A program made the translations under genes and the position numbers. The notes under the pieces were generated by a model. That model was given only the letters and a program-made list of their open reading frames with translations. It was not told the origin of the DNA and searched no databases. From NCBI GenBank assembly GCA_963827155.1, contig CAWGZV010000002.1, forward strand, positions 2,759,294-2,823,293: a stretch of DNA of 64,000 bases, given 5' to 3'. How positions within the stretch are numbered: the stretch's first letter is position 1; each line of letters starts with the position of its first letter. Positions 1-64,000 of this stretch are shown here, one piece after another. This stretch comes from an uncultured Chloroflexia bacterium (lineage in GTDB: Bacteria > Chloroflexota > Anaerolineae > Anaerolineales > UBA4823).

Positions 1-896
1 TCGGTGATAAAGGCATCTGGTCCAATGGTGCAGTGGGCGCCAATTTGGGTGCCTTTTAGGAGGTAAGACCCCGGCCAAATTACTGAATCTGTCCCAATGC
101 GAACATCTGCCTCAATGTAAGTACGCGAGGGATCTTTGATCGTCACACCAGATAGCATCCAAGAGCGAATAATCCGCTCACGCAAGACCGCCTCCGCTTC
201 CGCGAGATGTTGGAGAGTATTTACGCCAATTCCTTCTGCGGGATCATCTGCCGGAAGCGCCTGGACACGCAAACCTTCTGCTACCGCAATCCCGATCAGG
301 TCTGTAAGGTAGTATTCCCCTTTTGGCGAGACCGAGATGCGTTTTAAAGCAGCCCACAGCCAACTGCTCGGGAAACAATACACACCGGGATTTAATTCTC
401 GAACAGCAAGCTGCTCTGGGGTCGCGTCTGCTTCTTCAATGATGGCAACTACCTCTCCGTCATTGCCCCGGATTACCCGACCGAAGCCGCGAGGCTCGCC
501 ACCAACCAGAGTGAGCATCGTAATACCTTGTGGATGGTCGGACTGCGCCTCCACAATTTTGTGTATGGTCCCAGGTGTCAGGAGCGGCATATCTCCATAG
601 GTCACCAGGATCAGATCGGTCTTACCCCTTAACAGCGGCTCCGCCATCTGAAGGGCATGGGCTGTGCCCAACTGAAGTTCCTGAACTGCAAAATCCGCCC
701 TGCCGCCAATCGCCTGACGGATCTGACTGGCACTATGCCCAACAATGATCACGGGTCTGGCAGCCGCTTCTTGCTGCACCGCATCGATAGCATACTCCAG
801 CATCGGCTTCCCCAGGATGGGGTGAAGGACCTTGGGAAGGTCAGACCGCATTCGGGTGCCCTGTCCTGCTGCCAGAATTACTGCTCGTACTACCAT
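1..896 (-). CDS. glmU: Bifunctional UDP-GlcNAc pyrophosphorylase / GlcN-1-P acetyltransferase GlmU (C-terminus beyond window edge)
   Basis: Absent from the ORF track because it runs off the window. Minus-strand translation from ATG at 896 gives MVVRAVILAAGQGTRMRSDLPKVLHPILGKPML...QLGTAHAL...YGDMPLL, followed by hexapeptide (left-handed beta-helix) repeats to position 1. SD GGGGAG lies upstream. Confidence 0.85.
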   Translation of the reverse strand, partial: MVVRAVILAAGQGTRMRSDLPKVLHPILGKPMLEYAIDAVQQEAAARPVIIVGHSASQIRQAIGGRADFAVQELQLGTAHALQMAEPLLRGKTDLILVTYGDMPLLTPGTIHKIVEAQSDHPQGITMLTLVGGEPRGFGRVIRGNDGEVVAIIEEADATPEQLAVRELNPGVYCFPSSWLWAALKRISVSPKGEYYLTDLIGIAVAEGLRVQALPADDPAEGIGVNTLQHLAEAEAVLRERIIRSWMLSGVTIKDPSRTYIEADVRIGTDSVIWPGSYLLKGTQIGAHCTIGPDAFIT

Positions 897-917
897 GCTT
901 AACAACTCCCCAGCGAT

Positions 918-964
918 AAAAAAACGAGCATCACATCCAATCTCTCAGACATGTGAAGCTCGTT
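918..964 (-). terminator. Rho-independent terminator after tRNA-Gln
   Basis: Minus strand: 14-bp stem (aacgagcttcacat / atgtgatgctcgtt, one mismatch), 14-nt loop, then a T-run (A-run 918-924 on the plus strand). It lies 25 nt downstream of the tRNA 3' end. Confidence 0.7.
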
Positions 965-989
965 CTGCCGCTTTTTAATAAGCTGAGAC

Positions 990-1064
990 TGGCTGGGGCG
1001 CCCGGATTTCGAACCAGGATATACGGATCCAAAGTCCGCTGTGCTACCGTTGCACCACGCCCCA
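990..1064 (-). tRNA. tRNA-Gln (anticodon UUG), CCA encoded
   Basis: Cloverleaf folded by hand: acceptor TGGGGCG/CGCCCCA, anticodon arm GCGGA-CTTTGGA-TCCGT, T-arm CCTGG-TTCGAAAT-CCGGG. The T-loop is 8 nt instead of 7; the extra A in the run is probably an indel error. Confidence 0.88.
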
Positions 1065-1116
1065 ATCACAAAATCCATTCTGCTCCAGCTGAACCGCCGG
1101 TAAGCAAGTGAACGGA

Positions 1117-1125
1117 ATTTTATCA
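1117..1125 (-). promoter_or_regulatory. Candidate extended -10 (TGATAAAAT) upstream of tRNA-Gln
   Basis: Minus-strand TGaTAAAAT about 50 nt upstream of the mature tRNA 5' end. No clear -35. Confidence 0.3.
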
Positions 1126-1253
1126 TAGTCCGCAAAGGAGTGGCAATACCCGCGAGACAAGTGGAAACTGAACTGCTGATGTGATCGGAGCAAAACTCAG
1201 GGCGTTTAACGGCGACGCCAGACACACTGCGCCTGGCTCAAGACACCGGACGA

Positions 1254-2291
1254 TCAAGCGGGGATTTTAATGCACGCGACTTGATGTCCTGGAATGACTT
1301 CCAGTAGTGGGGGTTCTACTTGCGAGCAGCCGCTGGTCGCTACCGGGCAGCGGGGATGAAAACGGCAGCCAGAAGGCGGATCCATTGGGCTGGGTACATC
1401 CCCCTGGAGGATGATCCTATCCCGGCGAAGAGCCGGATCTGGAATTGGAATTGCAGACATTAATGCCTGGGTGTATGGATGCATAGGTTGGCTGAAAAGC
1501 TGATCTCGGTCTGCCAGCTCAACAATCTTGCCGAGGTACATCACGGCGACACGGTCGGAGATATGCTCAACAACGCTCAGGTTGTGGGCAATGAAAAGAA
1601 AAGTTAAGTGATATTCGCTTTGCAGGTCTTTAAGAAGGTTCAATACTTGAGATTGGATTGAAACATCCAGCGCTGAGATCGGCTCATCCGCAACGATAAA
1701 TTTTGGCTGCAGCGCCAGGGCTCTGGCAATCCCGATCCGCTGACGCTGACCGCCAGAAAACTCATGCGGATAACGCCTGGCATGATATGACTTAAGCCCC
1801 ACTTTTTTCAGCATATCCATCACAACTGCCTGTTGGTCTTTACCAGTCCCGATTTTGTGAATACGCAATCCTTCAGCGATAGATTCCCCAATCGGCAAGC
1901 GTGGATCCAGTGAGGCATAAGGATCTTGAAAGATGATTTGCATATCACGCCGCACCGCTTTCAGGGCGCGGCCGCGAAGCTTTAAGATGTCTGCGCCATT
2001 AAACATGATCTGACCAGAGGTTGGCTCGATCAGGCGGAGCATAGTACGACCAACGGTCGTTTTTCCACATCCAGATTCGCCGACCAGGCCAAGCGTTTCA
2101 CCGGTCATCACCTCCAGGCTAACTTGATCGACTGCTTTTACTTCGGCAATCGTGCGCTGCAGCAGCCCGCCACGTACAGGGAAATACTTCACCAAGTCAC
2201 GCACCTGGACCATCGCTTTACGACCATTTTTTTGAGAATTCGACACGCCAACTGCTGGCTTATCCACCATAATTGTCCTTTGATTTTGCAT
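1254..2291 (-). CDS. Peptide/nickel ABC transporter ATP-binding protein (OppF/DppF type)
   Basis: ORF track 345 aa. Walker [10 protein letters not shown], signature FSGGQRQR, Walker [13 protein letters not shown], Cys-rich C-terminal extension CRFHPRC. Confidence 0.92.
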
Positions 2292-2309
2292 TTAAAAATT
2301 TTATTAAGC

Positions 2310-3362
2310 TCACAATGGAGCTTGAAAGCCTTCGGAGCTGAGGTAGAGCCAGCAACGGACGGCATGTCCTTCCCGAGTCTCTACTAAATCCGGCTCTTTA
2401 TTCTCACATATTTGAAGGTTGAAGGCTTCACGCTGTCTGCAGCGAGGCGCAAATTTACAGCCTGGAGGCAGGTCGATCAAATTTGGGACCGAGCCAGGAA
2501 TCACCTCCAGCCGGTCTTTAACTTTACCCAAAACCGGGATGGAGGCGATTAGACCTAATGTATACGGATGAAGGGGTCGATCAAACAAGGTTTTTACGGC
2601 GGTTTGTTCGACAATCCTGCCGGCATACATCACGGCGACTGAATTGGCGGTTTCTGCGATCACGCCCAGGTCATGGGTGATTAAGATCACAGCGGTATGC
2701 AGTTCGTTACGCATTGCGCGGATTAAATCTAATATTTGAGCCTGGATTGTGACATCCAGGGCGGTGGTTGGTTCATCGGCAATCAATACATCGGGATTTA
2801 ATGCCAGTGCCATGGCGATCATCACGCGCTGTGACTGTCCACCTGAAAGCTGGTGGGGGTAGGCGTGGGCTTTTTGATCCGCATCGGGGATGCCGACAAG
2901 CTTGAGGAGCTCAATCGTCCGTTCCCAAGAAGACCCATTTCGGCGTTTGCGATGGATCTTCAAAACTTCCTCGATTTGATCACCAATCTTAAATACGGGG
3001 TTAAGGCTGCTCTGGGGCTGTTGGAAAATCATCGAAATCCGGTTGCCTCGGATCTCGGTCATTTGCTGCTCAGTCAGACCCATCAATTCCTCACCCTGGA
3101 AGCGGATTGAGCCGGAAATAATTTTCCCGGGCGGACTGATCAGCCGCATGATCGAAAGTGAAGTCACACTTTTCCCACAGCCGGATTTACCGACCAAACC
3201 AAGGATTTCACCTTTACCGATGGTGAAATCCACGCCATCGACTGCTTTCACGGTCCCTGATTCTGTGTAAAAATAGGTTTTCAAACCTTCAACAGTCAGG
3301 ATATTTTGATCTGAGGATTTTAAGAACGGGTCGATTTTCTTCATCAATCCATCCAATATCAA
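2310..3362 (-). CDS. Peptide/nickel ABC transporter ATP-binding protein (OppD/DppD type)
   Basis: ORF track 350 aa. Walker A GKSGCGKS, signature LSGGQSQR, Walker [13 protein letters not shown]-terminal CKFAPRC. Confidence 0.92.
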
Positions 3363-3444
3363 GTGTTATATCATCAAGAATACTGATGGATCTTGCTTGA
3401 AGTTCATCGATCTGGCAAAGATCACAGGATTACGTCGAAATCCG

Positions 3445-5393
3445 CTAAGGAGCGCAGGTTTCACCGTAATCAAAGTTTTCTAGATTCCAAAGCGCACTGT
3501 CAGCCGACGGCTCAAGTGCGGCCCCACATAGATCCGGTCGTTGGGCAGCGATCTTCAGATGCATGTAAAGGGGGATGGCGGGAAGCTCCTCAGCGAAGAT
3601 TGATTGGGCAAGGAAATGAGCTGCCTGGTACTCCGGTTTTTCGGGCATTGTTGAAACTGCTCTCTGGCAGGCAAGGTCAAAATTCGAACTGCTGTAACCG
3701 CTCGGATTTGACCCGCCCCAACCTTTCGGGTACTCAGGATAAGGGCCAGGGATCTCCTGGGTAGTATAAAGGAAGCACGGAGGCTGCCAGGCACCCATCC
3801 AACCGAACTGCGCCAATGAAAAATTCCTTCCAAAGATCAAGCCGTCCGTCCCGCTGGTGAAAAGCTGCTCTTCGGAGATTGGATTTGGAATCAAGCCAAT
3901 CCCGCATTCTTCAAGCGATGCCTTCACCATATCGGCGACCTGGCGATTTATTGGCTGGTCGCTGGTCAAGAAAGTAAGCTCGAAAAGGGTGCCGTCCGGG
4001 AGGCTGGCGACTCCCTGGGAGCGGCGAGGAGTAACAGGATTTCCATCGTCATCGCGCCATCCTGCAGTTTCCAAAAGCTGAGCCGCAGTGTTTGGGTCGA
4101 AGGGATAACGCTTAATATCCGGATTCGACATTGGATGGTCTGGAGAGACGTAGCTATCTGGGATGCGAGTCAGCCCACCAAACAGCTGATCGGCGATCTT
4201 CTGGCGATCAATGCAAAGCGCGAATGCCTGCCGAACCTCTTTCAGCTGAAAAAATGGCGGCAGCTCGGGATTTAAGGAAGCAATCCCAAAATCGATATGC
4301 TCCCAAGCAGTACTTTCTGCCTGGAGAATTTTCAATTTCCCGCCGCTCTGAGCTTCTGAGAGCTGGGCGGTTTGTCCTTTAAATCATTCGTTTCATCCAG
4401 ATAATCACATTCTCCAGCCAGAAGCGCGGCGACTGCCTGCTGTGGATCTGGGGTAAAGCGGAAGACCAAACGCTCAAAATGCGGCAGACCCTCGATCCCA
4501 CGGAAATAGGCAGGATTGCGAATGAGTGAGATATGATCTCCAGCAGTCCACTCTTCAATAATATACGGGCCCCATCCAATGGGTTCACGGCTTGAACTTT
4601 CTGCAGTCAATAGATCCTGCGGCGTGATGGAACTCCAAGCATGCCTGGGGAGCGGTGTAAAAATCGCGGCTGCATAGCCGGAGTACCTGAAACCGGGAAG
4701 CCCACGCCATTCAACGGTTGTTTCATCGAGGGCAAGATAGGAATTGGTGCGAGCGATCAGGTCGGCACGGAACTGCGGGTAGTAGCTTTTTGCGAGCTCG
4801 AAGGAATACTGCGAATCGTCAGCGATCACAGGCTGTCCATCCGACCAGTTAATTCCAGGGCGCAGACGGAAGCGTGCGACCTGCTGGTCGATCTGCACCG
4901 TCGCTTCACCGCTGTAGGTCGCGGCGCAGGAGAAATCAGCGCAGCCTGATGGCAGGTAAGATACCCCTTCTTTCAGGTTCACCAACATCCCAGAGCTATC
5001 TACTATAGCGGCGCCGGGCTGGACCTCCACCGGCTCAAAGCTCAGATCGCCGGCGGTCTGGGTTGGAATTGGCTCCAGGATTACAGGGACTGCCTCGAAG
5101 CCTCTTATGTCCAGCGGACCGTCATAGATCGCCTGCCGGATACTTCGGGCCGCCAGGGATGAGTCCCCATAAAGGAATAGCGATGAAGGCTCCTGGCCCA
5201 TACATATTGTGAGCAGGCGTTGAGGAGCCGGACTGGGAGCATCCGTCTCTGCCGCTTGAAGGGGTTGGGTTTCTATTGGGGTTTGGATCGAGACCTGAGA
5301 TTTTAATGGCCGATAATTACATCCGACACAAATCAATAAACCAATAAATGGGGCAAACCAGACCCCGATCTTTGCAATTGCTGTGCTGCGCAT
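3445..5393 (-). pseudogene. ABC transporter substrate-binding protein, family 5 (peptide/nickel), frameshifted as sequenced
   Basis: ORFs 4332..5447 (N-terminal half, leader MRSTAIAKIGVWFAPFIGLLICVGC from ATG 5393) and 3445..4335 (C-terminal half) are contiguous halves of one protein. Frames rejoin (..DETNDLK|GQTAQLSEAQSGGKLKILQAE..) if one G is added to a GG run at ~4377. Confidence 0.85.
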
Positions 5394-5404
5394 ATTGAAA
5401 CAGA

Positions 5405-5689
5405 TTACTGGACTAATTTCTGCTGCGATACAAGATGAAATGACCAACTCATGGATTGGGCAAAAGGTTCGATAAGCTGCCAGTGCCGCTGCGCATAAAG
5501 CTGTTCACCGGGCGACGACCAGCGATTAGAATAGGTCGAAAAGAAACGCGAGATTGGGGTTGGGTCTTCGGAAGGAGGGCGGCTTGCTTCTGACAGCAAC
5601 CTGGCTCTACCATCCTTCGAGGGGCGATGCCTGGCAGCCCAGTTCTTCAGGAAGCGCTCAATATAGACATCGATAGCGTCACTCATCAT
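5405..5689 (-). CDS. Hypothetical protein; anti-sigma factor candidate by position only
   Basis: Part of ORF 5405..5758. ATG-ATG at 5689 lies 8 nt after the sigma-factor stop. No recognisable domain or TM segment. Confidence 0.35.
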   Translation of the reverse strand: MMSDAIDVYIERFLKNWAARHRPSKDGRARLLSEASRPPSEDPTPISRFFSTYSNRWSSPGEQLYAQRHWQLIEPFAQSMSWSFHLVSQQKLVQ

Positions 5690-5696
5690 ACACCTG

Positions 5697-6354
5697 CTAG
5701 GACCTTTCAAATCCCAAATCCGGTAAAGTATCGCTTTCTGAGAAATTTCCCAAACCAAGCTCTTGTTTGAGCGCTATTCTGCCGTAATGAAGTCGTGACT
5801 TTACTGTCCCAATCGGAATATCCAGAATCTCACCAATCTCTTGAATCGATAAATCATTCAGATAATATAAAACTACGACAACTCGTTGAGATATGGATAG
5901 ATGAGACACGGCGCGCTCGAAGACGATCCCAATCATCCTGTCTTTCGACTGCTTCGTGAGTTTGATTCCGGTTAGAACCCACTATCCAGTCGGTAAAATA
6001 TTCTAAAGGTCTTTTCCAGCGCCTATCGCGTTTTACCCAGGTATAGGCGAGATTAGTCGTCATTCGATACAGCCAGGGTTGAAGCGGTCGATTTTCGTCA
6101 ATCCGGTTGGCAAATCGAAACAACCTGAGAAAGACATCCTGGAGGAGATCATTTGCAGCGTCCTGATCGCCAGTGATCGCTAAAGCAGTGCGGAAAACGA
6201 GCTGCTGATAACGATCGTATAAGCTCCCTAGCGCTTCGAGGCTGCCTTTTCGCAATTCATGGACTAAATCTTGGTCGCTGGTTGTCAACATTGCTCGTTT
6301 TCCCGAGAAACCTTCGCCATTGGATTCGTCTTGATTGTCAAATAAATATACCAC
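5697..6354 (-). pseudogene. ECF-type RNA polymerase sigma-70 factor, frameshifted as sequenced
   Basis: ORF 5854..6354 carries region 2 (DLLQDVFLRLF...PWLYRMTTNLAYTW). ORF 5697..5936 carries the region 4 HTH (LSIQEIGEILDIPIGTVKSRLHYGR). The frame change is at ~5915-5922. Confidence 0.85.
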
Positions 6355-6357
6355 TAA

Positions 6358-7104
6358 TTATTGGGATTCTCTACCTTTCCGTTTCGACCAAAGCACCCAA
6401 ATCAGGACCCCAAGCGAGGACATCGCGGCGACGACCGCCCAGCGTTGGAATGAAATCATATGGGTTGAATCATCGATCTCGCCAACGACTATTGTACGCA
6501 GAGGGATCTTCGCTGCAACTTCTGGATTCAGGTCGGAGCTGCCCCATTCAATGCCGTTCAGACGGAGCAGGTAGGCGCTGAGCTGCCAATATTCTTCATC
6601 ACTCAAACTCCCCGGCGCCTGGAACGGCATTTCGCTCTTCAAGTAGTCGTACAGATCCTGGGCTGTTTCAAAGCGCGCCAGCATTCCCGGGCTGACCAAT
6701 GCAGGAACAACTTTGGGGAAGACAAAACCGCCTGGAGGATAATTCGCGGCGTGACAGCGCGACTGCCAGCAATTTTGATCCGGCTCATCTAAGGCAGCGC
6801 GCCATGCATCGGTGAGACCCTGACCTTGATCGCCATGACATGCCATGCAAACCAGGTAGTAAACCATCGATCCCTCACTAACCTGGGTGGGAGGGTACAC
6901 GGTAGGAGGAGGATCGAGCCCGCTCGGCAAAGGAGGCATATCTGGGCCAGGAGGCTGGGTCGGTGCAGATCCAGGATTGGAAAAGCCAAGGTTAAGCACC
7001 AGACTGAATATTGGGATAAGGGAGAAAAGGAAGCAACGAGAAGGAGGCATGTCTGCCAATAAGGGAAATAGTTGGCGGCGCCGGTGCCGCCAACTATGTT
7101 TCAA
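6358..7104 (-). CDS. Membrane-anchored c-type cytochrome
   Basis: CxxCH motif CMACH, downstream SEMPF as candidate Met ligand, N-terminal hydrophobic leader and Pro-rich linker, C-terminal TM WAVVAAMSSLGVLIWVLW. Start could instead be the internal Met at 7050. Confidence 0.75.
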   Translation of the reverse strand: MKHSWRHRRRQLFPLLADMPPSRCFLFSLIPIFSLVLNLGFSNPGSAPTQPPGPDMPPLPSGLDPPPTVYPPTQVSEGSMVYYLVCMACHGDQGQGLTDAWRAALDEPDQNCWQSRCHAANYPPGGFVFPKVVPALVSPGMLARFETAQDLYDYLKSEMPFQAPGSLSDEEYWQLSAYLLRLNGIEWGSSDLNPEVAAKIPLRTIVVGEIDDSTHMISFQRWAVVAAMSSLGVLIWVLWSKRKGRESQ

Positions 7105-7141
7105 TTTCTGGTAATGAAGTTAACCGGATAAGTTAAGCTGT

Positions 7142-8195
7142 CTAGCGTCCTCGGCGCATTCGAGGATCCATGATATCGCGCAGCGCATCGCCAACCAGGT
7201 TCCACCCGAGGGTGAAGAAAATCAGGGCGAGCGCAGGGAAAAGCACAATCCACCAATATGTTGCCAGGGATGGAATCCAGTTGCGGGCAAAGGCGATCAT
7301 CTGGCCCCAATCCGCATAACCGACCTCGGTGCCGATACCAAGGAAGCTCAAGGCAGCAAAGGAAATCACATCGGCGCCGATATTCATCGAGGCCAAGAAT
7401 CAGGGTAGGATAGATTGCATTGGGGATGACATGCTTGAGGATGATACGTCGATCTTTGACACCGATCACACGGGCGGCCATGATGTAATCCCGCTCACGC
7501 ACAGAAAGGATATCTCCTCGGATGATACGGGCGTAGCCCATCCAGCCAAAGGCGATCATCGCGATCAACGGCGGCCAGATCCCTTTCCCGATCACCGGGG
7601 TCAGGATCGCCGAGAGAGTCAAGGCTGCCAGAAGATAGGGGAATGCCATGAATATGTCCGTGATCCGCATCAGCACATTATCGAGTTTTCCGCCATAAAA
7701 CGCTGAGAGTGCGCCTACCAGGATCCCAATGATTAAGGTAAAAGATTCGACGGTCAAGCCTACTTTTAGCGCGGTGCGCGCACCCCAAACCACGCCATAG
7801 AATAGATCATATTGGCCGCTGGTTGTACCAAAAATATGGGTCCATTCTTCTTTTCCAACAATCGAGAACCAAAATGGCTCTTTGGGAGGGCGTGTTTTCC
7901 ATTCGGCTCCAGGCGCCAGCGGGACAGGACCATAGCCATCCCTAGGGGTCATAAACGGCTCGCGTTTGTTTGTGGATGGGATGATAAACGGTGCAAGCCA
8001 CGCGAGAACTAAATAGAAGATGATTAACGAGATACCCAACACAGACAGCGGATTATGAACGATGCCAACGAGGAGGCGGTAGTTATCCGGCCCCAGGGTA
8101 CGCTCCAGCCAGGGAATCTTTCTTTCCGGTAAATCATCCAGGTAGCTGCTCTGCGGCACGTTTGGCTGTCGAGGGGTTTCTGTGGCAGTGGTCAT
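7142..8195 (-). pseudogene. Peptide ABC transporter permease (OppC/DppC type), frameshifted as sequenced
   Basis: ORF 7101..8195 is a good permease until ..IYPTLIL. The conserved C-terminus (ASMNIGADVISFAALSFLGIGTEVGYADWGQMI...LVGDALRDIMDPR) continues in ORF 7142..7396. Single-base shift at ~7397. Confidence 0.88.
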
Positions 8196-8244
8196 TTTCT
8201 AATCTCCATATCAATAAATTCGCTGCTTTTCTGGGATAACCAAT

Positions 8245-9309
8245 TTAATCCAACCGGACGCGAGGATCCAGAAAAGCGTACATCACATCTACCACCAGGT
8301 TGGCAACGACCAGGATCAATCCAGAGAGAAGTGTGAACGAGAGCACGGCAATGACATCGAGCTGAGCGGCCGCTTCACCAGCCGCCTGTCCGATGCCTGG
8401 GAAGTTGAAGACAGTCTCGGTCAACACCGCGCCCCCCAAGAGCGCGGCTACAGTAAATCCGCCCAGAGTCGCCACCGGGATCAAGGCGTTCGGGCGAGCG
8501 TGCCCTTGAATAACATCTCGCTCCTTTAAGCCTTTTGCCCGGGCGGTGACCACATAATCCTGGCGCAGGGTCTCCAACATTGAAGAACGGGTCACACGCA
8601 AGAAAGTAGCCCAGGAAATGGTCGAAAGCACAATCACCGGCAAGACCAGGTGGCGCAGTGCATCCAGGAAGATATCCACCCTGCCGTTAAGCAGCGAATC
8701 GACTGTATAGAGCGACGTGTAGCTGTTCCATTGCGGTGATCCAATCACCGCATTCGCCCAATCCGAGATCCGACCTGGGGGGAACCAATGCAGCTTGGCG
8801 TAAAATACCATCAGCGCCAGCAGAGCGAAGATAAAACTGGGCAATGAATGCCCTAAAATTGCAAAAACCCGCGCGAATTGATCGAAAAATCGGTTATGGT
8901 TGACCGCGGCTGCGATCCCCATATAAACGCCAATTATGATGATTACAGGAATTGTGTATAAGGCGAGCTCAACCGTGGCGGGGAAGCGCCGCTTGAGAAG
9001 ATCCACCACTGGCTGGGAGGCGCTGCGCGAGTAGCCAAAGTTGCCGCGCAGGATGCCGCCGACAATTTTTCCACTGACGTAATCCTCTTGTCCGACCAGC
9101 CAGTGCCAGTACTGGACATAGATGGGGTCATCCAACCCATAGCGTTTGATAATGCCACTCATCGCAGCTTCATTATGCGGGATATCGCGCACGTACAATG
9201 CCGAACGCTCCTCAGGGCTGAGGAACTGCATCATCCCAAAGATCAAAGCAGTCACACCGAACAGAATCAACGGGATGATCAACACTCTCCGGATGATGTA
9301 GTTAGTCAT
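8245..9309 (-). CDS. Peptide ABC transporter permease (OppB/DppB type)
   Basis: ORF track 354 aa. Typical N-terminus MTNYIIRRVLIIPLILFGV, multiple TM segments, C-terminus VDVMYAFLDPRVRL. Confidence 0.92.
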   Translation of the reverse strand: MTNYIIRRVLIIPLILFGVTALIFGMMQFLSPEERSALYVRDIPHNEAAMSGIIKRYGLDDPIYVQYWHWLVGQEDYVSGKIVGGILRGNFGYSRSASQPVVDLLKRRFPATVELALYTIPVIIIIGVYMGIAAAVNHNRFFDQFARVFAILGHSLPSFIFALLALMVFYAKLHWFPPGRISDWANAVIGSPQWNSYTSLYTVDSLLNGRVDIFLDALRHLVLPVIVLSTISWATFLRVTRSSMLETLRQDYVVTARAKGLKERDVIQGHARPNALIPVATLGGFTVAALLGGAVLTETVFNFPGIGQAAGEAAAQLDVIAVLSFTLLSGLILVVANLVVDVMYAFLDPRVRLD

Positions 9310-9456
9310 TCGCCACGCTCCATTCTCGATAACCTTCTAGCAACAGATACCAATCATTTTTTCTTATTCGATTTATATTTTTGGCGGTGATCGGAGGCAG
9401 GCCGAAGCCTGCCTCCGTTTGCTTACCTGTGTCCAATTCCGGACGGTGGGCCGTTT

Positions 9457-11522
9457 TTACTGCTTGGAGAAGTTGTACCACCTGAAGCCGGAGAAAATTG
9501 GGTTGTAGAAGTAACCGTTCACCCAGCGCTGCTGGTAACGGTTGCTGGTGGGGACGTAGAGAGGGATCGAAGAAGCCACATCGTAGTACAGGGCGTTGAA
9601 TTCCTTGTAGATCTCCGCGCGCTTGTCTGGATCGGTCTCAGCCACACCGCGGTTGATGATCTCCTGGAATTGATCCTTGATCTCCTGAGGCATCTTCTGC
9701 CGGCCACCGTAAGTGCCGACGGTGAACGGGACTACCCAGTTGTGCGGGTCGTGGATGTCTTCCAACCAGCCGCTGAAGAAAATCGGCAGCTTGCTGGCGC
9801 GCTGGTTCTTGAGGAAGGTCGGCCAAGGCAGACCGGTCACCTCAACTATGAACAGCTCGTTAATCGAACCCAACTCACTCTGCAGGATCTGTCCAGCGGA
9901 CTGGCGGCTGGTGTTGCCGGTGTTGTAGACCGCGGTGAAGCGGAAGCCGGTATCCCAGAGCGAAATGTCGCCATTCTCATCGGGTACAAAGCCATCGCCT
10001 TCGGCTTTCCACTTGGAAGCCTGCAGCTCCTCCTGGCATTTGGCGGGATCGTAGGTATAGATCGGGCTGTCTTCCTGGTAACCGATCATCCCTGGGAGCA
10101 TGACATTGTTCGAGCGCACACCCATACCAAGGAAAACATCGGAAAGGTAAACGTCATAGTTGAAGCAGTAGGCGAAGCCTTTTCGGACATGTGGGTCGCT
10201 GAAGAAGTTGGCGGGGATGCCATCGCCATCCAGCTTGCCGGAGCCAACGAAGTTGTTGCCGCCCTCGGTATTCAGGGCGAAGGTGTAGAACATATCCTGG
10301 CGGGTAACGTTCTGCAGATCTTAACCACAACCAAAGGCTTGCTGGGATCGACTTCCTGGCAGTCATCGGTGGTCAGCTGGCACTCAACGCCAACCAGGGT
10401 GTCCATCTGCGGGTAATCTGCGGTGGAGCCAGTGGAGATATGGTCCGCATCGCCAGCCTCGAGCATTGCAAAGCGGGTGCTGAATTCGTCAATCGACTTG
10501 ACGATCACGTTCTTCAGCGCTGCGGGACCGGTTGGCTGACCTTCCCATTCGGGCTCGGTCTTCCAGTATCCATCGAAGGCGGTGAGGACGTACTCTTCAC
10601 CCGGGGTCCAGTGGTCCAGTTTGAAGGGGCCGGTGCCGTTCTCGGAGACGCCGAGGGGGGTCTCGTTGAGCTGGTCTGAGGATTTGCCGTAGAAATTCTG
10701 CCAGGTGGCGCAATCGCCGTCCCAGCCGCCGTTAGCGGAGACCCAGGCTTTGGATACAATCGAGCCCCAGTTGTTGGCGATGGTCGGGATGAAGGGCCCC
10801 CAGGGCTGGGCAAGCTGCATGACGACGGTGCCAGCGGCATTATCAGCCACGATCACATCGGTGACCTTCTTGCAGGTGTCGAGCAGGACCTGAGGATCCA
10901 CGGCGGCGAGCGCCTCGGGATCATCGTTGAGAGCCGAGTTGATCAGATCGGTCACATCATTGATGCCGATACCCAAGAAGGGCTCGGTGAGCAGGAACTG
11001 CGGGGAGACCGTGCCGCCCTGCAGGATGCCGCGCTGGAAGGTGTAGGCTACATCTTCGGGGGTCATCTCGGTGCCGTCGTGGAACTTGACGCCCGGGCGG
11101 ATCTTGAAGGTGTAAGTCATGCTGTCTGCCGAAAGGCCACCGTTTTCTATGGTGGGGACTTCGAGGGCCAGCATCGGCACGAAGGAGTTCGGGTCCTCTC
11201 GCTTGTAATCGACCAACCGGTCGTACACGTTCTCGGTGACAGCGCCACCAGCGGTCTCGTAATCCAGAGCCGGATCAAGGGTCTCGGGATCACCGAAGGT
11301 CGCCCAGGTATAAGTGGTCGGGTCCTTTGATTTCCATTCCTTTGATACTACAGGTTCAGGGGTCGCAGTCACTACAACCGTCTCACCTTCCATCTGAACT
11401 TCGACGGTCTTTACGACCTCTACGGTCTTGACCACTTCTGCGGGAGCTGCCGGGGCGCAAGCTGCCAGCACCATGCTCGCCAGTACGAACAATGAAACAA
11501 TCAGGAACAATTTGTTACGCAT
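9457..11522 (-). pseudogene. ABC transporter substrate-binding lipoprotein, family 5, frameshifted as sequenced
   Basis: ORF 10272..11558 is the N-terminal part, with lipoprotein signal MRNKLFLIVSLFVLASMVLAAC from ATG 11522 and SD GAGGAG. ORF 9457..10293 is the C-terminal part. Frames rejoin (..KPLVVVK|DLQNVTRQDMFYTFALN..) by adding one base to a 2-nt run at ~10321. Confidence 0.88.
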
Positions 11523-11723
11523 GTTTCTTCTCCTCATGAAAATTGGTTTCAAATTCACGTCTCAACATTCTTATCCATATCACTTGAGTGTTCTGAACAA
11601 ACCACCTCCTTTCAATTCTATTCTTAGTTATTGGTGCATCCCTTTCTGCGTTTTGTCTTTCCTGTTATTGTTGGATAGAAGGTTCCAACCAACAACCAAT
11701 AACTAAAAGCTGAAGCCTCGCTA

Positions 11724-12719
11724 CTATACCAGATGACAGGCTACCCAGTGATCGGATGCAACTTCTCGCCAGGCAGGTGTTTGCTCTGCACAGATCTTTT
11801 CTGCCAGCGGGCAGCGCGTGCGAAAACGGCAGCCTGAAGGCGGGTTAACCGGGCTGGGCACATCCCCTTCGAGGATAATCCGCTGGCGTTTCTCTTCGAG
11901 GAATGGATCTGGAACCGGGACTGCCGAAAGCAGCGCCTGGGTGTAAGGATGAAGCGGATGTTTATACAGCTCTTCGCGTGAGGTAAGCTCCGCCAGGATC
12001 CCCAGATACATCACCGCGACCCGGTCGCTGATGTGGCGAACCATAGACAGGTCGTGGGCAATAAAAAGGTAAGTCAATCCCAGTTTTTCCTGCAGCTCTT
12101 CGAGAAGGTTAATTACCTGGGCCTGGATCGAAACATCCAATGCTGAGATCGGCTCATCGCAGACAATGAAATCTGGGTTGAGGGCGAGGGCACGGGCAAT
12201 CCCGATGCGCTGGCGCTGACCGCCGGAGAACTCATGTGGATAACGTGAGGCAAAACCGGGGTTCAGCCGCACGAGGTCGAGTAGCTGGTTCACCCGGTCC
12301 TCGATTTCCTTGCTTTTCATAATGTCGTGAACCACAAGCGGCTCACCAACAATATCGCGAATCGTCATGCGGGGGTTGAGGCTGGCGTATGGATCTTGAA
12401 AGATCATCTGCATGCGCTGGCGCATACGACGCAGATCATCCCCTTTCATCACCGCCAGGTCTTCATCTGCAAAAAAGACATGCCCGGAGGTGGGCCGATA
12501 AAGCTGAAGGATTGTGCGTCCAGCGGTTGATTTTCCACAACCCGACTCACCGACCAGACCGAACGTCTCGCCGGATTTTACTTCAAAGGTAATGCCATCC
12601 ACAGCATGAACTACACCGACCTGGCGCTGAAAAACGCCCGCCATGATCGGGAAATGTTTAACCAAATCATCAACTCGCAATAGGACGTGGTTTTCAGACA
12701 TTGCGCGGCCTGCTTTCAT
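11724..12719 (-). CDS. Peptide ABC transporter ATP-binding protein (OppF/DppF type), second system
   Basis: Walker [10 protein letters not shown], signature FSGGQRQR, Walker [14 protein letters not shown]-terminal CRFRTRC. Alternative start MSENHVL at 12701. Confidence 0.92.
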
Positions 12720-13701
12720 TTACATCCCACCAACAAGCCGACTGATGGCTGACTCCAACGTCCATTAGGGGAGGGTTTTCAACACAGCGATCGAATGCAT
12801 AAGGACAGCGAGGTTGGAACGGGCATGCCACAGGTCTCTCTAACAGCAGGGGGGGCAAACCCGGAATGACGTTCAGCTTCTCATGTTCGCCACGGTCGAG
12901 GCGAGGCAGGCTTTTCAACAATCCCAATGTATATGGGTGCGAGGGATTTGAGTAAAGCTCCTTGACCGGGGCTTCTTCAATAATATAACCGGCATACATC
13001 ACCAGCATACGCTGAGCCATTCCAGCAACCACTCCAAGGTCATGAGTGATCCAAATCACCGACATCCCGATCTCGTCACGCAGCTTCTTGACCAGGTCAA
13101 TGATCTGAGCCTGGATGGTCACATCCAAAGCGGTTGTGGGCTCATCTGCAATCAAGATCTGTGGATTGCAAGCCAATGCCATTGCGATCATCACACGCTG
13201 GCGCATCCCGCCGGAGAACTGATGCGGGTATTGGGTCAGGCGCTTCTCAGCTTCTGGGATACCAACAAGCCGCAAGAGCTCGACAACACGCTCTTCAGCA
13301 TCTTTTTTGGTCATCCCCAGGTGGAGGATAAGCGGTTCTGAAACCTGTTTGCCGATGGTGAGCACAGGATTTAGAGAGGTCATCGGATCTTGAAAGATCA
13401 TTGCGATCTGAGCGCCACGCACTGCCCGGATTTCATCCGGAGAAAGGTGGAGCAGATCTTCTCCATGGAAAAGGGCTTTCCCATGTTCTATTCTTCCTGG
13501 GGGTTGGGGAATAAGTTGGAGAACCGAAAGCATCGTGACGCTTTTCCCACATCCGCTTTCTCCTACCACGCCCAGGGTTTCGCCTTCCGCCAAGTCAAAA
13601 CTTACGCCATTTAATGCATAAACGGTACCTTCTGGTGTGTTAAATCTTGTTACTAAGTCTTCGACTTTAAGTATTGTTTGGCGACCATTGCTGGAAATCA
13701 T
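12694..13701 (-). CDS. Peptide ABC transporter ATP-binding protein (OppD/DppD type), second system
   Basis: Walker A GESGCGKS, signature FSGGMRQR, Walker [12 protein letters not shown]. The ORF track begins at TTG 13767; ATG 13701 ([16 protein letters not shown]) fits the family N-terminus better. Confidence 0.9.
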
Positions 13702-13918
13702 TAAAGGCGGTTCTCCTCGATTTTTTGTTTTTAGCCATTTTTTTCGATTTTTGGCTTTAAACAACACCTGATCTGATAAGAATACTCACCAGATCCATAA
13801 TAAGTTCAAATAATCCCCCATTTTGGGAGTGATTATATTATTTGCAAATTCCGACAGCATTTTTTATGCGTAAACCATTTAATACATTTATACCAACTGG
13901 GGTGTTTCGCGAGGCTGA

Positions 13919-13947
13919 ATTATAAGTTGATTCGATATGTGTGTCAA
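13919..13947 (-). promoter_or_regulatory. Consensus sigma-70 promoter for the ABC-transporter array
   Basis: Minus strand: TTGACA (13947..13942), 17 nt, TATAAT (13924..13919). A second TTGACA lies at 13956..13951. Confidence 0.6.
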
Positions 13948-13984
13948 TTATGTCAAATTTCCCTTTTTTAGGGTTATTTTCAGC

Positions 13985-14884
13985 CTATTCGGCATCACCA
14001 AATCGCATTCGCAAGTAGGATTGATAGCGATCTGGATGAATATCTCCGGTCTCCAGCGCTAACAGCACCGCGCAGCCCGGTTCATGCACGTGGGTGCAAT
14101 CGCTGAACTGGCAATCTGGCACCCTCTCCCGTAATTCCGGGAAATATGCGTCCAGCTCCTCCGGTTCCACATCCCATAATGCCAGAGCTTTCAAACCAGG
14201 AGTATCCGCAACATATCCGCCTTCCACCAATGGGAACAACTCACGAACGACCGTGGTGTGGCGTCCTTTACTAGTGGTTTGACTTACCTGGCGCACACGC
14301 AGCCCCAGGTCCGGTTGAATAGCGTTCAGCAAGCTGGACTTCCCTACCCCCGAAGGTCCCGTGAAGAGGGTAATTTTACCTATTAAGACATCCTTCAACT
14401 GCTCGATCCCCTCGCCGGTTTGGGCCGAAGTGTGGATTGTGAGATATCCTATTTGCTTGTAGCGCAAGAAATGATCCTGGGCTTGCTCTAATGTAACAAG
14501 ATCGGTCTTATTAGCGATGAGGACTGCCGAAACATGGTTCTTTTCTGCGATGACAAGAAAACGGTCAATCATCCCAAACCGAGGTTCGGGCTGTCTGTTG
14601 GCAAACACCAACACGATCTGATCTGGATTGGCGATGAGGATTTGCTGATATTCGCCATGCGGCAAAGGGGCAAGCCGTGAAAACATGGACTTGCGAGGCT
14701 CAATGGATTCAATCATTCCATGGGAGGATTCGGTTGGCGTCACCTGGACTCGGTCGCCAACTGCAACAACATCCCCCTGGCGGCGACCTTTTAGCAGTCT
14801 GCCGCGCAAACGGCAGACAATTTCTCCTTTTTCCGTTTTAACGGTGAAAAAACCAGATTGAGCACGTACGACCAGACCAATCAT
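13985..14884 (-). CDS. rsgA: Ribosome small-subunit-dependent GTPase A
   Basis: Circularly permuted GTPase: NKTDL (G4) precedes the P-loop GPSGVGKSSLLN. C-terminal zinc motif CQFSDCTHVHEPGC. Confidence 0.92.
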   Translation of the reverse strand: MIGLVVRAQSGFFTVKTEKGEIVCRLRGRLLKGRRQGDVVAVGDRVQVTPTESSHGMIESIEPRKSMFSRLAPLPHGEYQQILIANPDQIVLVFANRQPEPRFGMIDRFLVIAEKNHVSAVLIANKTDLVTLEQAQDHFLRYKQIGYLTIHTSAQTGEGIEQLKDVLIGKITLFTGPSGVGKSSLLNAIQPDLGLRVRQVSQTTSKGRHTTVVRELFPLVEGGYVADTPGLKALALWDVEPEELDAYFPELRERVPDCQFSDCTHVHEPGCAVLLALETGDIHPDRYQSYLRMRFGDAE

Positions 14885-14891
14885 TACGATC

Positions 14892-17146
14892 TCATGGCGC
14901 TGGCGGTGTGCCAGGAACAGCGATTGGGGTACCCCCAGCCGTGACTGTGGAGGTAATGGGCATATTCAATGATGACTCCCACCAGTAAAGTTTTTGAGGT
15001 TGACCGCTGAAATAAAGCTCCACAATCCGCCGGAAGATCGGCGCGGCGTAATCTGAGCCTTCACCGACGTTTTCAACCAGGACAACGCCAGCGATATCTG
15101 GTTTGTCTGGCCGGCCGGCATCGGTATAGCCCGCAAACCAGGCATGCGGCGCTCCATTCGAGGATTGAGCTGTCCCTGTTTTCCCCGCAACCGGGATATC
15201 CAGACCGGTGAAGACATGCCAGGCAGTACCCGCGGTTTTTCGTTCCGGATAACACCGACCATTGCGTCCTGGATCACCTTGAGGGTTTCTGGCTTGAGCG
15301 GCAGGCGCGAATCGACCTGCGGTTTAAAGATCGTCGTAGCTTTACCATCCGGCGCAGAAATTTTCTCAATCACTTGCGGACGGAAGAGTTTACCTCCATT
15401 CCCAATTGCTGCCGTAAAGTTAGCGACCTGAATAGGAGTGACCAGAACCGGCCCCTGTCCAATAGCCATATTGACCGCGTCAACAATCCCTTCGGGGTCG
15501 GGAATCTGCCCGGATTCCTCCTCCAAACCTACCACTCCCGTCGGCTTTCCCAAACCAAAGCCACGCGCTATATCTGAGACCGCATCAGTCAGCCCAAGAT
15601 TAAATAGATCTAAACCGATGTGCCAAAAGAAGGGATTGCATGAGCGGATCAATCCCTGGGGGAGGGTGAGCAAACCGCTAGGTGAAGCACGCCCGTCTTG
15701 AAGGAAATAATCATACGTCCAGTCATGCAGACGGGCTCCAGGGAGCTCATCGAAGAAATATCCGCATTGGTAGGTGGTGGAGGGAGAGTACTCTCCACTC
15801 TCCAAAGCAGCTGCCATCGTGATAATCTTGAATACCGACCCTAATGGGTATTGGCCTTGGGTTGCCCGATTTAAAAGCGGTTGGTTTGGGTCACTGACGA
15901 TTGAATATTGAAGTTGAGTGCTGTTATAGTTTATCGGCTCAAAGGCGTTGGGATCAAATCCAGGGGAAGAGACCATGACCAACACTCGCCCGGTATCACG
16001 CTCCAAGATCACGATCGCGCCGCGAAATTTAGAGATCGCCTGCTCTGCAGCTATTTGAAAATCTCGCTCGAGGGTTGTGTAAATCGATTGAGACGCTTCA
16101 GGGGTGGACTCTGCCAGGCGAGTGACTGGCTGACCCTGAGCGTTAAACACGTATAATGCGCCTCCACGCTTTCCGGAGAGCTCGGTTTCCCCCCATTTTT
16201 CAACTCCACTGCGCCCCACCCGCTCATCCGGTTGATAGCCTTTTCTTTTGTATTCCTCAACTTCCTCAGGCTGGATTGCGCTGACATAACCGACAACATG
16301 TGAGGCGATGCCACCATCAAAATAGTAGCGCGACTTATACGGTCGCATGACGATCCCTTTTAGATCAGAAAGCGCTGAAAACTGAGTCGAGATCACTTCA
16401 GCGGAAACTTCACCCAATGGAATGTACCAGCCGGCGCCTGCCGGAGCGTCTTCATAGAGGGAGCGGATAACATCGATACGCATTCCAGTTAAATCCGATA
16501 ACTTAGCGAAGACCTGGTCTGCTTTTGCCGGCTCAATCTGGTCTGGAAGCATGCCGACTGCGGTCGCATCCGCTTGAGCAACTAACGCCTGTCCGTTTCG
16601 ATCATAGATATTTGCACGCGCAGGCACATATCCACTGCGGTTCATCACAAGGTAGTTAGAGCCTTTTAGCTCTGGAAGCACGAGCATGTCATCCCATTCG
16701 ATCCGCCACTCCCCATTCTCGAGGCGCAGGTTCATCACAGTATCGCGGCTGATGTCTCCGACCAGCACGCTGTGAAGGGTTACCCGGTACAAAACCTGGG
16801 CAGTATCCGGGTTTACCATCACCGAGAGGATTTCATAGTCGATGTTATTGAGTGCTGCTTCGACTGCTACACTTTGATAATGCCTGGAAAACTCATCTGC
16901 TTTGATTGCGTCCTGGCTGAGGGGAGTAAGGAGTGCATACATACTCTTATAATCATCAAGCTTCCATCCATCGAGATATTTCAGCGCCACTTGCTTGACA
17001 GAGTCAATGTTCGCGGCGCTGGAGTACAATCCGATATCTGAAGCCGTTTCGACCGGATTCTTAATTGGGGTAGAGTGGGCGGGCTGCGGCAGGCAGCCAC
17101 AAAGCAACCCAATCAATAAGAACAAAGAAATCAGAGGTTTTCTCAT
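14892..17146 (-). pseudogene. mrdA: Penicillin-binding protein 2 (elongation transpeptidase) with N-terminal NTF2-like domain, frameshifted as sequenced
   Basis: ORF 14966..17146 contains SxxK (GSVFK) and SxN (RSCN). The KTG box (VAGKTGTAQ...HAWFAGY) and true C-terminus appear only after shifting frame at a T5 run (15236..15240, A5 on the coding strand). The restored frame stops at 14892. Confidence 0.88.
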
Positions 17147-17156
17147 TAACTACCGA

Positions 17157-17876
17157 TCATCTCATTAGATCATTTTCTTGAGGATCTGCTTGAAGCAGCG
17201 CCTGGCGGTAAACCGGGCATTCATATTCAAGGTAGCGCTGGCATTCAGTGGATACATCCTTCAGCGCCGGGTAATCGAGCAATGCAAGCAATCGAGAGGC
17301 ATGACAAATCGGCAAACCCGTTACATTTGCATAACAACCCTGCAAGTTTTGTACCGGGCGAAAGCCAGCATGCTGAATAGCGTATGCGCCAGCTTTATCA
17401 AATGGATCACCACTAGCGATATATTGAAGGATTTCATCATCGCTGTAATTTCGCATGGGTACTTCGGTCGACACAACTTCACTTACTTGCATCCCATCGG
17501 AAAGACGGTATGCTGCCAGCCCGGTAAATACCCTATGGTTCCTATCGCGCAGCTTCATTAGCATGTCCATCGCTTCTTGCGCGTCCTTTGGTTTTCCCAG
17601 GATGATCGATTCTGAAAAGCCCCTTTCTGCGGGGAAATTTGGATCGACTACGGTTGTATCTGCCGCCAAGATGATCCAATCCGTGAGACTATCCTGTTCC
17701 ATACTCTGCTTTACGGCGAGTGCTTTCTCATGCGCCAACCGTAACACATATTCTTGAGGCGTCTCGCCGCTCAGGACGCTCTCATCGATTTCAGATGCTC
17801 TTTTGATGAAATCCCATCCTCCCAGTGAGAGGAGTTTATGACGACGCGGTGAATTAGAGGCGAGCATGAGCTTCAT
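17157..17876 (-). CDS. maf: Maf-like nucleoside triphosphate pyrophosphatase
   Basis: MKLMLASNSPRRHKLL... with C-terminal DKAGAYAIQ motif. Start placed at ATG 17876 (family-typical N-terminus); the ORF track extends to 17921. Confidence 0.88.
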   Translation of the reverse strand: MKLMLASNSPRRHKLLSLGGWDFIKRASEIDESVLSGETPQEYVLRLAHEKALAVKQSMEQDSLTDWIILAADTTVVDPNFPAERGFSESIILGKPKDAQEAMDMLMKLRDRNHRVFTGLAAYRLSDGMQVSEVVSTEVPMRNYSDDEILQYIASGDPFDKAGAYAIQHAGFRPVQNLQGCYANVTGLPICHASRLLALLDYPALKDVSTECQRYLEYECPVYRQALLQADPQENDLMR

Positions 17877-17882
17877 GAGAAT

Positions 17883-17891
17883 ATTGTAGCA
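17883..17891 (-). promoter_or_regulatory. Extended -10 element TGCTACAAT, 6 nt upstream of the maf ATG (leaderless candidate)
   Basis: Minus strand reads TGCTACAAT-attctc-ATG. Part of a 12-mer that is repeated inverted at 18069..18080. Confidence 0.45.
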
Positions 17892-18071
17892 CATCCAATT
17901 CCACCAATTCCTGGTGATCAAACCGAATGAAGCTCGAAGGTCTCGAAATTTCCTCTGGGATCAGGCGCAAAATTGAACCTCGTGATAATCGTTAATCAAA
18001 TTTGGATAGGTAATTACATTTTGGGCCGAACCAGGACGGGATTGGCTGGATAAGATTAGGCTCTATGAATG

Positions 18072-18080
18072 TGCTACAAT
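18072..18080 (+). promoter_or_regulatory. Extended -10 element TGCTACAAT, 6 nt upstream of ATG 18087 (leaderless candidate)
   Basis: Plus strand reads TGCTACAAT-ttcaag-ATG(CAGATCAAG). It mirrors the maf element. Confidence 0.45.
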
Positions 18081-18086
18081 TTCAAG

Positions 18087-20061
18087 ATGCAGATCAAGCT
18101 ACGCAGAGCACTATGCATGGCTGTGATGTTTTCCCTTTGGACCGTAAGGGTTGGAGCGCAATCAAATTTAACCATCCGGCTCGGTGATCCTGACCTGAAT
18201 GAATTCCCAACAATTTCCGCGTTTCTTGACGTGCACGACGATCAAGGGAATTTTGTCCACAACATCAGCCGTGAACAGGTTACCGTCCTGGAAGACGGGA
18301 AGCCTTCTGAAATTGAGAAAATCGAGGAGGTTCATGCCGGTGTCCAGGCGGTGATCGCGATCAACCCTGGCGCATCGTTCGCCATAAGGAATTTCCAAGC
18401 AGTTTCCCGGTATGACCTCGTTAAAGACCATCTAAAAACCTGGGCAAAAAGCCGAGCTGGGACCACTACGGATGACTGGAGCCTTGTAATAACCGACGGT
18501 TCAACTTTGAGCCATACCACCGATCCGCTTCAATTTCTTAATGGTTTGGAGGCGGATCAGGTGGATCCTCGCACATCATTGGCTTCTATCGATACCTTAG
18601 CCCATGCGATCAAACTTGCTGCCGATCCAACCCAGCATCCAGGGATGGGAAAGGCGGTCTTTTTTATCACTTCAGCAATCGAAGGGGATATTGGACAGGC
18701 AATTAAAGACATCTCCGATCAGGCACTCGCCGAAGGCATCAAAATCTCAGTATGGAACGTAGGATCCAGCGGCGCTCTGATCACACAATCCACCCAAAAT
18801 CTAATGACCCTGGCCAGCAGTACTGGTGGTCAGGTTTTCAATTTCAGCGGTGAGGAAACCCTTCCAGATCCCGAGCAATACCTGGATGCAGTACGGCATG
18901 TCTATCAGATCACTTACCAATCGCATGTAGGGATAAGTGGGGAACATGAGCTGGTTGTTCAGGTGAAGATTGGAGAAGAGGCTGCGGCATCTAATTTTCA
19001 GGTATTTCAAGTCGAGCTCAAACCCCCTGAACCAGCATTTATCTCACCACCTATCACCATCGAACGCCAGTTTGGGGATGGAGAGACTGTTACAAAAGAG
19101 AGTGTCATCTCTGATGGCGCGAATCCGGCCGATATCGTTAACACCGCGCGAGATCAATCTTCAGGTTGTCTTCGATTTTCCAGATGGCCGAAAACGAGAA
19201 TTGTTAAGCAGTGCCTTGATTGTTGATGGCAGCATCGTCGCGGAGAACAAGGCACCGCCATTTGACCAGTTTACATGGGACCTGAAGAATTATCTTCAAG
19301 CTGGCGCCCACCGATTGCAGGTCAGCGCTACCGATAGTCTGGGGCTGACCGGAACCAGCATCGAAGTTCCGGTTGAAATCAGCGTCCAGAACCTGGAAGC
19401 CGATCCATGGTTTGTGCTGCGAAGCAACTTGACCGTCATTGCGCTATTACTGGCGGTGTTAGCAGGAGGGTTTCTTTTTCTGGTGCTTGTGCTTGGCGGA
19501 CGCATCCGCCCATCTGCCCAAAAAGCAGCTGATCAAAAAAGGTCTTCAATTGGAGCCGTAAAACTGGCTCCAATCCACTATGAAGGTCGATCGAATCCCA
19601 ATCAAGGGAGGGCGAACCGGCTGCAGCGTTCGAATATGCCTGCGGTGCCGGAGGCATCTGCCTATCTCCATCGCATGGCCGAAGGGGATATGCCAGTTCA
19701 AGAGCCGCCTATTCCAATCTCTTCTGCTGAGTTATTGGTCGGCAGCGATCCAAGCCGCTCAAATTTATATATTGAAGATGCCTGCATCGAAGGCCTGCAT
19801 GCCCGCCTGAGTCTCGAATCCGATGAGAGCTTTCGCTTAGCTGACCTGGGATCAATTGCTGGGACCTGGGTGAATTTCAACCCTATCCCAAAGGAGGGTG
19901 TAATCTTGCAAAATGGAGATTTAATTCATTTTGGTCGGATCGGTTTTCGTTTCTCAACATCGGACTCGCGACAGGTATTGAAACCAACCGTGATTCTGGA
20001 AGAGTGCCTCGAACCTGAAGCGAAAAACAATGAAACTGATATGGAGGAACCTGATTCATGA
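18087..20061 (+). pseudogene. Membrane protein: signal peptide, vWA-like ectodomain, Ig-like region, TM, C-terminal FHA domain; frameshifted as sequenced
   Basis: ORF 18069..19226 has signal MQIKLRRALCMAVMFSLWTVRVGA and a vWA-like fold with degenerate MIDAS. ORF 18970..20061 has TM VIALLLAVLAGGFLFLVLVLGG and FHA motifs (GLHARL..LGSIAGTWVN..GDLIHFG). The two join at ~19130. Confidence 0.75.
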
Positions 20062-21227
20062 TCCCCGCAGAGCGCGCACATCTAAGGGCAGCTGCGATCA
20101 GCCATCCCGGTATGACCGGAAAAAATAATGAGGATCGCTATGCGGTAGCAGCATTTCGAACCGAAGGTGAAAGACCCATCCCTGTCCTTTTTGCGATAAT
20201 CTCTGACGGGATTGGCGGTCATCGGGCGGGCGAGATCGCCTCGGAGATGGTTGTTGAGACAGTGAGCGAGGCGGTGGCAAAGAGCAACGCCAACAATCCC
20301 ATCCAAACTCTCCGCGAAGCAATCATGCGATCCAGTCAGCAGATTTTGGTGATGGCAGAGGGCGATGATGAGAAAAAAGGGATGGGCGCCACCTGTGCAT
20401 GCGCTTTGATCGTTGGGGATAAACTTTACATCGCTTATGTGGGCGACTCGCGCATTTATTTGATTCGGAATAAGTCAATTCAACAGCTATCTGTTGATCA
20501 TACCTGGATACAGGAAGCCATAGATGCTGGGATCATTGAACCCGAACAAGCAAAAGACCATCCCAATGCTCATGTTATACGTCGGTACCTGGGCTCAAAA
20601 CTGCCGGTTGAGCCTGACACACGGCTGAGGTTAAATCCGGATGAAGATGCTTCTCGAGCCGAATCTAACCAAGGTTTGCACTTACGACCAAACGATTGTT
20701 TAGTTCTATGCAGTGATGGGCTAACAGACCTGGTCGATCCATCTGAAATCCTTGCTGCTAACCTGAGCGATGACCGAGAAGACGCCATCCAAAAACTGGT
20801 TGACCTTGCCAACAAGCGTGGGGGACACGACAATATTACGATTGTTGCGCTGGAGGTACCTGAGCTGATGGTGGAAGCCACTCAGCCTATGGTCCTGGAA
20901 ACGGTTCCTGTGACTAAGAAAAGACCTACATGGCTGCTTCCTACAGCCGGGCTTGTTATTCTATTGCTCCTGATCTTGATTGGGGCAAGCATTCTTTTCT
21001 TGCTTCAACGTTCATCGGTCACCAACGGCGCAAATCCAACAGACTCTTCTACCACCAGCACGCTTCCTGTTATCCTCCCTTCGGAAAGCACTCCAAGCGT
21101 GGATGAAACCGCAATCAGTCCAGCTACGATTCCTGCAACGGTCAGCGTTGGTGAATCAACCACACCTGCACTGATCACTCCGCTGGTGACGCTGACTCCG
21201 TGGCCTACCAACACCCAGCAGCCTTAA
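20058..21227 (+). CDS. PP2C-family Ser/Thr phosphatase with C-terminal TM and Ser/Thr/Pro-rich tail
   Basis: NEDRY..ISDGIGGHRAGEIAS..GATCA..VGDSRIYL..CSDGLTD..GGHDNITIV, then TM LLPTAGLVILLLLILIGASILFLL. The start overlaps the upstream stop (ATGA). Confidence 0.9.
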   Translation: MIPAERAHLRAAAISHPGMTGKNNEDRYAVAAFRTEGERPIPVLFAIISDGIGGHRAGEIASEMVVETVSEAVAKSNANNPIQTLREAIMRSSQQILVMAEGDDEKKGMGATCACALIVGDKLYIAYVGDSRIYLIRNKSIQQLSVDHTWIQEAIDAGIIEPEQAKDHPNAHVIRRYLGSKLPVEPDTRLRLNPDEDASRAESNQGLHLRPNDCLVLCSDGLTDLVDPSEILAANLSDDREDAIQKLVDLANKRGGHDNITIVALEVPELMVEATQPMVLETVPVTKKRPTWLLPTAGLVILLLLILIGASILFLLQRSSVTNGANPTDSSTTSTLPVILPSESTPSVDETAISPATIPATVSVGESTTPALITPLVTLTPWPTNTQQP

Positions 21228-21241
21228 ACACATCGGTATAA

Positions 21242-23584
21242 TCAGGGCATCGCAGCGTAATAAATCTGGTTTCCGAGAGCCAAAAAGAGGAATCGGCGGT
21301 CCTGATTGATTGCAAATGAGGTCGCTGGTTTAGAAGGCAGAGGGTCTTCGGGCAGGTACTGTTTTTGGAAGGTAAGATTGCGCAGACTGAAATGATAGAT
21401 GGCCTGGTTCTTGGGTTCCAAGAGGTAAAGGGATGGGTCTGGCGGTTGAGTTGAGAGGATTTGGGTGAACGGTGCCGGTGGTTCTAAAGGCAAATTCTCC
21501 TTCCCAGGCCGCCGGTCGATGTAAGCCTGGAACGAACAGCGCGTCGGAGCGACTACCAGGGTATTACGCACACAAACCATCAGCTTTCCATCCGATTGAA
21601 GAAGGTATAGATCATCCCGATCAACAAGCATATCTATTACCTCGTTGAGCGGTGGGATATTCTCATCAAAGAAAAGCTCAGGCTGTTCGGTAAAATTCGC
21701 ACGCCAGAATATCCAAACTCCGTTAGAAGGCAAGTCAAGCGCATAGAAATCCCCCTGATCTAGAGTAGCCTGCAAAACATCACCCCAGGATTCGGCCTCG
21801 GCGGGTGTCAGTCGCTCGGCTTGTGGTGCAAGATCCGGCCGACAGTAAAGCACATGGCCGCTTGAGTCTGCAGCCAGGATTTTTGCTTCAGGCTCGTATC
21901 CTGCTGGCCAAGCGATGATGTCGATGAATGGAGAAACTGTGATCTCGCTGTATACCCCAGGTCCACATTGGAATGTGTAATCGACTTCGTATCCCTGGTC
22001 AGTCAGTACGGCACGAAACACACCGCCGCCGTTCTTATCCAATAAATAAAGCTCGTCTTCGAACGATGCCATATCGATGATATTGGCGCTCAAGGGGAGC
22101 CCACCAATGATCGCCGACTGGTAATCCACGCGTCGAACATAATCCAGCCCATCCAGAGCATCACGGACCTGGGTTTCGAGCGCATTTATCTCTGCCTGGG
22201 ATTCGGGTGAGGCAGCAAATTCTTCAGCCCTTTGAAGCAGGGATAGGGCAGTCCCAAGGTTCGATCGTTTCTGTCCCAGGTCAGAAATCTCCATAGCCTG
22301 CATGGCTGCCTGCCTGGCCTGGGTCGATAGAAGCTCAAACTGGGCAGCCCGACCAAGCCGAAAATAGGTGATGCTGGCAGCTGTCACTATGGCAACAGGC
22401 ACCGCTACCGCGATCAAAGCCATAATACCGGAAGGAATTTGCAGCAACACTTCATCTGGCAACAGCCGACCGATAAAGATCTTCAGTGAAGCCAAAAGGC
22501 CGATGCCAAACTTTTTCAATGCGATCCCGATCTGTGCGAAAAAGCCTCCAACTGCAAGGGATATCGCTGTGGATCTTCCTGCGGGAGTAGGAGCTTGTTG
22601 GCCTGGGAAGGTCTTTGGGACATCGGCGGCAATGGGAATTTGACCTAAATTGGCATCTTCCGCATTCGGCGAGGCATTTATCGTCCCGGCAACCACGATC
22701 CCCGCAGCCATCTCGGATTCGGCAGGCTGCATCGATTTTTGTATGTCGGTTGGGGTTGAGACTGGCGCTGGTATTTTCAGCTCAGGTATTGGTTGAGCCT
22801 CTTCTTGTGATTCAGGAGGAGGCACCTCAATCCCTGGGGCTGTCCCAAATGCTTTCTGCATCGGCACGGGGGGCGGCTGCGTCTGACCGCCGGTCATCCA
22901 GAGCAGGTAGTGTTTCCCCTTGCCTTGTTTCACCTGCATTGCCAAGGCGTTGATTTCGCTAATACCCGGATTAAATAACCGCCTGCGTAATCCTTCCGGA
23001 CCCTGACCGTAGATCGATTTTAAAACATCGCTCGTCCATTCGACGCTGGGTTTAGCGGTCAGCAAGATGGTGTCATTCGGTTTTACTTCCGCCTGTGAGA
23101 AGCTGACTTCTGAAGATTTTGCCAGTCCAAGCCCGCGACCGGCAAGCTCCGGCGCATAATAATGGTTGATTCCCTGGTCAGATATCAAAAAGGCATGCAG
23201 TGCGCCAGATTGTGCAATGGTGATCCGACCGTCTCTTATGACCACCTGGACCAAATGACCGATGCTCTGTCGACTAGCACCCAGCCCCAGGTTTCGTTCC
23301 AATAATATGCGGTTGATTTCTTCGGAAACTTTCCGAAGGGCGGCTGTCACCGATCCTGGAGTATGGTAGTAAAGCTTTGCCAAATCCGACAGCAACTGGT
23401 CGCGCTTCTCTGCCGGAGGTGGGGCATTGCCTTCGAAAATAAGGTAGAAAACCAAGCGATCTGCATCGCGCCCACGGGCTGGGCGGTGGGGCGGCTCAGA
23501 ATAATGCAAACCGAGCAGCTCGGGATAATCTCGCCCGGCATATCGCGAAACGGGAAGCAGGTTCAGATCTATTGAGGCGGTCAT
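21242..23584 (-). CDS. Hypothetical 780-aa membrane protein: N-terminal degenerate PP2C/SpoIIE-like domain, Pro-rich linker, TM segments, C-terminal beta-propeller-like repeats
   Basis: ORF track. The N-terminus resembles the SpoIIE/PP2C fold, but metal-binding Asp positions are replaced (FEGNAP, TAKPS). TM region AISLAVGGFFAQIGIAL...IMALIAVAVPVAIVTAASITYF. Repeated blades DELYLLDKNGG / GDFYALDLPSNG / DDLYLLQSDGK / PSLYLLEPKNQ. Confidence 0.6.
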   Translation of the reverse strand: MTASIDLNLLPVSRYAGRDYPELLGLHYSEPPHRPARGRDADRLVFYLIFEGNAPPPAEKRDQLLSDLAKLYYHTPGSVTAALRKVSEEINRILLERNLGLGASRQSIGHLVQVVIRDGRITIAQSGALHAFLISDQGINHYYAPELAGRGLGLAKSSEVSFSQAEVKPNDTILLTAKPSVEWTSDVLKSIYGQGPEGLRRRLFNPGISEINALAMQVKQGKGKHYLLWMTGGQTQPPPVPMQKAFGTAPGIEVPPPESQEEAQPIPELKIPAPVSTPTDIQKSMQPAESEMAAGIVVAGTINASPNAEDANLGQIPIAADVPKTFPGQQAPTPAGRSTAISLAVGGFFAQIGIALKKFGIGLLASLKIFIGRLLPDEVLLQIPSGIMALIAVAVPVAIVTAASITYFRLGRAAQFELLSTQARQAAMQAMEISDLGQKRSNLGTALSLLQRAEEFAASPESQAEINALETQVRDALDGLDYVRRVDYQSAIIGGLPLSANIIDMASFEDELYLLDKNGGGVFRAVLTDQGYEVDYTFQCGPGVYSEITVSPFIDIIAWPAGYEPEAKILAADSSGHVLYCRPDLAPQAERLTPAEAESWGDVLQATLDQGDFYALDLPSNGVWIFWRANFTEQPELFFDENIPPLNEVIDMLVDRDDLYLLQSDGKLMVCVRNTLVVAPTRCSFQAYIDRRPGKENLPLEPPAPFTQILSTQPPDPSLYLLEPKNQAIYHFSLRNLTFQKQYLPEDPLPSKPATSFAINQDRRFLFLALGNQIYYAAMP

Positions 23585-23667
23585 GCGTGAAGCCCCGGCG
23601 CTCTAGCTTTGTTGAAAACCATTATACTGGTAAAATGCTTCAGAATTTGAGAAGCTAAAGGCTGACC

Positions 23668-24699
23668 ATGCATATCCATACAATCACAAGTTTTGAAGAA
23701 GCGAACAAAATTGCCGGCCAATGGAATGATTTATTAACCTGCTGCAGTGCAAGTCACGTGCCGTTTCTGCGCTTTGAATATCTTAAAGCCTGGTGGGAAA
23801 TACTCGGCGGCGGTGAATGGGATCAGGCAGAGCTGTTTATTGTGACGGCAACCGATGAATACAACGAGCTGATCGGCATTGCACCCCTCTTTCGTACTCA
23901 GAACCGGGCTGGAGAGCAAGCTTTGATGCTCCTGGGAAGCATAGAAATCTCGGATTACCTGGATTTCATCGTTCGAACAACCGAGCTTGAGCCGTTTTTG
24001 ATTGCCCTGCTTCAGTTCCTGTCCAACAAGAAAGAACCCGGATACCAGCTCTTAGATTTGTATAATTTGCCTGACACTTCTCCAACTCTCTCTGCCCTCC
24101 ATTCCGCGGCTAAAAAAACCGGATGGTCCTATAACCAAGAAATTCTTCAAGCTTGTCCGCAAATCCCGCTCCCAGGAGATTGGGAAAGCTACCTGCTTCA
24201 GATAGATAAAAAACAGCGACACGAAATAAGAAGGAAGATGAGGAGAGCGGAGGAGGCGGAAAGTCAGGTGCGGTGGTACATTGCTACGGAAGCCGAGACT
24301 TTAGATCGTGAAGTCGAAGATTTCCTAGGCTTGATGGCTCAGGATCCTGAGAAAGCACGGTTCCTGACTGAAGCCATGCGCGCCCAAATGCAGAGCATCG
24401 CACATGCCGCTTTCGAGGAAGGTTGGCTGCAGCTGGCATTCTTAACAATAGACGACATCAAGGCAGCAGGTTATTTTAATTTTGATTACGCCGGACACAT
24501 CTGGGTTTATAACTCTGGACTTGATTTTTCGTTTCGAGAGCTTTCACCAGGGTGGGTGCTGTTGGGCTATTTACTTCAATGGGCGAACGACCACCAGCGC
24601 AGCGCATTCGATTTCATGCGCGGATCCGAAGATTACAAGTATCGCTTCGGGGGAATTGACCGGTTCGTTGTGCGGGCGCGACTAACCAAGAATCAATAA
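23668..24699 (+). CDS. GNAT-fold acetyltransferase, CelD/BioF2-like (FemAB-like) family
   Basis: 343 aa. C-terminal signature ..NSGLDFSFRELSPGWVLLGYLLQWANDHQRSAFDFMRGSEDYKYRFGG is typical of the Acetyltransf_6 type. Confidence 0.75.
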   Translation: MHIHTITSFEEANKIAGQWNDLLTCCSASHVPFLRFEYLKAWWEILGGGEWDQAELFIVTATDEYNELIGIAPLFRTQNRAGEQALMLLGSIEISDYLDFIVRTTELEPFLIALLQFLSNKKEPGYQLLDLYNLPDTSPTLSALHSAAKKTGWSYNQEILQACPQIPLPGDWESYLLQIDKKQRHEIRRKMRRAEEAESQVRWYIATEAETLDREVEDFLGLMAQDPEKARFLTEAMRAQMQSIAHAAFEEGWLQLAFLTIDDIKAAGYFNFDYAGHIWVYNSGLDFSFRELSPGWVLLGYLLQWANDHQRSAFDFMRGSEDYKYRFGGIDRFVVRARLTKNQ

Positions 24700-25805
24700 G
24701 CAGGGCGCGGAATTCCTGGGCCGTGCAAATTCACTTTTTCCGGCTGGCTGGTCCATACTCCCGGGATCGAGGCGCCGCATTTCGGGCAGGTCCCGTCTGC
24801 AGTCAGGCAATAATCCTTTATTACATAACTGAATCGTTCGATCAGCTTCGTCCTGCAGCTTGGGCAGTAGGTGCTTTCATACTCGCCTACCCTGCCAGGG
24901 ATATTGCCTGCATAGACAAAATTTAATCCGGCTTCCTGCCCGATCTCCGAAGCTCGAATCAGGCTGCGGACCGAGGTTGAAGGGAAATCCAGCATTCTAT
25001 AATCTGGATGGAAGGCAGTGACGTGCCAAGGGATATTCGGTGAAACGGAGGCAATAAAGCGAGCCGCATCCATCAATTCATCCGTGCTGTCATTAAATCC
25101 AGGCACGATCAAGGTCACTACTTCCACCCATAGACCGATCGCATGGGCGCGCTGAACACTCGCAAGCACATGATCCAGCACACCACCCAGCTGCCGATAG
25201 TGCCTATCTTGCATCGTCTTTAGATCGATCTTGTAGGCAGAAAGATATGGACGCAGGTAATCCAGCACTTCCGGCGTGGCATTTCCATTGGAGATATAGA
25301 CGCATTTCAAACCAGCCCGCAGGGCAGGCTCAAAAACACTTACGGCCCATTCGGAGGTGATCAACGGCTCATTATAAGAAGACGCAATCACACTCGCTCC
25401 GGCGCGTTTTGCCATTTGGACCAGCCCGTCAGGTGTGATTCTACGCACCAATGAAAGTACAAGGTCTGACTCCGGATCGCGCATCGCCTGGGAAGTGAGG
25501 TGGTTCTGACAGTATGAGCAGTGGAAATCGCAACCCAGCATCCCAAATGTCAGCGCATCTGTACCGGGATAGACATGAAAAAAAGGTTTCTTTTCGATCG
25601 GATCAGACTGCAGCGCGGCTACATATCCCCAAGGAACTAGCAATCTCCCACCTTGATTGAACCGAACCTGGCAAATACCTCTCCGCCCATTTCTAATGAG
25701 GCACCGGTGACCGCAGGCAAAACACCGCACGGACCCGTCATCATACCTTTCAAAAAGCTCCCCCTCAACTGTCATCGAATCCAGAACTTCTGACAATATT
25801 GTCAT
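24693..25805 (-). CDS. AmmeMemoRadiSam-type radical SAM enzyme
   Basis: N-terminal Cys cluster CFACGHRCLIRNGRRGICQVR, radical SAM CDFHCSYCQN, C-terminal CPSC..CPKC. Start at ATG 25805 with SD AAGGAG; the track ORF extends to 25859. Confidence 0.8.
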   Translation of the reverse strand: MTILSEVLDSMTVEGELFERYDDGSVRCFACGHRCLIRNGRRGICQVRFNQGGRLLVPWGYVAALQSDPIEKKPFFHVYPGTDALTFGMLGCDFHCSYCQNHLTSQAMRDPESDLVLSLVRRITPDGLVQMAKRAGASVIASSYNEPLITSEWAVSVFEPALRAGLKCVYISNGNATPEVLDYLRPYLSAYKIDLKTMQDRHYRQLGGVLDHVLASVQRAHAIGLWVEVVTLIVPGFNDSTDELMDAARFIASVSPNIPWHVTAFHPDYRMLDFPSTSVRSLIRASEIGQEAGLNFVYAGNIPGRVGEYESTYCPSCRTKLIERFSYVIKDYCLTADGTCPKCGASIPGVWTSQPEKVNLHGPGIPRPAY

Positions 25806-25888
25806 CGCAGACACTCCTTTGTCTGGCGCCCGCTTTTTAAGGCAATTCAAACCAGTCAATCAAACCACTCTCTATTATAATCAAAACC

Positions 25889-26484
25889 ATGTTGACCGTA
25901 ATCATCCAGGCTGGTGGTGAATCTCGGAGAATGGGGCAGGAGAAAGCCCTGGTACCTTTCCTTGGAAGACCCTTAATCAGCCGGGTTATCGATCGGCTTG
26001 CTCCGATTGCAGACGAAATGGTGATCACGACCAATCACCCAGAAGCTTTTGGCTTCCTGGAACTTCCTCTCTTAAGGATATTTTTCCGGGTAGAGGGGCG
26101 TTAGGCGGTTTGTACACCGCCTTAAGTGCAGCGAGCCAACCGCTGGCAGCCGTAGTTGCTTGCGATATGCCCTTTGTCGATCCCACGCTGATCCAGAGAG
26201 AAATGGAAATGCTGCTGGATAAGCAGGTGGACGCTGTAGTGCCCCACACCGGAGATGGCGTCGAACCCTTTCATGCGGTGTACCACCCGGGAGTGTGCCT
26301 CCCGCCGATTCGGATCGCACTGGAAAATGAGAAATGGCGGGCCGATGCCTGGTTCAGCCAGGCTAACATTTACCTCATGCGCAGAGAAGAAATCTTAAAG
26401 CACGACCCAATGATGCTGAGTTTTTCAAACGTGAACACACCGGAAGAGCTCCAGGCTGCTGAGGAACTGGCGCGCCAGGATTAA
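25889..26484 (+). pseudogene. mobA: Molybdenum cofactor guanylyltransferase MobA, frameshifted as sequenced
   Basis: MLTVIIQAGGESRRMGQEKALVPFLGRPLI.. (ORF 25889..26104) continues as ..KDIFPGRGALGGLYTALSAA..ACDMPFV (ORF 26110..26484) if one A is added to AA at 26074..26075. Confidence 0.85.
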
Positions 26485-27590
26485 CCCTTTTTCGACAGCG
26501 GCTTTCCCAAGCTTAAGTCCGCATCCCGAAAAGCCATCGTAAAGGGGGAGTTCCGCCGGATGATCAGCTCGTAAATCCCCAGGGTTACCAAAAACGAGGC
26601 GGCTCCTAAAACCAGAAACTTTTCCAGAACGATTGGATGCCAGGCTGCCAGAACAACGGTAAACATAATGATGATCGGGTGGTGAAGGATGTAAAACGGC
26701 AGGACAGCTTCGGAGCTGTATTGAAGGCGCCGGTTGTGGAAATTCAAATACCTCCTTCCCATCCCAATTGCAAAAAGGACCCAAGCCCAGGTGTTCAGGC
26801 TGCGAAGGAGCTGGTATAAAGCAAAACCTGGAGAAAAAGCCGGGTGACGTTCCCAGGCATTCACGAATCCGGCTGGTCCTAACAGCAGCAAGATCGCCAT
26901 GAAACTAATTACCCCAGTCATAAGGAAAACTCTGCGGTTCCGCTCCACAATCTCCATGAGCTTGTCATCCGCAATAAAGATAAATCCATAGAGGAAATAC
27001 ACCAGCCATTGGCAGAAATCACTGAAGTTTTGATGTTGAGGAAAACGGGCATGCAACGTCACCTGAATGATCGCAACAGGCAGGACGAACCAGAAGATAC
27101 CCAAAGGACGTTCTCCCGCTTTTGAAACCCAGTTAGAGATTTTTAAGCCTGCGGGAGAGAGGATCCAGCGAGCCAGCGGCAATGTGAACAAGGCATAGGC
27201 GAACAAAAATCCCAAGAACCAGAGATGGCCGGTGTAGCAGCCATAATCCACCAAAAGCGCGGTCCTGCTGTCTGAACAATAGGGCACCCAGCCTCGAATA
27301 AATTCCACAAATGTGCCTTGAAATTGTCCCATGAATTTTAGAGATAGATAAACCTGGAGAGGGACCAGGGTCAAAGAGACGGCGATCAATGGAACGAGCA
27401 GGCGCTTAATTCTCTCTGAAATGAATTGGCTGTTGCTGCGAGTTTGCAAGGCGAACCGCCCACCTGCACCGGCCAAGAAGAAGAACAAATTCATAACCCA
27501 TTGGTAGAGGAATGCTGCATATAAGCTGAAGACAAGGCTCGTTTTGGGCTCTTGAAGAAGCCAGACACGCGGCTCGGTTTGGAATGGCAT
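26481..27590 (-). CDS. Acyltransferase family 3 membrane protein (N-terminus unresolved)
   Basis: Polytopic membrane protein. Family-typical N-terminal motif RLYYLDWLRGIAILAVFTGHAV is encoded in-frame upstream (to ~27660), but no ATG/GTG/TTG lies between it and the upstream TGA. Confidence 0.75.
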   Translation of the reverse strand: MPFQTEPRVWLLQEPKTSLVFSLYAAFLYQWVMNLFFFLAGAGGRFALQTRSNSQFISERIKRLLVPLIAVSLTLVPLQVYLSLKFMGQFQGTFVEFIRGWVPYCSDSRTALLVDYGCYTGHLWFLGFLFAYALFTLPLARWILSPAGLKISNWVSKAGERPLGIFWFVLPVAIIQVTLHARFPQHQNFSDFCQWLVYFLYGFIFIADDKLMEIVERNRRVFLMTGVISFMAILLLLGPAGFVNAWERHPAFSPGFALYQLLRSLNTWAWVLFAIGMGRRYLNFHNRRLQYSSEAVLPFYILHHPIIIMFTVVLAAWHPIVLEKFLVLGAASFLVTLGIYELIIRRNSPFTMAFRDADLSLGKPLSKKG

Positions 27591-27919
27591 AACGGCATGA
27601 CCGGTGAAAACAGCGAGGATCGCAATTCCTCTAAGCCAATCCAGGTAATAAAGCCTGGGGACAGATGCAGAATTTTCTGGGTCCGGTTGATTTATCTCTG
27701 ATCAGTTCCGCTTATTAACCAATTTATCGAAGCTGGTCAAACATCCGGCGGCTGGTGGAAATGATGAACCCTGGTAAAACCGTCCCCAATGAAAGAAGCA
27801 TGAGGGTCCAAGGTGAATCAATACGCGAACTGGTCGTGAATATTACAGCGACCTATCGATAACGATGCGAAACGAGTCCATTCCCAGAATCTCTCCGGGG
27901 TTCGGATCATGTCCTTAAC

Positions 27920-29176
27920 TTATCGAAGGAGGTGTGCCAACACTTCCTGAAATCTCGCTACTTCGTCTAACGTGTTGTAATGGACTGGACCGACCCGCAC
28001 CATGCCACCGCTTTCCTCAAGCCCCAACCGCTCGGTGACCGCAAGGGCGTAATAGTTACCGTCCCAGACGAAAATTTGCTCCCGTGCAAGCTGTTCTGCA
28101 AGATGATGAGGGTGCCAACCCTTCAGAGTGAAAGAAAATGTGGGGACGCGTTCTTCTAACCGGCGCGCATCCTGGATTCCATATACGGTCACACCGGGTG
28201 TTTCCAACAGGACCTGAAGGACAGCCCGGCTGAGCTCAAATTCATAAGCTCTCACCACAGCAAGCGCTTGTTTAAGGTCGCGACGGCGTCCTGTCAATTG
28301 GGATTCGAATGTATCCTGTGGCTCATCCGAAAAAGTCCTGCCGATCCATTGGAAGTATTCGACCGCTCCCAACACTCCGGCGAGCCCTTCGTGATTCTGG
28401 GTGCCGGTTTCAAATTTATCTGGAGGAACTGTAGGAGCTGGCCGGACTTTATAAGCCACCAAATCATCGAGCAAGTCATAGCGCCCATAGAGAATCCCGG
28501 CATGCGGACCGAAGAATTTATACGCGGAACAAACCAGGTAGTCACAGCCAAGCTCTTGGACATCAATCGGACCGTGGGCAGCATATTGAACCGCGTCGAT
28601 ATAAACGAGGGCTCCAGCCGAATGCGCCAACTCCACGATCTGCTTAATGGGATTGATCGTCCCCAGCGAGTTTGAAGCGTAACCTACCGCCACCAGCCGC
28701 GGGCGACCCTCGAGTGCTTTCTTTAGATCTTCTATATCTAAAGTCCCATCTTCGGGATGAAAATCAACCCAATGCACGATTGCACCCCGGTCCTCAGCAG
28801 CCATTACCCAAGGGGTTATGTTGGCATCGTGATCAAGACGGGTGACAACTATTTCATCGCCTGGCTTCCACTGACGCGCAATCGAACGGCTTAGATGAAG
28901 GGTCAGGGTGGTCATATTATTGCCAAAAACTATCTCTTCCGGTCGAGCGGCATTCAGGAAATCGGCCATCGCTCTGTGGGCTTCTTCAAGAACTGCATCC
29001 GATTCGGCACTCGAGGCAAATGCTCCGCCGTGATTTGCGTTGTGGTTTGTCAGATACTCCACCATCCTATCCAAGGAGGTTTGAGCGATTTGAGTGCCTC
29101 CTGGGTTGTCAAAATAAATCACGGGGCGAATCAGACCTGGAAATTGAGGGCGCACAAGCGAAAGATCGAATGACAT
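27920..29176 (-). CDS. Class V aminotransferase, cysteine desulfurase-like
   Basis: N-terminus MSFDLSLVRPQFPGL..YFDNPGGTQ, PLP-lysine context SAYKFFGPH. Start at ATG 29176 (GGAG upstream); the track ORF extends to 29215. Confidence 0.85.
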   Translation of the reverse strand: MSFDLSLVRPQFPGLIRPVIYFDNPGGTQIAQTSLDRMVEYLTNHNANHGGAFASSAESDAVLEEAHRAMADFLNAARPEEIVFGNNMTTLTLHLSRSIARQWKPGDEIVVTRLDHDANITPWVMAAEDRGAIVHWVDFHPEDGTLDIEDLKKALEGRPRLVAVGYASNSLGTINPIKQIVELAHSAGALVYIDAVQYAAHGPIDVQELGCDYLVCSAYKFFGPHAGILYGRYDLLDDLVAYKVRPAPTVPPDKFETGTQNHEGLAGVLGAVEYFQWIGRTFSDEPQDTFESQLTGRRRDLKQALAVVRAYEFELSRAVLQVLLETPGVTVYGIQDARRLEERVPTFSFTLKGWHPHHLAEQLAREQIFVWDGNYYALAVTERLGLEESGGMVRVGPVHYNTLDEVARFQEVLAHLLR

Positions 29177-29459
29177 TGGTAGCTCCGTAGTCAGGATTGG
29201 GTGAGTACCGCCCATTATAAGCCAGAGCCCACGGACTGCTATTTAGCAATTTCAATTTGCGACCAGGGCAAAGGGAGGACCTTTTCGTCGTGCTAACCAG
29301 TAATTTGAAGGGCGGGAACGTTGTGGACTAATTTTGGAGAAGCACATTTTCTGGATTTGAGAAATCCATATCTCTGGCTCAATATTCTGTTGAAATTCCA
29401 TCTGTTGGGATTGACGCTTAGAAAGCCGCCCAGTTTCGATCCGATCTTCCATTAAAGGG

Positions 29460-29496
29460 CTTGACGCCAGAGTGAGGGGGGCACCCTGGCGTCAAG
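29460..29496 (-). terminator. Strong hairpin between tRNA-Arg and the aminotransferase gene (possible terminator)
   Basis: 11-bp perfect stem cttgacgccag/ctggcgtcaag with a 15-nt loop. Only a weak T tract (cccTTTaa) follows on the minus strand. Confidence 0.35.
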
Positions 29497-29576
29497 CAAG
29501 CAAAAGTATATCATTATTTCGAGAAATCGCAAGGGTCTTTGCCCGACATTTAGTTAAATTTTCTGCCGACTGGCAG

Positions 29577-29649
29577 CGCCCCAGGCGGGAGTTGAACCCA
29601 CAACCTCGGCCTTAGGAGAGCCTCGCTCTATCCTTTGAGCTACTGGGGC
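29577..29649 (-). tRNA. tRNA-Arg (anticodon CCU)
   Basis: Acceptor GCCCCAG/CTGGGGC, D-arm GCTC-AAAGGATA-GAGC, anticodon loop CTCCTAA, T-arm GTGGG-TTCAACT-CCCGC. Confidence 0.88.
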
Positions 29650-29659
29650 AGTGAAAAAA

Positions 29660-29668
29660 ATTATAACA
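29660..29668 (-). promoter_or_regulatory. Extended -10 (TGTTATAAT) for tRNA-Arg
   Basis: Minus strand TGtTATAAT ends 10 nt upstream of the mature tRNA 5' end. Confidence 0.45.
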
Positions 29669-29757
29669 CAGCGGATTAGGCTGTCATAAACGACGGGGAA
29701 ATGCCTGACAAAGCTATGTCCCCGAAAATATTCTATGCCTTCTGATAGATTAAATTT

Positions 29758-30462
29758 TCAATCTAAACTTCCGGTTGCGACAGCTCGCTTGACCTCTCCA
29801 ATTGCTTTTGTCACCTGGATCTCGCGCGGGCAAGCGACAGTGCAGTTAAAGATTGTGTGGCAGCGATAAATCCCAAACTGACTGTTCAGGACCTTCAACC
29901 GTTCTGCAGCCCCTTGATCTCGGCTGTCGAATATGAAGCGGTGTGCTGCAACGATTGCTGCGGGTCCAACATATTTCTCATTCGACCAGAAGGAGGGGCA
30001 CGAGGTCGTGCAGCAGGCGCATAGAATGCACTTGGTTGTATCGTCAAAACGCTCGCGTTCTTCAGGGCTTTGAAGCCGCTCGGTCTTCGGCTCTGGCTCG
30101 TTGTTAATTAAGTAGGGCAAGACTGATCGGTAATTCTCCATGAAAGGTTCCATGTCTACAATCAGATCTCGAACAACCCGCAAACCCAAAATCGGCTCAA
30201 CAACAATTTTCCTTCCGCGCAAATCTTTCACGAGCGTCTTGCACGCCAACCGATTTACACCGTTTATCCGCATCGCATCTGATCCGCAAATCCCATGGGC
30301 GCAAGAGCGTCGAAAGGAGATTGTGCCATCGAAATTTCCCTTGGCATACTCTAATAGGTCCAAGACGCGGTCGGTGGGTTGGGCATCGATTTTATAACTG
30401 TCGTAATAGGGTTTCTTTCCAGCTTCAGAGTTGTAGCGGAATACCTTCAGCGTGATTTCCAT
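29758..30462 (-). CDS. sdhB: Succinate dehydrogenase/fumarate reductase iron-sulfur subunit
   Basis: 2Fe-2S SCAHGICGSDAM, 4Fe-4S CILCACCTTSCP, 3Fe-4S CHTIFNCTVACP. Start at ATG 30462 with SD AGGAGG. Confidence 0.93.
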   Translation of the reverse strand: MEITLKVFRYNSEAGKKPYYDSYKIDAQPTDRVLDLLEYAKGNFDGTISFRRSCAHGICGSDAMRINGVNRLACKTLVKDLRGRKIVVEPILGLRVVRDLIVDMEPFMENYRSVLPYLINNEPEPKTERLQSPEERERFDDTTKCILCACCTTSCPSFWSNEKYVGPAAIVAAHRFIFDSRDQGAAERLKVLNSQFGIYRCHTIFNCTVACPREIQVTKAIGEVKRAVATGSLD

Positions 30463-30478
30463 CGGTGCCTCCTGTGAC

Positions 30479-32285
30479 CTAATACACTCGCTCTTTTGGT
30501 TGGTACTTGGTGATGACAACGGGTTTATAGTCCAATGTCAGCTTTTCGTCCTTACACCAGATCAAGGAGTGCTTCAACCAGCTCACATCATCTCGTTTTG
30601 GGTAATCTTCGCGAGCATGCGCTCCACGGCTTTCCTTTCGAGCAATAGCTGCATACGCGGTCACTTCTGCCAGTTCGAGCAAATTCCCTAACTCCCAGAT
30701 ATTGAGCATCTCGGTGTTGAAGATCTTTGTGGTATCTGACTTGCGAATGTGCTTCATCCGTTCTCTGAGCTCGCGCACTTTTTCAAGAGCCAGGATCATG
30801 TTCTCCTCCGTACGGAAAACACCGACGTGGTCAAACATGACCGCTTTCATCTCACTGCCGATGACAAATACCTTTTCGTCACCATCGCTGCTAAGAATGG
30901 CGTTTATCTGCTGGCGAGTGAAATCCTCCGGGTCCTTTGGAAGGGTTTGCAGCGCGGCTTCCTGAGCATATTCAGCGGCGCGGAGCCCTGCATGTTTGCC
31001 GAAAACAATCAGATCCAATAGTGAATTCGTGCCTAACCTGTTCGCCCCATGAACCGAGACACAAGCGCACTCTCCGGCGGCAAACAAGCCCGGGAATACG
31101 CTATTTTGGGCATCTGTGATGACTTCACCAAATTTATTGGTTGGTATGCCCCCCATTGCATAATGGGCAGTAGGTTGGATTGGCATGAGTTGTGAAACCG
31201 GGTCGACCCCTAGGTAGGTCCTTGCAAAATCAACGATGTCTGGCAGCTTTGCAAGCAGCTCTTCTCCAGTCACTTTATAGGGGCTTCCATCCGGTCGTTT
31301 TCGACCGTCCAGGGCAGCATATTTATTGACTGTCTCCGGACGCATATCGAGATAGAGGTAGCGCTTGCCATTGATTCCGCGCCCTTCGCGCATTTCCAGG
31401 TACATCGCCCTGCTCACGACATCGCGGGAAGCCAGATCTTTGACATTCGGGGCATACTTCTCCATAAACCGCTCACCCTTATCGTTGATCAGCACACCAC
31501 CTTCACCCCGAACCCCTTCGGTAATTAAGATCCCCATTTTATAGATCCCGGTTGGGTGGAATTGGAAGAACTCCATATCTTCCAAGAGGAAGACCACGGC
31601 GCAATGTGATTGCCGGACCATCGCCGGTAAAGGAATATGCATTTGAGGTGATTTCCCAGATCCGACCGTGTCCGCCGGTTGCAAAGATCACAGCTTTGGC
31701 ATGGAAAACATGGATTTCGCCGGTCGCCAGCTCGATCGCTACCACCCCAGCTGCGGCATTGTTTTCTATAAGTACATCCATCACCTGGAATTCGTCAAAA
31801 AAGTTGACATGGTTTTTGATGCACTGCTGGTAAAGTGTCTGCAGAATCATATGACCGGTCCGATCAGCGGCATAGCACGCCCGGTTTACTGGCTTTCCGG
31901 TGACATTATTGGTGTGCCCGCCAAATGGACGTTGGGCAATTTTCCCATCGGGGGTCCGAGAAAACGGCAATCCCATGTGTTCCAGCTCATAAACAGCCTG
32001 GACAGCCTCGAAGCACATGAATTCGATTGCGTCCTGATCGCCAAGATAATCGCTTCCTTTCACGGTATCATATGTGTGCCACTCGGGGTGGTCTTCACCC
32101 TCATTCCCAAGGGCAGCTCCAACACCACCCTGAGCCGTTCCCGTGTGCGATCGGGTTGGGTAGAGTTTGGTGATCACCGCCGTATTGGCAGTCTTTGAGG
32201 CGTAAAGGGCGGCCATCAACCCAGCACCGCCGCCGCCAACAACAATCACATCGAATTGATGATAGCTTCTATTTTCGCTGCTCAT
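30479..32285 (-). pseudogene. sdhA: Succinate dehydrogenase flavoprotein subunit, frameshifted as sequenced
   Basis: ORF 31539..32321 (VIVVGGGGAGLMAAL, RSHTGTAQGG) and ORF 30479..31684 (EDMEFFQFHPTG, RGEGG, HGANRLG). Frames join (..LRRGLPL|EDMEFFQ..) by removing one base from the run at 31582..31583. Confidence 0.92.
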
Positions 32286-32301
32286 TTTTTCACTCCTGCC
32301 C

Positions 32302-32724
32302 TCAGGAAGCCAAAATGACATAAATACCGATGATCAGCAAGAAAATCCAGAGCAAGAATATCGCTCCCCTAAAGAAAACACGCTTCCAGGACTTGCCAAG
32401 GTAATCTTCGATTACTACCCTGAGCCCATTCATCCCATGGGTAACACCAAAAAACAAAATCAACATCTGCATGATCTGCCACCAGGCGTTCGCCCATCCT
32501 TGGGCAACATCGGGGATGTTGGTATTCACGACGTGATTTGGATTTGGGAAAAACGTCCAACGTGCCAATGCCCCAATATCCACCTGATACCTTGCACCCA
32601 TGAGAAAAGCCGCTGCAATTCCAATAAAAGCCAGGGTGTAAAGTGCCAGACCTGAAATCCGGGTAAAAATCCACATAATATATTCGAAATTCAATCCGGT
32701 TTGAGGAACTGGTCGAGAAGTCAT
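32302..32724 (-). CDS. sdhD: Succinate dehydrogenase hydrophobic membrane anchor subunit
   Basis: 140-aa, 3-TM protein between sdhC and sdhA. Assigned by operon position and hydrophobicity. Confidence 0.7.
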   Translation of the reverse strand: MTSRPVPQTGLNFEYIMWIFTRISGLALYTLAFIGIAAAFLMGARYQVDIGALARWTFFPNPNHVVNTNIPDVAQGWANAWWQIMQMLILFFGVTHGMNGLRVVIEDYLGKSWKRVFFRGAIFLLWIFLLIIGIYVILAS

Positions 32725-32756
32725 TTTAGAGTCTCCTTTCTGTGCTCATCTTTGCC

Positions 32757-33143
32757 CTAGCCACCTTCGAGCAAGTTAAGGATCATGATGATCACAGTCG
32801 TTCCATAAACAGGGATGAAGATCAACCACTGCAGCCAGGTCGCTTCACGCTGGTATTCCAGCAGTTTAGGCCAGATATCCAGGATGATTATTCTTAAACC
32901 ATTCAATGCATGGAAAAGGACAACGAAGATCACCACAAATTGGAAATAGACAGACTCGTAGACCACATTGATTGCAGTCGCCCAATCACTGCCAAACTGC
33001 TGCATGAAGAAGGATGACATCACATGGGTGCCAACAAAAAGGATGATTGCTAAACCAGTGATGCGGTGCAGCACCCAGGAGAGCATTGGACCGCCTCCTC
33101 GGTACCTAATACCTTTCAGCCCGACATTTCTCTTTAGAGCCAT
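32757..33143 (-). CDS. sdhC: Succinate dehydrogenase cytochrome b subunit
   Basis: 128 aa. N-terminal RYRGGGPMLSWVLHRITGLAIILFVGTHV is typical of SdhC. First gene of sdhCDAB. Confidence 0.8.
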   Translation of the reverse strand: MALKRNVGLKGIRYRGGGPMLSWVLHRITGLAIILFVGTHVMSSFFMQQFGSDWATAINVVYESVYFQFVVIFVVLFHALNGLRIIILDIWPKLLEYQREATWLQWLIFIPVYGTTVIIMILNLLEGG

Positions 33144-33240
33144 GTGCGCCTCCTTACCTGGTTTGGAGTCTTTATTCGAATAGTTGCAATAGAACGGATC
33201 GATATATTATACCCACGTTTATTTGCATCCCTGCAAAAAA

Positions 33241-33256
33241 TGTGACAATAATCACA
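33241..33256. promoter_or_regulatory. CRP/FNR-family type palindrome TGTGA-N6-TCACA
   Basis: Exact TGTGAcaataaTCACA in the sdhC/qcrA divergent intergenic region. It lies 30 nt upstream of a minus-strand TATAAT (33211..33206) that has no good -35. Confidence 0.5.
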
Positions 33257-33485
33257 GATACTCGGTTTCAATTATCCTCAACAATTCCAGTTAGTACCAT
33301 CTATAATGAACTCAATTAGCCAGGAACTAACAGCGCCCCGGGAAAGGCAATTGAGGTGGTTTCATTTTCCCTGGAACAGCTTGAATTTCATCAGCATCAC
33401 GGGTAAAATCCACGTGACAAAGCGACCAAGACAGGAAAAATATCAGATCAGGTTGTTGTTTCCGGGAAAGCCATAGGAGGAATGG

Positions 33486-33974
33486 ATGACCAAATCTCCC
33501 CATATGAGCCGAAATGAATTTGTAAAATGGGTGGTGGGGATCCTGGGTGGCCTTATGGCAGCAGTTGTGGGGCTGCCGGCAATTGGTTACGTGCTCTCAC
33601 CTGCACTTAAGAAACGATATTCGGAGGCATGGATCCCTCTAGGACCGCTTGAAAATTATCCAGTTGGAACCCCCACTCTCGTCGATTTACGCGAACTTCG
33701 GTTAATGGGTGGGAAAAGACGACGAACAGCTATGGAGCCTATGTCTTTAGGGCAAATGAAACTGATACGACAGTTTATTCAAATATTTGCACTCATCTGA
33801 GCTGCCGAGTGATCTGGCACGAAGACCTTCAGGAATATATCTGTCCTTGCCATGACGCGTCATTTCAACATCGATGGTCAGATCATCAGCGGACCGCCTC
33901 CACGTCCAATGGATACATACGAGAACAAAGTGGAGGACGGCAGCCTTTACATCCATTATCATAGAAGGTTAACT
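33486..33974 (+). pseudogene. qcrA: Rieske 2Fe-2S subunit of menaquinol:cytochrome c reductase, at least 2 frameshifts as sequenced
   Basis: N-terminal TM (ORF 33486..33800). Box 1 CTHLSC and box 2 CPCHDASF sit in a second frame and ..NIDGQIISGPPPRPMD in a third. Shifts are at T-runs 33686..33688 and 33863..33865. No stop precedes qcrB in the final frame. Confidence 0.8.
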
Positions 33975-34637
33975 ATGATGAATAACTTATTTGAGTGGCT
34001 GGATGAACGGCTTGGGTTCAACCACGATTATGAAGTCATCCTGGACCGAAAGGTCCCTAAGGTGAACTGGTGGTTCACTTTAGGGAGTGCAAGCGCGATC
34101 CTATTTCATTCTACAAGCCGTGACAGGGATGTTCTGACGATCTATTATGTCCCTTCCCCAGATCATGCATACGACAGCATCCAATATATCATGAACGATG
34201 TATCGTTCGGTTGGTTGATCCGCGGAATCCATCATTGGGGCGCATCTTTGATGGTAATCATCGTATTCATTCATATGCTTCGCACATTTTTCCTCGCTGC
34301 CTATAAATATCCGCGTGAATTCACCTGGCTCACTGGTGTCATTTTGTTGATTGCCACTTTAGGAATGGGTTTTACCGGATATTTACTGCCGTGGAACCAG
34401 CGAGCTTATTGGGCAACAACGGTAGGGACCGAAATTGCTGGAACCGTCCCATTTATCGGTCAATTTATCGTCAGCGTCTTACGAGGCGGTCCAGAATTGA
34501 GTGCAGTGACACTGACACGTTTCTTCTCAGTGCATATCTGGTTCCTTCCAGCATTGATCGGGGCACTGATCGGCATCCATATTTATATGGTGATTAAATT
34601 GGGCATTGCTGGCGTTCCTGATAAAGAAGAGGCATGA
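33975..34637 (+). CDS. qcrB: Cytochrome b6-type subunit (cytochrome b N-terminal domain)
   Basis: MMNNLFEWLDERLG..., heme-ligand His contexts RGIHHWGA and FFSVHIWFLPA. A short garbled stretch (SAILFHSTSRDRDV) becomes ILFILQAVTGMFL with a compensating indel pair at 34104..34106 and 34134. Confidence 0.88.
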   Translation: MMNNLFEWLDERLGFNHDYEVILDRKVPKVNWWFTLGSASAILFHSTSRDRDVLTIYYVPSPDHAYDSIQYIMNDVSFGWLIRGIHHWGASLMVIIVFIHMLRTFFLAAYKYPREFTWLTGVILLIATLGMGFTGYLLPWNQRAYWATTVGTEIAGTVPFIGQFIVSVLRGGPELSAVTLTRFFSVHIWFLPALIGALIGIHIYMVIKLGIAGVPDKEEA

Positions 34638-35961
34638 GGGAGAGGAGCAACGGTGTGAACGAAGAACAAAAGCAGCGATATCTGGAAAAATATAAAAAAT
34701 CTAAGCAGAAAGGGCGAGAAATTCTATCCCGGATATTATTTATAAGGACCTGCTTGTTTCGTTCGCCTTCTTCCTGGTCTTGGTCTTACTGGCTACTTTT
34801 GTCGGCGTGGCGAATGAGCCGAAAGCAGATCCAAGCGATGTCAATTACATCCCCCGCCCTGAATGGTATTTCCTTTTCCTGTTTGAAATGCTCAAGTTTT
34901 TCCCGGGAAAGATAGAATGGGTCGGAACGGTTATCATCCCATCGATCGCGATTGCGATTCTGTTTCTGCTGCCATTTCTCGATCGGAGCGCGAAACGACA
35001 CCCCTCGGAGCGCAAACGAGCAATTCTAATCATGGGTGCGATCGTGCTGGTCATGGTCGGCCTGACAATTCGCGCGGTAATCACCACACCGCCTCAGACA
35101 GAGACTGCGAGCGCTGCGACGACGCTTGGCGAACGGATTTTGCTAGGGCAGGACCAATATTCGGTCCAGTGTGTGGAATGCCACGGCGCCGATGGCGAAG
35201 GTGGGGAAATCAAAGGCGTTGAAGGGTTGGAAGGGTACATGATGAAAGCGATCAATACGCAAGATGAGATGTACACCCGAACCGACGAGACCCTGTATAA
35301 CATCATCAACTATGGACAACCTGGGCTTGGGATGACACCTTTTGGGAAAGCCTACGGCGGCGAGCTGGCGGTTGCGGATATCGAAGCTATCGTGGATTTT
35401 ATGCGCTACACATGGGACGATCGAGCCGAAATCCCGCAGGAGGTCGTGCAAGCCTCGGCACTGCCGGCGTTAGGGGAGAATGAAATTCCCTCATACGAGG
35501 TCCACATCGCGCCACTGGTCAAACGCTATTGTCTTTCCTGCCATCGACCAGGAAAAAAGAACAACAATTATTTGATGCAGACCTATGAAGAAGTGATGAC
35601 CAGCGGCGATCACACCCCTAACGTGATTGCTGGAGATCTAAACAGCAATTTGATCCGGATGTTACACCGGGAGGAAATTGATGCGGGAGGGCCGATGCCG
35701 CCAACAAAAGCACTCAAGCCCGAAATCATCAGCATCTTCGAGCGTTGGGTAGCTGGCGGTGGGTTGAATACTGCTGCAGATGCTGCCGCAGCTAACGCAG
35801 CGGGCGCAGCTAACGCAGCGGGCGCAGCAAATCCAGCGGGCGCAGCAAATCCAGCGGCAGCTCCGACATCAGGTCTCATTGTCACATCGACCATCTCAGC
35901 ACCAACCGCTCTCCCGATCCCGGTGGAAATTACCTCAACTTTGGCAACGGCTGTCCCATAA
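34634..35961 (+). pseudogene. qcrC: Cytochrome b subunit-IV-like domain fused to dihaem cytochrome c (QcrC-like), frameshifted as sequenced
   Basis: ORF 34634..34915 plus ORF 34780..35961. PEWYFLFLFEMLKFFPG (subunit IV), then two CxxCH (CVECH, CLSCH). Frames restored by removing one base each from GGG 34712..34714 and CCC 34728..34730. Ala/Asn/Pro repeat tail. Confidence 0.85.
35788..35859 (+). repeat. 18-bp tandem repeat x4 inside the qcrC 3' end
   Basis: gcagctaacgcagcgggc x2, then gcagcaaatccagcgggc about x2, encoding (AANAAG)/(AANPAG) low-complexity linker. Confidence 0.85.
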
Positions 35962-36114
35962 CAGGGCAATATCTGGAGAAACTGCTTCGTCAACATCGCT
36001 GCCCCATCGATACCCGGTGTTCTCCCTAAGTCAAATTCCATTGATGCCGGGCGCTGCTGACTTACTGCTGAAATCTCTAAGCCAGATCCAAGACAAGCCG
36101 ACTCCAGATGGCAC

Positions 36115-36137
36115 AAGCCCCCCTTTTCGGGGGGCTT
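36115..36137. terminator. Bidirectional Rho-independent terminator between convergent qcrC and icd
   Basis: aagcccccc-tttt-ggggggctt GC-rich hairpin flanked by A/T-rich sequence on both sides. Confidence 0.7.
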
Positions 36138-36173
36138 GCTTATTCTATTATAAAGAAATGGAAGAAGGTGAAG

Positions 36174-37485
36174 CTAACTCATGTGCCTGATCACTGCGTC
36201 TCCGAACTCGGAGCATTTCAACAGAGTCGCCCCTTCCATCAGGCGGTGGAAATCGTAGGTGACCTTCTTTGCTCCGATAGCATTTTCCATTCCTTTTATG
36301 ACAAGGTCGGCGGCTTCCGCCCAACCCATATAACGGAGCATCATTTCCCCTGAGAGGATCACTGAACCAGGGTTAACCATGTCCTTGTCGGCATATTTTG
36401 GGGCTGTGCCGTGCGTCGCTTCGAAGACGGCGTGACCGGTCGTGTAGTTGATGTTCCCGCCCGGGGCAATTCCAATTCCTCCGACCTGCGCCGCGAGGGC
36501 GTCTGAGAGATAATCACCATTTAGATTCATCGTAGCCAGCACATCGAACTCACGCGCCCTGGTGATTGTTTGTTGGAAGACGATATCCGCAATCGTATCT
36601 TTGACAAGCAGCCTGCCAGCTTTCAGGGCAGCATCTTGTTCAGCATTTGCTGCGTCTTCGCCATGGTCTGCCTTTGTCTGCTCCCATTTTGCCCAGGTGT
36701 AGACCTGATCTGCGAATTCTTGCTCTGCGACCTGATAGCCCCAAATGCGGAATGCGCCTTCAGTGTATTTCATAATATTTCCTTTATGCACCAGGGTCAC
36801 ACTCCGGCGGCGGTTCTTAAGCGCCCAGCTGATCGCAGCCCGAACAAGGCGAGATGTACCTTCTTGTGAGACAGGCTTGATACCAAATCCGGCGCTATTA
36901 GGAAATCGAATCTTGGCAAAATCCTTGGGGAAGCGTTCCTTCATCAGCTTCTTGAATTCCAGATTATCAGCCGTCCCATTTTCGAATTCAATCCCGGTGT
37001 AAATATCCTCGGTATTTTCTCGAAATACCACCATATCGACATATTCAGGGTGCTTGACCGGCGAGGGCACGCCGCTGAAATATCGAACTGGACGCTGAGC
37101 AGACATATAGATCAAGCGCGATCCGGAGGGCGACATTCAGGGAGCGGAACCCCCCACCGATCGGGGTTGTCAAGGGACCTTTGATCCCAACAAGGAATTC
37201 CTTGAAGGCTTCAACGGTTTCACCGGGCAACCAGGAGCCAAATTGGTCATTCGCTTTTTCTCCAGCAAATACTTCCATCCAACGGATCGAGCGCTTTCCC
37301 GCGTAAGCATGCTGGACAGCTGCGTCCAAAACCCGCACCGAAGCCCTCCAGATATCACGCCCGGTGCCATCCCCTTCGATAAAAGGGATAATCGGGTGAT
37401 CCGGTACATTTAACTTTCCACTTGAGATTGTGATCTTTTCCCCACCCGATGGTACGCTCGCTTGCTTATAATCCATAATTGCCAT
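36174..37485 (-). pseudogene. icd: NADP-dependent isocitrate dehydrogenase, frameshifted as sequenced
   Basis: ORF 37045..37485 (..[28 protein letters not shown]) and ORF 36174..37136 (..[34 protein letters not shown]..). One extra base at ~37098. Confidence 0.92.
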
Positions 37486-37534
37486 TCTCCACTGTCAATG
37501 ATTGATAAACCTTCATTGCATTATAGCAAACAAA

Positions 37535-37550
37535 GGTGACGATTGTCATA
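37535..37550. promoter_or_regulatory. Degenerate CRP/FNR-type box GGTGA-N6-TCATA upstream of icd
   Basis: 8 of 10 matches to TGTGA-N6-TCACA, 50-65 nt upstream of the icd start codon. Confidence 0.3.
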
Positions 37551-37592
37551 CTCTGAAATCGCGGGTTGACAAATCCTATTGCAATTTCCGCA

Positions 37593-37601
37593 TGCTATAA
37601 T
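37593..37601 (+). promoter_or_regulatory. Extended -10 TGCTATAAT upstream of the P-type ATPase gene
   Basis: Exact TGnTATAAT 36 nt upstream of ATG 37637. GGAG SD in between. Confidence 0.5.
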
Positions 37602-37636
37602 GCTTCAACTTTAACCGATTTACGGAGCATATCCCC

Positions 37637-40513
37637 ATGGGTATCGAGAAATTCACGCCTCAAATCGAGATAGAACAAGCCGACTCTCATGACTGGCATT
37701 CGCTGGGTTCAGAGGAGGTCATGAAGCGGCTGGAAACGATGGCAGACCGAGGGCTGACAACAGAAGAAGCATCAAGACGCTTAGAAAAATATGGTCCCAA
37801 TCAGCTTGACGAAAAACCACCGGTGAGTTTTTGGAAAATGCTGTTGGACCAATTCAACAATTTCGTCGTGATGCTGCTGATCGCTGCATCGCTCATCTCT
37901 GCGATCCTGGGTGATTATATCGAAGCGGGGGCGATCATGGCAATCGTAGTTTTGAACGCGGCGCTCGGAGTGATTCAGGAACGCCGTGCCGAACAAGCGC
38001 TTGCAGCATTAAAGAAGCTGGCCGCGCCAGAAGCCCATGTGATCCGTGATGGAACGCGCACGGTAGTTCCTTCTCCGCAGATTGTCCTGGGGGATATCGT
38101 GCTGCTTGAAGCCGGCAATTATGTTCCGGCAGATATCCGGCTACATGAGGCGGTAAATTTACGGGTGGAGGAGGCAGCCCTCACCGGCGAATCCGTCCCA
38201 GTCCAAAAGGACGCAGCGCTTCGATTGGAGCCAGATGTGTCGTTGGGAGACCGAAAGAATACGGCATTCATGGGTACCCTGGTAAATTATGGGCGCGGCA
38301 AAGGTATCGTGGTCAGCACTGGGATGCACACCCAAATTGGCTTAATCGCCGAAATGCTCCAATCGGTGGAAGAGGAAGAAACGCCTTTGCAGCGACGCCT
38401 GGATCAGCTGGGTAAGACGCTTGGTTGGGCTGCATTGATCATCTGCGGACTTGTATTCCTGGTTGGGTGGCTGCGCGGTTACAACGCGCTGGATATGTTC
38501 ATGGTCGCAGTAAGCCTGGCGATTGCTGCAGTTCCCGAGGGTCTAGCCGCGGTGGTGACCATCAGCCTGGCGCTCGGAATGCGTGAGATGATCAAGCGGC
38601 ATGCTCTGATCCGCAAACTTTCATCGGTAGAAACGCTGGGCTCAACCACGGTCATTTGTTCCGATAAGACTGGAACACTAACACAGAACGAAATGACCGC
38701 CACAAAAATGTGGGTCGACGGAGAATTCATCACGATCACAGGGAGCGGGTATGCTCCAATCGGAGAATTCCAGCTTAACGATTCTTCTATAGCGCTGAAT
38801 GACTATCCAGGTGCTCTTACAAACCTTTGGGTATCAGCATTGAACAATGACGCTGGGCTGGAAATCAGCGGATCCATCGACGGTAAGCCGACCTACAAGA
38901 TGGTGGGAGATCCAACAGAAGGCGCCATGATTGTCGCAGCAGCAAAAGCAGGCGCGTCAATCTCAGAGCTGAATAAAGCGTATCCACGGGTGCAAGAAGT
39001 GCCGTTCGATTCAGAACGAAAACGCATGGCGACAATCCATAAAATCCTTTCGCCTCGAGTTCGACGACTTTTCCCATTTAAGGATTCCAACCAGAAAGAA
39101 TGGTATGTCATCACGGTGAAGGGCGCCCCAGACCTGGTGCTCGACTTATGCCAATCGTATCAAAAGATGAACGATCATGTCGCGGGGATGGACGATCATC
39201 GACGGATGGAGATCCTGGCAGCCAATGACCGGATGACACAGGATGCTCTGCGTGTGCTTGGGATGGCTTACCGAATCACATCAGAAATGCCCGATGTGAA
39301 TTTTCCAGATGCTTTGGAAGAAGGATTGATATTTGCCGGATTGATTGGGATGATCGATCCTCCGCGCCCAGAAGTGCCTCCCGCTCTGCAGCTTGGGAGG
39401 CGAGCGGGGGTCCGGACGGTCATGATCACTGGAGACTATGCGAACACCGCCCGAGCAATCGCCGAATTGATCGGCCTGCTCAGACCCGGGCATCAAGTTC
39501 TCACCGGACCAGTCTTGAACGAGATGAGCGACGCGGACTTGATGAACGAAGTGAAAACCACTGATGTTTTTGCAAGGGTCTCTCCAGAACACAAAATGCG
39601 GATTGTAGAGGCGCTGCGCGCGAATGAAGAAGTGGTTGCAATGACCGGCGATGGGGTAAATGACGCACCTTCTATCAAGCGAGCAGACATTGGGATTGCG
39701 ATGGGCATAACCGGTACGGATGTGGCGAAAGAAAGCGCAGACATGGTGCTGACTGACGACAACTATGCCAGCATCGTTTCAGCTATCGAGCAGGGACGGA
39801 TTATCTACGACAACATCCGGAAATTCGTATTCTTCCTGCTCTCTTCTAACGTCGCCGAGATTATGATCATCTTTCTGGCAACGCTGGCAGGGCTGCCAAC
39901 TCCATTGACTGCTATCCAGTTGCTTTGGCTGAACCTGCTGACAGACGGCGCACCGGCCCTGGCGCTCGCGATGGAAAAAGGTGATCCGGATATCATGAAG
40001 CGCAAACCACGCCCGACAAACGAGCCTATTATTAACCGTTCGATGGGGCTTGGAATAACTGTGCAGACGATTACACAGACCAGCGCTACGCTCACAGCAT
40101 TTGCGATCGGTTTGCTGTGGCATCTTCAACAGACTCTGCCACAAGCAACAAATCCCATTCTTTACCTGCTCAGATACGACTGGCGAGGAGTGGATGTTCA
40201 AACCGCTGAGACGATGGCTTTCGTGACGCTCTCACTTTGCGAGCTTTTCCGAGCTTACACGGTGCGCTCAGAGCACCAATCAATCTTCAAGATTGGGGTT
40301 TTCTCGAACCGCTATATGCAGTATGCGGTAGGCTTTTCGATCCTTCTTATGTTGATGGTAATCAATATCCCCTTCCTACAGCCTATCTTTAACACCCATA
40401 CAATGAGCTTGAAAGAATGGGGAATTGTGATCGTCCTGTCTCTGATCCCGGCTGTGTCTGAAGAAATCACCAAAATTTTCCTGCGCTCGAAAGCCAGACG
40501 GAGTGAGCGATAA
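37637..40513 (+). CDS. Cation-transporting P-type ATPase (P2, Ca2+-ATPase-like)
   Basis: 958 aa. [27 protein letters not shown], about 10 TM segments. Confidence 0.92.
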
Positions 40514-40567
40514 ATACGCCTTGTTACAGTATTCCGGAGGTGCTATACTTCCGGCAAGGAGTTTTTA

Positions 40568-40627
40568 ATGAACGAAGAAAAACCGAACGACAGCGATCCT
40601 CTAAGTAAGCCGAGTAAGCCACCCTGA
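40568..40627 (+). CDS. Candidate 19-codon upstream ORF (MNEEKPNDSDPLSKPSKPP)
   Basis: ATG preceded by AAGGAG at 7-nt spacing, in the ATPase-corA spacer. Too short for the ORF track. No homology evidence. Confidence 0.3.
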   Translation: MNEEKPNDSDPLSKPSKPP

Positions 40628-40673
40628 CTGAAGCCTGATATCAGGGCAGTTGCCCTATGCAAAGGAGTGAACG

Positions 40674-41603
40674 ATGATCACGATTTTCAAAAACGAAGGC
40701 GCCGAGCTCCAGCGACTTCCCAGCCCAGTAGATGGTTCTTGGGTCAATGTTATCAATCCTACCCCCGAGGAAATTGCCCAAATCCATGCCTTGGGGATCC
40801 CACAAGATTATATTACCTATCCACTTGACCTCGATGAGCGCGCCCGAACGGAAAGAGAAGACGGCGAACTCTTGATTGTCCTTCGCATCCCCTTATACCA
40901 GGGCGAAGCATCCGATATTCCTTATACTACAATTCCTTTAGGCATAATTCTTACCCGCGAAATCATCATAACGGTAAGCAAGCTTGAAAACGAAATCATA
41001 CAAGAATTTACCATAAAACGGTTCAAAGATATCGCGACATCGAAACGGCTGCGATTCGTCCTGCGGCTGCTGCTAACTGCAGCGTCGAAATACCTAACTC
41101 ATTTGCGTGAGATTCAGAAGAGGGTAGACTTCCTCGAAGATGAGCTCCAACAATCGACCCGCAACAAAGAAGTGCTTGAGCTGCTGAAATACCAAAAAAG
41201 CCTGACGTACTTCACCACCGGCCTAAAATCTAATGAGCTGATGATGGAGCGACTGCGCCGGAGCCGGTTATTCGAGACGTATCCTGAAGATGAAGATTTG
41301 CTTGAAGATGTCCTGACGGAAAACCAGCAGGCGATTGAAATGACCAATATCACCAGCAATATTTTGAGCAGCATGATGGATGCTTTTGCCTCGATCATCT
41401 CCAACAACCTGAACAGCGTGATGAAATTCCTGGCATCGATCACGATTGTGATCAGCCTTCCGACCATGGTAGCAAGCTTCTTTGGCATGAATGTCCACCT
41501 GCCATTCGAAGTGTACCCTCAAGCTTTCTTCCTTATCGTCGTTCTAGCGTTTTTGGTCAGCTTGACTGCGGTCTATATTTTCTATAAACGGGACTGGTTT
41601 TAG
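40674..41603 (+). CDS. corA: CorA-family Mg2+/Co2+ transporter
   Basis: GMN motif (FFGMNVHLPF) between two C-terminal TM helices, with a long acidic cytoplasmic N-domain. SD AAAGGAG. Confidence 0.9.
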   Translation: MITIFKNEGAELQRLPSPVDGSWVNVINPTPEEIAQIHALGIPQDYITYPLDLDERARTEREDGELLIVLRIPLYQGEASDIPYTTIPLGIILTREIIITVSKLENEIIQEFTIKRFKDIATSKRLRFVLRLLLTAASKYLTHLREIQKRVDFLEDELQQSTRNKEVLELLKYQKSLTYFTTGLKSNELMMERLRRSRLFETYPEDEDLLEDVLTENQQAIEMTNITSNILSSMMDAFASIISNNLNSVMKFLASITIVISLPTMVASFFGMNVHLPFEVYPQAFFLIVVLAFLVSLTAVYIFYKRDWF

Positions 41604-42267
41604 ATACCTTGCTCTTCTCGACCTCGTGGAAATGAAAGCTTACGCGGTGTTCTGGGCACCTTCCTAATCTTTGAATTGCATCGCGATGGAACAAAGTGCC
41701 GTAGCCTTTATTCTCTGCGAATCCATATCCAGGATAAAGCTGATCAAGCGCCTCCATATATTTGTCACGGCAGGTCTTTGCCAAGATGGAGGCAGAAGCA
41801 ATACTCAAAGAACGGGCATCTCCTTTGATCAGCGGAGTTTGGGGGAGGGGAGAGTCTGGCAGATGCATGAAATCTACCAATAAGTGCTGGGGAGGGAGGC
41901 GAAGTTTACCGATAGCCCGATGGACGGCCAGCCTCACAGCCGGGACAATCCCCAGCTCGTCGATCTCAGCGTTGGCGGCCCATCCAACACCGTAGGCACT
42001 CAGCACACGCTTTAAGCGATCAGCCCAATAATCTCTTGCGCTTGGTGTCATTTGCTTCGAATCCCGAACGCCCATGAGCGTTTCAGTCAGCGAGAAATCG
42101 ACTGGTAAGATCGCCACTGCTGCAAAAACCGGCCCTGCCAACGCGCCTCTGCCAGCCTCGTCAACTCCCCCAATATATTTCAGCCCCTGCTCCCATAAGG
42201 CGCGTTCGAAGTCGAGATGAGGGCGGTCAGGGATCAAGTCAGGGTCAAATTTGTTTCGATTCGCCAT
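41557..42267 (-). CDS. rnhB: Ribonuclease HII
   Basis: VDEAGRGALAGPV catalytic motif, ..DSKQMT.., ..ASILAK... The 3' end overlaps the corA 3' end by 47 nt. Confidence 0.9.
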   Translation of the reverse strand: MANRNKFDPDLIPDRPHLDFERALWEQGLKYIGGVDEAGRGALAGPVFAAVAILPVDFSLTETLMGVRDSKQMTPSARDYWADRLKRVLSAYGVGWAANAEIDELGIVPAVRLAVHRAIGKLRLPPQHLLVDFMHLPDSPLPQTPLIKGDARSLSIASASILAKTCRDKYMEALDQLYPGYGFAENKGYGTLFHRDAIQRLGRCPEHRVSFHFHEVEKSKVSKTSPVYRKYRPQSS

Positions 42268-42310
42268 CGATATTGCTCAAAAAGATCATTTTATTTAATG
42301 ATCCTGCTGC

Positions 42311-43058
42311 TTAATTCCAATCGATTTTAGCTGGTAGGTCGTAAATCCCCTGCCGGTGGTTCCTTTGAATTTTTAATAGGTCTTGCGCCATCTGAACGGT
42401 ATCTCGGACGAGTGAGAGCTTACTCTCACGATTAAAATACCAGTTGATAGGCAGTTCGACAATCCGGTATTTGCGGAGCCTGGCGATATACAAAATTTCT
42501 ACATCGAAGGACCACCCGCTGAAGGTCAGAACTCGCGAACAAATCCTCGGCGACGTCACTCCGAAAACATTTGAAGCCGCATTGAGTATCATGCAGACCA
42601 GGAAGAGCGAGCATCCGGATCATCAAATTGATGGCTCGACCACCAAAGTGGCGGAATGCAGGCTCATTGTACCGATGAGCGCCAGGGGCTTCTCGTGACG
42701 CGATTGCAAGATCAAAATCGGTCAGCTTCGGCGGCAGAAATAGCGGAATTTCATCGACAGGCATGGAAAGATCCGCGTCACACATAAAGCGATATTTCCC
42801 CCTTGCCTCCCGCATTCCCAACTGAACCGCACGGCCTTTTCCTCTCTGCTCCGCATGGATCGCGCGGACAAATTGCTCTTTAATTGCGAATTCATTCGCG
42901 ATCTCAAGCGTATGGTCTGTGCTCCCATTTTCAACGATCAGCAGCTCGCTGGTGAAATCCTGAGCCTGGAGAAAATCACGGACTCGATCCAGGGTGGCTG
43001 GGAGCCTATTTTCCTCATTGTATGCTGGGATAACGATCGACAAGTATGGGAGCGTCAA
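42311..43058 (-). pseudogene. Family 2 glycosyltransferase (polyprenyl-phosphate hexosyltransferase-like), frameshifted as sequenced
   Basis: ORF 42432..43058 (LSIVIPAYNEE.., CDADL, QCGFKCF) continues as ..SRVLTFSGWSFDVEILYIA..ELPINW (ORF 42311..42592). One extra base at 42538..42539. Confidence 0.85.
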
Positions 43059-43080
43059 AAGGCATTCAACTCCTCGAGCA

Positions 43081-43902
43081 TCATGTACTGATCACGACTA
43101 CAAAAACCAGCGCCAGAAGGATAATAATATTAACGATCATCAAAAATCCTACAAGCAGCCATTGACGCCGAGTGAACGGCAGCATGCTTAATAGTCGTGG
43201 AACAAACTTAGGCTCTTCACGGCTTATGGTCTCGAGACGGGTCGGCTCGCGGGGAGGTTTGGGGGGAGGAGGTTCCTTTAATGAATATGCATCCCGAATA
43301 TCACCAATCGCGGTGAGGGGATCTTCTTCTTGATAAAACTCTTTCACCAGATTTTGGATTACATCGTTTTCCAGACCTACCGGTTCTGCGAGGACTGTAG
43401 CAATAAAACGAGCCAGTGCATCTATCAGCACAATCCGAGCTGCAGGACGGTTCGTTTCTGCATGCGCTCCCGGATTCGAGAAGAAGACAACCGTATCGAC
43501 TGGCGGCAAGGAAAAATCCTTCGAGGCAAGATAACCCATTAATACTGCAGCTTTTTCAACCACCTCGCTCATTGGGTTTGGCTTAATTATCTTCCACACA
43601 CCGGTTTTCTCATTCAGCTCTTCCCAAGAATTTTCTAAAACCTTAAACACCCCCTTAGCTTCGCTGGTCACGATCATCCAAATTCCGGTTGGACCGATTA
43701 AGATCAGAGGCAACGGCTCGTTAAGTCCTTCGAGATACACATCACTCAGGAGGACAAAACGATTATCGAGAACTTTCTTCAAGCTCTGGATAAAGATTTC
43801 GTCGGCGGCAGATTTCCGGCGGTCAGATTTCAATCGGAGAGAAACACTCTCGCCGGATTTATCCTCTGGATGATGGCTGGATCCGCACTCAAAAATTTTC
43901 AT
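43081..43902 (-). CDS. NERD-like domain protein with C-terminal membrane anchor
   Basis: Core ..PLILIGPTGIWMIVTSEAKGVF.. resembles the NERD (nuclease-related) motif. Pro-rich linker PPPPKPPREP. C-terminal TM WLLVGFLMIVNIIILLALVFVVVI. Confidence 0.55.
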   Translation of the reverse strand: MKIFECGSSHHPEDKSGESVSLRLKSDRRKSAADEIFIQSLKKVLDNRFVLLSDVYLEGLNEPLPLILIGPTGIWMIVTSEAKGVFKVLENSWEELNEKTGVWKIIKPNPMSEVVEKAAVLMGYLASKDFSLPPVDTVVFFSNPGAHAETNRPAARIVLIDALARFIATVLAEPVGLENDVIQNLVKEFYQEEDPLTAIGDIRDAYSLKEPPPPKPPREPTRLETISREEPKFVPRLLSMLPFTRRQWLLVGFLMIVNIIILLALVFVVVIST

Positions 43903-43907
43903 TCGAA

Positions 43908-44219
43908 TCAGATAACTGGGATGTTTTCGAGTTTATCCCGTCCAAAGGTCTTTTCACCGGTGGAAAGATATTCCAGATCTCCATTCGGAATTAATTGAAG
44001 CTTGTTTGTAATCTCGAAAGTGGAGGCTTTCAGCACAATTCGCTGACCGGCAAAAACGTGTTTTCCGGATTTTATTAGACCTACCAAAGTTGGGCGGTCT
44101 AATTTCACCCGGTCTGTATAGGTTTGACCGCGGCGCATGTATGCGCGCACCCATTTCACGTTTCCTTCAAGGTCATAGTGCACAGCTTCGACCACCCCAT
44201 CGATCTTATTCTTTGCCAT
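43908..44219 (-). CDS. Small hypothetical protein (DUF3892-like by eye)
   Basis: 103-aa ORF 5 nt upstream of the NERD-like gene. The pattern ..LIKSGKHVFAG..YLSTGEKTFGRDKLENIP.. recalls DUF3892. Low certainty. Confidence 0.45.
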   Translation of the reverse strand: MAKNKIDGVVEAVHYDLEGNVKWVRAYMRRGQTYTDRVKLDRPTLVGLIKSGKHVFAGQRIVLKASTFEITNKLQLIPNGDLEYLSTGEKTFGRDKLENIPVI

Positions 44220-44306
44220 TGGTCCCCTCCAGAATACTGCACCGGATTAAAGATGCGTAGTGCGCTTTTCTGTAAAAAAAATCGCCCTACGCAACGAATT
44301 TACCTG

Positions 44307-44380
44307 TCGGGGCGGGCGGACTCGAACCGCCGACCCCCGCGTCCCAAACGCGGTGCGCTACCGAACTGCGCTACACCCCG
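44307..44380 (-). tRNA. tRNA-Pro (anticodon UGG)
   Basis: CGGGGTG/CGCCCCG acceptor, anticodon arm CCGCG-TTTGGGA-CGCGG, T-arm GGCGG-TTCGAGT-CCGCC. Confidence 0.9.
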
Positions 44381-44390
44381 GATTATGTGA

Positions 44391-44419
44391 GTATAATGCG
44401 AAGTGCCGATTAAAGTCAA
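44391..44419 (-). promoter_or_regulatory. Promoter for tRNA-Pro (TTGACT-17-TTATAC)
   Basis: Minus strand -35 TTGACT (44419..44414), 17 nt, -10 TTATAC (44396..44391), 10 nt before the tRNA 5' end. It overlaps a plus-strand TATAAT (44392..44397) for the methyltransferase gene. Confidence 0.5.
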
Positions 44420-44434
44420 GGAAGACTTTTTGAG

Positions 44435-45166
44435 ATGTTCCCCGCCTTATATCACGCTCATCACAACAAGAACAATGAAGATATCCCTTTTTGGCTAAAC
44501 CTTGCCAGAGAGAGCCAAGGTGCAATCCTGGAATTAGGCGTTGGAACTGGCCGGATTTACGCTCCGCTGCTCATCACTGGAAAGATGGTCCTCGGACTCG
44601 ACAACGATATTCAAATGCTCAAGTACCTTGTGAACAACCTGCCGACTGAGCTCAGAAAGAAGCAGAGGGTTTTCCAGGGAGACCTCACTGCATTCCACCT
44701 CGCCTCTCACTTTGGTTTGATCCTGTTGGCATGCAACACCTACAGCACGTTGACACCAAACCAGCGGAAAACGACCCTTCGTTGTGTCGTGGATCACCTT
44801 CAGCCAGGTGGGGTTTTCGCAGTAAGCCTCCCGAATGGAGAATTCCTTAAGTCACTTCCACGTTACGGAGAAGCAGAAATCGAAGAGATTTTTCCGCACC
44901 CGTTGGACCATGAACCTGTTCAGGTGAGCAGCGAATGGATACTCGCCGAAGAGCAGTTCTCTTTATTCTGGCATTATGACCATCTGCTGCCTGATGGCGG
45001 CGTAGACCGGACGAGTGTTAAGGTGGTCCACCAATTAACTGAAACGAACGAGTTTTATGATGAATTCCGGGCTGCAGGATTCAAAGATGTGATGACTTTC
45101 GGGGATTTCGATCATTCTGCGCTAATAAGCTCATCCCCGATGGTGATTTTTCTGGCCAGTTTTTGA
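44435..45166 (+). CDS. Class I SAM-dependent methyltransferase
   Basis: Motif I ILELGVGTGRI, post-I acidic LGLDND. 243 aa. Confidence 0.8.
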   Translation: MFPALYHAHHNKNNEDIPFWLNLARESQGAILELGVGTGRIYAPLLITGKMVLGLDNDIQMLKYLVNNLPTELRKKQRVFQGDLTAFHLASHFGLILLACNTYSTLTPNQRKTTLRCVVDHLQPGGVFAVSLPNGEFLKSLPRYGEAEIEEIFPHPLDHEPVQVSSEWILAEEQFSLFWHYDHLLPDGGVDRTSVKVVHQLTETNEFYDEFRAAGFKDVMTFGDFDHSALISSSPMVIFLASF

Positions 45167-45187
45167 ATCCAGGAGGGAGATTTTGGA

Positions 45188-46288
45188 TCAATATCTTAAC
45201 TGCGCTCCAATTTTACCGAATTGATCGATAAACTGATCCGAGTGAAGGACCTCGACCTCACCTCCCATCCGCATCACCTGGCTTACTGCCATCTCAACCG
45301 CATCCGGAATTTTTTCGAATTTTCCGCCACAGAATGGACAGCTCCCTAAAGGCTGTGAAGTTAGATACCCACAGCTCATGCAGCGCATTCCCGGCTCGCG
45401 ATACCCTTCAAGGATTATCAGAGTCTGGATACGCCCTTGACGCAGGGCATCCATTGTATCCTGCAACCCAATAACCCCTCCCCGTCCCTTGGCGGTATTT
45501 GTAACCACCATTTTGACCAAGTTGTTCTCTCTCTGTTTTTCCGCTTCTTCTCCAATTTCCATGGCTTTTGCGAGAACTTCGTTTTCGCTCGCAAGCATAC
45601 TGATGGGGAAAGAGCCGACAACCAGGCTCTGCCAGGATTTTGGCAGTAATCCCCGGAACATCGCAACGTTGTCATCCGTTCCACCAATGACAATTCTACG
45701 GACTTTTTTTTCGAAGAAGAACCGGGTAACGGTGTCAACCACTTCTCGCATATTCCTTTCAGTGAGCTCTTCAATATATTCGGTTTGCCCAGCGCTGCCG
45801 CCGCGTCTCCCCACTTCTTGCGATCCGCCACCGCGTTTCGTTCTATGTACGCTCTCCCCAAGAATGCCTTGCTGTTCCTGAAGTTCGCCGAGATGGAAAT
45901 GAAACAGCCGACCGCCTTGTTTGTCGACCAGGACAACTCCGTAGCCGCCGAATGAATCGATAAGATCGGCAAGAGGCTTGACATACGGGCGGTCACCCAC
46001 TCTAACCCGGCTTCGGATTGGAATTGCCAGCGGAAAAGCCCGAAAATAGTCCTGCTGAGGACATGAGAAAATCACCACACTCCTTCCAGACCAATCGTGC
46101 TCATGATCAATAAATTGGGTCACCGGATCGCCTTCTTCAGTCAATGCGGCTTCCTTCAGCATGCTGCGCAAACGAAGACGGTGGAACTCAGGAGTGCCCT
46201 CAACAGGATCGGTATTAAGATACACACTGAGGACTGGGTGTTCAGGTTGAAAATGCAATAACTCGTGCATATTTTGATCCGTAATCAT
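45188..46288 (-). CDS. Vms1/ANKZF1-like (VLRF1-type, bacterial eRF1-fold) putative peptidyl-tRNA hydrolase with C-terminal zinc ribbon
   Basis: N-terminus ..HPVLSVYLNTDP.. typical of bacterial aeRF1-like families. Candidate catalytic loop HRTKRGGGSQ (Gln codon at 45818..45820). C-terminal CMSC..CPFC zinc ribbon. SD GAGGAGG. Confidence 0.65.
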   Translation of the reverse strand: MITDQNMHELLHFQPEHPVLSVYLNTDPVEGTPEFHRLRLRSMLKEAALTEEGDPVTQFIDHEHDWSGRSVVIFSCPQQDYFRAFPLAIPIRSRVRVGDRPYVKPLADLIDSFGGYGVVLVDKQGGRLFHFHLGELQEQQGILGESVHRTKRGGGSQEVGRRGGSAGQTEYIEELTERNMREVVDTVTRFFFEKKVRRIVIGGTDDNVAMFRGLLPKSWQSLVVGSFPISMLASENEVLAKAMEIGEEAEKQRENNLVKMVVTNTAKGRGGVIGLQDTMDALRQGRIQTLIILEGYREPGMRCMSCGYLTSQPLGSCPFCGGKFEKIPDAVEMAVSQVMRMGGEVEVLHSDQFIDQFGKIGAQLRY

Positions 46289-46463
46289 TCAATCCTCCTC
46301 ATATAAGATGTGAAAATGATGGCCCCCAGATGATTATAACGTAATCCTATTGTATCTATTTCAAGCTCTCAAAGTCAAGCATCCAGAGCAAGTTTCACAA
46401 ATCTTTAAGCCCAAATTATTAAAACCACCATGGGGCATTGATCCTCCACTTTTAGATATACCA

Positions 46464-46472
46464 TGCTATCAT
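46464..46472 (+). promoter_or_regulatory. Extended -10 TGCTATCAT, 7 nt upstream of ATG 46480 (leaderless candidate)
   Basis: TGCTATCAT-ttatcgc-ATG. No SD. Confidence 0.4.
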
Positions 46473-46479
46473 TTATCGC

Positions 46480-47652
46480 ATGAAACCATCGAGGGACCGG
46501 GTTTTGCTGGTGGAAAGTGAACCTGAAATCAGCGATTTGATTGCGAGACAGGCTCTTCTCCCGATGGGTTATCAGGTCCACTGCGTGTCGACTGCTTCTG
46601 AAGCGCTCCAAGAAATCAACCATTACTCGCCAGATGTCATCCTGACGAGCCTGAGCATATCCGATCTGAGCGGGAAAGATTTACTGGTGGCGCTTTCATC
46701 ACAGGATATCGAAGCACCGGTGATTGTGATTGCCCGTAAAGGTATGGAAGGAGATCTCGTGCAGGCATTTCGGTTGGGAGCGCACGATTATCTGCTCTGG
46801 CCTGTACGGGAAGCTGAGGTGATATCTGCAGTTGAGCGGGCGCTGAAACAGGTGCGGGCGCAAAGAGATCGCGAGACCTTAGCTCGCCAGCTTAAGCAGA
46901 CCAACCACGAGCTTCAGCAGCGCGTTCGGGAGCTCACCACGATATTTGCTATGGGCAAAGCTGTTACCTCAATCACCCATCAGCCAGAACTGTTCGAAAA
47001 AATCGTGGAGGGGGCTGTATACGTGACTGAAGCAAACGCAGGCTGGCTTCTCTTGCGGGAAGACAGCAGCCATGAATATTACCTCGCTGCTCAGAGAAAC
47101 CTTCCGAAGACGCTGGCAAGCAAACTGAACCAACCCTGGGATGATGGTATAAGTTCGATGGCTGCGATTTCGGGCGAAACGCTTTCGATATCTGGTGAAC
47201 CTTTTGAAAGATTTAAGATCTCTCGGCTGGGAAAATCCGCGCTGGTTGTTCCCATCAAACCAAAGAAAGAAGTCGCCGGTCTGCTGGTTGTCATAAGAAA
47301 AACTGCAAATCCTTTCAGCACAAGTAATCGGACGCTGCTCGAGGCAGTAGCCGACTATGCCTCGATCTCGCTTGTGAATGCAAGCCTCTTCCGCTCACTG
47401 GAGGAACGCGCAAGAGAATTGGAGCAGGAAGCCGATTACACGCTGGAAAGCGACCGTGAAAAGGCCAAAGAGCTAGAAAACTGCATCAAGAAAATTAAAC
47501 CCAGGCTTGAAAAATCTTTAAAATCGATCGATGTTATGATGATGAATGAAGAACAGCGTTTACAAAGCTCTCATAGAGCGGTACTGCGTTCGGTGTCCAC
47601 ACATCTGCGAGATGTTATGGACAGCATAGACTGTGTTCAGATAATTCACTGA
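46480..47652 (+). CDS. Pseudo-receiver (REC-like) / coiled-coil / GAF domain regulator
   Basis: The REC fold is recognisable, but CheY D13, D57, T87 and K109 equivalents read S, S, A and W (LLVESEP; VILTSLS; VIVIARK; YLLWP). Followed by coiled coil and GAF (..AGWLLLRED..VVPIKPKKEVAGLLVV..). Confidence 0.75.
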   Translation: MKPSRDRVLLVESEPEISDLIARQALLPMGYQVHCVSTASEALQEINHYSPDVILTSLSISDLSGKDLLVALSSQDIEAPVIVIARKGMEGDLVQAFRLGAHDYLLWPVREAEVISAVERALKQVRAQRDRETLARQLKQTNHELQQRVRELTTIFAMGKAVTSITHQPELFEKIVEGAVYVTEANAGWLLLREDSSHEYYLAAQRNLPKTLASKLNQPWDDGISSMAAISGETLSISGEPFERFKISRLGKSALVVPIKPKKEVAGLLVVIRKTANPFSTSNRTLLEAVADYASISLVNASLFRSLEERARELEQEADYTLESDREKAKELENCIKKIKPRLEKSLKSIDVMMMNEEQRLQSSHRAVLRSVSTHLRDVMDSIDCVQIIH

Positions 47653-47698
47653 CAAAGATTATTCATGTGGGGATCGGCTACAAGCCTGGTCAGTAAGC

Positions 47699-49217
47699 AT
47701 GCGTGACAAGAAAATTGATATGGCAAACGGACTTGGGATGATTGAACGGATTGGTCGACAGGTGACTTCTAGCCTTGATCTAGACTGTGTGCTTGTGACG
47801 ATTGTCGATGCCATCGTGGAACTGACGGGAGCGGAAGAAGGAAAACTATTTCTTGTTGACGAGACCAGCGGCGAACTTTTTATCCGCGCCAGACGGAATT
47901 TTAAAGAGGACTATGTAAGAACATCCCACCTCAGGGTCCAGGACTCCCTGGTAGAAAAAGTGTTAATAACCGGTAAACCCTGCACCTTTGACTCGCAAAA
48001 CCCGAAGGAAATTGGAACCTCGGACCTCATTCATTCTCAGGTATACATGCCGATCAACTCCAAAGGGCGGGTGATGGGTGTCTTAGGAGCAGACAACCTT
48101 CCGAGCGGAAAGCCGCTCGCTGATAACGACGTGTTAATGCTAGCTGCTCTGGCAGACTATGCTGCAATTGGGGTAGAAAACGCACGTCTGTATGCTCATT
48201 CCGAAGCGGAACGAGACAAGCTCACAGCAATTCTTAAGGGAATAGAAGATGGAGTAGTGGTAATCGATAACGATGATCGACTTGTCTTGATAAACAGAAA
48301 GGCGATTGAAACCCTCGAAATTCAAGAAAAGAATCTGAATTGGAACCAGATTCCGCGAGCTGGTTCGGCATCCAGAACTCCAGGAAGTTCTGCAGCGTGA
48401 TTCTTTGGTCTCCCCAACCCGGCTCGAGATCGCACTCAATAATGGACGAGTAATGAATACCCAGATCTCACCGATTGAAGGGGTTGGGAATGTGGTCATC
48501 ATGCAAGACATTACCCATCTCAAGGAACTTGAACGGATTAAATCCGATTTTGTCAATACCGTATCGCACGATCTTCGCTCTCCATTGACGGCGATCTTAG
48601 GGTATATCGAGCTGATCGATCGGGTTGGACCGGTTAACAGTCAGCAGAAGGAATTTATCCAACGTGTCCAATCCAGCGTCCACAGCATCACAGCGCTGAT
48701 CAACGATCTGCTGGATTTAGGCCGAATCGAAGCTGGGTTCGATATCCAAAAAGATATCATTTCACTGGATTCGATTATCCATTATTCAATTGACAGTCTG
48801 AAGGGACGGACATTATCTAAAGGACAGCAATTAGAGATTATGATCAGCAACCCCCTTCCGCACTTATTGGGAAATCCAATCCGTCTGCGCCAGATGGTCA
48901 CAAATCTGCTAGCAAATGCAATCAAATATACCGAAACTGGCGGCTTGCTGAAAATTTCAGCACATGCGGAGGCCGGGCAGATAATCCTGCAGATATCTGA
49001 TAACGGGCCAGGGATACCGGATGTTGATCTACCTTTTATCTTCGATAAATTCTATCGGGCGAGCAACGTCCCCGAAAACACGTCTGGATCTGGTTTAGGA
49101 CTAGCAATTGTCAAGTCGATAGTGGAGAACCACAATGGTCGGATCTGGGTTGATTCAGCAATAGGACATGGGACAACTTTCACTGTGGTTCTGCCTACGG
49201 TCGACAAAAAAATGTGA
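47699..49217 (+). pseudogene. GAF-PAS sensor histidine kinase, frameshifted as sequenced
   Basis: ORF 47699..48400 (GAF, start of PAS) and ORF 48405..49217 (H-box SHDLRSPL, N-box LLANAIKYT, DNGPGI, GSGLGLAI). Frames rejoin (..EKNL|IGTRFRELVRHPELQEVL..) by removing one A at 48338..48339. Confidence 0.88.
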
Positions 49218-49260
49218 TCCAGAAAAATTATTCCTTCCCAATAATTTAAAATTAAAGACA

Positions 49261-49299
49261 AGCCCCTGCCGGTGTGGTGAGGAACGCCTGGCAGGGGCT
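49261..49299 (+). terminator. Hairpin terminator after the histidine kinase gene
   Basis: 10-bp GC-rich stem agcccctgcc/ggcaggggct with a 19-nt loop. Short T tract. Confidence 0.5.
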
Positions 49300-49321
49300 T
49301 TCGCCAAAGGAGGAAACAGCG

Positions 49322-49414
49322 ATGAGCAACTTTTGTTTGAAACCCCAACTATGTGCTGCGCATATAATACCGGAATTTCCAATCTCCAGTCACTGCCAAA
49401 AATCACAACATTAA
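49322..49414 (+). CDS. Candidate 30-codon small ORF (MSNFCLKPQLCAAHIIPEFPISSHCQKSQH)
   Basis: ATG preceded by AAAGGAGG at 8-nt spacing, just downstream of the terminator hairpin. Three Cys. No homology evidence. Confidence 0.25.
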   Translation: MSNFCLKPQLCAAHIIPEFPISSHCQKSQH

Positions 49415-49435
49415 CGTGATTTTATTCGCTTCTTT

Positions 49436-49451
49436 TGTGACACAAGTCACA
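49436..49451. promoter_or_regulatory. Second exact TGTGA-N6-TCACA palindrome
   Basis: TGTGAcacaagTCACA between the small ORF and the 3' end of the nth-like gene. Function unclear given the convergent context. Confidence 0.25.
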
Positions 49452-49476
49452 ATGAGAAAATGGGGAGTGTGGATTG

Positions 49477-50145
49477 TTAATGCTGCTCAATCCCATTAAA
49501 ATAATTACAAACTGCCTGCAGTGGGCATTGGGGACAATTGGGTTTGCGGGCATGGCAGATTTCACGCCCAAGGCGGATTAAGTTGAGATGTAAATCGAAA
49601 TAGGTTTCGGGAGGAAACAGCTTCTCTAGATGAGCGTGCGTCTGTTCAACGTTCAACTTCTCTGCCCTGAGACCAATTCTCCCGGTAACCCTATAGATAT
49701 GAGTATCCACAGGGAAAGCGGGTTTTGATAGCGAGAAGAGCAACACAATAGCGGCAGTTTTCGGTCCGACGCCGTTGAATTTTAAAAGCCAGGACTTTGC
49801 TTCCTCAACCGGCAAGCTCGCCAGAAAATCAAGATCCAAAGCGCCGCGCTCGTTGGATATTTCTTTTAGAATGTGCTGGATGCGTGGACCTTTTTGATTT
49901 GCGAGACCTGCGGGACGAATTGTATCAACTACAATTTCCGGATTCGCATCACGAACGGCCTCCCAATTAGGAAAGCGGCTTTTCAACGCCAGAAAGGCCC
50001 GGTCCCGATTCGCATCATTTGTGTTCTGCGAAAGCACTGTTGAAATAAGTTCATCCAGGGCAGATAGGGGAGGACGCCATTGTGGGAAACCAAAGAAATC
50101 CAACAGGAAATCGCGAACGAAGGCGGCTTTTTCCTCCAAAGACAT
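49477..50145 (-). CDS. Endonuclease III-like HhH-GPD DNA glycosylase with 4Fe-4S cluster
   Basis: FNGVGPKTAAIV (HhH with Lys), VDTHIYRV (Asp), CHARKPNCPQCPLQAVC cluster. Start at ATG 50145; the track ORF extends to 50253, overlapping the upstream gene. Confidence 0.85.
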   Translation of the reverse strand: MSLEEKAAFVRDFLLDFFGFPQWRPPLSALDELISTVLSQNTNDANRDRAFLALKSRFPNWEAVRDANPEIVVDTIRPAGLANQKGPRIQHILKEISNERGALDLDFLASLPVEEAKSWLLKFNGVGPKTAAIVLLFSLSKPAFPVDTHIYRVTGRIGLRAEKLNVEQTHAHLEKLFPPETYFDLHLNLIRLGREICHARKPNCPQCPLQAVCNYFNGIEQH

Positions 50146-50170
50146 CTGTTCGTCCAACGCGCCTCCGTTA

Positions 50171-51265
50171 TTAATTGAGATTTCTATAACTGTCCAGTTT
50201 GAAAGTTGGATAGGAATGTCCAACCTGGAGATTGCGCCAGTTTTCGACAACAAATTCAGGTCCGAAATCTACCAGCATCTCCAGATCCGACGGCTTTAAT
50301 ACCTCAAGCTGCCTTAGAACTTCAACAGCAACAGCTGTGCGAACTTTTTTGCGGTCATCTCCGTCTGCAATCTTCATCGCAATCCCTACAGCTTGAGATC
50401 CTGAGGCAAGCGTATCCGGCATCAGCCCAATCCCTTGAAACGCTTCAGCTCCGGTTTTTGACACAACTCTTCCACCGGTCACCTGCATGAGAACAGTATC
50501 GAATTGTCCAGGACCGCCGACCATATCTGGTCTGTCAGTCATCGCGGCCGTTATTTCACGACATGCGCGAGCGCGGGCGGGTGGCAGAACACAGCCTGCT
50601 TCTGGATCGCAGAGCCGCGCATAAGCCAGGGCTGCATTACGAAGCGGAACAGCAAAATTGGGCGCTGAACAACCGTCTATTCCCAATTCAACCCTCTCAG
50701 TTGGTAGATCGCACATCTGAGCGAAGGTTTTCAAGATTTCCTTTTGGATTGGATGGGTCGGATCGATATACTCCAGATCCAACGGTACGGGTTCTCCGCG
50801 TGCGATTTTCAATCGTGCGTAAGCAAGCATACCAGTATGTTTTCCAGAACAGTTATGCCGGTTTGCAGATATGGGTTCATTCAGTGCGTGCATTCTCTCA
50901 GCGGTTGGTTCATGAAAGGGTTTGTGCACACCACAAAGCAGCTCCGCTTCGGAAACACCCACCTTTTCCTGGATCGATTGGACCGTGGCAACGTGCTCAT
51001 CTGTGCCTGAGTGTGAGGCGCAGAGAATTGCCTGCTCAGGAACAGATAGGTTGAAAAATCCAGGTCCGCCTTGCTCGAAAAATGGGAGCGCTTGAAAAGG
51101 TTTAGCTGTTGAGCGCAAGAAAGTCACAGCATCTGGGTCGCCGTATGAAAAGAGCAGTATTCCATGGACATCGACAACCGCAATAGCACCGAAATGGACT
51201 GATTCAACTGTACCGCCGCGCGTGAGCTCAAATATTGGCGAGTATGGATTTTTATGATTCTTCAT
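50171..51265 (-). CDS. Asparaginase II family (Rhizobium-type) protein
   Basis: ..ELTRGGTVESVHFGAIAVVD..FLRSTAKPFQALP..NCSGKHTGML... Start uncertain (ATG 51265 vs GTG 51310). Confidence 0.78.
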   Translation of the reverse strand: MKNHKNPYSPIFELTRGGTVESVHFGAIAVVDVHGILLFSYGDPDAVTFLRSTAKPFQALPFFEQGGPGFFNLSVPEQAILCASHSGTDEHVATVQSIQEKVGVSEAELLCGVHKPFHEPTAERMHALNEPISANRHNCSGKHTGMLAYARLKIARGEPVPLDLEYIDPTHPIQKEILKTFAQMCDLPTERVELGIDGCSAPNFAVPLRNAALAYARLCDPEAGCVLPPARARACREITAAMTDRPDMVGGPGQFDTVLMQVTGGRVVSKTGAEAFQGIGLMPDTLASGSQAVGIAMKIADGDDRKKVRTAVAVEVLRQLEVLKPSDLEMLVDFGPEFVVENWRNLQVGHSYPTFKLDSYRNLN

Positions 51266-51322
51266 AGGGTCGATGGCGTTTCTATTTAAAGAATTTTCGA
51301 TATTTCTCACTCAAAAAAACGA

Positions 51323-52198
51323 TCATTGTTCTTCATCTTCGATTTCAGGCTGACCGATTACATTGGAAGGGCGAAAACGACGGGCGTAATATTGATGGAG
51401 CCCATACCGCAATCGAACGTGGAATAAATCGCGCTGCTTGCCAGAAACCTGAAATTTTGATAACAGCTTATTTGCCAGATCCTGAGTGGCTTCTGGTGGA
51501 ACATTTTTTGCTCCGAGATTTTCAACGTGCTGATTGACATCTTTCAGGAATTTTATCAAGAATTTGATATCCTCCGTTTTTGCCAATCCGCCCCGTCCGC
51601 TCACGATGTTATAACCCGCAAACTCTTTCAATAATCTTGTCAATCCATCCATCCATACAGGAAAATCTGCCTGAGCCAGAAATGGCGGTTGGCTAATTAC
51701 GATGGTATCGCCCACAAAGATCGTTTTGGATTCCGGGATGATCACCCAGATCGACCCAGGCGTTGGACCAGGTTGGTGCTCGAGCCGAACTTCCGGTCCA
51801 CCCCAATGAAGCGCCATTTTCTCTGAAAAAGTAACATCAGGCGAAGCCCAGCGCAAACCGATAGATTCGGGGTAGGTCTCCCAGACAGAACCAGTCTCCA
51901 CGCTCAGACCTTTAAAGATTGTCGGGCGGTTGCGAAATACCAGCGCGGATTTCTGGTGTGAAACGATTGTACATTCTAGGGCGCGGGTTCCTAATGTACG
52001 ATCTGGATGAGCATCCAAGCTGACAACCAAGCGATTCGAACCGCCTCGATAGTTATTTATTGCCGCTCTCCAAGACCGGGCATCTTCAGCGCGCAGCGGC
52101 GCATCGATTGCAATCGCGCCAAATGAGCATATCAGAGCGCCTACAGTAACACCGAGATAAGAATCTTCAAAATAAATATTTTGCGTTATCTGCTGCAT
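51323..52198 (-). CDS. MBL-fold protein with degenerate metal-binding motif
   Basis: Beta-lactamase-fold pattern, but HxHxDH reads DAHPDR. 291 aa. Confidence 0.55.
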   Translation of the reverse strand: MQQITQNIYFEDSYLGVTVGALICSFGAIAIDAPLRAEDARSWRAAINNYRGGSNRLVVSLDAHPDRTLGTRALECTIVSHQKSALVFRNRPTIFKGLSVETGSVWETYPESIGLRWASPDVTFSEKMALHWGGPEVRLEHQPGPTPGSIWVIIPESKTIFVGDTIVISQPPFLAQADFPVWMDGLTRLLKEFAGYNIVSGRGGLAKTEDIKFLIKFLKDVNQHVENLGAKNVPPEATQDLANKLLSKFQVSGKQRDLFHVRLRYGLHQYYARRFRPSNVIGQPEIEDEEQ

Positions 52199-52209
52199 GC
52201 TTCACTCTT

Positions 52210-53808
52210 CTAATTCCGGAATTTTTCAAGGTCTTTTACGACCGGCAAGGTAAATTTAAATCTCGCACCGTGCCCTGGTTGGCTCTCAACCCAGATTTCT
52301 CCGCCGTGAGCCAATACCGTCAGGCGGCAGTACGCTAAACCCAAGCCAAGCCCACGCGGACCATCCTGCGGTGTAAGACGAATGAACTTGTCGAAAACCC
52401 GCTTTTGATCTTCGATTGAAATGCCATGACCAGTATCCCTAACAGTGATCTCAACAAATTCACCAATTTCATGTGCACTGATCCCGATTTTCGCCTTGGT
52501 TGGTGTGAACTTGATCGCGTTCTCGAGTAGATTAATGAATACTCTTCGGATCATTTCCGCGTCCGCCAGGATAAACGGCAGATCAGCAGGAATGTCCATT
52601 ATGAGCTCCAGCTCACGATTGGAAATATTGGTGGACATCACCTCAACTGCTTCGATTGCCAAACTCATGATATTGGTGGGGTGGCGGGTGCCGATCTCGT
52701 GTCCATCCTCCAGACGGTTTATATCCAGCAAAGAATTGGTCAGGCGTTGAATCCGCTCGGTTGATCGAAGAGCAATCGTAATCAGCGAGTGGACAGATTC
52801 ATCCACACTTTCTGGAAACATTGATACCAAGATCTCCAGGCTAGAGACAATATTAGCAAGCGGAGATCGCAGGTCGTGATACACCATCGCGGTGAAATCT
52901 TCACGAATTTGATTCAGGTCTTTGATTTCGGTAATATCACGCAGAATCCATTGGAGCTGTGAATCAGGTCCGTTATGAATTTCTCGGGCATAAACCTGCA
53001 CCGGAATGTTCCGACCGGTGGGTGTGTTTAGCACCAATTTGTAATTGATGGTGCTTCCTCCAGAGAGGTTTTGGAGGTCTAGCCCGATCTTTCCGCCTTC
53101 TATCGAGATCAGATCGCGGATATTGGTCGATCCAACTTTCTCCTGTTCAATGCCCAGGATAGCTGCCGCCTGGCGGTTGAGCTCGATCAAATTCCCGTTC
53201 CAATCGCTGATCAAGATTGGATCGATGCTGTCTTCAAACAATTCATGATAACGCTGGTGAGCAGCTTGCAGTCTTTCATACAGCCGGGTGTTCCGAATTG
53301 CCACGCCAGCTTGAGTTGCAATTGCCCTGGCAAGCTCAAGGTGTTCTGCAGAAAAAAAGCCGCGTCTTGGATGGACCAGCGTCATCACGCCAACAAGTTC
53401 ATCAAGAGCCATGACGGGGACACCTAGCGCCGATTTTGCCCCAGTCTGCTCTTCTGCATCATCTGGACGATGGAGCCAACGATCATCTTCGGCTGTATTT
53501 TCGATCAAGACTGCTTTGCGGTTGCGAGCCACCCAACCCGCGAGACCTTTTTCGAAAGTCATCATCAATTGAGGTTCAGGGCGATTTCGCGCTTGACCAG
53601 AAATCAAAAAGGCCGAATCAATGGGCTTACCAACTTCATCCAGGACGAGGATGCTTCCACTGATCGCCTCAACATTTTTCATCGAGAGATTGAGCACACG
53701 CTCTAATACCGTGTGTAGATCAAGAGTAGAGGCCACTTCTCGACCGACTTCAAAAAGCAGCTCTAATGAATCTCGGGCGCTGAGCGCAAAATGATCTGTG
53801 TTAGCCAT
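52210..53808 (-). CDS. GAF-PAS sensor histidine kinase
   Basis: GAF (..ISGSILVLDEVGKP..), PAS, H-box YHDLRSPL, N-box LLENAIKFT, DTGHGI, GLGLGLAY. Confidence 0.9.
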   Translation of the reverse strand: MANTDHFALSARDSLELLFEVGREVASTLDLHTVLERVLNLSMKNVEAISGSILVLDEVGKPIDSAFLISGQARNRPEPQLMMTFEKGLAGWVARNRKAVLIENTAEDDRWLHRPDDAEEQTGAKSALGVPVMALDELVGVMTLVHPRRGFFSAEHLELARAIATQAGVAIRNTRLYERLQAAHQRYHELFEDSIDPILISDWNGNLIELNRQAAAILGIEQEKVGSTNIRDLISIEGGKIGLDLQNLSGGSTINYKLVLNTPTGRNIPVQVYAREIHNGPDSQLQWILRDITEIKDLNQIREDFTAMVYHDLRSPLANIVSSLEILVSMFPESVDESVHSLITIALRSTERIQRLTNSLLDINRLEDGHEIGTRHPTNIMSLAIEAVEVMSTNISNRELELIMDIPADLPFILADAEMIRRVFINLLENAIKFTPTKAKIGISAHEIGEFVEITVRDTGHGISIEDQKRVFDKFIRLTPQDGPRGLGLGLAYCRLTVLAHGGEIWVESQPGHGARFKFTLPVVKDLEKFRN

Positions 53809-53867
53809 TAGGATAAACCCGTAAGGTCTGGAAAAGATGGCTGTCGAACTCGGAAATCATCAATCCG

Positions 53868-53876
53868 AGTATAGCA
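53868..53876 (-). promoter_or_regulatory. Extended -10 TGCTATACT upstream of the histidine kinase operon
   Basis: Minus strand TGCTATACT about 60 nt upstream of ATG 53808. Confidence 0.4.
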
Positions 53877-53922
53877 CACCCGCTTCGTATGAAATATTTC
53901 AATACATTAAACCCGTAATCGG

Positions 53923-54921
53923 TCAATTCTGAAGCTTCACATGAGGGAGATCTAACATCAGGACTTCTGTTGCAAGCCGGGTATTCACGTTGGATTCGAG
54001 CAGGCTGATCGTGCGCTCTATCGAGAAAAGCGCTCGTTTCGCCGAAGTTAAATCGAGTTGATGGGCTATAGCGTCGATCGAATTTTGATAGTCCAGGTTC
54101 GTTATTGGCACTGCTGCATCAGCGGACTTTATAACCACATCTCGCCAGAGAGATAACCAATCCATCAGCCGATCTCGGATGCGATCTTTTTCCTTCGCAA
54201 GTTCCTCTGAGCGAGCAAACCTCGCGACGCGATCTGCCATTAATAACCATAACATCTCGCCCAGATTTTCCCGGCGCTGCTCCAGCAGCTCGGGCTTCCC
54301 AGCCATGCGCAAAGCAAGCCCAGGTTTTCCACTCGAGATACGAGCCAGCAAAGCAGCTCGGTCTGCGGATAAATTCGCGCTTGACTGCAGCCCTACCGCC
54401 AGAGCATCCAACTGGAGGGGGCGCAAACGAAGAATTTCACAACGGGAAACCACAGTTGGCAGCAAGTTCTCAGGATTATCGGCGGTGATCAGAATGATGA
54501 CTTTGGAAGGAGGCTCTTCTAAGGTTTTTAAAAGCGCATTCATCGCGCTCAAGTGGGCTTCTTCAAATCTCAGAAGCAGGGCGATGCGGTAGTGCGCCTC
54601 GTATGGATGCAGCGCCAGGCTGTGCTCAAGCTCCCGGATTTGGTCCACCTTTAACGTCCCACCTTCTTTCTCTGCCTGAACTATAAACAAATCTGCCATT
54701 TGCATCTTTTGGATTTGGGAGCATATGCGGCATGATCGACAAGGGACGCCAGGTTCAGGCGGACTTGAACAGTTCAAAGCCTGAGCCATTCGGAGCGCAA
54801 GCGTTCTGCGGCCGACACCATTTGGACCACAGATTAGATATGCATGGCGCACAACACCATTGGAAATATGCCCTTGGAGCAGGTTTACCGCCCATTCATG
54901 ACCCAACAGATCCCAATTCAT
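53923..54921 (-). CDS. holB: DNA polymerase III subunit delta'
   Basis: HAYLICGPNGVGRRTLA, zinc module CRSCRIC, SRC motif VVSRCEILRL. Start at ATG 54921 (MNWDLLGHEWAV); the track ORF extends to 54957. Confidence 0.88.
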   Translation of the reverse strand: MNWDLLGHEWAVNLLQGHISNGVVRHAYLICGPNGVGRRTLALRMAQALNCSSPPEPGVPCRSCRICSQIQKMQMADLFIVQAEKEGGTLKVDQIRELEHSLALHPYEAHYRIALLLRFEEAHLSAMNALLKTLEEPPSKVIILITADNPENLLPTVVSRCEILRLRPLQLDALAVGLQSSANLSADRAALLARISSGKPGLALRMAGKPELLEQRRENLGEMLWLLMADRVARFARSEELAKEKDRIRDRLMDWLSLWRDVVIKSADAAVPITNLDYQNSIDAIAHQLDLTSAKRALFSIERTISLLESNVNTRLATEVLMLDLPHVKLQN

Positions 54922-54928
54922 CGCGGTG

Positions 54929-54934
54929 ATTGTA
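54929..54934 (-). promoter_or_regulatory. -10 TACAAT, 7 nt upstream of the holB ATG (leaderless candidate)
   Basis: Minus strand gcgcTACAAT-caccgcg-ATG. Confidence 0.35.
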
Positions 54935-54981
54935 GCGCATTGGCAAAATAATAGCAATAAATTAAGGCTCTCAGGTCGCTG

Positions 54982-54990
54982 TGCTATAAT
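54982..54990 (+). promoter_or_regulatory. Extended -10 TGCTATAAT upstream of pcrA/uvrD
   Basis: Exact TGnTATAAT 56 nt upstream of GTG 55046. Confidence 0.5.
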
Positions 54991-55045
54991 GCCTTTTTGA
55001 TTTATTATCCCTTAAATTGTCTTTCAACGCTGGAACAAACAAAAA

Positions 55046-57247
55046 GTGGATTGGTACGATTCTCTCAACGACCAGCAGCAGCAAGCAGTTCGTGCTGGAT
55101 CGGGCCCCATATTGGTGTTAGCCGGGCCCGGATCTGGAAAAACTCGCGTCCTCACCCATCGAATCGCTCATTTGATCGGATCGCTTGGCGTACGACCGTA
55201 TAATATCTTAGCGGTCACCTTTACCAACAAAGCAGCTCGAGAAATGGAGGCTCGGGTAAAAGATCTGGTTGGAGAGGACCTCCATGGACTCGCTTTAGGT
55301 ACCTTTCATGCCATATGTGCAAGAATCCTTCGCCGCGAATCCGATCATCTGCCGTTTAAATCTAATTTTGTAATCTTCGACCAGGACGATCAATTTAACC
55401 TGGTCAAACAGGCAATTGCAGAGTTGAACCTGGATGATAAACGCTATCGTCCACAATCTGTGCACGCTTTGATTTCAAATTCCAAAAACGAGCTGATCCT
55501 GCCAGACGATTACCCCATACAGAATTACCGCGACGAGGTTGTACAGCGGGTTTACCGACGTTACCAAGAGATGCTTTTGACAAACAATGCACTCGATTTT
55601 GATGACTTGCTGCTTTGGACTGCGCAATTGCTGGAGGAAAATCAGCCTGTTCGGGAATGGTATGCCCGTCGCTTCGAACATATCCTTGTCGACGAGTTCC
55701 AAGACACCAACATGGCGCAATACCAGCTTCTGCGAAACATCTCATCGTTCCATCATAATTTATTTGCGGTCGGTGATGCAGACCAGTCAATTTACCGTTG
55801 GAGAGGCGCGGATTACCGCAATGTAATCCGGTTTAGAGAGAATTTCCGTGACGCCCAGCTGATCTTACTGGAACAGAATTACCGCTCCAAGCAGGCTATT
55901 CTTGATCTTGCTACCGCGGTGATTGACCGAAATCCGCAGCGCACGCCAAAACGGCTCTATTCCGAGCTTGGACAGGGACAGAAACCTATTCTTTATGAGG
56001 CATACGACGATCGAGTCGAAGCCGCGTTCGTAGTCGATATGATCAGGAAATTGATGACTGCTGAACATCTAGAGCCGGGGAGTTTCGCGGTGATGTATCG
56101 AACGAATGCCCAGTCACGATTGCTGGAAGAGGCATTCTTGCAGACTGGAATCCCTTATAAACTGGTTGGGGCGCAGAAGTTCTACGGTCGAAAAGAGATC
56201 AAAGACGTAGTCGCCTATCTTCGTTTGATCCATAATCCGAGCGACGAGCTCAGTCTGATCCGGATTATCAACACTCCCCCTCGCGGCATTGGCAACAAGA
56301 CCTACCTTCAGCTAAAAATGCTCGCCCAACGCGAAAATTTATCACCGGGCAGCCTGCTTCAACAGCTTGTGAAATCTGAAAACGAAGCCCTGCTGGAAAC
56401 ATTGGGAGGGAGGGCAAAAACGGCCTTATCGAATTTTGCTGGTCAATTGGTGGGCTGGCTGAAACTTCGTCTGGAACTGGGGCCGCTGGAAATCATGGAT
56501 CGGGTCATCGAGAATACAGACCTGCATTCTTATATCGACGACGGAACCGATGAAGGGCGAGAGCGCTGGGAAAACGTTTTTGAGCTCCGCAGGCTTGCTT
56601 CCGAGTACCAAGAGTTGGGGCTTGAAGCCTTTCTCGAAAGAGTGGCTCTCGTATCGGATCAGGACACTATCGACACAAACTCGAATGTTCCCACCTTACT
56701 GACCCTGCACGCCGCTAAAGGACTTGAGTTCCCGGTTGTTTTTATTACCGGTCTTAACGATGGTCTCCTTCCGCACAGCCGATCCTTCGAAGATCCAGAA
56801 GCCATGCAAGAAGAACGCCGCCTTTTTTATGTGGGCATTACTCGAACCAAGAACCAGCTGTTTTTGACTTACGCCCAAAACCGCTCATCTTTTGGTTACG
56901 GCGAACCGGTTGTTCCATCCCGTTACCTCGATGATATTCCTTACGACTTGATCGATGAGATCCAACCAGCACGGCATGAAGCGCGCCCTTCTAGATCGAG
57001 AATAATCCGATCCGAACGTTGGGAAACGGATTTACAAGCATTGAAGAAAAGCCAACAAGGGGAGAAAAGCCAGTCGATCCTGCAACAGTTTACGGCAGGA
57101 ATGCGGGTAGCACACCCAACCTGGGGTGAAGGAATGGTTCTGAACAGCCGAATTCAAGATGGAGACGAAATCGTTGATGTCTTCTTCGCCGGAATTGGTT
57201 TAAAACACCTCGCTGCCTCTCTGGCAAAACTCGAGATAAAGACATAG
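55046..57247 (+). CDS. pcrA: ATP-dependent DNA helicase PcrA/UvrD (SF1A)
   Basis: AGPGSGKT, VDEFQDT, LEQNYRS, TLHAAKGLEF, YVGITR. GTG start. Confidence 0.93.
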   Translation: MDWYDSLNDQQQQAVRAGSGPILVLAGPGSGKTRVLTHRIAHLIGSLGVRPYNILAVTFTNKAAREMEARVKDLVGEDLHGLALGTFHAICARILRRESDHLPFKSNFVIFDQDDQFNLVKQAIAELNLDDKRYRPQSVHALISNSKNELILPDDYPIQNYRDEVVQRVYRRYQEMLLTNNALDFDDLLLWTAQLLEENQPVREWYARRFEHILVDEFQDTNMAQYQLLRNISSFHHNLFAVGDADQSIYRWRGADYRNVIRFRENFRDAQLILLEQNYRSKQAILDLATAVIDRNPQRTPKRLYSELGQGQKPILYEAYDDRVEAAFVVDMIRKLMTAEHLEPGSFAVMYRTNAQSRLLEEAFLQTGIPYKLVGAQKFYGRKEIKDVVAYLRLIHNPSDELSLIRIINTPPRGIGNKTYLQLKMLAQRENLSPGSLLQQLVKSENEALLETLGGRAKTALSNFAGQLVGWLKLRLELGPLEIMDRVIENTDLHSYIDDGTDEGRERWENVFELRRLASEYQELGLEAFLERVALVSDQDTIDTNSNVPTLLTLHAAKGLEFPVVFITGLNDGLLPHSRSFEDPEAMQEERRLFYVGITRTKNQLFLTYAQNRSSFGYGEPVVPSRYLDDIPYDLIDEIQPARHEARPSRSRIIRSERWETDLQALKKSQQGEKSQSILQQFTAGMRVAHPTWGEGMVLNSRIQDGDEIVDVFFAGIGLKHLAASLAKLEIKT

Positions 57248-57249
57248 GT

Positions 57250-57255
57250 TATAAT
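57250..57255 (+). promoter_or_regulatory. -10 TATAAT, 8 nt upstream of the tsaE ATG (leaderless candidate)
   Basis: ggtTATAAT-cctcagcg-ATG, directly after the pcrA stop. Confidence 0.3.
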
Positions 57256-57263
57256 CCTCAGCG

Positions 57264-57764
57264 ATGCCCGTTCTGGATCAAAAATCGTTGGAGTTTATCA
57301 GCCGAAGCGCGGAACAAACCCGGCGAATAGGGATGCGGCTAGGCGCCTTGCTCCAGACAGGCGATCTTATTTGCCTGGTTGGCGATTTGGGAGCCGGAAA
57401 AACTACATTCGTTCAAGGTCTCGCGGCTGGCTGGGGCTCTCCAGATGCGACATCCAGTCCTACATTTGTAATTGTGAATGTCTACCGACGACCAGAAGGC
57501 ACCCGCATGTTCCATATGGATGCCTACCGATTGGCCAGCTCCGACGAAGCCGAAGATTTGGATATCGATGCTATGTTAGAAAATGGTCCGCTGGTAGTGG
57601 AGTGGGCAGATCGGATTCAGCCGGTCTTTCCCGAAGGATATCTTTGGATCTCGATGCGCTGGATAGAGGACTCACAGCGCGATATGGTTTTCTCTGCTCA
57701 GGGAGTACGGCATTCGTCCATACTGGACCATCTGCGCAATTATATCTCTGGTGCTCGTTCATGA
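57264..57764 (+). CDS. tsaE: tRNA t6A37 biosynthesis ATPase TsaE
   Basis: P-loop GDLGAGKTTFVQG, ..SPTF.., ..HMDAYRL... Confidence 0.9.
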   Translation: MPVLDQKSLEFISRSAEQTRRIGMRLGALLQTGDLICLVGDLGAGKTTFVQGLAAGWGSPDATSSPTFVIVNVYRRPEGTRMFHMDAYRLASSDEAEDLDIDAMLENGPLVVEWADRIQPVFPEGYLWISMRWIEDSQRDMVFSAQGVRHSSILDHLRNYISGARS

Positions 57765-58447
57765 CCCGCTCATCTGCAATCCTACTGGCTATTGATACAT
57801 CCACCCGGTCGGTCGGTGTAGCTTTATACGATGGTGAAAAGATCCTAAACGAAACAACCTGGAACAGCGCAGACTATCACACCGTCGAGCTGGCACCAGC
57901 AGTCGAGCAAGCATTCCAAAGGGTCAATTTGGATCCTGATACTTTGAGCGCCCTGGCTGTTGCAATTGGACCGGGATCTTTCACCGGTCTGCGGATTGGG
58001 CTTGCGTTTGCAAAAGGATTTGCGCTAACCCGGCACCTGCCGATTCTCGGAGTACCAACGCTTGAAATCCTGGCATACGCCCAACCCCTCAGCGATGCAT
58101 CTTTAGCGACCGTTCTGCGAGCGGGACGCGGTCGACTGGCAGTCGGGTGGTTCGAAAATCAGCGAAAAAGCTGGCGGCTTTCAAAGGATATTGAGGTATG
58201 CACGCCGACCGAGCTGGGCAGCAAGATTTCCAAGCCAACGATCATATGCGGTGAATTGAGCGATGTGGAACGCGATCTGCTGCGCCAGGTTTCCCCTTAT
58301 GTTTCGCTGGCCTCGCCGGCTCAATCGCTGCGCCGAACAGGCTACCTGGCAGAACTCGCATGGAAGCGGTGGAAGTCTGGAAACACAGACGATCCAGCCT
58401 CGCTGTCACCGATCTATCTCCACTACAATGAGCCAATTCCCGGATGA
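57761..58447 (+). CDS. tsaB: tRNA t6A37 biosynthesis protein TsaB
   Basis: MTRSSAILLAIDTSTRSVGVAL.., GPGSFTGLRIG. ATGA overlap with the tsaE stop. The track ORF 57371..58447 carries a spurious N-terminal extension. Confidence 0.9.
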   Translation: MTRSSAILLAIDTSTRSVGVALYDGEKILNETTWNSADYHTVELAPAVEQAFQRVNLDPDTLSALAVAIGPGSFTGLRIGLAFAKGFALTRHLPILGVPTLEILAYAQPLSDASLATVLRAGRGRLAVGWFENQRKSWRLSKDIEVCTPTELGSKISKPTIICGELSDVERDLLRQVSPYVSLASPAQSLRRTGYLAELAWKRWKSGNTDDPASLSPIYLHYNEPIPG

Positions 58448-58995
58448 AAGAAACAACAGCGAGTATTCGAACCGTGATTCACATCCGCCCGATGGCAGAC
58501 AACGACATTCCCAGGGTGTTGGAAATTGACCGGCAGTCCTTCAGTCTACCCTGGCCGCCAAGCTCTTATCACTATGAACTGCATGAAAATCCTGGGTCTG
58601 CGCTTTGGGTTGCGGTGCTGCAGGAGCCTGGACAGGATGATCTTGTTGTTGGGATGATCGTGGTCTGGTTTATTGTCGATGAAGCCCATATCGCTACCCT
58701 CGCAGTCGATCCAGTCTACCGCAGACGCAACATCGCGCGACAGCTCCTGGATACTGCGCTTCAAGCAATAGTAGCGCGGGGGTTGAATAGAGCAACGCTG
58801 GAAGTACGGGCGAACAATATCGCTGCTAAAAATCTCTATCAAGGTTTTGGATTCGACACAGCAGGAATACGTCCGCGATACTATCGGGATAACAATGAAG
58901 ATGCCTGGATTATGTCGGTTCAAGATTTGACCCTCGATAATCTAAGCGGGTTTACGGATGTCCTTTCCAATTCTGGATCAGGAGAGAAGTTATGA
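58444..58995 (+). CDS. rimI: Ribosomal protein S18-alanine N-acetyltransferase
   Basis: GNAT core ..IATLAVDPVYRRRNIARQLL... Conserved tsaB-rimI linkage with overlapping stop/start. Confidence 0.85.
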   Translation: MKETTASIRTVIHIRPMADNDIPRVLEIDRQSFSLPWPPSSYHYELHENPGSALWVAVLQEPGQDDLVVGMIVVWFIVDEAHIATLAVDPVYRRRNIARQLLDTALQAIVARGLNRATLEVRANNIAAKNLYQGFGFDTAGIRPRYYRDNNEDAWIMSVQDLTLDNLSGFTDVLSNSGSGEKL

Positions 58996-59615
58996 CGCCA
59001 GATGATAGCCTTTTGAAGGTCGCAGAAGAAGTCACCATCTGCACACGCTGTTCGCTTCATCAATCACGGAAACGGTCTGTTCCTGGAGAGGGACCTTCGA
59101 AAGCCGACATTATGTTAATTGGCGAAGGGCCAGGATTTCACGAAAATGAACAAGGTCGTCCGTTCGTTGGCGCGGCAGGCAAATATTTAGAAGAGCTCCT
59201 GGCTGGAATCGGGATGAAACGAACGGATGTTTATATCACTAATGTGGTCAAATGCCGTCCACCAGGCAATCGGGATCCTGAGCTCAGCGAGATTCAAGCA
59301 TGTGGAGGGTATCTCGACCGCCAAGTGGAGGCGATCAATCCGAAGGTGATCGTTACGCTAGGACGCTTTTCTATGGCGCGTTATTTGCCGAACGCCAGAA
59401 TTAGCTCTGTTCATGGACGCGCAACCAGAGTTAATGGAAGGCTGGTAGTAGCAATGTACCACCCTGCCGCCGCCCTGCATCAGCCATCGCTAAAATCTGC
59501 GATTGAGCAGGATTTTTCTCATTTACCTGAATTTATCAACCAGACTGCGCAGACCGCCGAGACACAGAAGCCTCCTAGCGACAACCCTGAGCCAAAGCAG
59601 CTCTCGTTATTTTAG
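58992..59615 (+). CDS. Uracil-DNA glycosylase, family 4
   Basis: N-terminal Cys cluster C..C, GEGPGFHENEQGRPFVGAAG, HPAAAL. Confidence 0.9.
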   Translation: MTPDDSLLKVAEEVTICTRCSLHQSRKRSVPGEGPSKADIMLIGEGPGFHENEQGRPFVGAAGKYLEELLAGIGMKRTDVYITNVVKCRPPGNRDPELSEIQACGGYLDRQVEAINPKVIVTLGRFSMARYLPNARISSVHGRATRVNGRLVVAMYHPAAALHQPSLKSAIEQDFSHLPEFINQTAQTAETQKPPSDNPEPKQLSLF

Positions 59616-59635
59616 GCGACTGACCAACAATCTCC

Positions 59636-60526
59636 ATGATGAACCCGCTCAAGAATCTATACAACCAGCTACCGTCCAGGTTTCGGGGCAGCTTCCGGCG
59701 CCTTATTCCTGCCTCATTCCTGCGCAGGTATGCGCACCGAAACACAGATGTTTACTTGATCTCTTACCCAAAGTGCGGGCGAACGTGGCTTCGATTAATG
59801 GTTGGTAAAGCGATCGCTTTGCATTATGGTCTACCCGAAACGGAGGATCTGCTGTTTATCCATTGGAAGTCGCGCCCGCATCCATCCGTTCCACATATTA
59901 CGGTAATTCATGAGGATCGACCCATGCTCAAGACTCCAGCTGAGCTTGAGACTTCTAAGAGCCGATTTCGGGATAAACTGGTGATCTTCCTGGCGCGCGA
60001 TCCAAGGGACGTAATCGTTTCCAGCTATTTCGAGATGAAAAACCGCGGGCAGCTCTTTGGAGACAACCCGTATGAAGACCGAAAACCGGTCTTCTCTGGA
60101 AGCTTGCAGGAGTTTATTACCAGAGAGCAAGGCGGTTTCTCCACCATTCTTCGGTACTACAATATCTGGGCAGAAAACCGAGAAGTGCCGCGCGGCTTCC
60201 TGCTAATTCGCTATGAAGACCTGAAAATCTATCCTCTCGGGCAACTTCGAAAGTTCGTTGATTTCATTGGATTAACTGCTATCTCGGACCAAAACTTGTC
60301 GGAGGCAGTTGAATTTGCATCTTTCGAAAATATGCGCAAAATGGAATCCGAAGCAATATTTACCAGCGGAATGCTGCGACCCGCCAATGCCGATGACCGA
60401 GAAAGCTATAAAACTCGAAAGGGTAAGGTCCGCGGTTATTTGGAATATTTAAACGATGAAGAGATCAGGTATTTAGACAGGCAGATTCAGGATAATCTTT
60501 CCCCGTTTTTCGGGTACACTGCTTGA
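59636..60526 (+). CDS. PAPS-dependent sulfotransferase
   Basis: 5'-PSB-like YPKCGRTW and 3'-PB-like ARDPRDVIVSSY motifs. 296 aa. Confidence 0.8.
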   Translation: MMNPLKNLYNQLPSRFRGSFRRLIPASFLRRYAHRNTDVYLISYPKCGRTWLRLMVGKAIALHYGLPETEDLLFIHWKSRPHPSVPHITVIHEDRPMLKTPAELETSKSRFRDKLVIFLARDPRDVIVSSYFEMKNRGQLFGDNPYEDRKPVFSGSLQEFITREQGGFSTILRYYNIWAENREVPRGFLLIRYEDLKIYPLGQLRKFVDFIGLTAISDQNLSEAVEFASFENMRKMESEAIFTSGMLRPANADDRESYKTRKGKVRGYLEYLNDEEIRYLDRQIQDNLSPFFGYTA

Positions 60527-61884
60527 AAAATATTATCACCAAGACAGAATGGATTGAGAGAATGACTGAAAATGGAAAAGAAACTTTAATAGCCAAATTG
60601 AAGGACCGAACTGCTCGCATCTCGGTGCTGGGTTTAGGCTATGTTGGTCTGCCACTCGCGGTGGCGTTTGCAGAAGCTGGTTATCGGGTACATGGCGTCG
60701 ATCCCGACAGTCGGAAAATCGAGACACTACAGCGGGGCGAAAGCCATATCCAAGATGTTCCCAGTGAACAGATCGCACGCCTGGTAAAATCGGGCAACCT
60801 GGAATCCAGCACTGACTTTTCAAGCCTGGCTGAAGCTGACGCGGTCAGCATTTGTGTTCCGACTCCATTACGAAAAACTGGCGATCCAGACCTTTCTTAT
60901 ATTCTCAACGCCACCGAATCCCTTGGAAAATATATGCACCCCAATATGGTAGTGGTGCTCGAATCAACCACTTATCCTGGCACGACGCGCGAGATCCTGC
61001 TGCCTCAGCTCGGCGAGCAGAAAGGGCTCAGCGCCGGAGAGGACTTTTTCCTGGCTTTCTCACCAGAACGAGTCGATCCAGGCCGCAAAGATTGGACAAC
61101 TCTCAACACGCCAAAAGTGATCGGCGGGATCACACTCGCATGTTCGGAGGTCGCCGCCACCTGGTATCGCCAGGCGTTAAAGAGCGTCGTCGAAGTAACC
61201 TCAGCGGAAGTGGCAGAGATGGCTAAGCTGCTCGAAAACACTTTTCGGATGATCAATATTGGGTTGGTCAACGAAATGGCGATGATGTGCGAGAAGTTGG
61301 GGGTGGACGTGTGGGAGGTGATCGATGCTGCGGCTACCAAACCCTTTGGATTTATGAAATTCACCCCGGGACCTGGGCTTGGCGGACACTGCATCCCGAT
61401 TGATCCACTCTATCTCTCCTGGAAGCTGCGGGCCTTGAATTACACCGCTCGTTTTATCGAGCTTGCATCGGAGATCAACACCGGTATGCCGCGCTATGTG
61501 GTTGGAAAAGTGCAGGATGCATTGAACGAGCGATCTAAGGCCCTTAAAGGCAGTCGGGTGCTCGTATTAGGTGTGGCATACAAACCTGATATCGACGATC
61601 TGCGCGAATCGCCGGCCCTGGATGTGATGGGGCTTCTGGAGCAAAAAGGGGCATTGGTTCAATACCACGACCCCTATATTCCCAGCGTATATCATGATGG
61701 CATAGGAAAAGACAGCGTGACGGAACTTATGGAGGTCGTGCGTTCATCGGATTGCGTAGTCATTGTGACCAATCACAGCAGTTACGATTATCCTGAATTG
61801 CTGAAGAACGCCAGTCTGATCGTCGATACTCGCAATGCGATTGGTGCAGTTGGCCGCGACAACCCTAAAGTTGTCCGATTGTAG
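60523..61884 (+). CDS. Nucleotide-sugar 6-dehydrogenase (UDP-GlcNAc/ManNAc dehydrogenase family)
   Basis: Rossmann VLGLGYVGLP, catalytic Cys GLGGHCIPID. TTG 60523 overlaps the upstream stop; alternative ATG at 60562. Confidence 0.88.
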   Translation: MKNIITKTEWIERMTENGKETLIAKLKDRTARISVLGLGYVGLPLAVAFAEAGYRVHGVDPDSRKIETLQRGESHIQDVPSEQIARLVKSGNLESSTDFSSLAEADAVSICVPTPLRKTGDPDLSYILNATESLGKYMHPNMVVVLESTTYPGTTREILLPQLGEQKGLSAGEDFFLAFSPERVDPGRKDWTTLNTPKVIGGITLACSEVAATWYRQALKSVVEVTSAEVAEMAKLLENTFRMINIGLVNEMAMMCEKLGVDVWEVIDAAATKPFGFMKFTPGPGLGGHCIPIDPLYLSWKLRALNYTARFIELASEINTGMPRYVVGKVQDALNERSKALKGSRVLVLGVAYKPDIDDLRESPALDVMGLLEQKGALVQYHDPYIPSVYHDGIGKDSVTELMEVVRSSDCVVIVTNHSSYDYPELLKNASLIVDTRNAIGAVGRDNPKVVRL

Positions 61885-61902
61885 AGGTCGAGCGAGGGAA
61901 AT

Positions 61903-62886
61903 ATGGCAAATTATCTGGTCACTGGTGCCGCCGGATTCATAGGCGCCCGAGTATCCGGGATGCTGCTGGATGCAGGTCACCGCGTGATAGGATGCGATAA
62001 CCTGAATAATGCCTATGACGTGCGAGTCAAGCACTGGCGCTTAGGCAAGCTAACGTCTCGCCCAGAATTTAAATTCCTGAATATCGATATCAGCAACCGA
62101 GGCGAGCTTGAGCAGATCAATTCTGCCGGCGAAAGCGAGCCGGTGGATGCGATTATCAACTTGGCTGCCCGAGCAGGCGTTCGACAATCGGTACAAGATC
62201 CCTGGGTTTATTATGAAACCAATTTAACAGGCACATTGAATCTGCTTGATTACAGCCGTGAACATGCCATCCCAAAATTTGTGCTGGCCTCCACTTCCAG
62301 CGTATATGGGAGTAATGCTCCGCTGCCGACACCCGAAAATTCCAGCAGCGATTTCCCTCTGCAGCCTTATGCTGCCAGCAAGAAAGCTGCCGAAGCCCTT
62401 TGCCATGCTTACCATTTTCTTCATAAAATCGATGTAACCGTGTTCCGATACTTCACGGTTTACGGACCAGCCGGTCGACCGGACATGTCGATGTTTCGTT
62501 TCACGCAATGGATTCGTGAAGGAAAGCCCCTTAAATTGAACGGCGATGGAGAGCAATCACGCGGGTTCACATATATCGACGATATCGCCCGAGGTACAAT
62601 CCTGGGGTTAAAACCCCTCGGTTTTCAGATCATCAATCTCGGCGGGCATGAGACCATAACGATCAATAATCTTATCCACCTGCTCGAAGAAAGGATCGGC
62701 AAGCAGGCTCAAATCCAGCATTTACCTGCCGACCCCGCAGATATGTTGGCAAACTGGGCAAACGTTCAGAAGGCAAGTGAATTATTAGGATGGGAGCCGC
62801 AAGTCTCTTTGAAAGAAGGTCTTTCGCAGTTGGTCGATTGGTATGAAGGCGAGCGAGAATGGGCAAGCCAGATTGCCACCACGTGA
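61903..62886 (+). CDS. NAD-dependent epimerase (UDP-glucuronate 4-epimerase-like SDR)
   Basis: VTGAAGFIG, catalytic YAASK. 327 aa. Confidence 0.88.
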   Translation: MANYLVTGAAGFIGARVSGMLLDAGHRVIGCDNLNNAYDVRVKHWRLGKLTSRPEFKFLNIDISNRGELEQINSAGESEPVDAIINLAARAGVRQSVQDPWVYYETNLTGTLNLLDYSREHAIPKFVLASTSSVYGSNAPLPTPENSSSDFPLQPYAASKKAAEALCHAYHFLHKIDVTVFRYFTVYGPAGRPDMSMFRFTQWIREGKPLKLNGDGEQSRGFTYIDDIARGTILGLKPLGFQIINLGGHETITINNLIHLLEERIGKQAQIQHLPADPADMLANWANVQKASELLGWEPQVSLKEGLSQLVDWYEGEREWASQIATT

Positions 62887-62965
62887 AAACGACACCTATT
62901 TATGAAATGAGCGGAAACAGGCGCATAAAGCTCGTTGATCCACCAGAACATACCGACAGTGCTGC

Positions 62966-64000
62966 ATGAAGCCAAATGGATTTGAAAATTGGCTTGATCG
63001 GTTGCTGAGCAGGCTGTTTAAAAACGATCTCATCCGCCGGATGTTTAAAAACTCCGGCTATCTTTTCAGCACAACCGGAATATCTGCGATCGCCAGCATG
63101 TTCCAAGGCATCTTGAGTGCCAGGCTGCTTGGCGCTTCTGGCTTCGGGATCCTTGGCACGATTACACTTTTCACCAGCGTAATTAATAATTTCGTCTCCT
63201 TTCGAATGGGTGAGCTCGTTGTCAAGTATGTTGGGCTCTATACCGAGCGCGGGGACAACCGTTCCGCAGCAGCTGTGTATAAGGTGGCAGCGCTCTTCGA
63301 GATGCTGGCATCGATCGTGGCGTTTGGGTTGATCGTTCTGCTTGCTCCAATCGGAGCGAAGTATTTCGCTAAAGATCCAGAAATGGCGCAGATGTTCGTT
63401 CTCTACGGTCTGGTCGTCCTCGCTAATCTGATTGCCGAAAGCTCGACAGGTTTGCTGCAAATTTTCGATCGCTTTGGAAGGCTGGCCGGTTTGGGCGTTA
63501 TTCAAAGCCTGACAACATTAGCTTTGATTATCATTACTTATTTACTTGGGGGCGATTTGGCGGGGATATTGATTGCATATCTTGCTGGAAAGGCTTTAGG
63601 AGCAATAACCATCTCTTCTTTCGCAATCTTGGAAGCCAATCACCGATGGGGACCTGCCTGGTGGCGGACTCCTATCCGCACTTTGAGCCCCAGCTTCCCG
63701 GAATTGGCTCGCTTCGCGGTCAGCACCAACCTCAGTGCTACGATCAGTTTGGTCACCAAGGACAGCGAGTTATTATGGGTGTCTCTCCTTCGAGGTCCAA
63801 CCGAAGCTGGATATTATAAACTGGCGCTAGCGCTCGGCAATATGGTGCAGATGCCGGTTGATCCCCTGCCGCAAGCAACATATCCTGAGCTTTCCAGACA
63901 GGTTGCGCACCATGAATGGAGCAGCGTGCGCTACATTCTTTTACAGGGATCTCGAATGGCTGGTATTTATTCATTGATTGCTGCGGCTTTCTTGATTATT
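62966..64000 (+). CDS. Polysaccharide flippase (Wzx/MOP family), 3' end beyond window
   Basis: Absent from the ORF track (no stop in window). ATG 62966 opens a continuous polytopic membrane ORF: MKPNGFENWLDRLL..SGYLFSTTGISAIASMFQGILSARLLG... Confidence 0.75.
   Translation, partial: MKPNGFENWLDRLLSRLFKNDLIRRMFKNSGYLFSTTGISAIASMFQGILSARLLGASGFGILGTITLFTSVINNFVSFRMGELVVKYVGLYTERGDNRSAAAVYKVAALFEMLASIVAFGLIVLLAPIGAKYFAKDPEMAQMFVLYGLVVLANLIAESSTGLLQIFDRFGRLAGLGVIQSLTTLALIIITYLLGGDLAGILIAYLAGKALGAITISSFAILEANHRWGPAWWRTPIRTLSPSFPELARFAVSTNLSATISLVTKDSELLWVSLLRGPTEAGYYKLALALGNMVQMPVDPLPQATYPELSRQVAHHEWSSVRYILLQGSRMAGIYSLIAAAFLII

What the first reader, a model, noticed from the sequence alone, without database searches (positions are those of the whole stretch)
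45188..46288. Bacterial Vms1/VLRF1-like eRF1-fold protein with GGSQ loop and C-terminal zinc ribbon
Seen in sequence:
- A 366-aa protein with the bacterial aeRF1-like N-terminus (HPVLSVYLNTDP).
- A loop HRTKRGGGSQ, which resembles the Gln-containing catalytic loop of eukaryotic Vms1/ANKZF1 peptidyl-tRNA hydrolases and the GGQ of release factors.
- A CxxC...CxxC ribbon at the C-terminus.

Established knowledge: eRF1-fold homologues have been catalogued computationally in Actinobacteria and Chloroflexi, but I know of no experimental function in bacteria.

The gene stands alone, with its own SD and promoter-like TATAAT. It is convergent with a SAM methyltransferase and divergent from a pseudo-receiver regulator. 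It may be a non-canonical ribosome-rescue or nascent-chain release factor.
Basis: partly seen in the sequence, partly recalled or inferred. Interest (0 to 1): 0.55.

Follow-up and report, generated by a model that had tools for sequence, protein, structure and literature searches.

The report
Heat-shock-linked bacterial eRF1-like ribosome factor
This gene encodes a bacterial copy of the archaeal/eukaryotic release-factor fold, from the already catalogued family baeRF-1 family 10 and related to the ribosome hibernation factor Balon; across its relatives it sits in heat-shock chaperone operons, and its supposed catalytic glutamine is not reliably conserved.

Summary

**What it is.** It is a firm member of Pfam baeRF_family10 (E=2.5e-40) and has an eRF1 C-domain carrying a four-Cys zinc ribbon. 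Its closest characterised relatives, by sequence and by fold, are the Balon hibernation factors (Msmeg1130: Foldseek E=1e-22) and archaeal aRF1. It is not a Vms1/VLRF1 family member.

**The loop.** The loop is under strong constraint: 23 residues in 80/81 orthologues, with K151, G153, G154 and S156 invariant. The position equivalent to the catalytic Gln of GGQ is Gly or Ala. The shifted Gln (GGxSQ) is present in only 58/81 Anaerolineae orthologues and 43/115 diverse family members.

**New context evidence.**
- In 57/77 orthologous loci the gene follows DnaJ and/or HtrA behind one conserved promoter. The window keeps that promoter (46349-46379) but has lost DnaJ/HtrA.
- Short-loop family members lie in DnaJ-HspR-like-baeRF10-ClpB clusters (37/48 evaluable loci upstream, 37/48 downstream).

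**Best reading.** It is a heat-shock-regulon factor for the ribosomal A site, more likely Balon-like parking than canonical release. Hydrolase activity is not excluded.

**Verdict.** A known kind, never tested experimentally, of moderate interest.

The parts
45188..46288 (-). CDS of the 366-aa baeRF-1 family 10 protein (stop codon 45188-45190)
   Evidence: ORF listing. Pfam PF18854 E=2.5e-40. 2576 homologues.
45989..46288 (-). N-terminal domain (aa 1-100). In aeRF1 and Balon this is the decoding-centre-binding domain. It has no NIKS motif. The YLNTDP loop is shared with Msmeg1130 (YFNADP).
   Evidence: AF2 model pLDDT 73-90. HMMER alignment to 8v9j_z. The loop between the two helices (aa 47-53) is variable in A1.
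45551..45988 (-). Middle (RNase-H-fold, 'release factor') domain, aa 101-246
   Evidence: The Pfam baeRF_family10 match covers residues 101-246.
45782..45850 (-). Gly/Arg-rich loop, aa 147-169 (VHRTKRGGGSQEVGRRGGSAGQT). It corresponds to the GGQ loop of aeRF1.
   Evidence: Predicted disordered, pLDDT<50 for 150-167. Length is 23 in 80/81 orthologues. Mean conservation is 0.84, higher than the N and C domains.
45818..45832 (-). GGGSQ (aa 153-157). G153, G154 and S156 are invariant. G155 sits at the position of the catalytic Gln of eRF1. Q157 is the shifted Gln.
   Evidence: Conservation counts. HMMER alignment to eRF1 8ip8: RGGQSA against rGGgsq.
45785..45808 (-). Second RRGGSAGQ motif (aa 161-168). 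It is part of an insertion of about 8-11 residues restricted to the long-loop members (window-type orthologues and their nearer relatives).
   Evidence: Absent from short-loop family members.
45191..45550 (-). C-terminal eRF1_3/Pelota-type domain (aa 247-366)
   Evidence: Pfam PF03465 at 28.4 bits against a cutoff of 25.8. Foldseek hits to aRF1/eRF1 C-domains 3ir9 and 5dmr.
45329..45382 (-). Four-Cys zinc ribbon inserted in the C domain (C303, C306, C317, C320)
   Evidence: Invariant in 81 orthologues and about 95% conserved in 114 diverse representatives. pLDDT 86-90. Same insertion site as the aRF1 ribbon (4af1 alignment; PMC6514570).
46294..46300 (-). Shine-Dalgarno GAGGAGG, 5 nt upstream of the ATG
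   Evidence: Sequence. AGGAG is invariant in alignment A2.
46349..46379 (-). Conserved sigma-70-like promoter CTTGACT-N17/18-ATACAAT. It is the promoter of the ancestral DnaJ(-HtrA)-baeRF10 unit.
   Evidence: Promoter scan, 10/12 match. The motif occurs once in the whole 64-kb window. In 908 kb of orthologous loci it occurs 67 times on the gene strand and 2 times on the other, always upstream of the unit. Footprint alignment.

Best explanation
**What it is.** The gene encodes a three-domain tRNA-mimic of the archaeal/eukaryotic release-factor fold. It belongs to the bacterial clade baeRF-1, Pfam family 10, the same superfamily as the ribosome hibernation factor Balon. It is a member of a heat-shock/proteostasis regulon.

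**Proposed mechanism.**
1. Under proteotoxic stress the conserved promoter drives its synthesis. In most relatives DnaJ, HtrA or ClpB are made with it.
2. The protein enters the ribosomal A site, probably escorted by EF-Tu through its C domain, which carries a zinc ribbon.
3. Its N domain touches the decoding centre without reading a stop codon.
4. Its rigidly conserved Gly/Arg-rich TKRGG[G/A]S loop reaches towards the peptidyl-transferase centre.

**Most likely outcome.** Reversible occupation (parking and protection) of ribosomes, as for Balon, rather than canonical GGQ-catalysed peptide release.

**Shown here.** Family membership, fold, conservation pattern, operon association and the promoter.

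**Inferred.** Heat induction, A-site binding, EF-Tu delivery, the loop reaching the peptidyl-transferase centre, and the non-catalytic outcome.
For: **Family and fold.**
- Pfam baeRF_family10, E=2.5e-40.
- NCBIfam best hits are the three Balon-type 'ribosome hibernation factor' models (MSMEG_1130 family: 103 bits, E=1.5e-29).
- PDB sequence search: best hit Balon Msmeg1130.
- Foldseek: Msmeg1130 at E=1.3e-22 and TM 0.67, ahead of aRF1, P. urativorans Balon and eRF1, with Pelota lower.

**Against canonical catalysis.**
- eRF1 Q185 aligns to G155, which is G 61, A 18, S 2 of 81.
- The shifted Q157 is Gln in 58/81 orthologues, and 11/81 have no Gln in the loop at all, including cultured Thermanaerothrix solaris.
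- Q157 is Gln in 43/115 across the family.
- Every known release-hydrolase family keeps its Gln (PMC6514570).

**Stress association.**
- 57/77 Anaerolineae orthologue loci have DnaJ and/or HtrA directly upstream on the same strand, behind one conserved promoter that the window retains.
- In short-loop family members, 37/48 evaluable loci have DnaJ, HspR-like MerR or HtrA upstream, and 37/48 have ClpB-type Hsp100 downstream.
- Other contexts include BON/OsmY-like proteins, ECF sigma factors and Archease-RtcB.
- These are the neighbour classes reported for Balon homologues (PMC10901736).
Against: - The loop is far more constrained than in characterised Balon proteins. It has fixed length, and K151, G153, G154 and S156 are invariant. 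Burroughs & Aravind treat a conserved loop Gln together with a narrowly constrained loop length as the mark of active hydrolases, and single out family 10 as a likely active one.
- The GG pair is what lets release factors enter the catalytic centre. As I recall the release-factor literature (not checked here), the Gln side chain can be replaced by small residues in bacterial RF2 without abolishing hydrolysis in vitro. Ser, Ala or Thr at position 157 therefore does not exclude catalysis.
- The scores fall far below the NCBIfam Balon equivalog cutoffs (103 against 480).
- The C domain carries a zinc ribbon where Balon has a beta-hairpin.
- The window itself contains no hpf/raiA-type or chaperone neighbour.
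- No experiment exists for any family 10 member.
Confidence: 0.45

Rival explanations
1. It is an active, non-canonical peptidyl-tRNA hydrolase, that is, a release or rescue factor. This is the prediction of Burroughs & Aravind for family 10 and the idea of the first reader. On this view it is delivered to stalled 70S ribosomes during heat stress, and the GG[G/A]S(Q) loop enters the peptidyl-transferase centre and triggers hydrolysis. The released chains are handled by the co-encoded DnaJ, ClpB or HtrA.
For: - The GG pair and S156 (equivalent to the Ser of eRF1 GGQS) are invariant, and loop length is fixed.
- The loop is among the most conserved parts of the protein although predicted disordered.
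- The window protein fits the GGxSQ/GxuQ motifs of VLRF-1.
- Family 10 retains the most aRF1-like architecture, including the zinc ribbon.
- Short-loop members also pass the Pfam eRF1_2 and acVLRF1 cutoffs.
- Position 157 is substituted only by Ser, Ala, Thr or Met, and never by Pro.
- Chaperone and protease operon partners fit nascent-chain quality control.
Against: - No Gln sits at the canonical position: Gly or Ala in the window-type orthologues, Trp in short-loop members.
- The shifted Gln is lost in 28% of orthologues, in a stable clade-level GGAS[S/A/T] state, while the rest of the protein stays conserved.
- It is Gln in only 37% across the family.
- There is no NIKS-like or other conserved codon- or empty-channel-sensing element in the N domain.
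- All three baeRF-1 proteins tested so far are non-catalytic.
Confidence: 0.3
2. It acts like eukaryotic Vms1/ANKZF1 on large-subunit-peptidyl-tRNA complexes that arise when ribosomes fall apart in the heat. It would free the chain by cutting the tRNA 3' end or hydrolysing the ester bond on the 50S subunit alone.
For: - The GxuQ/GGxSQ-type loop and the longer loop are as described for VLRF-1.
- The heat-shock operon context fits.
- NCBI names a 42%-identical relative 'Vms1/Ankzf1 family peptidyl-tRNA hydrolase'.
Against: - The window protein has no VLRF1 or acVLRF1 profile hit.
- No Vms1 structure is among the 50 listed fold matches.
- It has the full three-domain tRNA-mimic architecture, with decoding-centre and GTPase-binding domains that VLRF-1 families lack. 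This argues for action on 70S ribosomes.
- The NCBI name is explained by weak secondary acVLRF1 hits in short-loop members only.
Confidence: 0.07
3. It no longer acts on the ribosome. It is, for example, a chaperone co-factor or regulator that merely keeps the fold.
For: Only the tight linkage to DnaJ, HspR and ClpB, with no translation genes as regular partners.
Against: - All three ribosome-binding domains are retained and conserved at a level like neighbouring housekeeping genes: about 60% median identity, comparable to RNase HII, EndoIII and HisK in the same loci.
- The rRNA-facing loop and the following helix (R178, N179 invariant) are the best-conserved parts.
- Every characterised member of the superfamily binds the A site.
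Confidence: 0.05

Closest known systems
Balon ribosome hibernation factors (P. urativorans Balon, M. smegmatis Msmeg1130, M. tuberculosis Rv2629; Helena-Bueno et al. 2024, PMC10901736)
   Same: - Same superfamily and three-domain aeRF1-like fold, and the best sequence and structure match.
- Similar length (366 aa).
- No NIKS motif and no strict GGQ.
- A shared N-domain Y-[LF]-N-x-D-P loop with Msmeg1130.
- The same kinds of stress-gene neighbours across the family: DnaJ, sigma factors, OsmY/BON and RtcB.
   Different: - Only about 19% identity, far below the NCBIfam equivalog cutoffs.
- It keeps an invariant GG pair and a length-fixed, highly conserved loop where Balon has a variable 'lasso' loop.
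- It keeps a four-Cys zinc ribbon where Balon has the beta-hairpin that contacts EF-Tu.
- It appears vertically inherited, with conserved synteny, in Anaerolineae rather than patchy. I found one copy per fetched locus, but copy number per genome was not tested.
Archaeal/eukaryotic class-1 release factor aRF1/eRF1
   Same: - Same three domains (TIGR03676 match E=6e-14; Foldseek 4af1 E=1.6e-19).
- The loop is colinear with KKHGRGGQSA, sharing the GG pair and the following Ser.
- The zinc ribbon lies at the same site of the C domain as in aRF1 (PMC6514570).
   Different: - Gly or Ala replaces the catalytic Gln.
- There is an insertion of about 8-11 residues with a second RRGG motif.
- There are no NIKS, YxCxxxF or GTS stop-codon motifs.
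- The score is far below the family cutoff (51.7 against 234.7).
VLRF-1 clade (Vms1/ANKZF1, acVLRF1 Pfam PF18859)
   Same: - Loop motif GG-x-S-Q / G-x-u-Q.
- Short-loop family-10 relatives give secondary acVLRF1 hits of 27-49 bits.
   Different: - The window protein has no hit.
- VLRF-1 families lack the C-terminal Pelota-type domain and/or the N domain. This protein has both, plus the ribbon.
- No Vms1 structure is among the 50 listed fold matches.
Pelota/Dom34 (non-catalytic rescue factor)
   Same: An A-site tRNA mimic of the same superfamily. Pelota has no catalytic Gln, and here the shifted Gln is not reliably kept. Foldseek E of 1e-9 to 1e-5.
   Different: A much weaker structural match. 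Pelota has a poorly conserved loop without GG, whereas this loop is highly conserved.

Membership tests
Pfam PF18854 baeRF_family10 (baeRF-1 clade of Burroughs & Aravind 2019) | Profile match above the curated gathering score | tested here: met
   138.5 bits against a cutoff of 27.1, E=2.5e-40, residues 101-246 covering model positions 1-142 of 143. Ten diverse relatives all hit at E of 1e-31 to 1e-41.
Pfam PF18854 baeRF_family10 (baeRF-1 clade of Burroughs & Aravind 2019) | Full three-domain aeRF1 architecture with an insert in the C (Pelota-type) domain | tested here: met
   AF2 model. eRF1_3 at 28.4 bits against a cutoff of 25.8. Four-Cys ribbon invariant.
Pfam PF18854 baeRF_family10 (baeRF-1 clade of Burroughs & Aravind 2019) | 'Well-conserved glutamine' in the catalytic loop, as stated in the 2019 paper | tested here: inconclusive
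   Q157 is present in the window protein but in only 58/81 orthologues and 43/115 representatives. In short-loop members the near-invariant Gln residues are those before the GG pair and at the helix start.
Balon-type ribosome hibernation factors (NCBIfam NF052288, NF052289, NF052287) | Score at or above the equivalog cutoff | tested here: not met
   103.2 against 480, 60.7 against 320, and 58 against 330.
Balon-type ribosome hibernation factors (NCBIfam NF052288, NF052289, NF052287) | aeRF1-like three-domain fold, with Balon as nearest solved structure | tested here: met
   Foldseek 8v9l_z E=1.3e-22, TM 0.67. 8rdw_B, 8rd8_B and 8rdv_B at E about 1e-19. 8v9k_z at E=4e-16.
Balon-type ribosome hibernation factors (NCBIfam NF052288, NF052289, NF052287) | Absence of the NIKS and GGQ motifs | tested here: inconclusive
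   There is no NIKS and no strict GGQ, since G155 sits at the Gln position. Unlike Balon, however, it has an invariant GG pair and a shifted Gln in most orthologues.
Balon-type ribosome hibernation factors (NCBIfam NF052288, NF052289, NF052287) | HP motif (N-terminal insertion), lasso loop around A2602, and bL27 trap | not testable with these tools
   The papers give no residue numbers in the held text, and no ribosome complex can be modelled here. Msmeg1130 has N-domain insertions that this protein lacks.
Balon-type ribosome hibernation factors (NCBIfam NF052288, NF052289, NF052287) | Beta-hairpin insertion in the C domain that contacts EF-Tu | tested here: not met
   A four-Cys zinc ribbon occupies that site. 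The Msmeg1130 alignment stops before it.
Balon-type ribosome hibernation factors (NCBIfam NF052288, NF052289, NF052287) | Location in stress-response gene clusters | tested here: met
   Met for the family and for most orthologues. In this window only the operon promoter remains.
Classical aRF1/eRF1 (TIGR03676) | Score above cutoff, a GGQ motif, and NIKS-type stop-codon motifs | tested here: not met
   51.7 against 234.7 bits. GG-G/A in place of GGQ. No NIKS.
VLRF-1 clade (Vms1/ANKZF1; Pfam acVLRF1 PF18859) | Profile match | tested here: not met
   No VLRF1 or acVLRF1 hit at E<=1 for the window protein. There are secondary hits only in short-loop relatives.
VLRF-1 clade (Vms1/ANKZF1; Pfam acVLRF1 PF18859) | GGxSQ / GxuQ loop motif with conserved Gln | tested here: inconclusive
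   The motif is present in the window protein (GGGSQ), but Gln is conserved in only 72% of orthologues.
VLRF-1 clade (Vms1/ANKZF1; Pfam acVLRF1 PF18859) | Domain architecture lacking the Pelota-type C domain and/or the N domain | tested here: not met
   Both flanking domains are present, contrary to the description in PMC6514570.

The most novel reading that the evidence does not exclude
Family 10 could be a true bacterial aeRF1-type nascent-chain release factor. On this reading it is made with DnaJ, HtrA or ClpB during heat shock. It is delivered by EF-Tu through its ancestral zinc-ribbon C domain. It then frees peptides from heat-stalled ribosomes using a GG-x-S loop that works without the canonical glutamine. 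That would make it a bacterial counterpart of eukaryotic ribosome-associated quality control, and the living intermediate between aRF1 and Balon.
Probability: 0.28. Interest if true: 0.8.

Novelty: new member of a known kind. Interest (0 to 1): 0.45.

Why it matters
Bacteria were long thought to lack the archaeal/eukaryotic release-factor fold. In 2024 one branch, Balon, was shown to be a widespread hibernation factor that has lost the catalytic motifs.

Family 10 has kept the most ancestral features: the GG loop, the following Ser and the zinc ribbon. It was flagged in 2019 as possibly still catalytic, but nobody has tested it.

This analysis sharpens that open question in three ways:
- The glutamine thought to mark activity is dispensable in evolution, whereas GG-x-S and the loop length are not.
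- The family is embedded in DnaJ/HspR/ClpB/HtrA heat-shock operons.
- Natural GGGSQ and GGAS[S/A/T] variants exist that could be compared directly.

Either outcome would say how a release factor evolved into a hibernation factor. The protein could be a hydrolase that works without its Gln, or a heat-shock parking factor that plugs the catalytic centre.

The gene itself is an ordinary orthologue of a catalogued family.

Tried and rejected
1. **RNA thermometer in the 5' leader.** I tested whether AUCAUUUUC pairs with the SD. The fold is no better than shuffles (z=+0.86) and is not conserved. Rejected.
2. **Known heat-shock operators.** There is no CIRCE and no convincing HAIR upstream of the window gene or of the DnaJ units. 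There are 0 HAIR hits in the 86 additional family-10 loci scanned (L083-L168, mostly short-loop), against 0.7 expected. I make no claim about the regulator.
3. **Neighbouring SAM methyltransferase as a PrmC-like Gln methylase.** All 16 loci where it is adjacent have Q157. However, adjacency is confined to the closest relatives, it is a generic Methyltransf_25 protein without an NPPY motif, and it is convergent rather than co-transcribed. I treat this as synteny, not function.
4. **Q168 as a back-up Gln.** There is no compensation: both Gln residues are absent in 11/81 orthologues, against about 7 expected.
5. **REC-GAF/histidine kinase as regulator.** The synteny is conserved, but the REC-GAF protein has no DNA-binding domain, and in most genomes DnaJ(-HtrA) lies between it and the baeRF gene. 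No link is inferred.
6. **Look-ups that gave nothing.**
   - Exact look-up of the window protein's contig.
   - Balon paper supplements for Chloroflexi entries.
   - Rfam, which found only three tRNAs.
   - The diverse alignment A3, which was too degenerate for a metagenome scan, so A4 was used.
7. **DnaJ, HtrA or Clp elsewhere in the window.** None found.
Full report
**Observation.** The window has a single 366-aa ATG ORF at 45188-46288 on the minus strand.
- A strong SD (GAGGAGG) precedes the ATG.
- The gene is convergent with a class I SAM methyltransferase and divergent from a REC-GAF protein.
- It is a real, strongly conserved gene. There are 2576 homologues at E<=1e-5, and the closest 120 are nearly all exactly 366 aa and 61-80% identical.
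- A scan of one genome per species found 330 genomes with a relative. The best 80 are all Chloroflexota, nearly all labelled Anaerolineae/Anaerolineales, including cultured Thermanaerothrix solaris.

**What it is.**
- Pfam places the middle domain in baeRF_family10 (138.5 bits against a cutoff of 27.1, E=2.5e-40) and the C-terminal part in eRF1_3 (above cutoff). No VLRF1 or acVLRF1 model matches at E<=1.
- NCBIfam's best hits are the three 'ribosome hibernation factor' (Balon) equivalogs and aRF1/eRF1. All are significant but far below their curated cutoffs.
- The best solved-structure relative by sequence is Balon Msmeg1130.
- An AlphaFold2 model has mean pLDDT 78.5, and the loop at 150-167 is predicted disordered.
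- The model matches Msmeg1130 best (E=1.3e-22, TM 0.67). Next come archaeal aRF1, P. urativorans Balon, eRF1 and Rv2629. Pelota/Dom34 rank lower. No Vms1/ANKZF1 structure is among the 50 listed matches.
- The protein is therefore a member of the bacterial aeRF1 clade defined by Burroughs & Aravind (PMC6514570). It is related to Balon (PMC10901736) but is not an equivalog of it.
Balon, Msmeg1130 and Rv2629 bind the A site with EF-Tu and act as hibernation factors.

[quoted passage not shown] They assign the GGxSQ motif to the a/acVLRF-1 families and GxuQ to e/bVLRF-1. I tested this on much larger samples.
- *81 species-level orthologues.* The loop (aa 147-169) has 23 residues in 80 of them. K151, G153, G154 and S156 are invariant. 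The loop is more conserved (0.84) than the N or C domains (about 0.70).
- *The flagged Gln.* Q157 is Gln in only 58/81 (otherwise S 12, A 6, T 4, M 1). Q168 is Gln in 56/81. Eleven orthologues have neither.
- *Two states.* The loss is not sporadic decay. There are two stable states, GGGSQ (55) and GGAS[S/A/T] (17), with coupled changes at positions 155 and 157 (Fisher 7e-10, not corrected for phylogeny).
- *114 diverse representatives (50%-identity clusters).* All ten that I scanned are family 10. The four ribbon cysteines are about 95% conserved and the GG pair 75-85%, but Gln at position 157 is only 37%.
- *Short-loop members.* Most distant members have a shorter loop, K-R-H-K-Q-G-G-W-[SA]-x-x-R-x-Q-R-H. 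This is gaplessly colinear with eRF1 K-K-H-G-R-G-G-Q-S-A-L-R-F-A-R.
- *Positional equivalence.* HMMER aligns the window-type loop to eRF1 in the same register. The position of the catalytic Gln of eRF1 is therefore Trp in short-loop members and Gly/Ala (G155) in the window type. Invariant S156 corresponds to the Ser of GGQS. Q157 lies two residues downstream of the position of eRF1 Q185.
- *The second motif.* GRRGGxAGQ belongs to an insertion of about 8-11 residues found only in the long-loop group. I infer an internal duplication of the first motif, but did not test this.
- *Conclusion on the loop.* There is no canonical GGQ. The Vms1-like motif resemblance is real, but its Gln is evolutionarily dispensable, whereas GG-x-S and the loop length are not.

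**The zinc ribbon.** The four-Cys ribbon is inserted at the site where aRF1 has its ribbon (4af1 alignment). According to PMC6514570, most baeRF-1 families have only a two-strand remnant there. That remnant is most likely the beta-hairpin through which Balon touches EF-Tu. Family 10 thus keeps the ancestral state. Delivery by EF-Tu is an inference.

**Genomic context: the main new evidence.** In this window the gene looks solitary. Among 77 orthologous loci with enough upstream sequence, the arrangements are:

| Arrangement | Loci |
|---|---|
| DnaJ-HtrA-baeRF10 | 28 |
| DnaJ-baeRF10 | 24 |
| HtrA-baeRF10 | 5 |
| REC-GAF divergent from baeRF10, as in the window (this group includes its nearest relatives) | 17 |
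| Other | 3 |

- In the first three arrangements all genes are on one strand. Gaps to the nearest upstream gene are about 10-370 bp, mostly under 200 bp.
- The DnaJ is a Zn-finger-less, CbpA-like J-protein, and the protease is a Do/HtrA family member with a lipoprotein-type signal peptide.
- One promoter-like block, CTTGAC-N16-20-A[TG]ANAAT, occurs 67 times on the gene strand and twice on the other strand in 908 kb. There is one per locus, always upstream of the first gene of the unit: 52-286 nt, about 1.0-1.5 kb, or about 2.2-2.5 kb before the baeRF gene, depending on architecture.
- In the whole 64-kb window the block occurs once, at 46349-46379, directly upstream of this gene.
- The window lineage therefore lost DnaJ/HtrA from the locus and kept the operon promoter. 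No DnaJ, HtrA or Clp homologue occurs anywhere in the window.
- A 43%-identical outgroup has the same HK/REC-GAF | DnaJ-HtrA-baeRF10 order, which supports this arrangement as ancestral.

**Context of the short-loop members.** I scanned metagenomes with a short-loop alignment (251 relatives found, 80 loci kept).
- 37/48 evaluable loci have DnaJ, a MerR-type gene and/or HtrA upstream on the same strand. The MerR-type gene's best match is HspR (100.4 bits against a cutoff of 105).
- 37/48 have a Clp/Hsp100 gene immediately downstream. One example passes the ClpB equivalog cutoff.
- Other contexts include a sigma-like gene plus BON/OsmY-like proteins in Dehalococcoidia, ECF sigma/anti-sigma pairs, and Archease-RtcB.
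- The Balon paper lists these same neighbour classes for 'Balon homologues'.
- I found no paper describing or testing family 10 or this operon specifically.

**Mechanism.**
- *Shown.* Family, fold, conservation pattern, operon and promoter association.
- *Inferred from the family.* A-site binding as a tRNA mimic, EF-Tu delivery through the C domain, and approach of the loop to the peptidyl-transferase centre.
- *Best reading (0.45).* I rate a Balon-like, non-canonical role as most likely: stress-induced occupation and protection of ribosomes. The canonical Gln position is not Gln. The shifted Gln is lost in whole clades without decay of the protein. The nearest characterised relatives are hibernation factors. 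The N domain has no conserved codon-reading element.
- *Main rival (0.30).* Retained hydrolase or rescue activity. It is favoured by the invariant GG-x-S, the fixed loop length and the aRF1-like architecture. It is not excluded by the Gln data because, as I recall the literature, the RF2 Gln side chain can be replaced by small residues in vitro.
- *Other rivals.* A Vms1-like action on 50S complexes (0.07) is disfavoured by the full three-domain architecture. A non-ribosomal role (0.05) is disfavoured by conservation of all ribosome-facing parts.

**Novelty and score.** The gene is an ordinary orthologue of a family catalogued in Pfam and discussed in 2019, within a superfamily characterised in 2024. 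It is a new member of a known kind.
- The added value is the revised view of the 'catalytic' Gln, the long-loop subtype with a second GG motif, and the family-wide embedding in DnaJ/HspR/ClpB/HtrA units with a conserved promoter.
- Because family 10 is the best candidate for testing whether any bacterial aeRF1 homologue is still catalytic, and natural Gln-plus and Gln-minus variants exist, interest is moderate (0.45).

**Dead ends.**
- No RNA thermometer.
- No CIRCE or HAIR operators.
- The methyltransferase-Gln link is confounded by phylogeny.
- Rfam found only tRNAs.

Noticed in passing
window 47672-49217 (+): The GAF-PAS-HisKA-HATPase histidine kinase next to the REC-GAF gene is split into two ORFs (47699-48400 and 48405-49217). 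A frame change lies at about 48331-48342. Orthologues have one ORF of about 641 aa. This is either a pseudogene or an assembly indel.
   Followed up: partly
window 42311-43058 (-): The family 2 glycosyltransferase is also frameshifted, at about 42522-42529, relative to the intact 270-aa orthologue in L008. Two frameshifts within 7 kb suggest indel errors in the assembly rather than biology. The baeRF10 ORF is intact.
   Followed up: partly
L013-L080, about 15 nt upstream of the -35 of the DnaJ-unit promoter; degenerate copy in window at about 46395-46415 (-): A second conserved element, GTTAGAAT(T)nTATAA, precedes the conserved promoter in most DnaJ-first loci. A conserved GGGG lies about 25 nt downstream of the -10 in window-type leaders. 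Either could be a regulator site or an UP-like element. It is neither CIRCE nor HAIR.
   Followed up: partly
L005, L006, L007, L008, L012 (and a 5-codon version in L010), between the promoter and the baeRF10 start: Some window-type orthologue loci carry a short upstream ORF with its own SD, starting MERF... It lies between the conserved promoter and the baeRF10 gene. It is absent from the window.
   Followed up: no
orthologue loci L038, L042, L049, L051, L053, L056, L060, L061, L065, L066, L070-L072, L076-L079: A coherent loop variant, TKRGGAS[S/A/T], replaces TKRGGGSQ in a set of Anaerolineae that includes Thermanaerothrix solaris. A155 and loss of Q157 are coupled. These are natural 'Gln-minus' versions suitable for comparison.
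   Followed up: yes
protein P0292 (NCBI MEJ2554651.1) and other short-loop relatives: NCBI's pipeline names a 42%-identical family-10 relative 'Vms1/Ankzf1 family peptidyl-tRNA hydrolase', and JGI names many 'peptide chain release factor subunit 1 (eRF1)'. Both names are probably transferred from weak or secondary profile hits (acVLRF1 at 27-49 bits against baeRF10 at about 108-140 bits). Neither rests on any experiment I could find.
   Followed up: yes
window 46480-47652 (+): By inspection, the receiver domain of the REC-GAF neighbour has Ser at the phospho-acceptor Asp position, Glu-Ser for the acidic pair, and Trp for the conserved Lys. It is likely a pseudo-receiver. The REC-GAF/HK pair is syntenic with the baeRF10 unit across Anaerolineae.
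   Followed up: partly
window 43081-44380 (-): Three features lie just beyond the methyltransferase. One is a NERD-domain protein with a C-terminal transmembrane segment (43081-43902). The second is a conserved 103-aa protein with no Pfam match (43908-44219, found in 33/80 loci). The third is tRNA-Pro(TGG) at 44306-44380.
   Followed up: no
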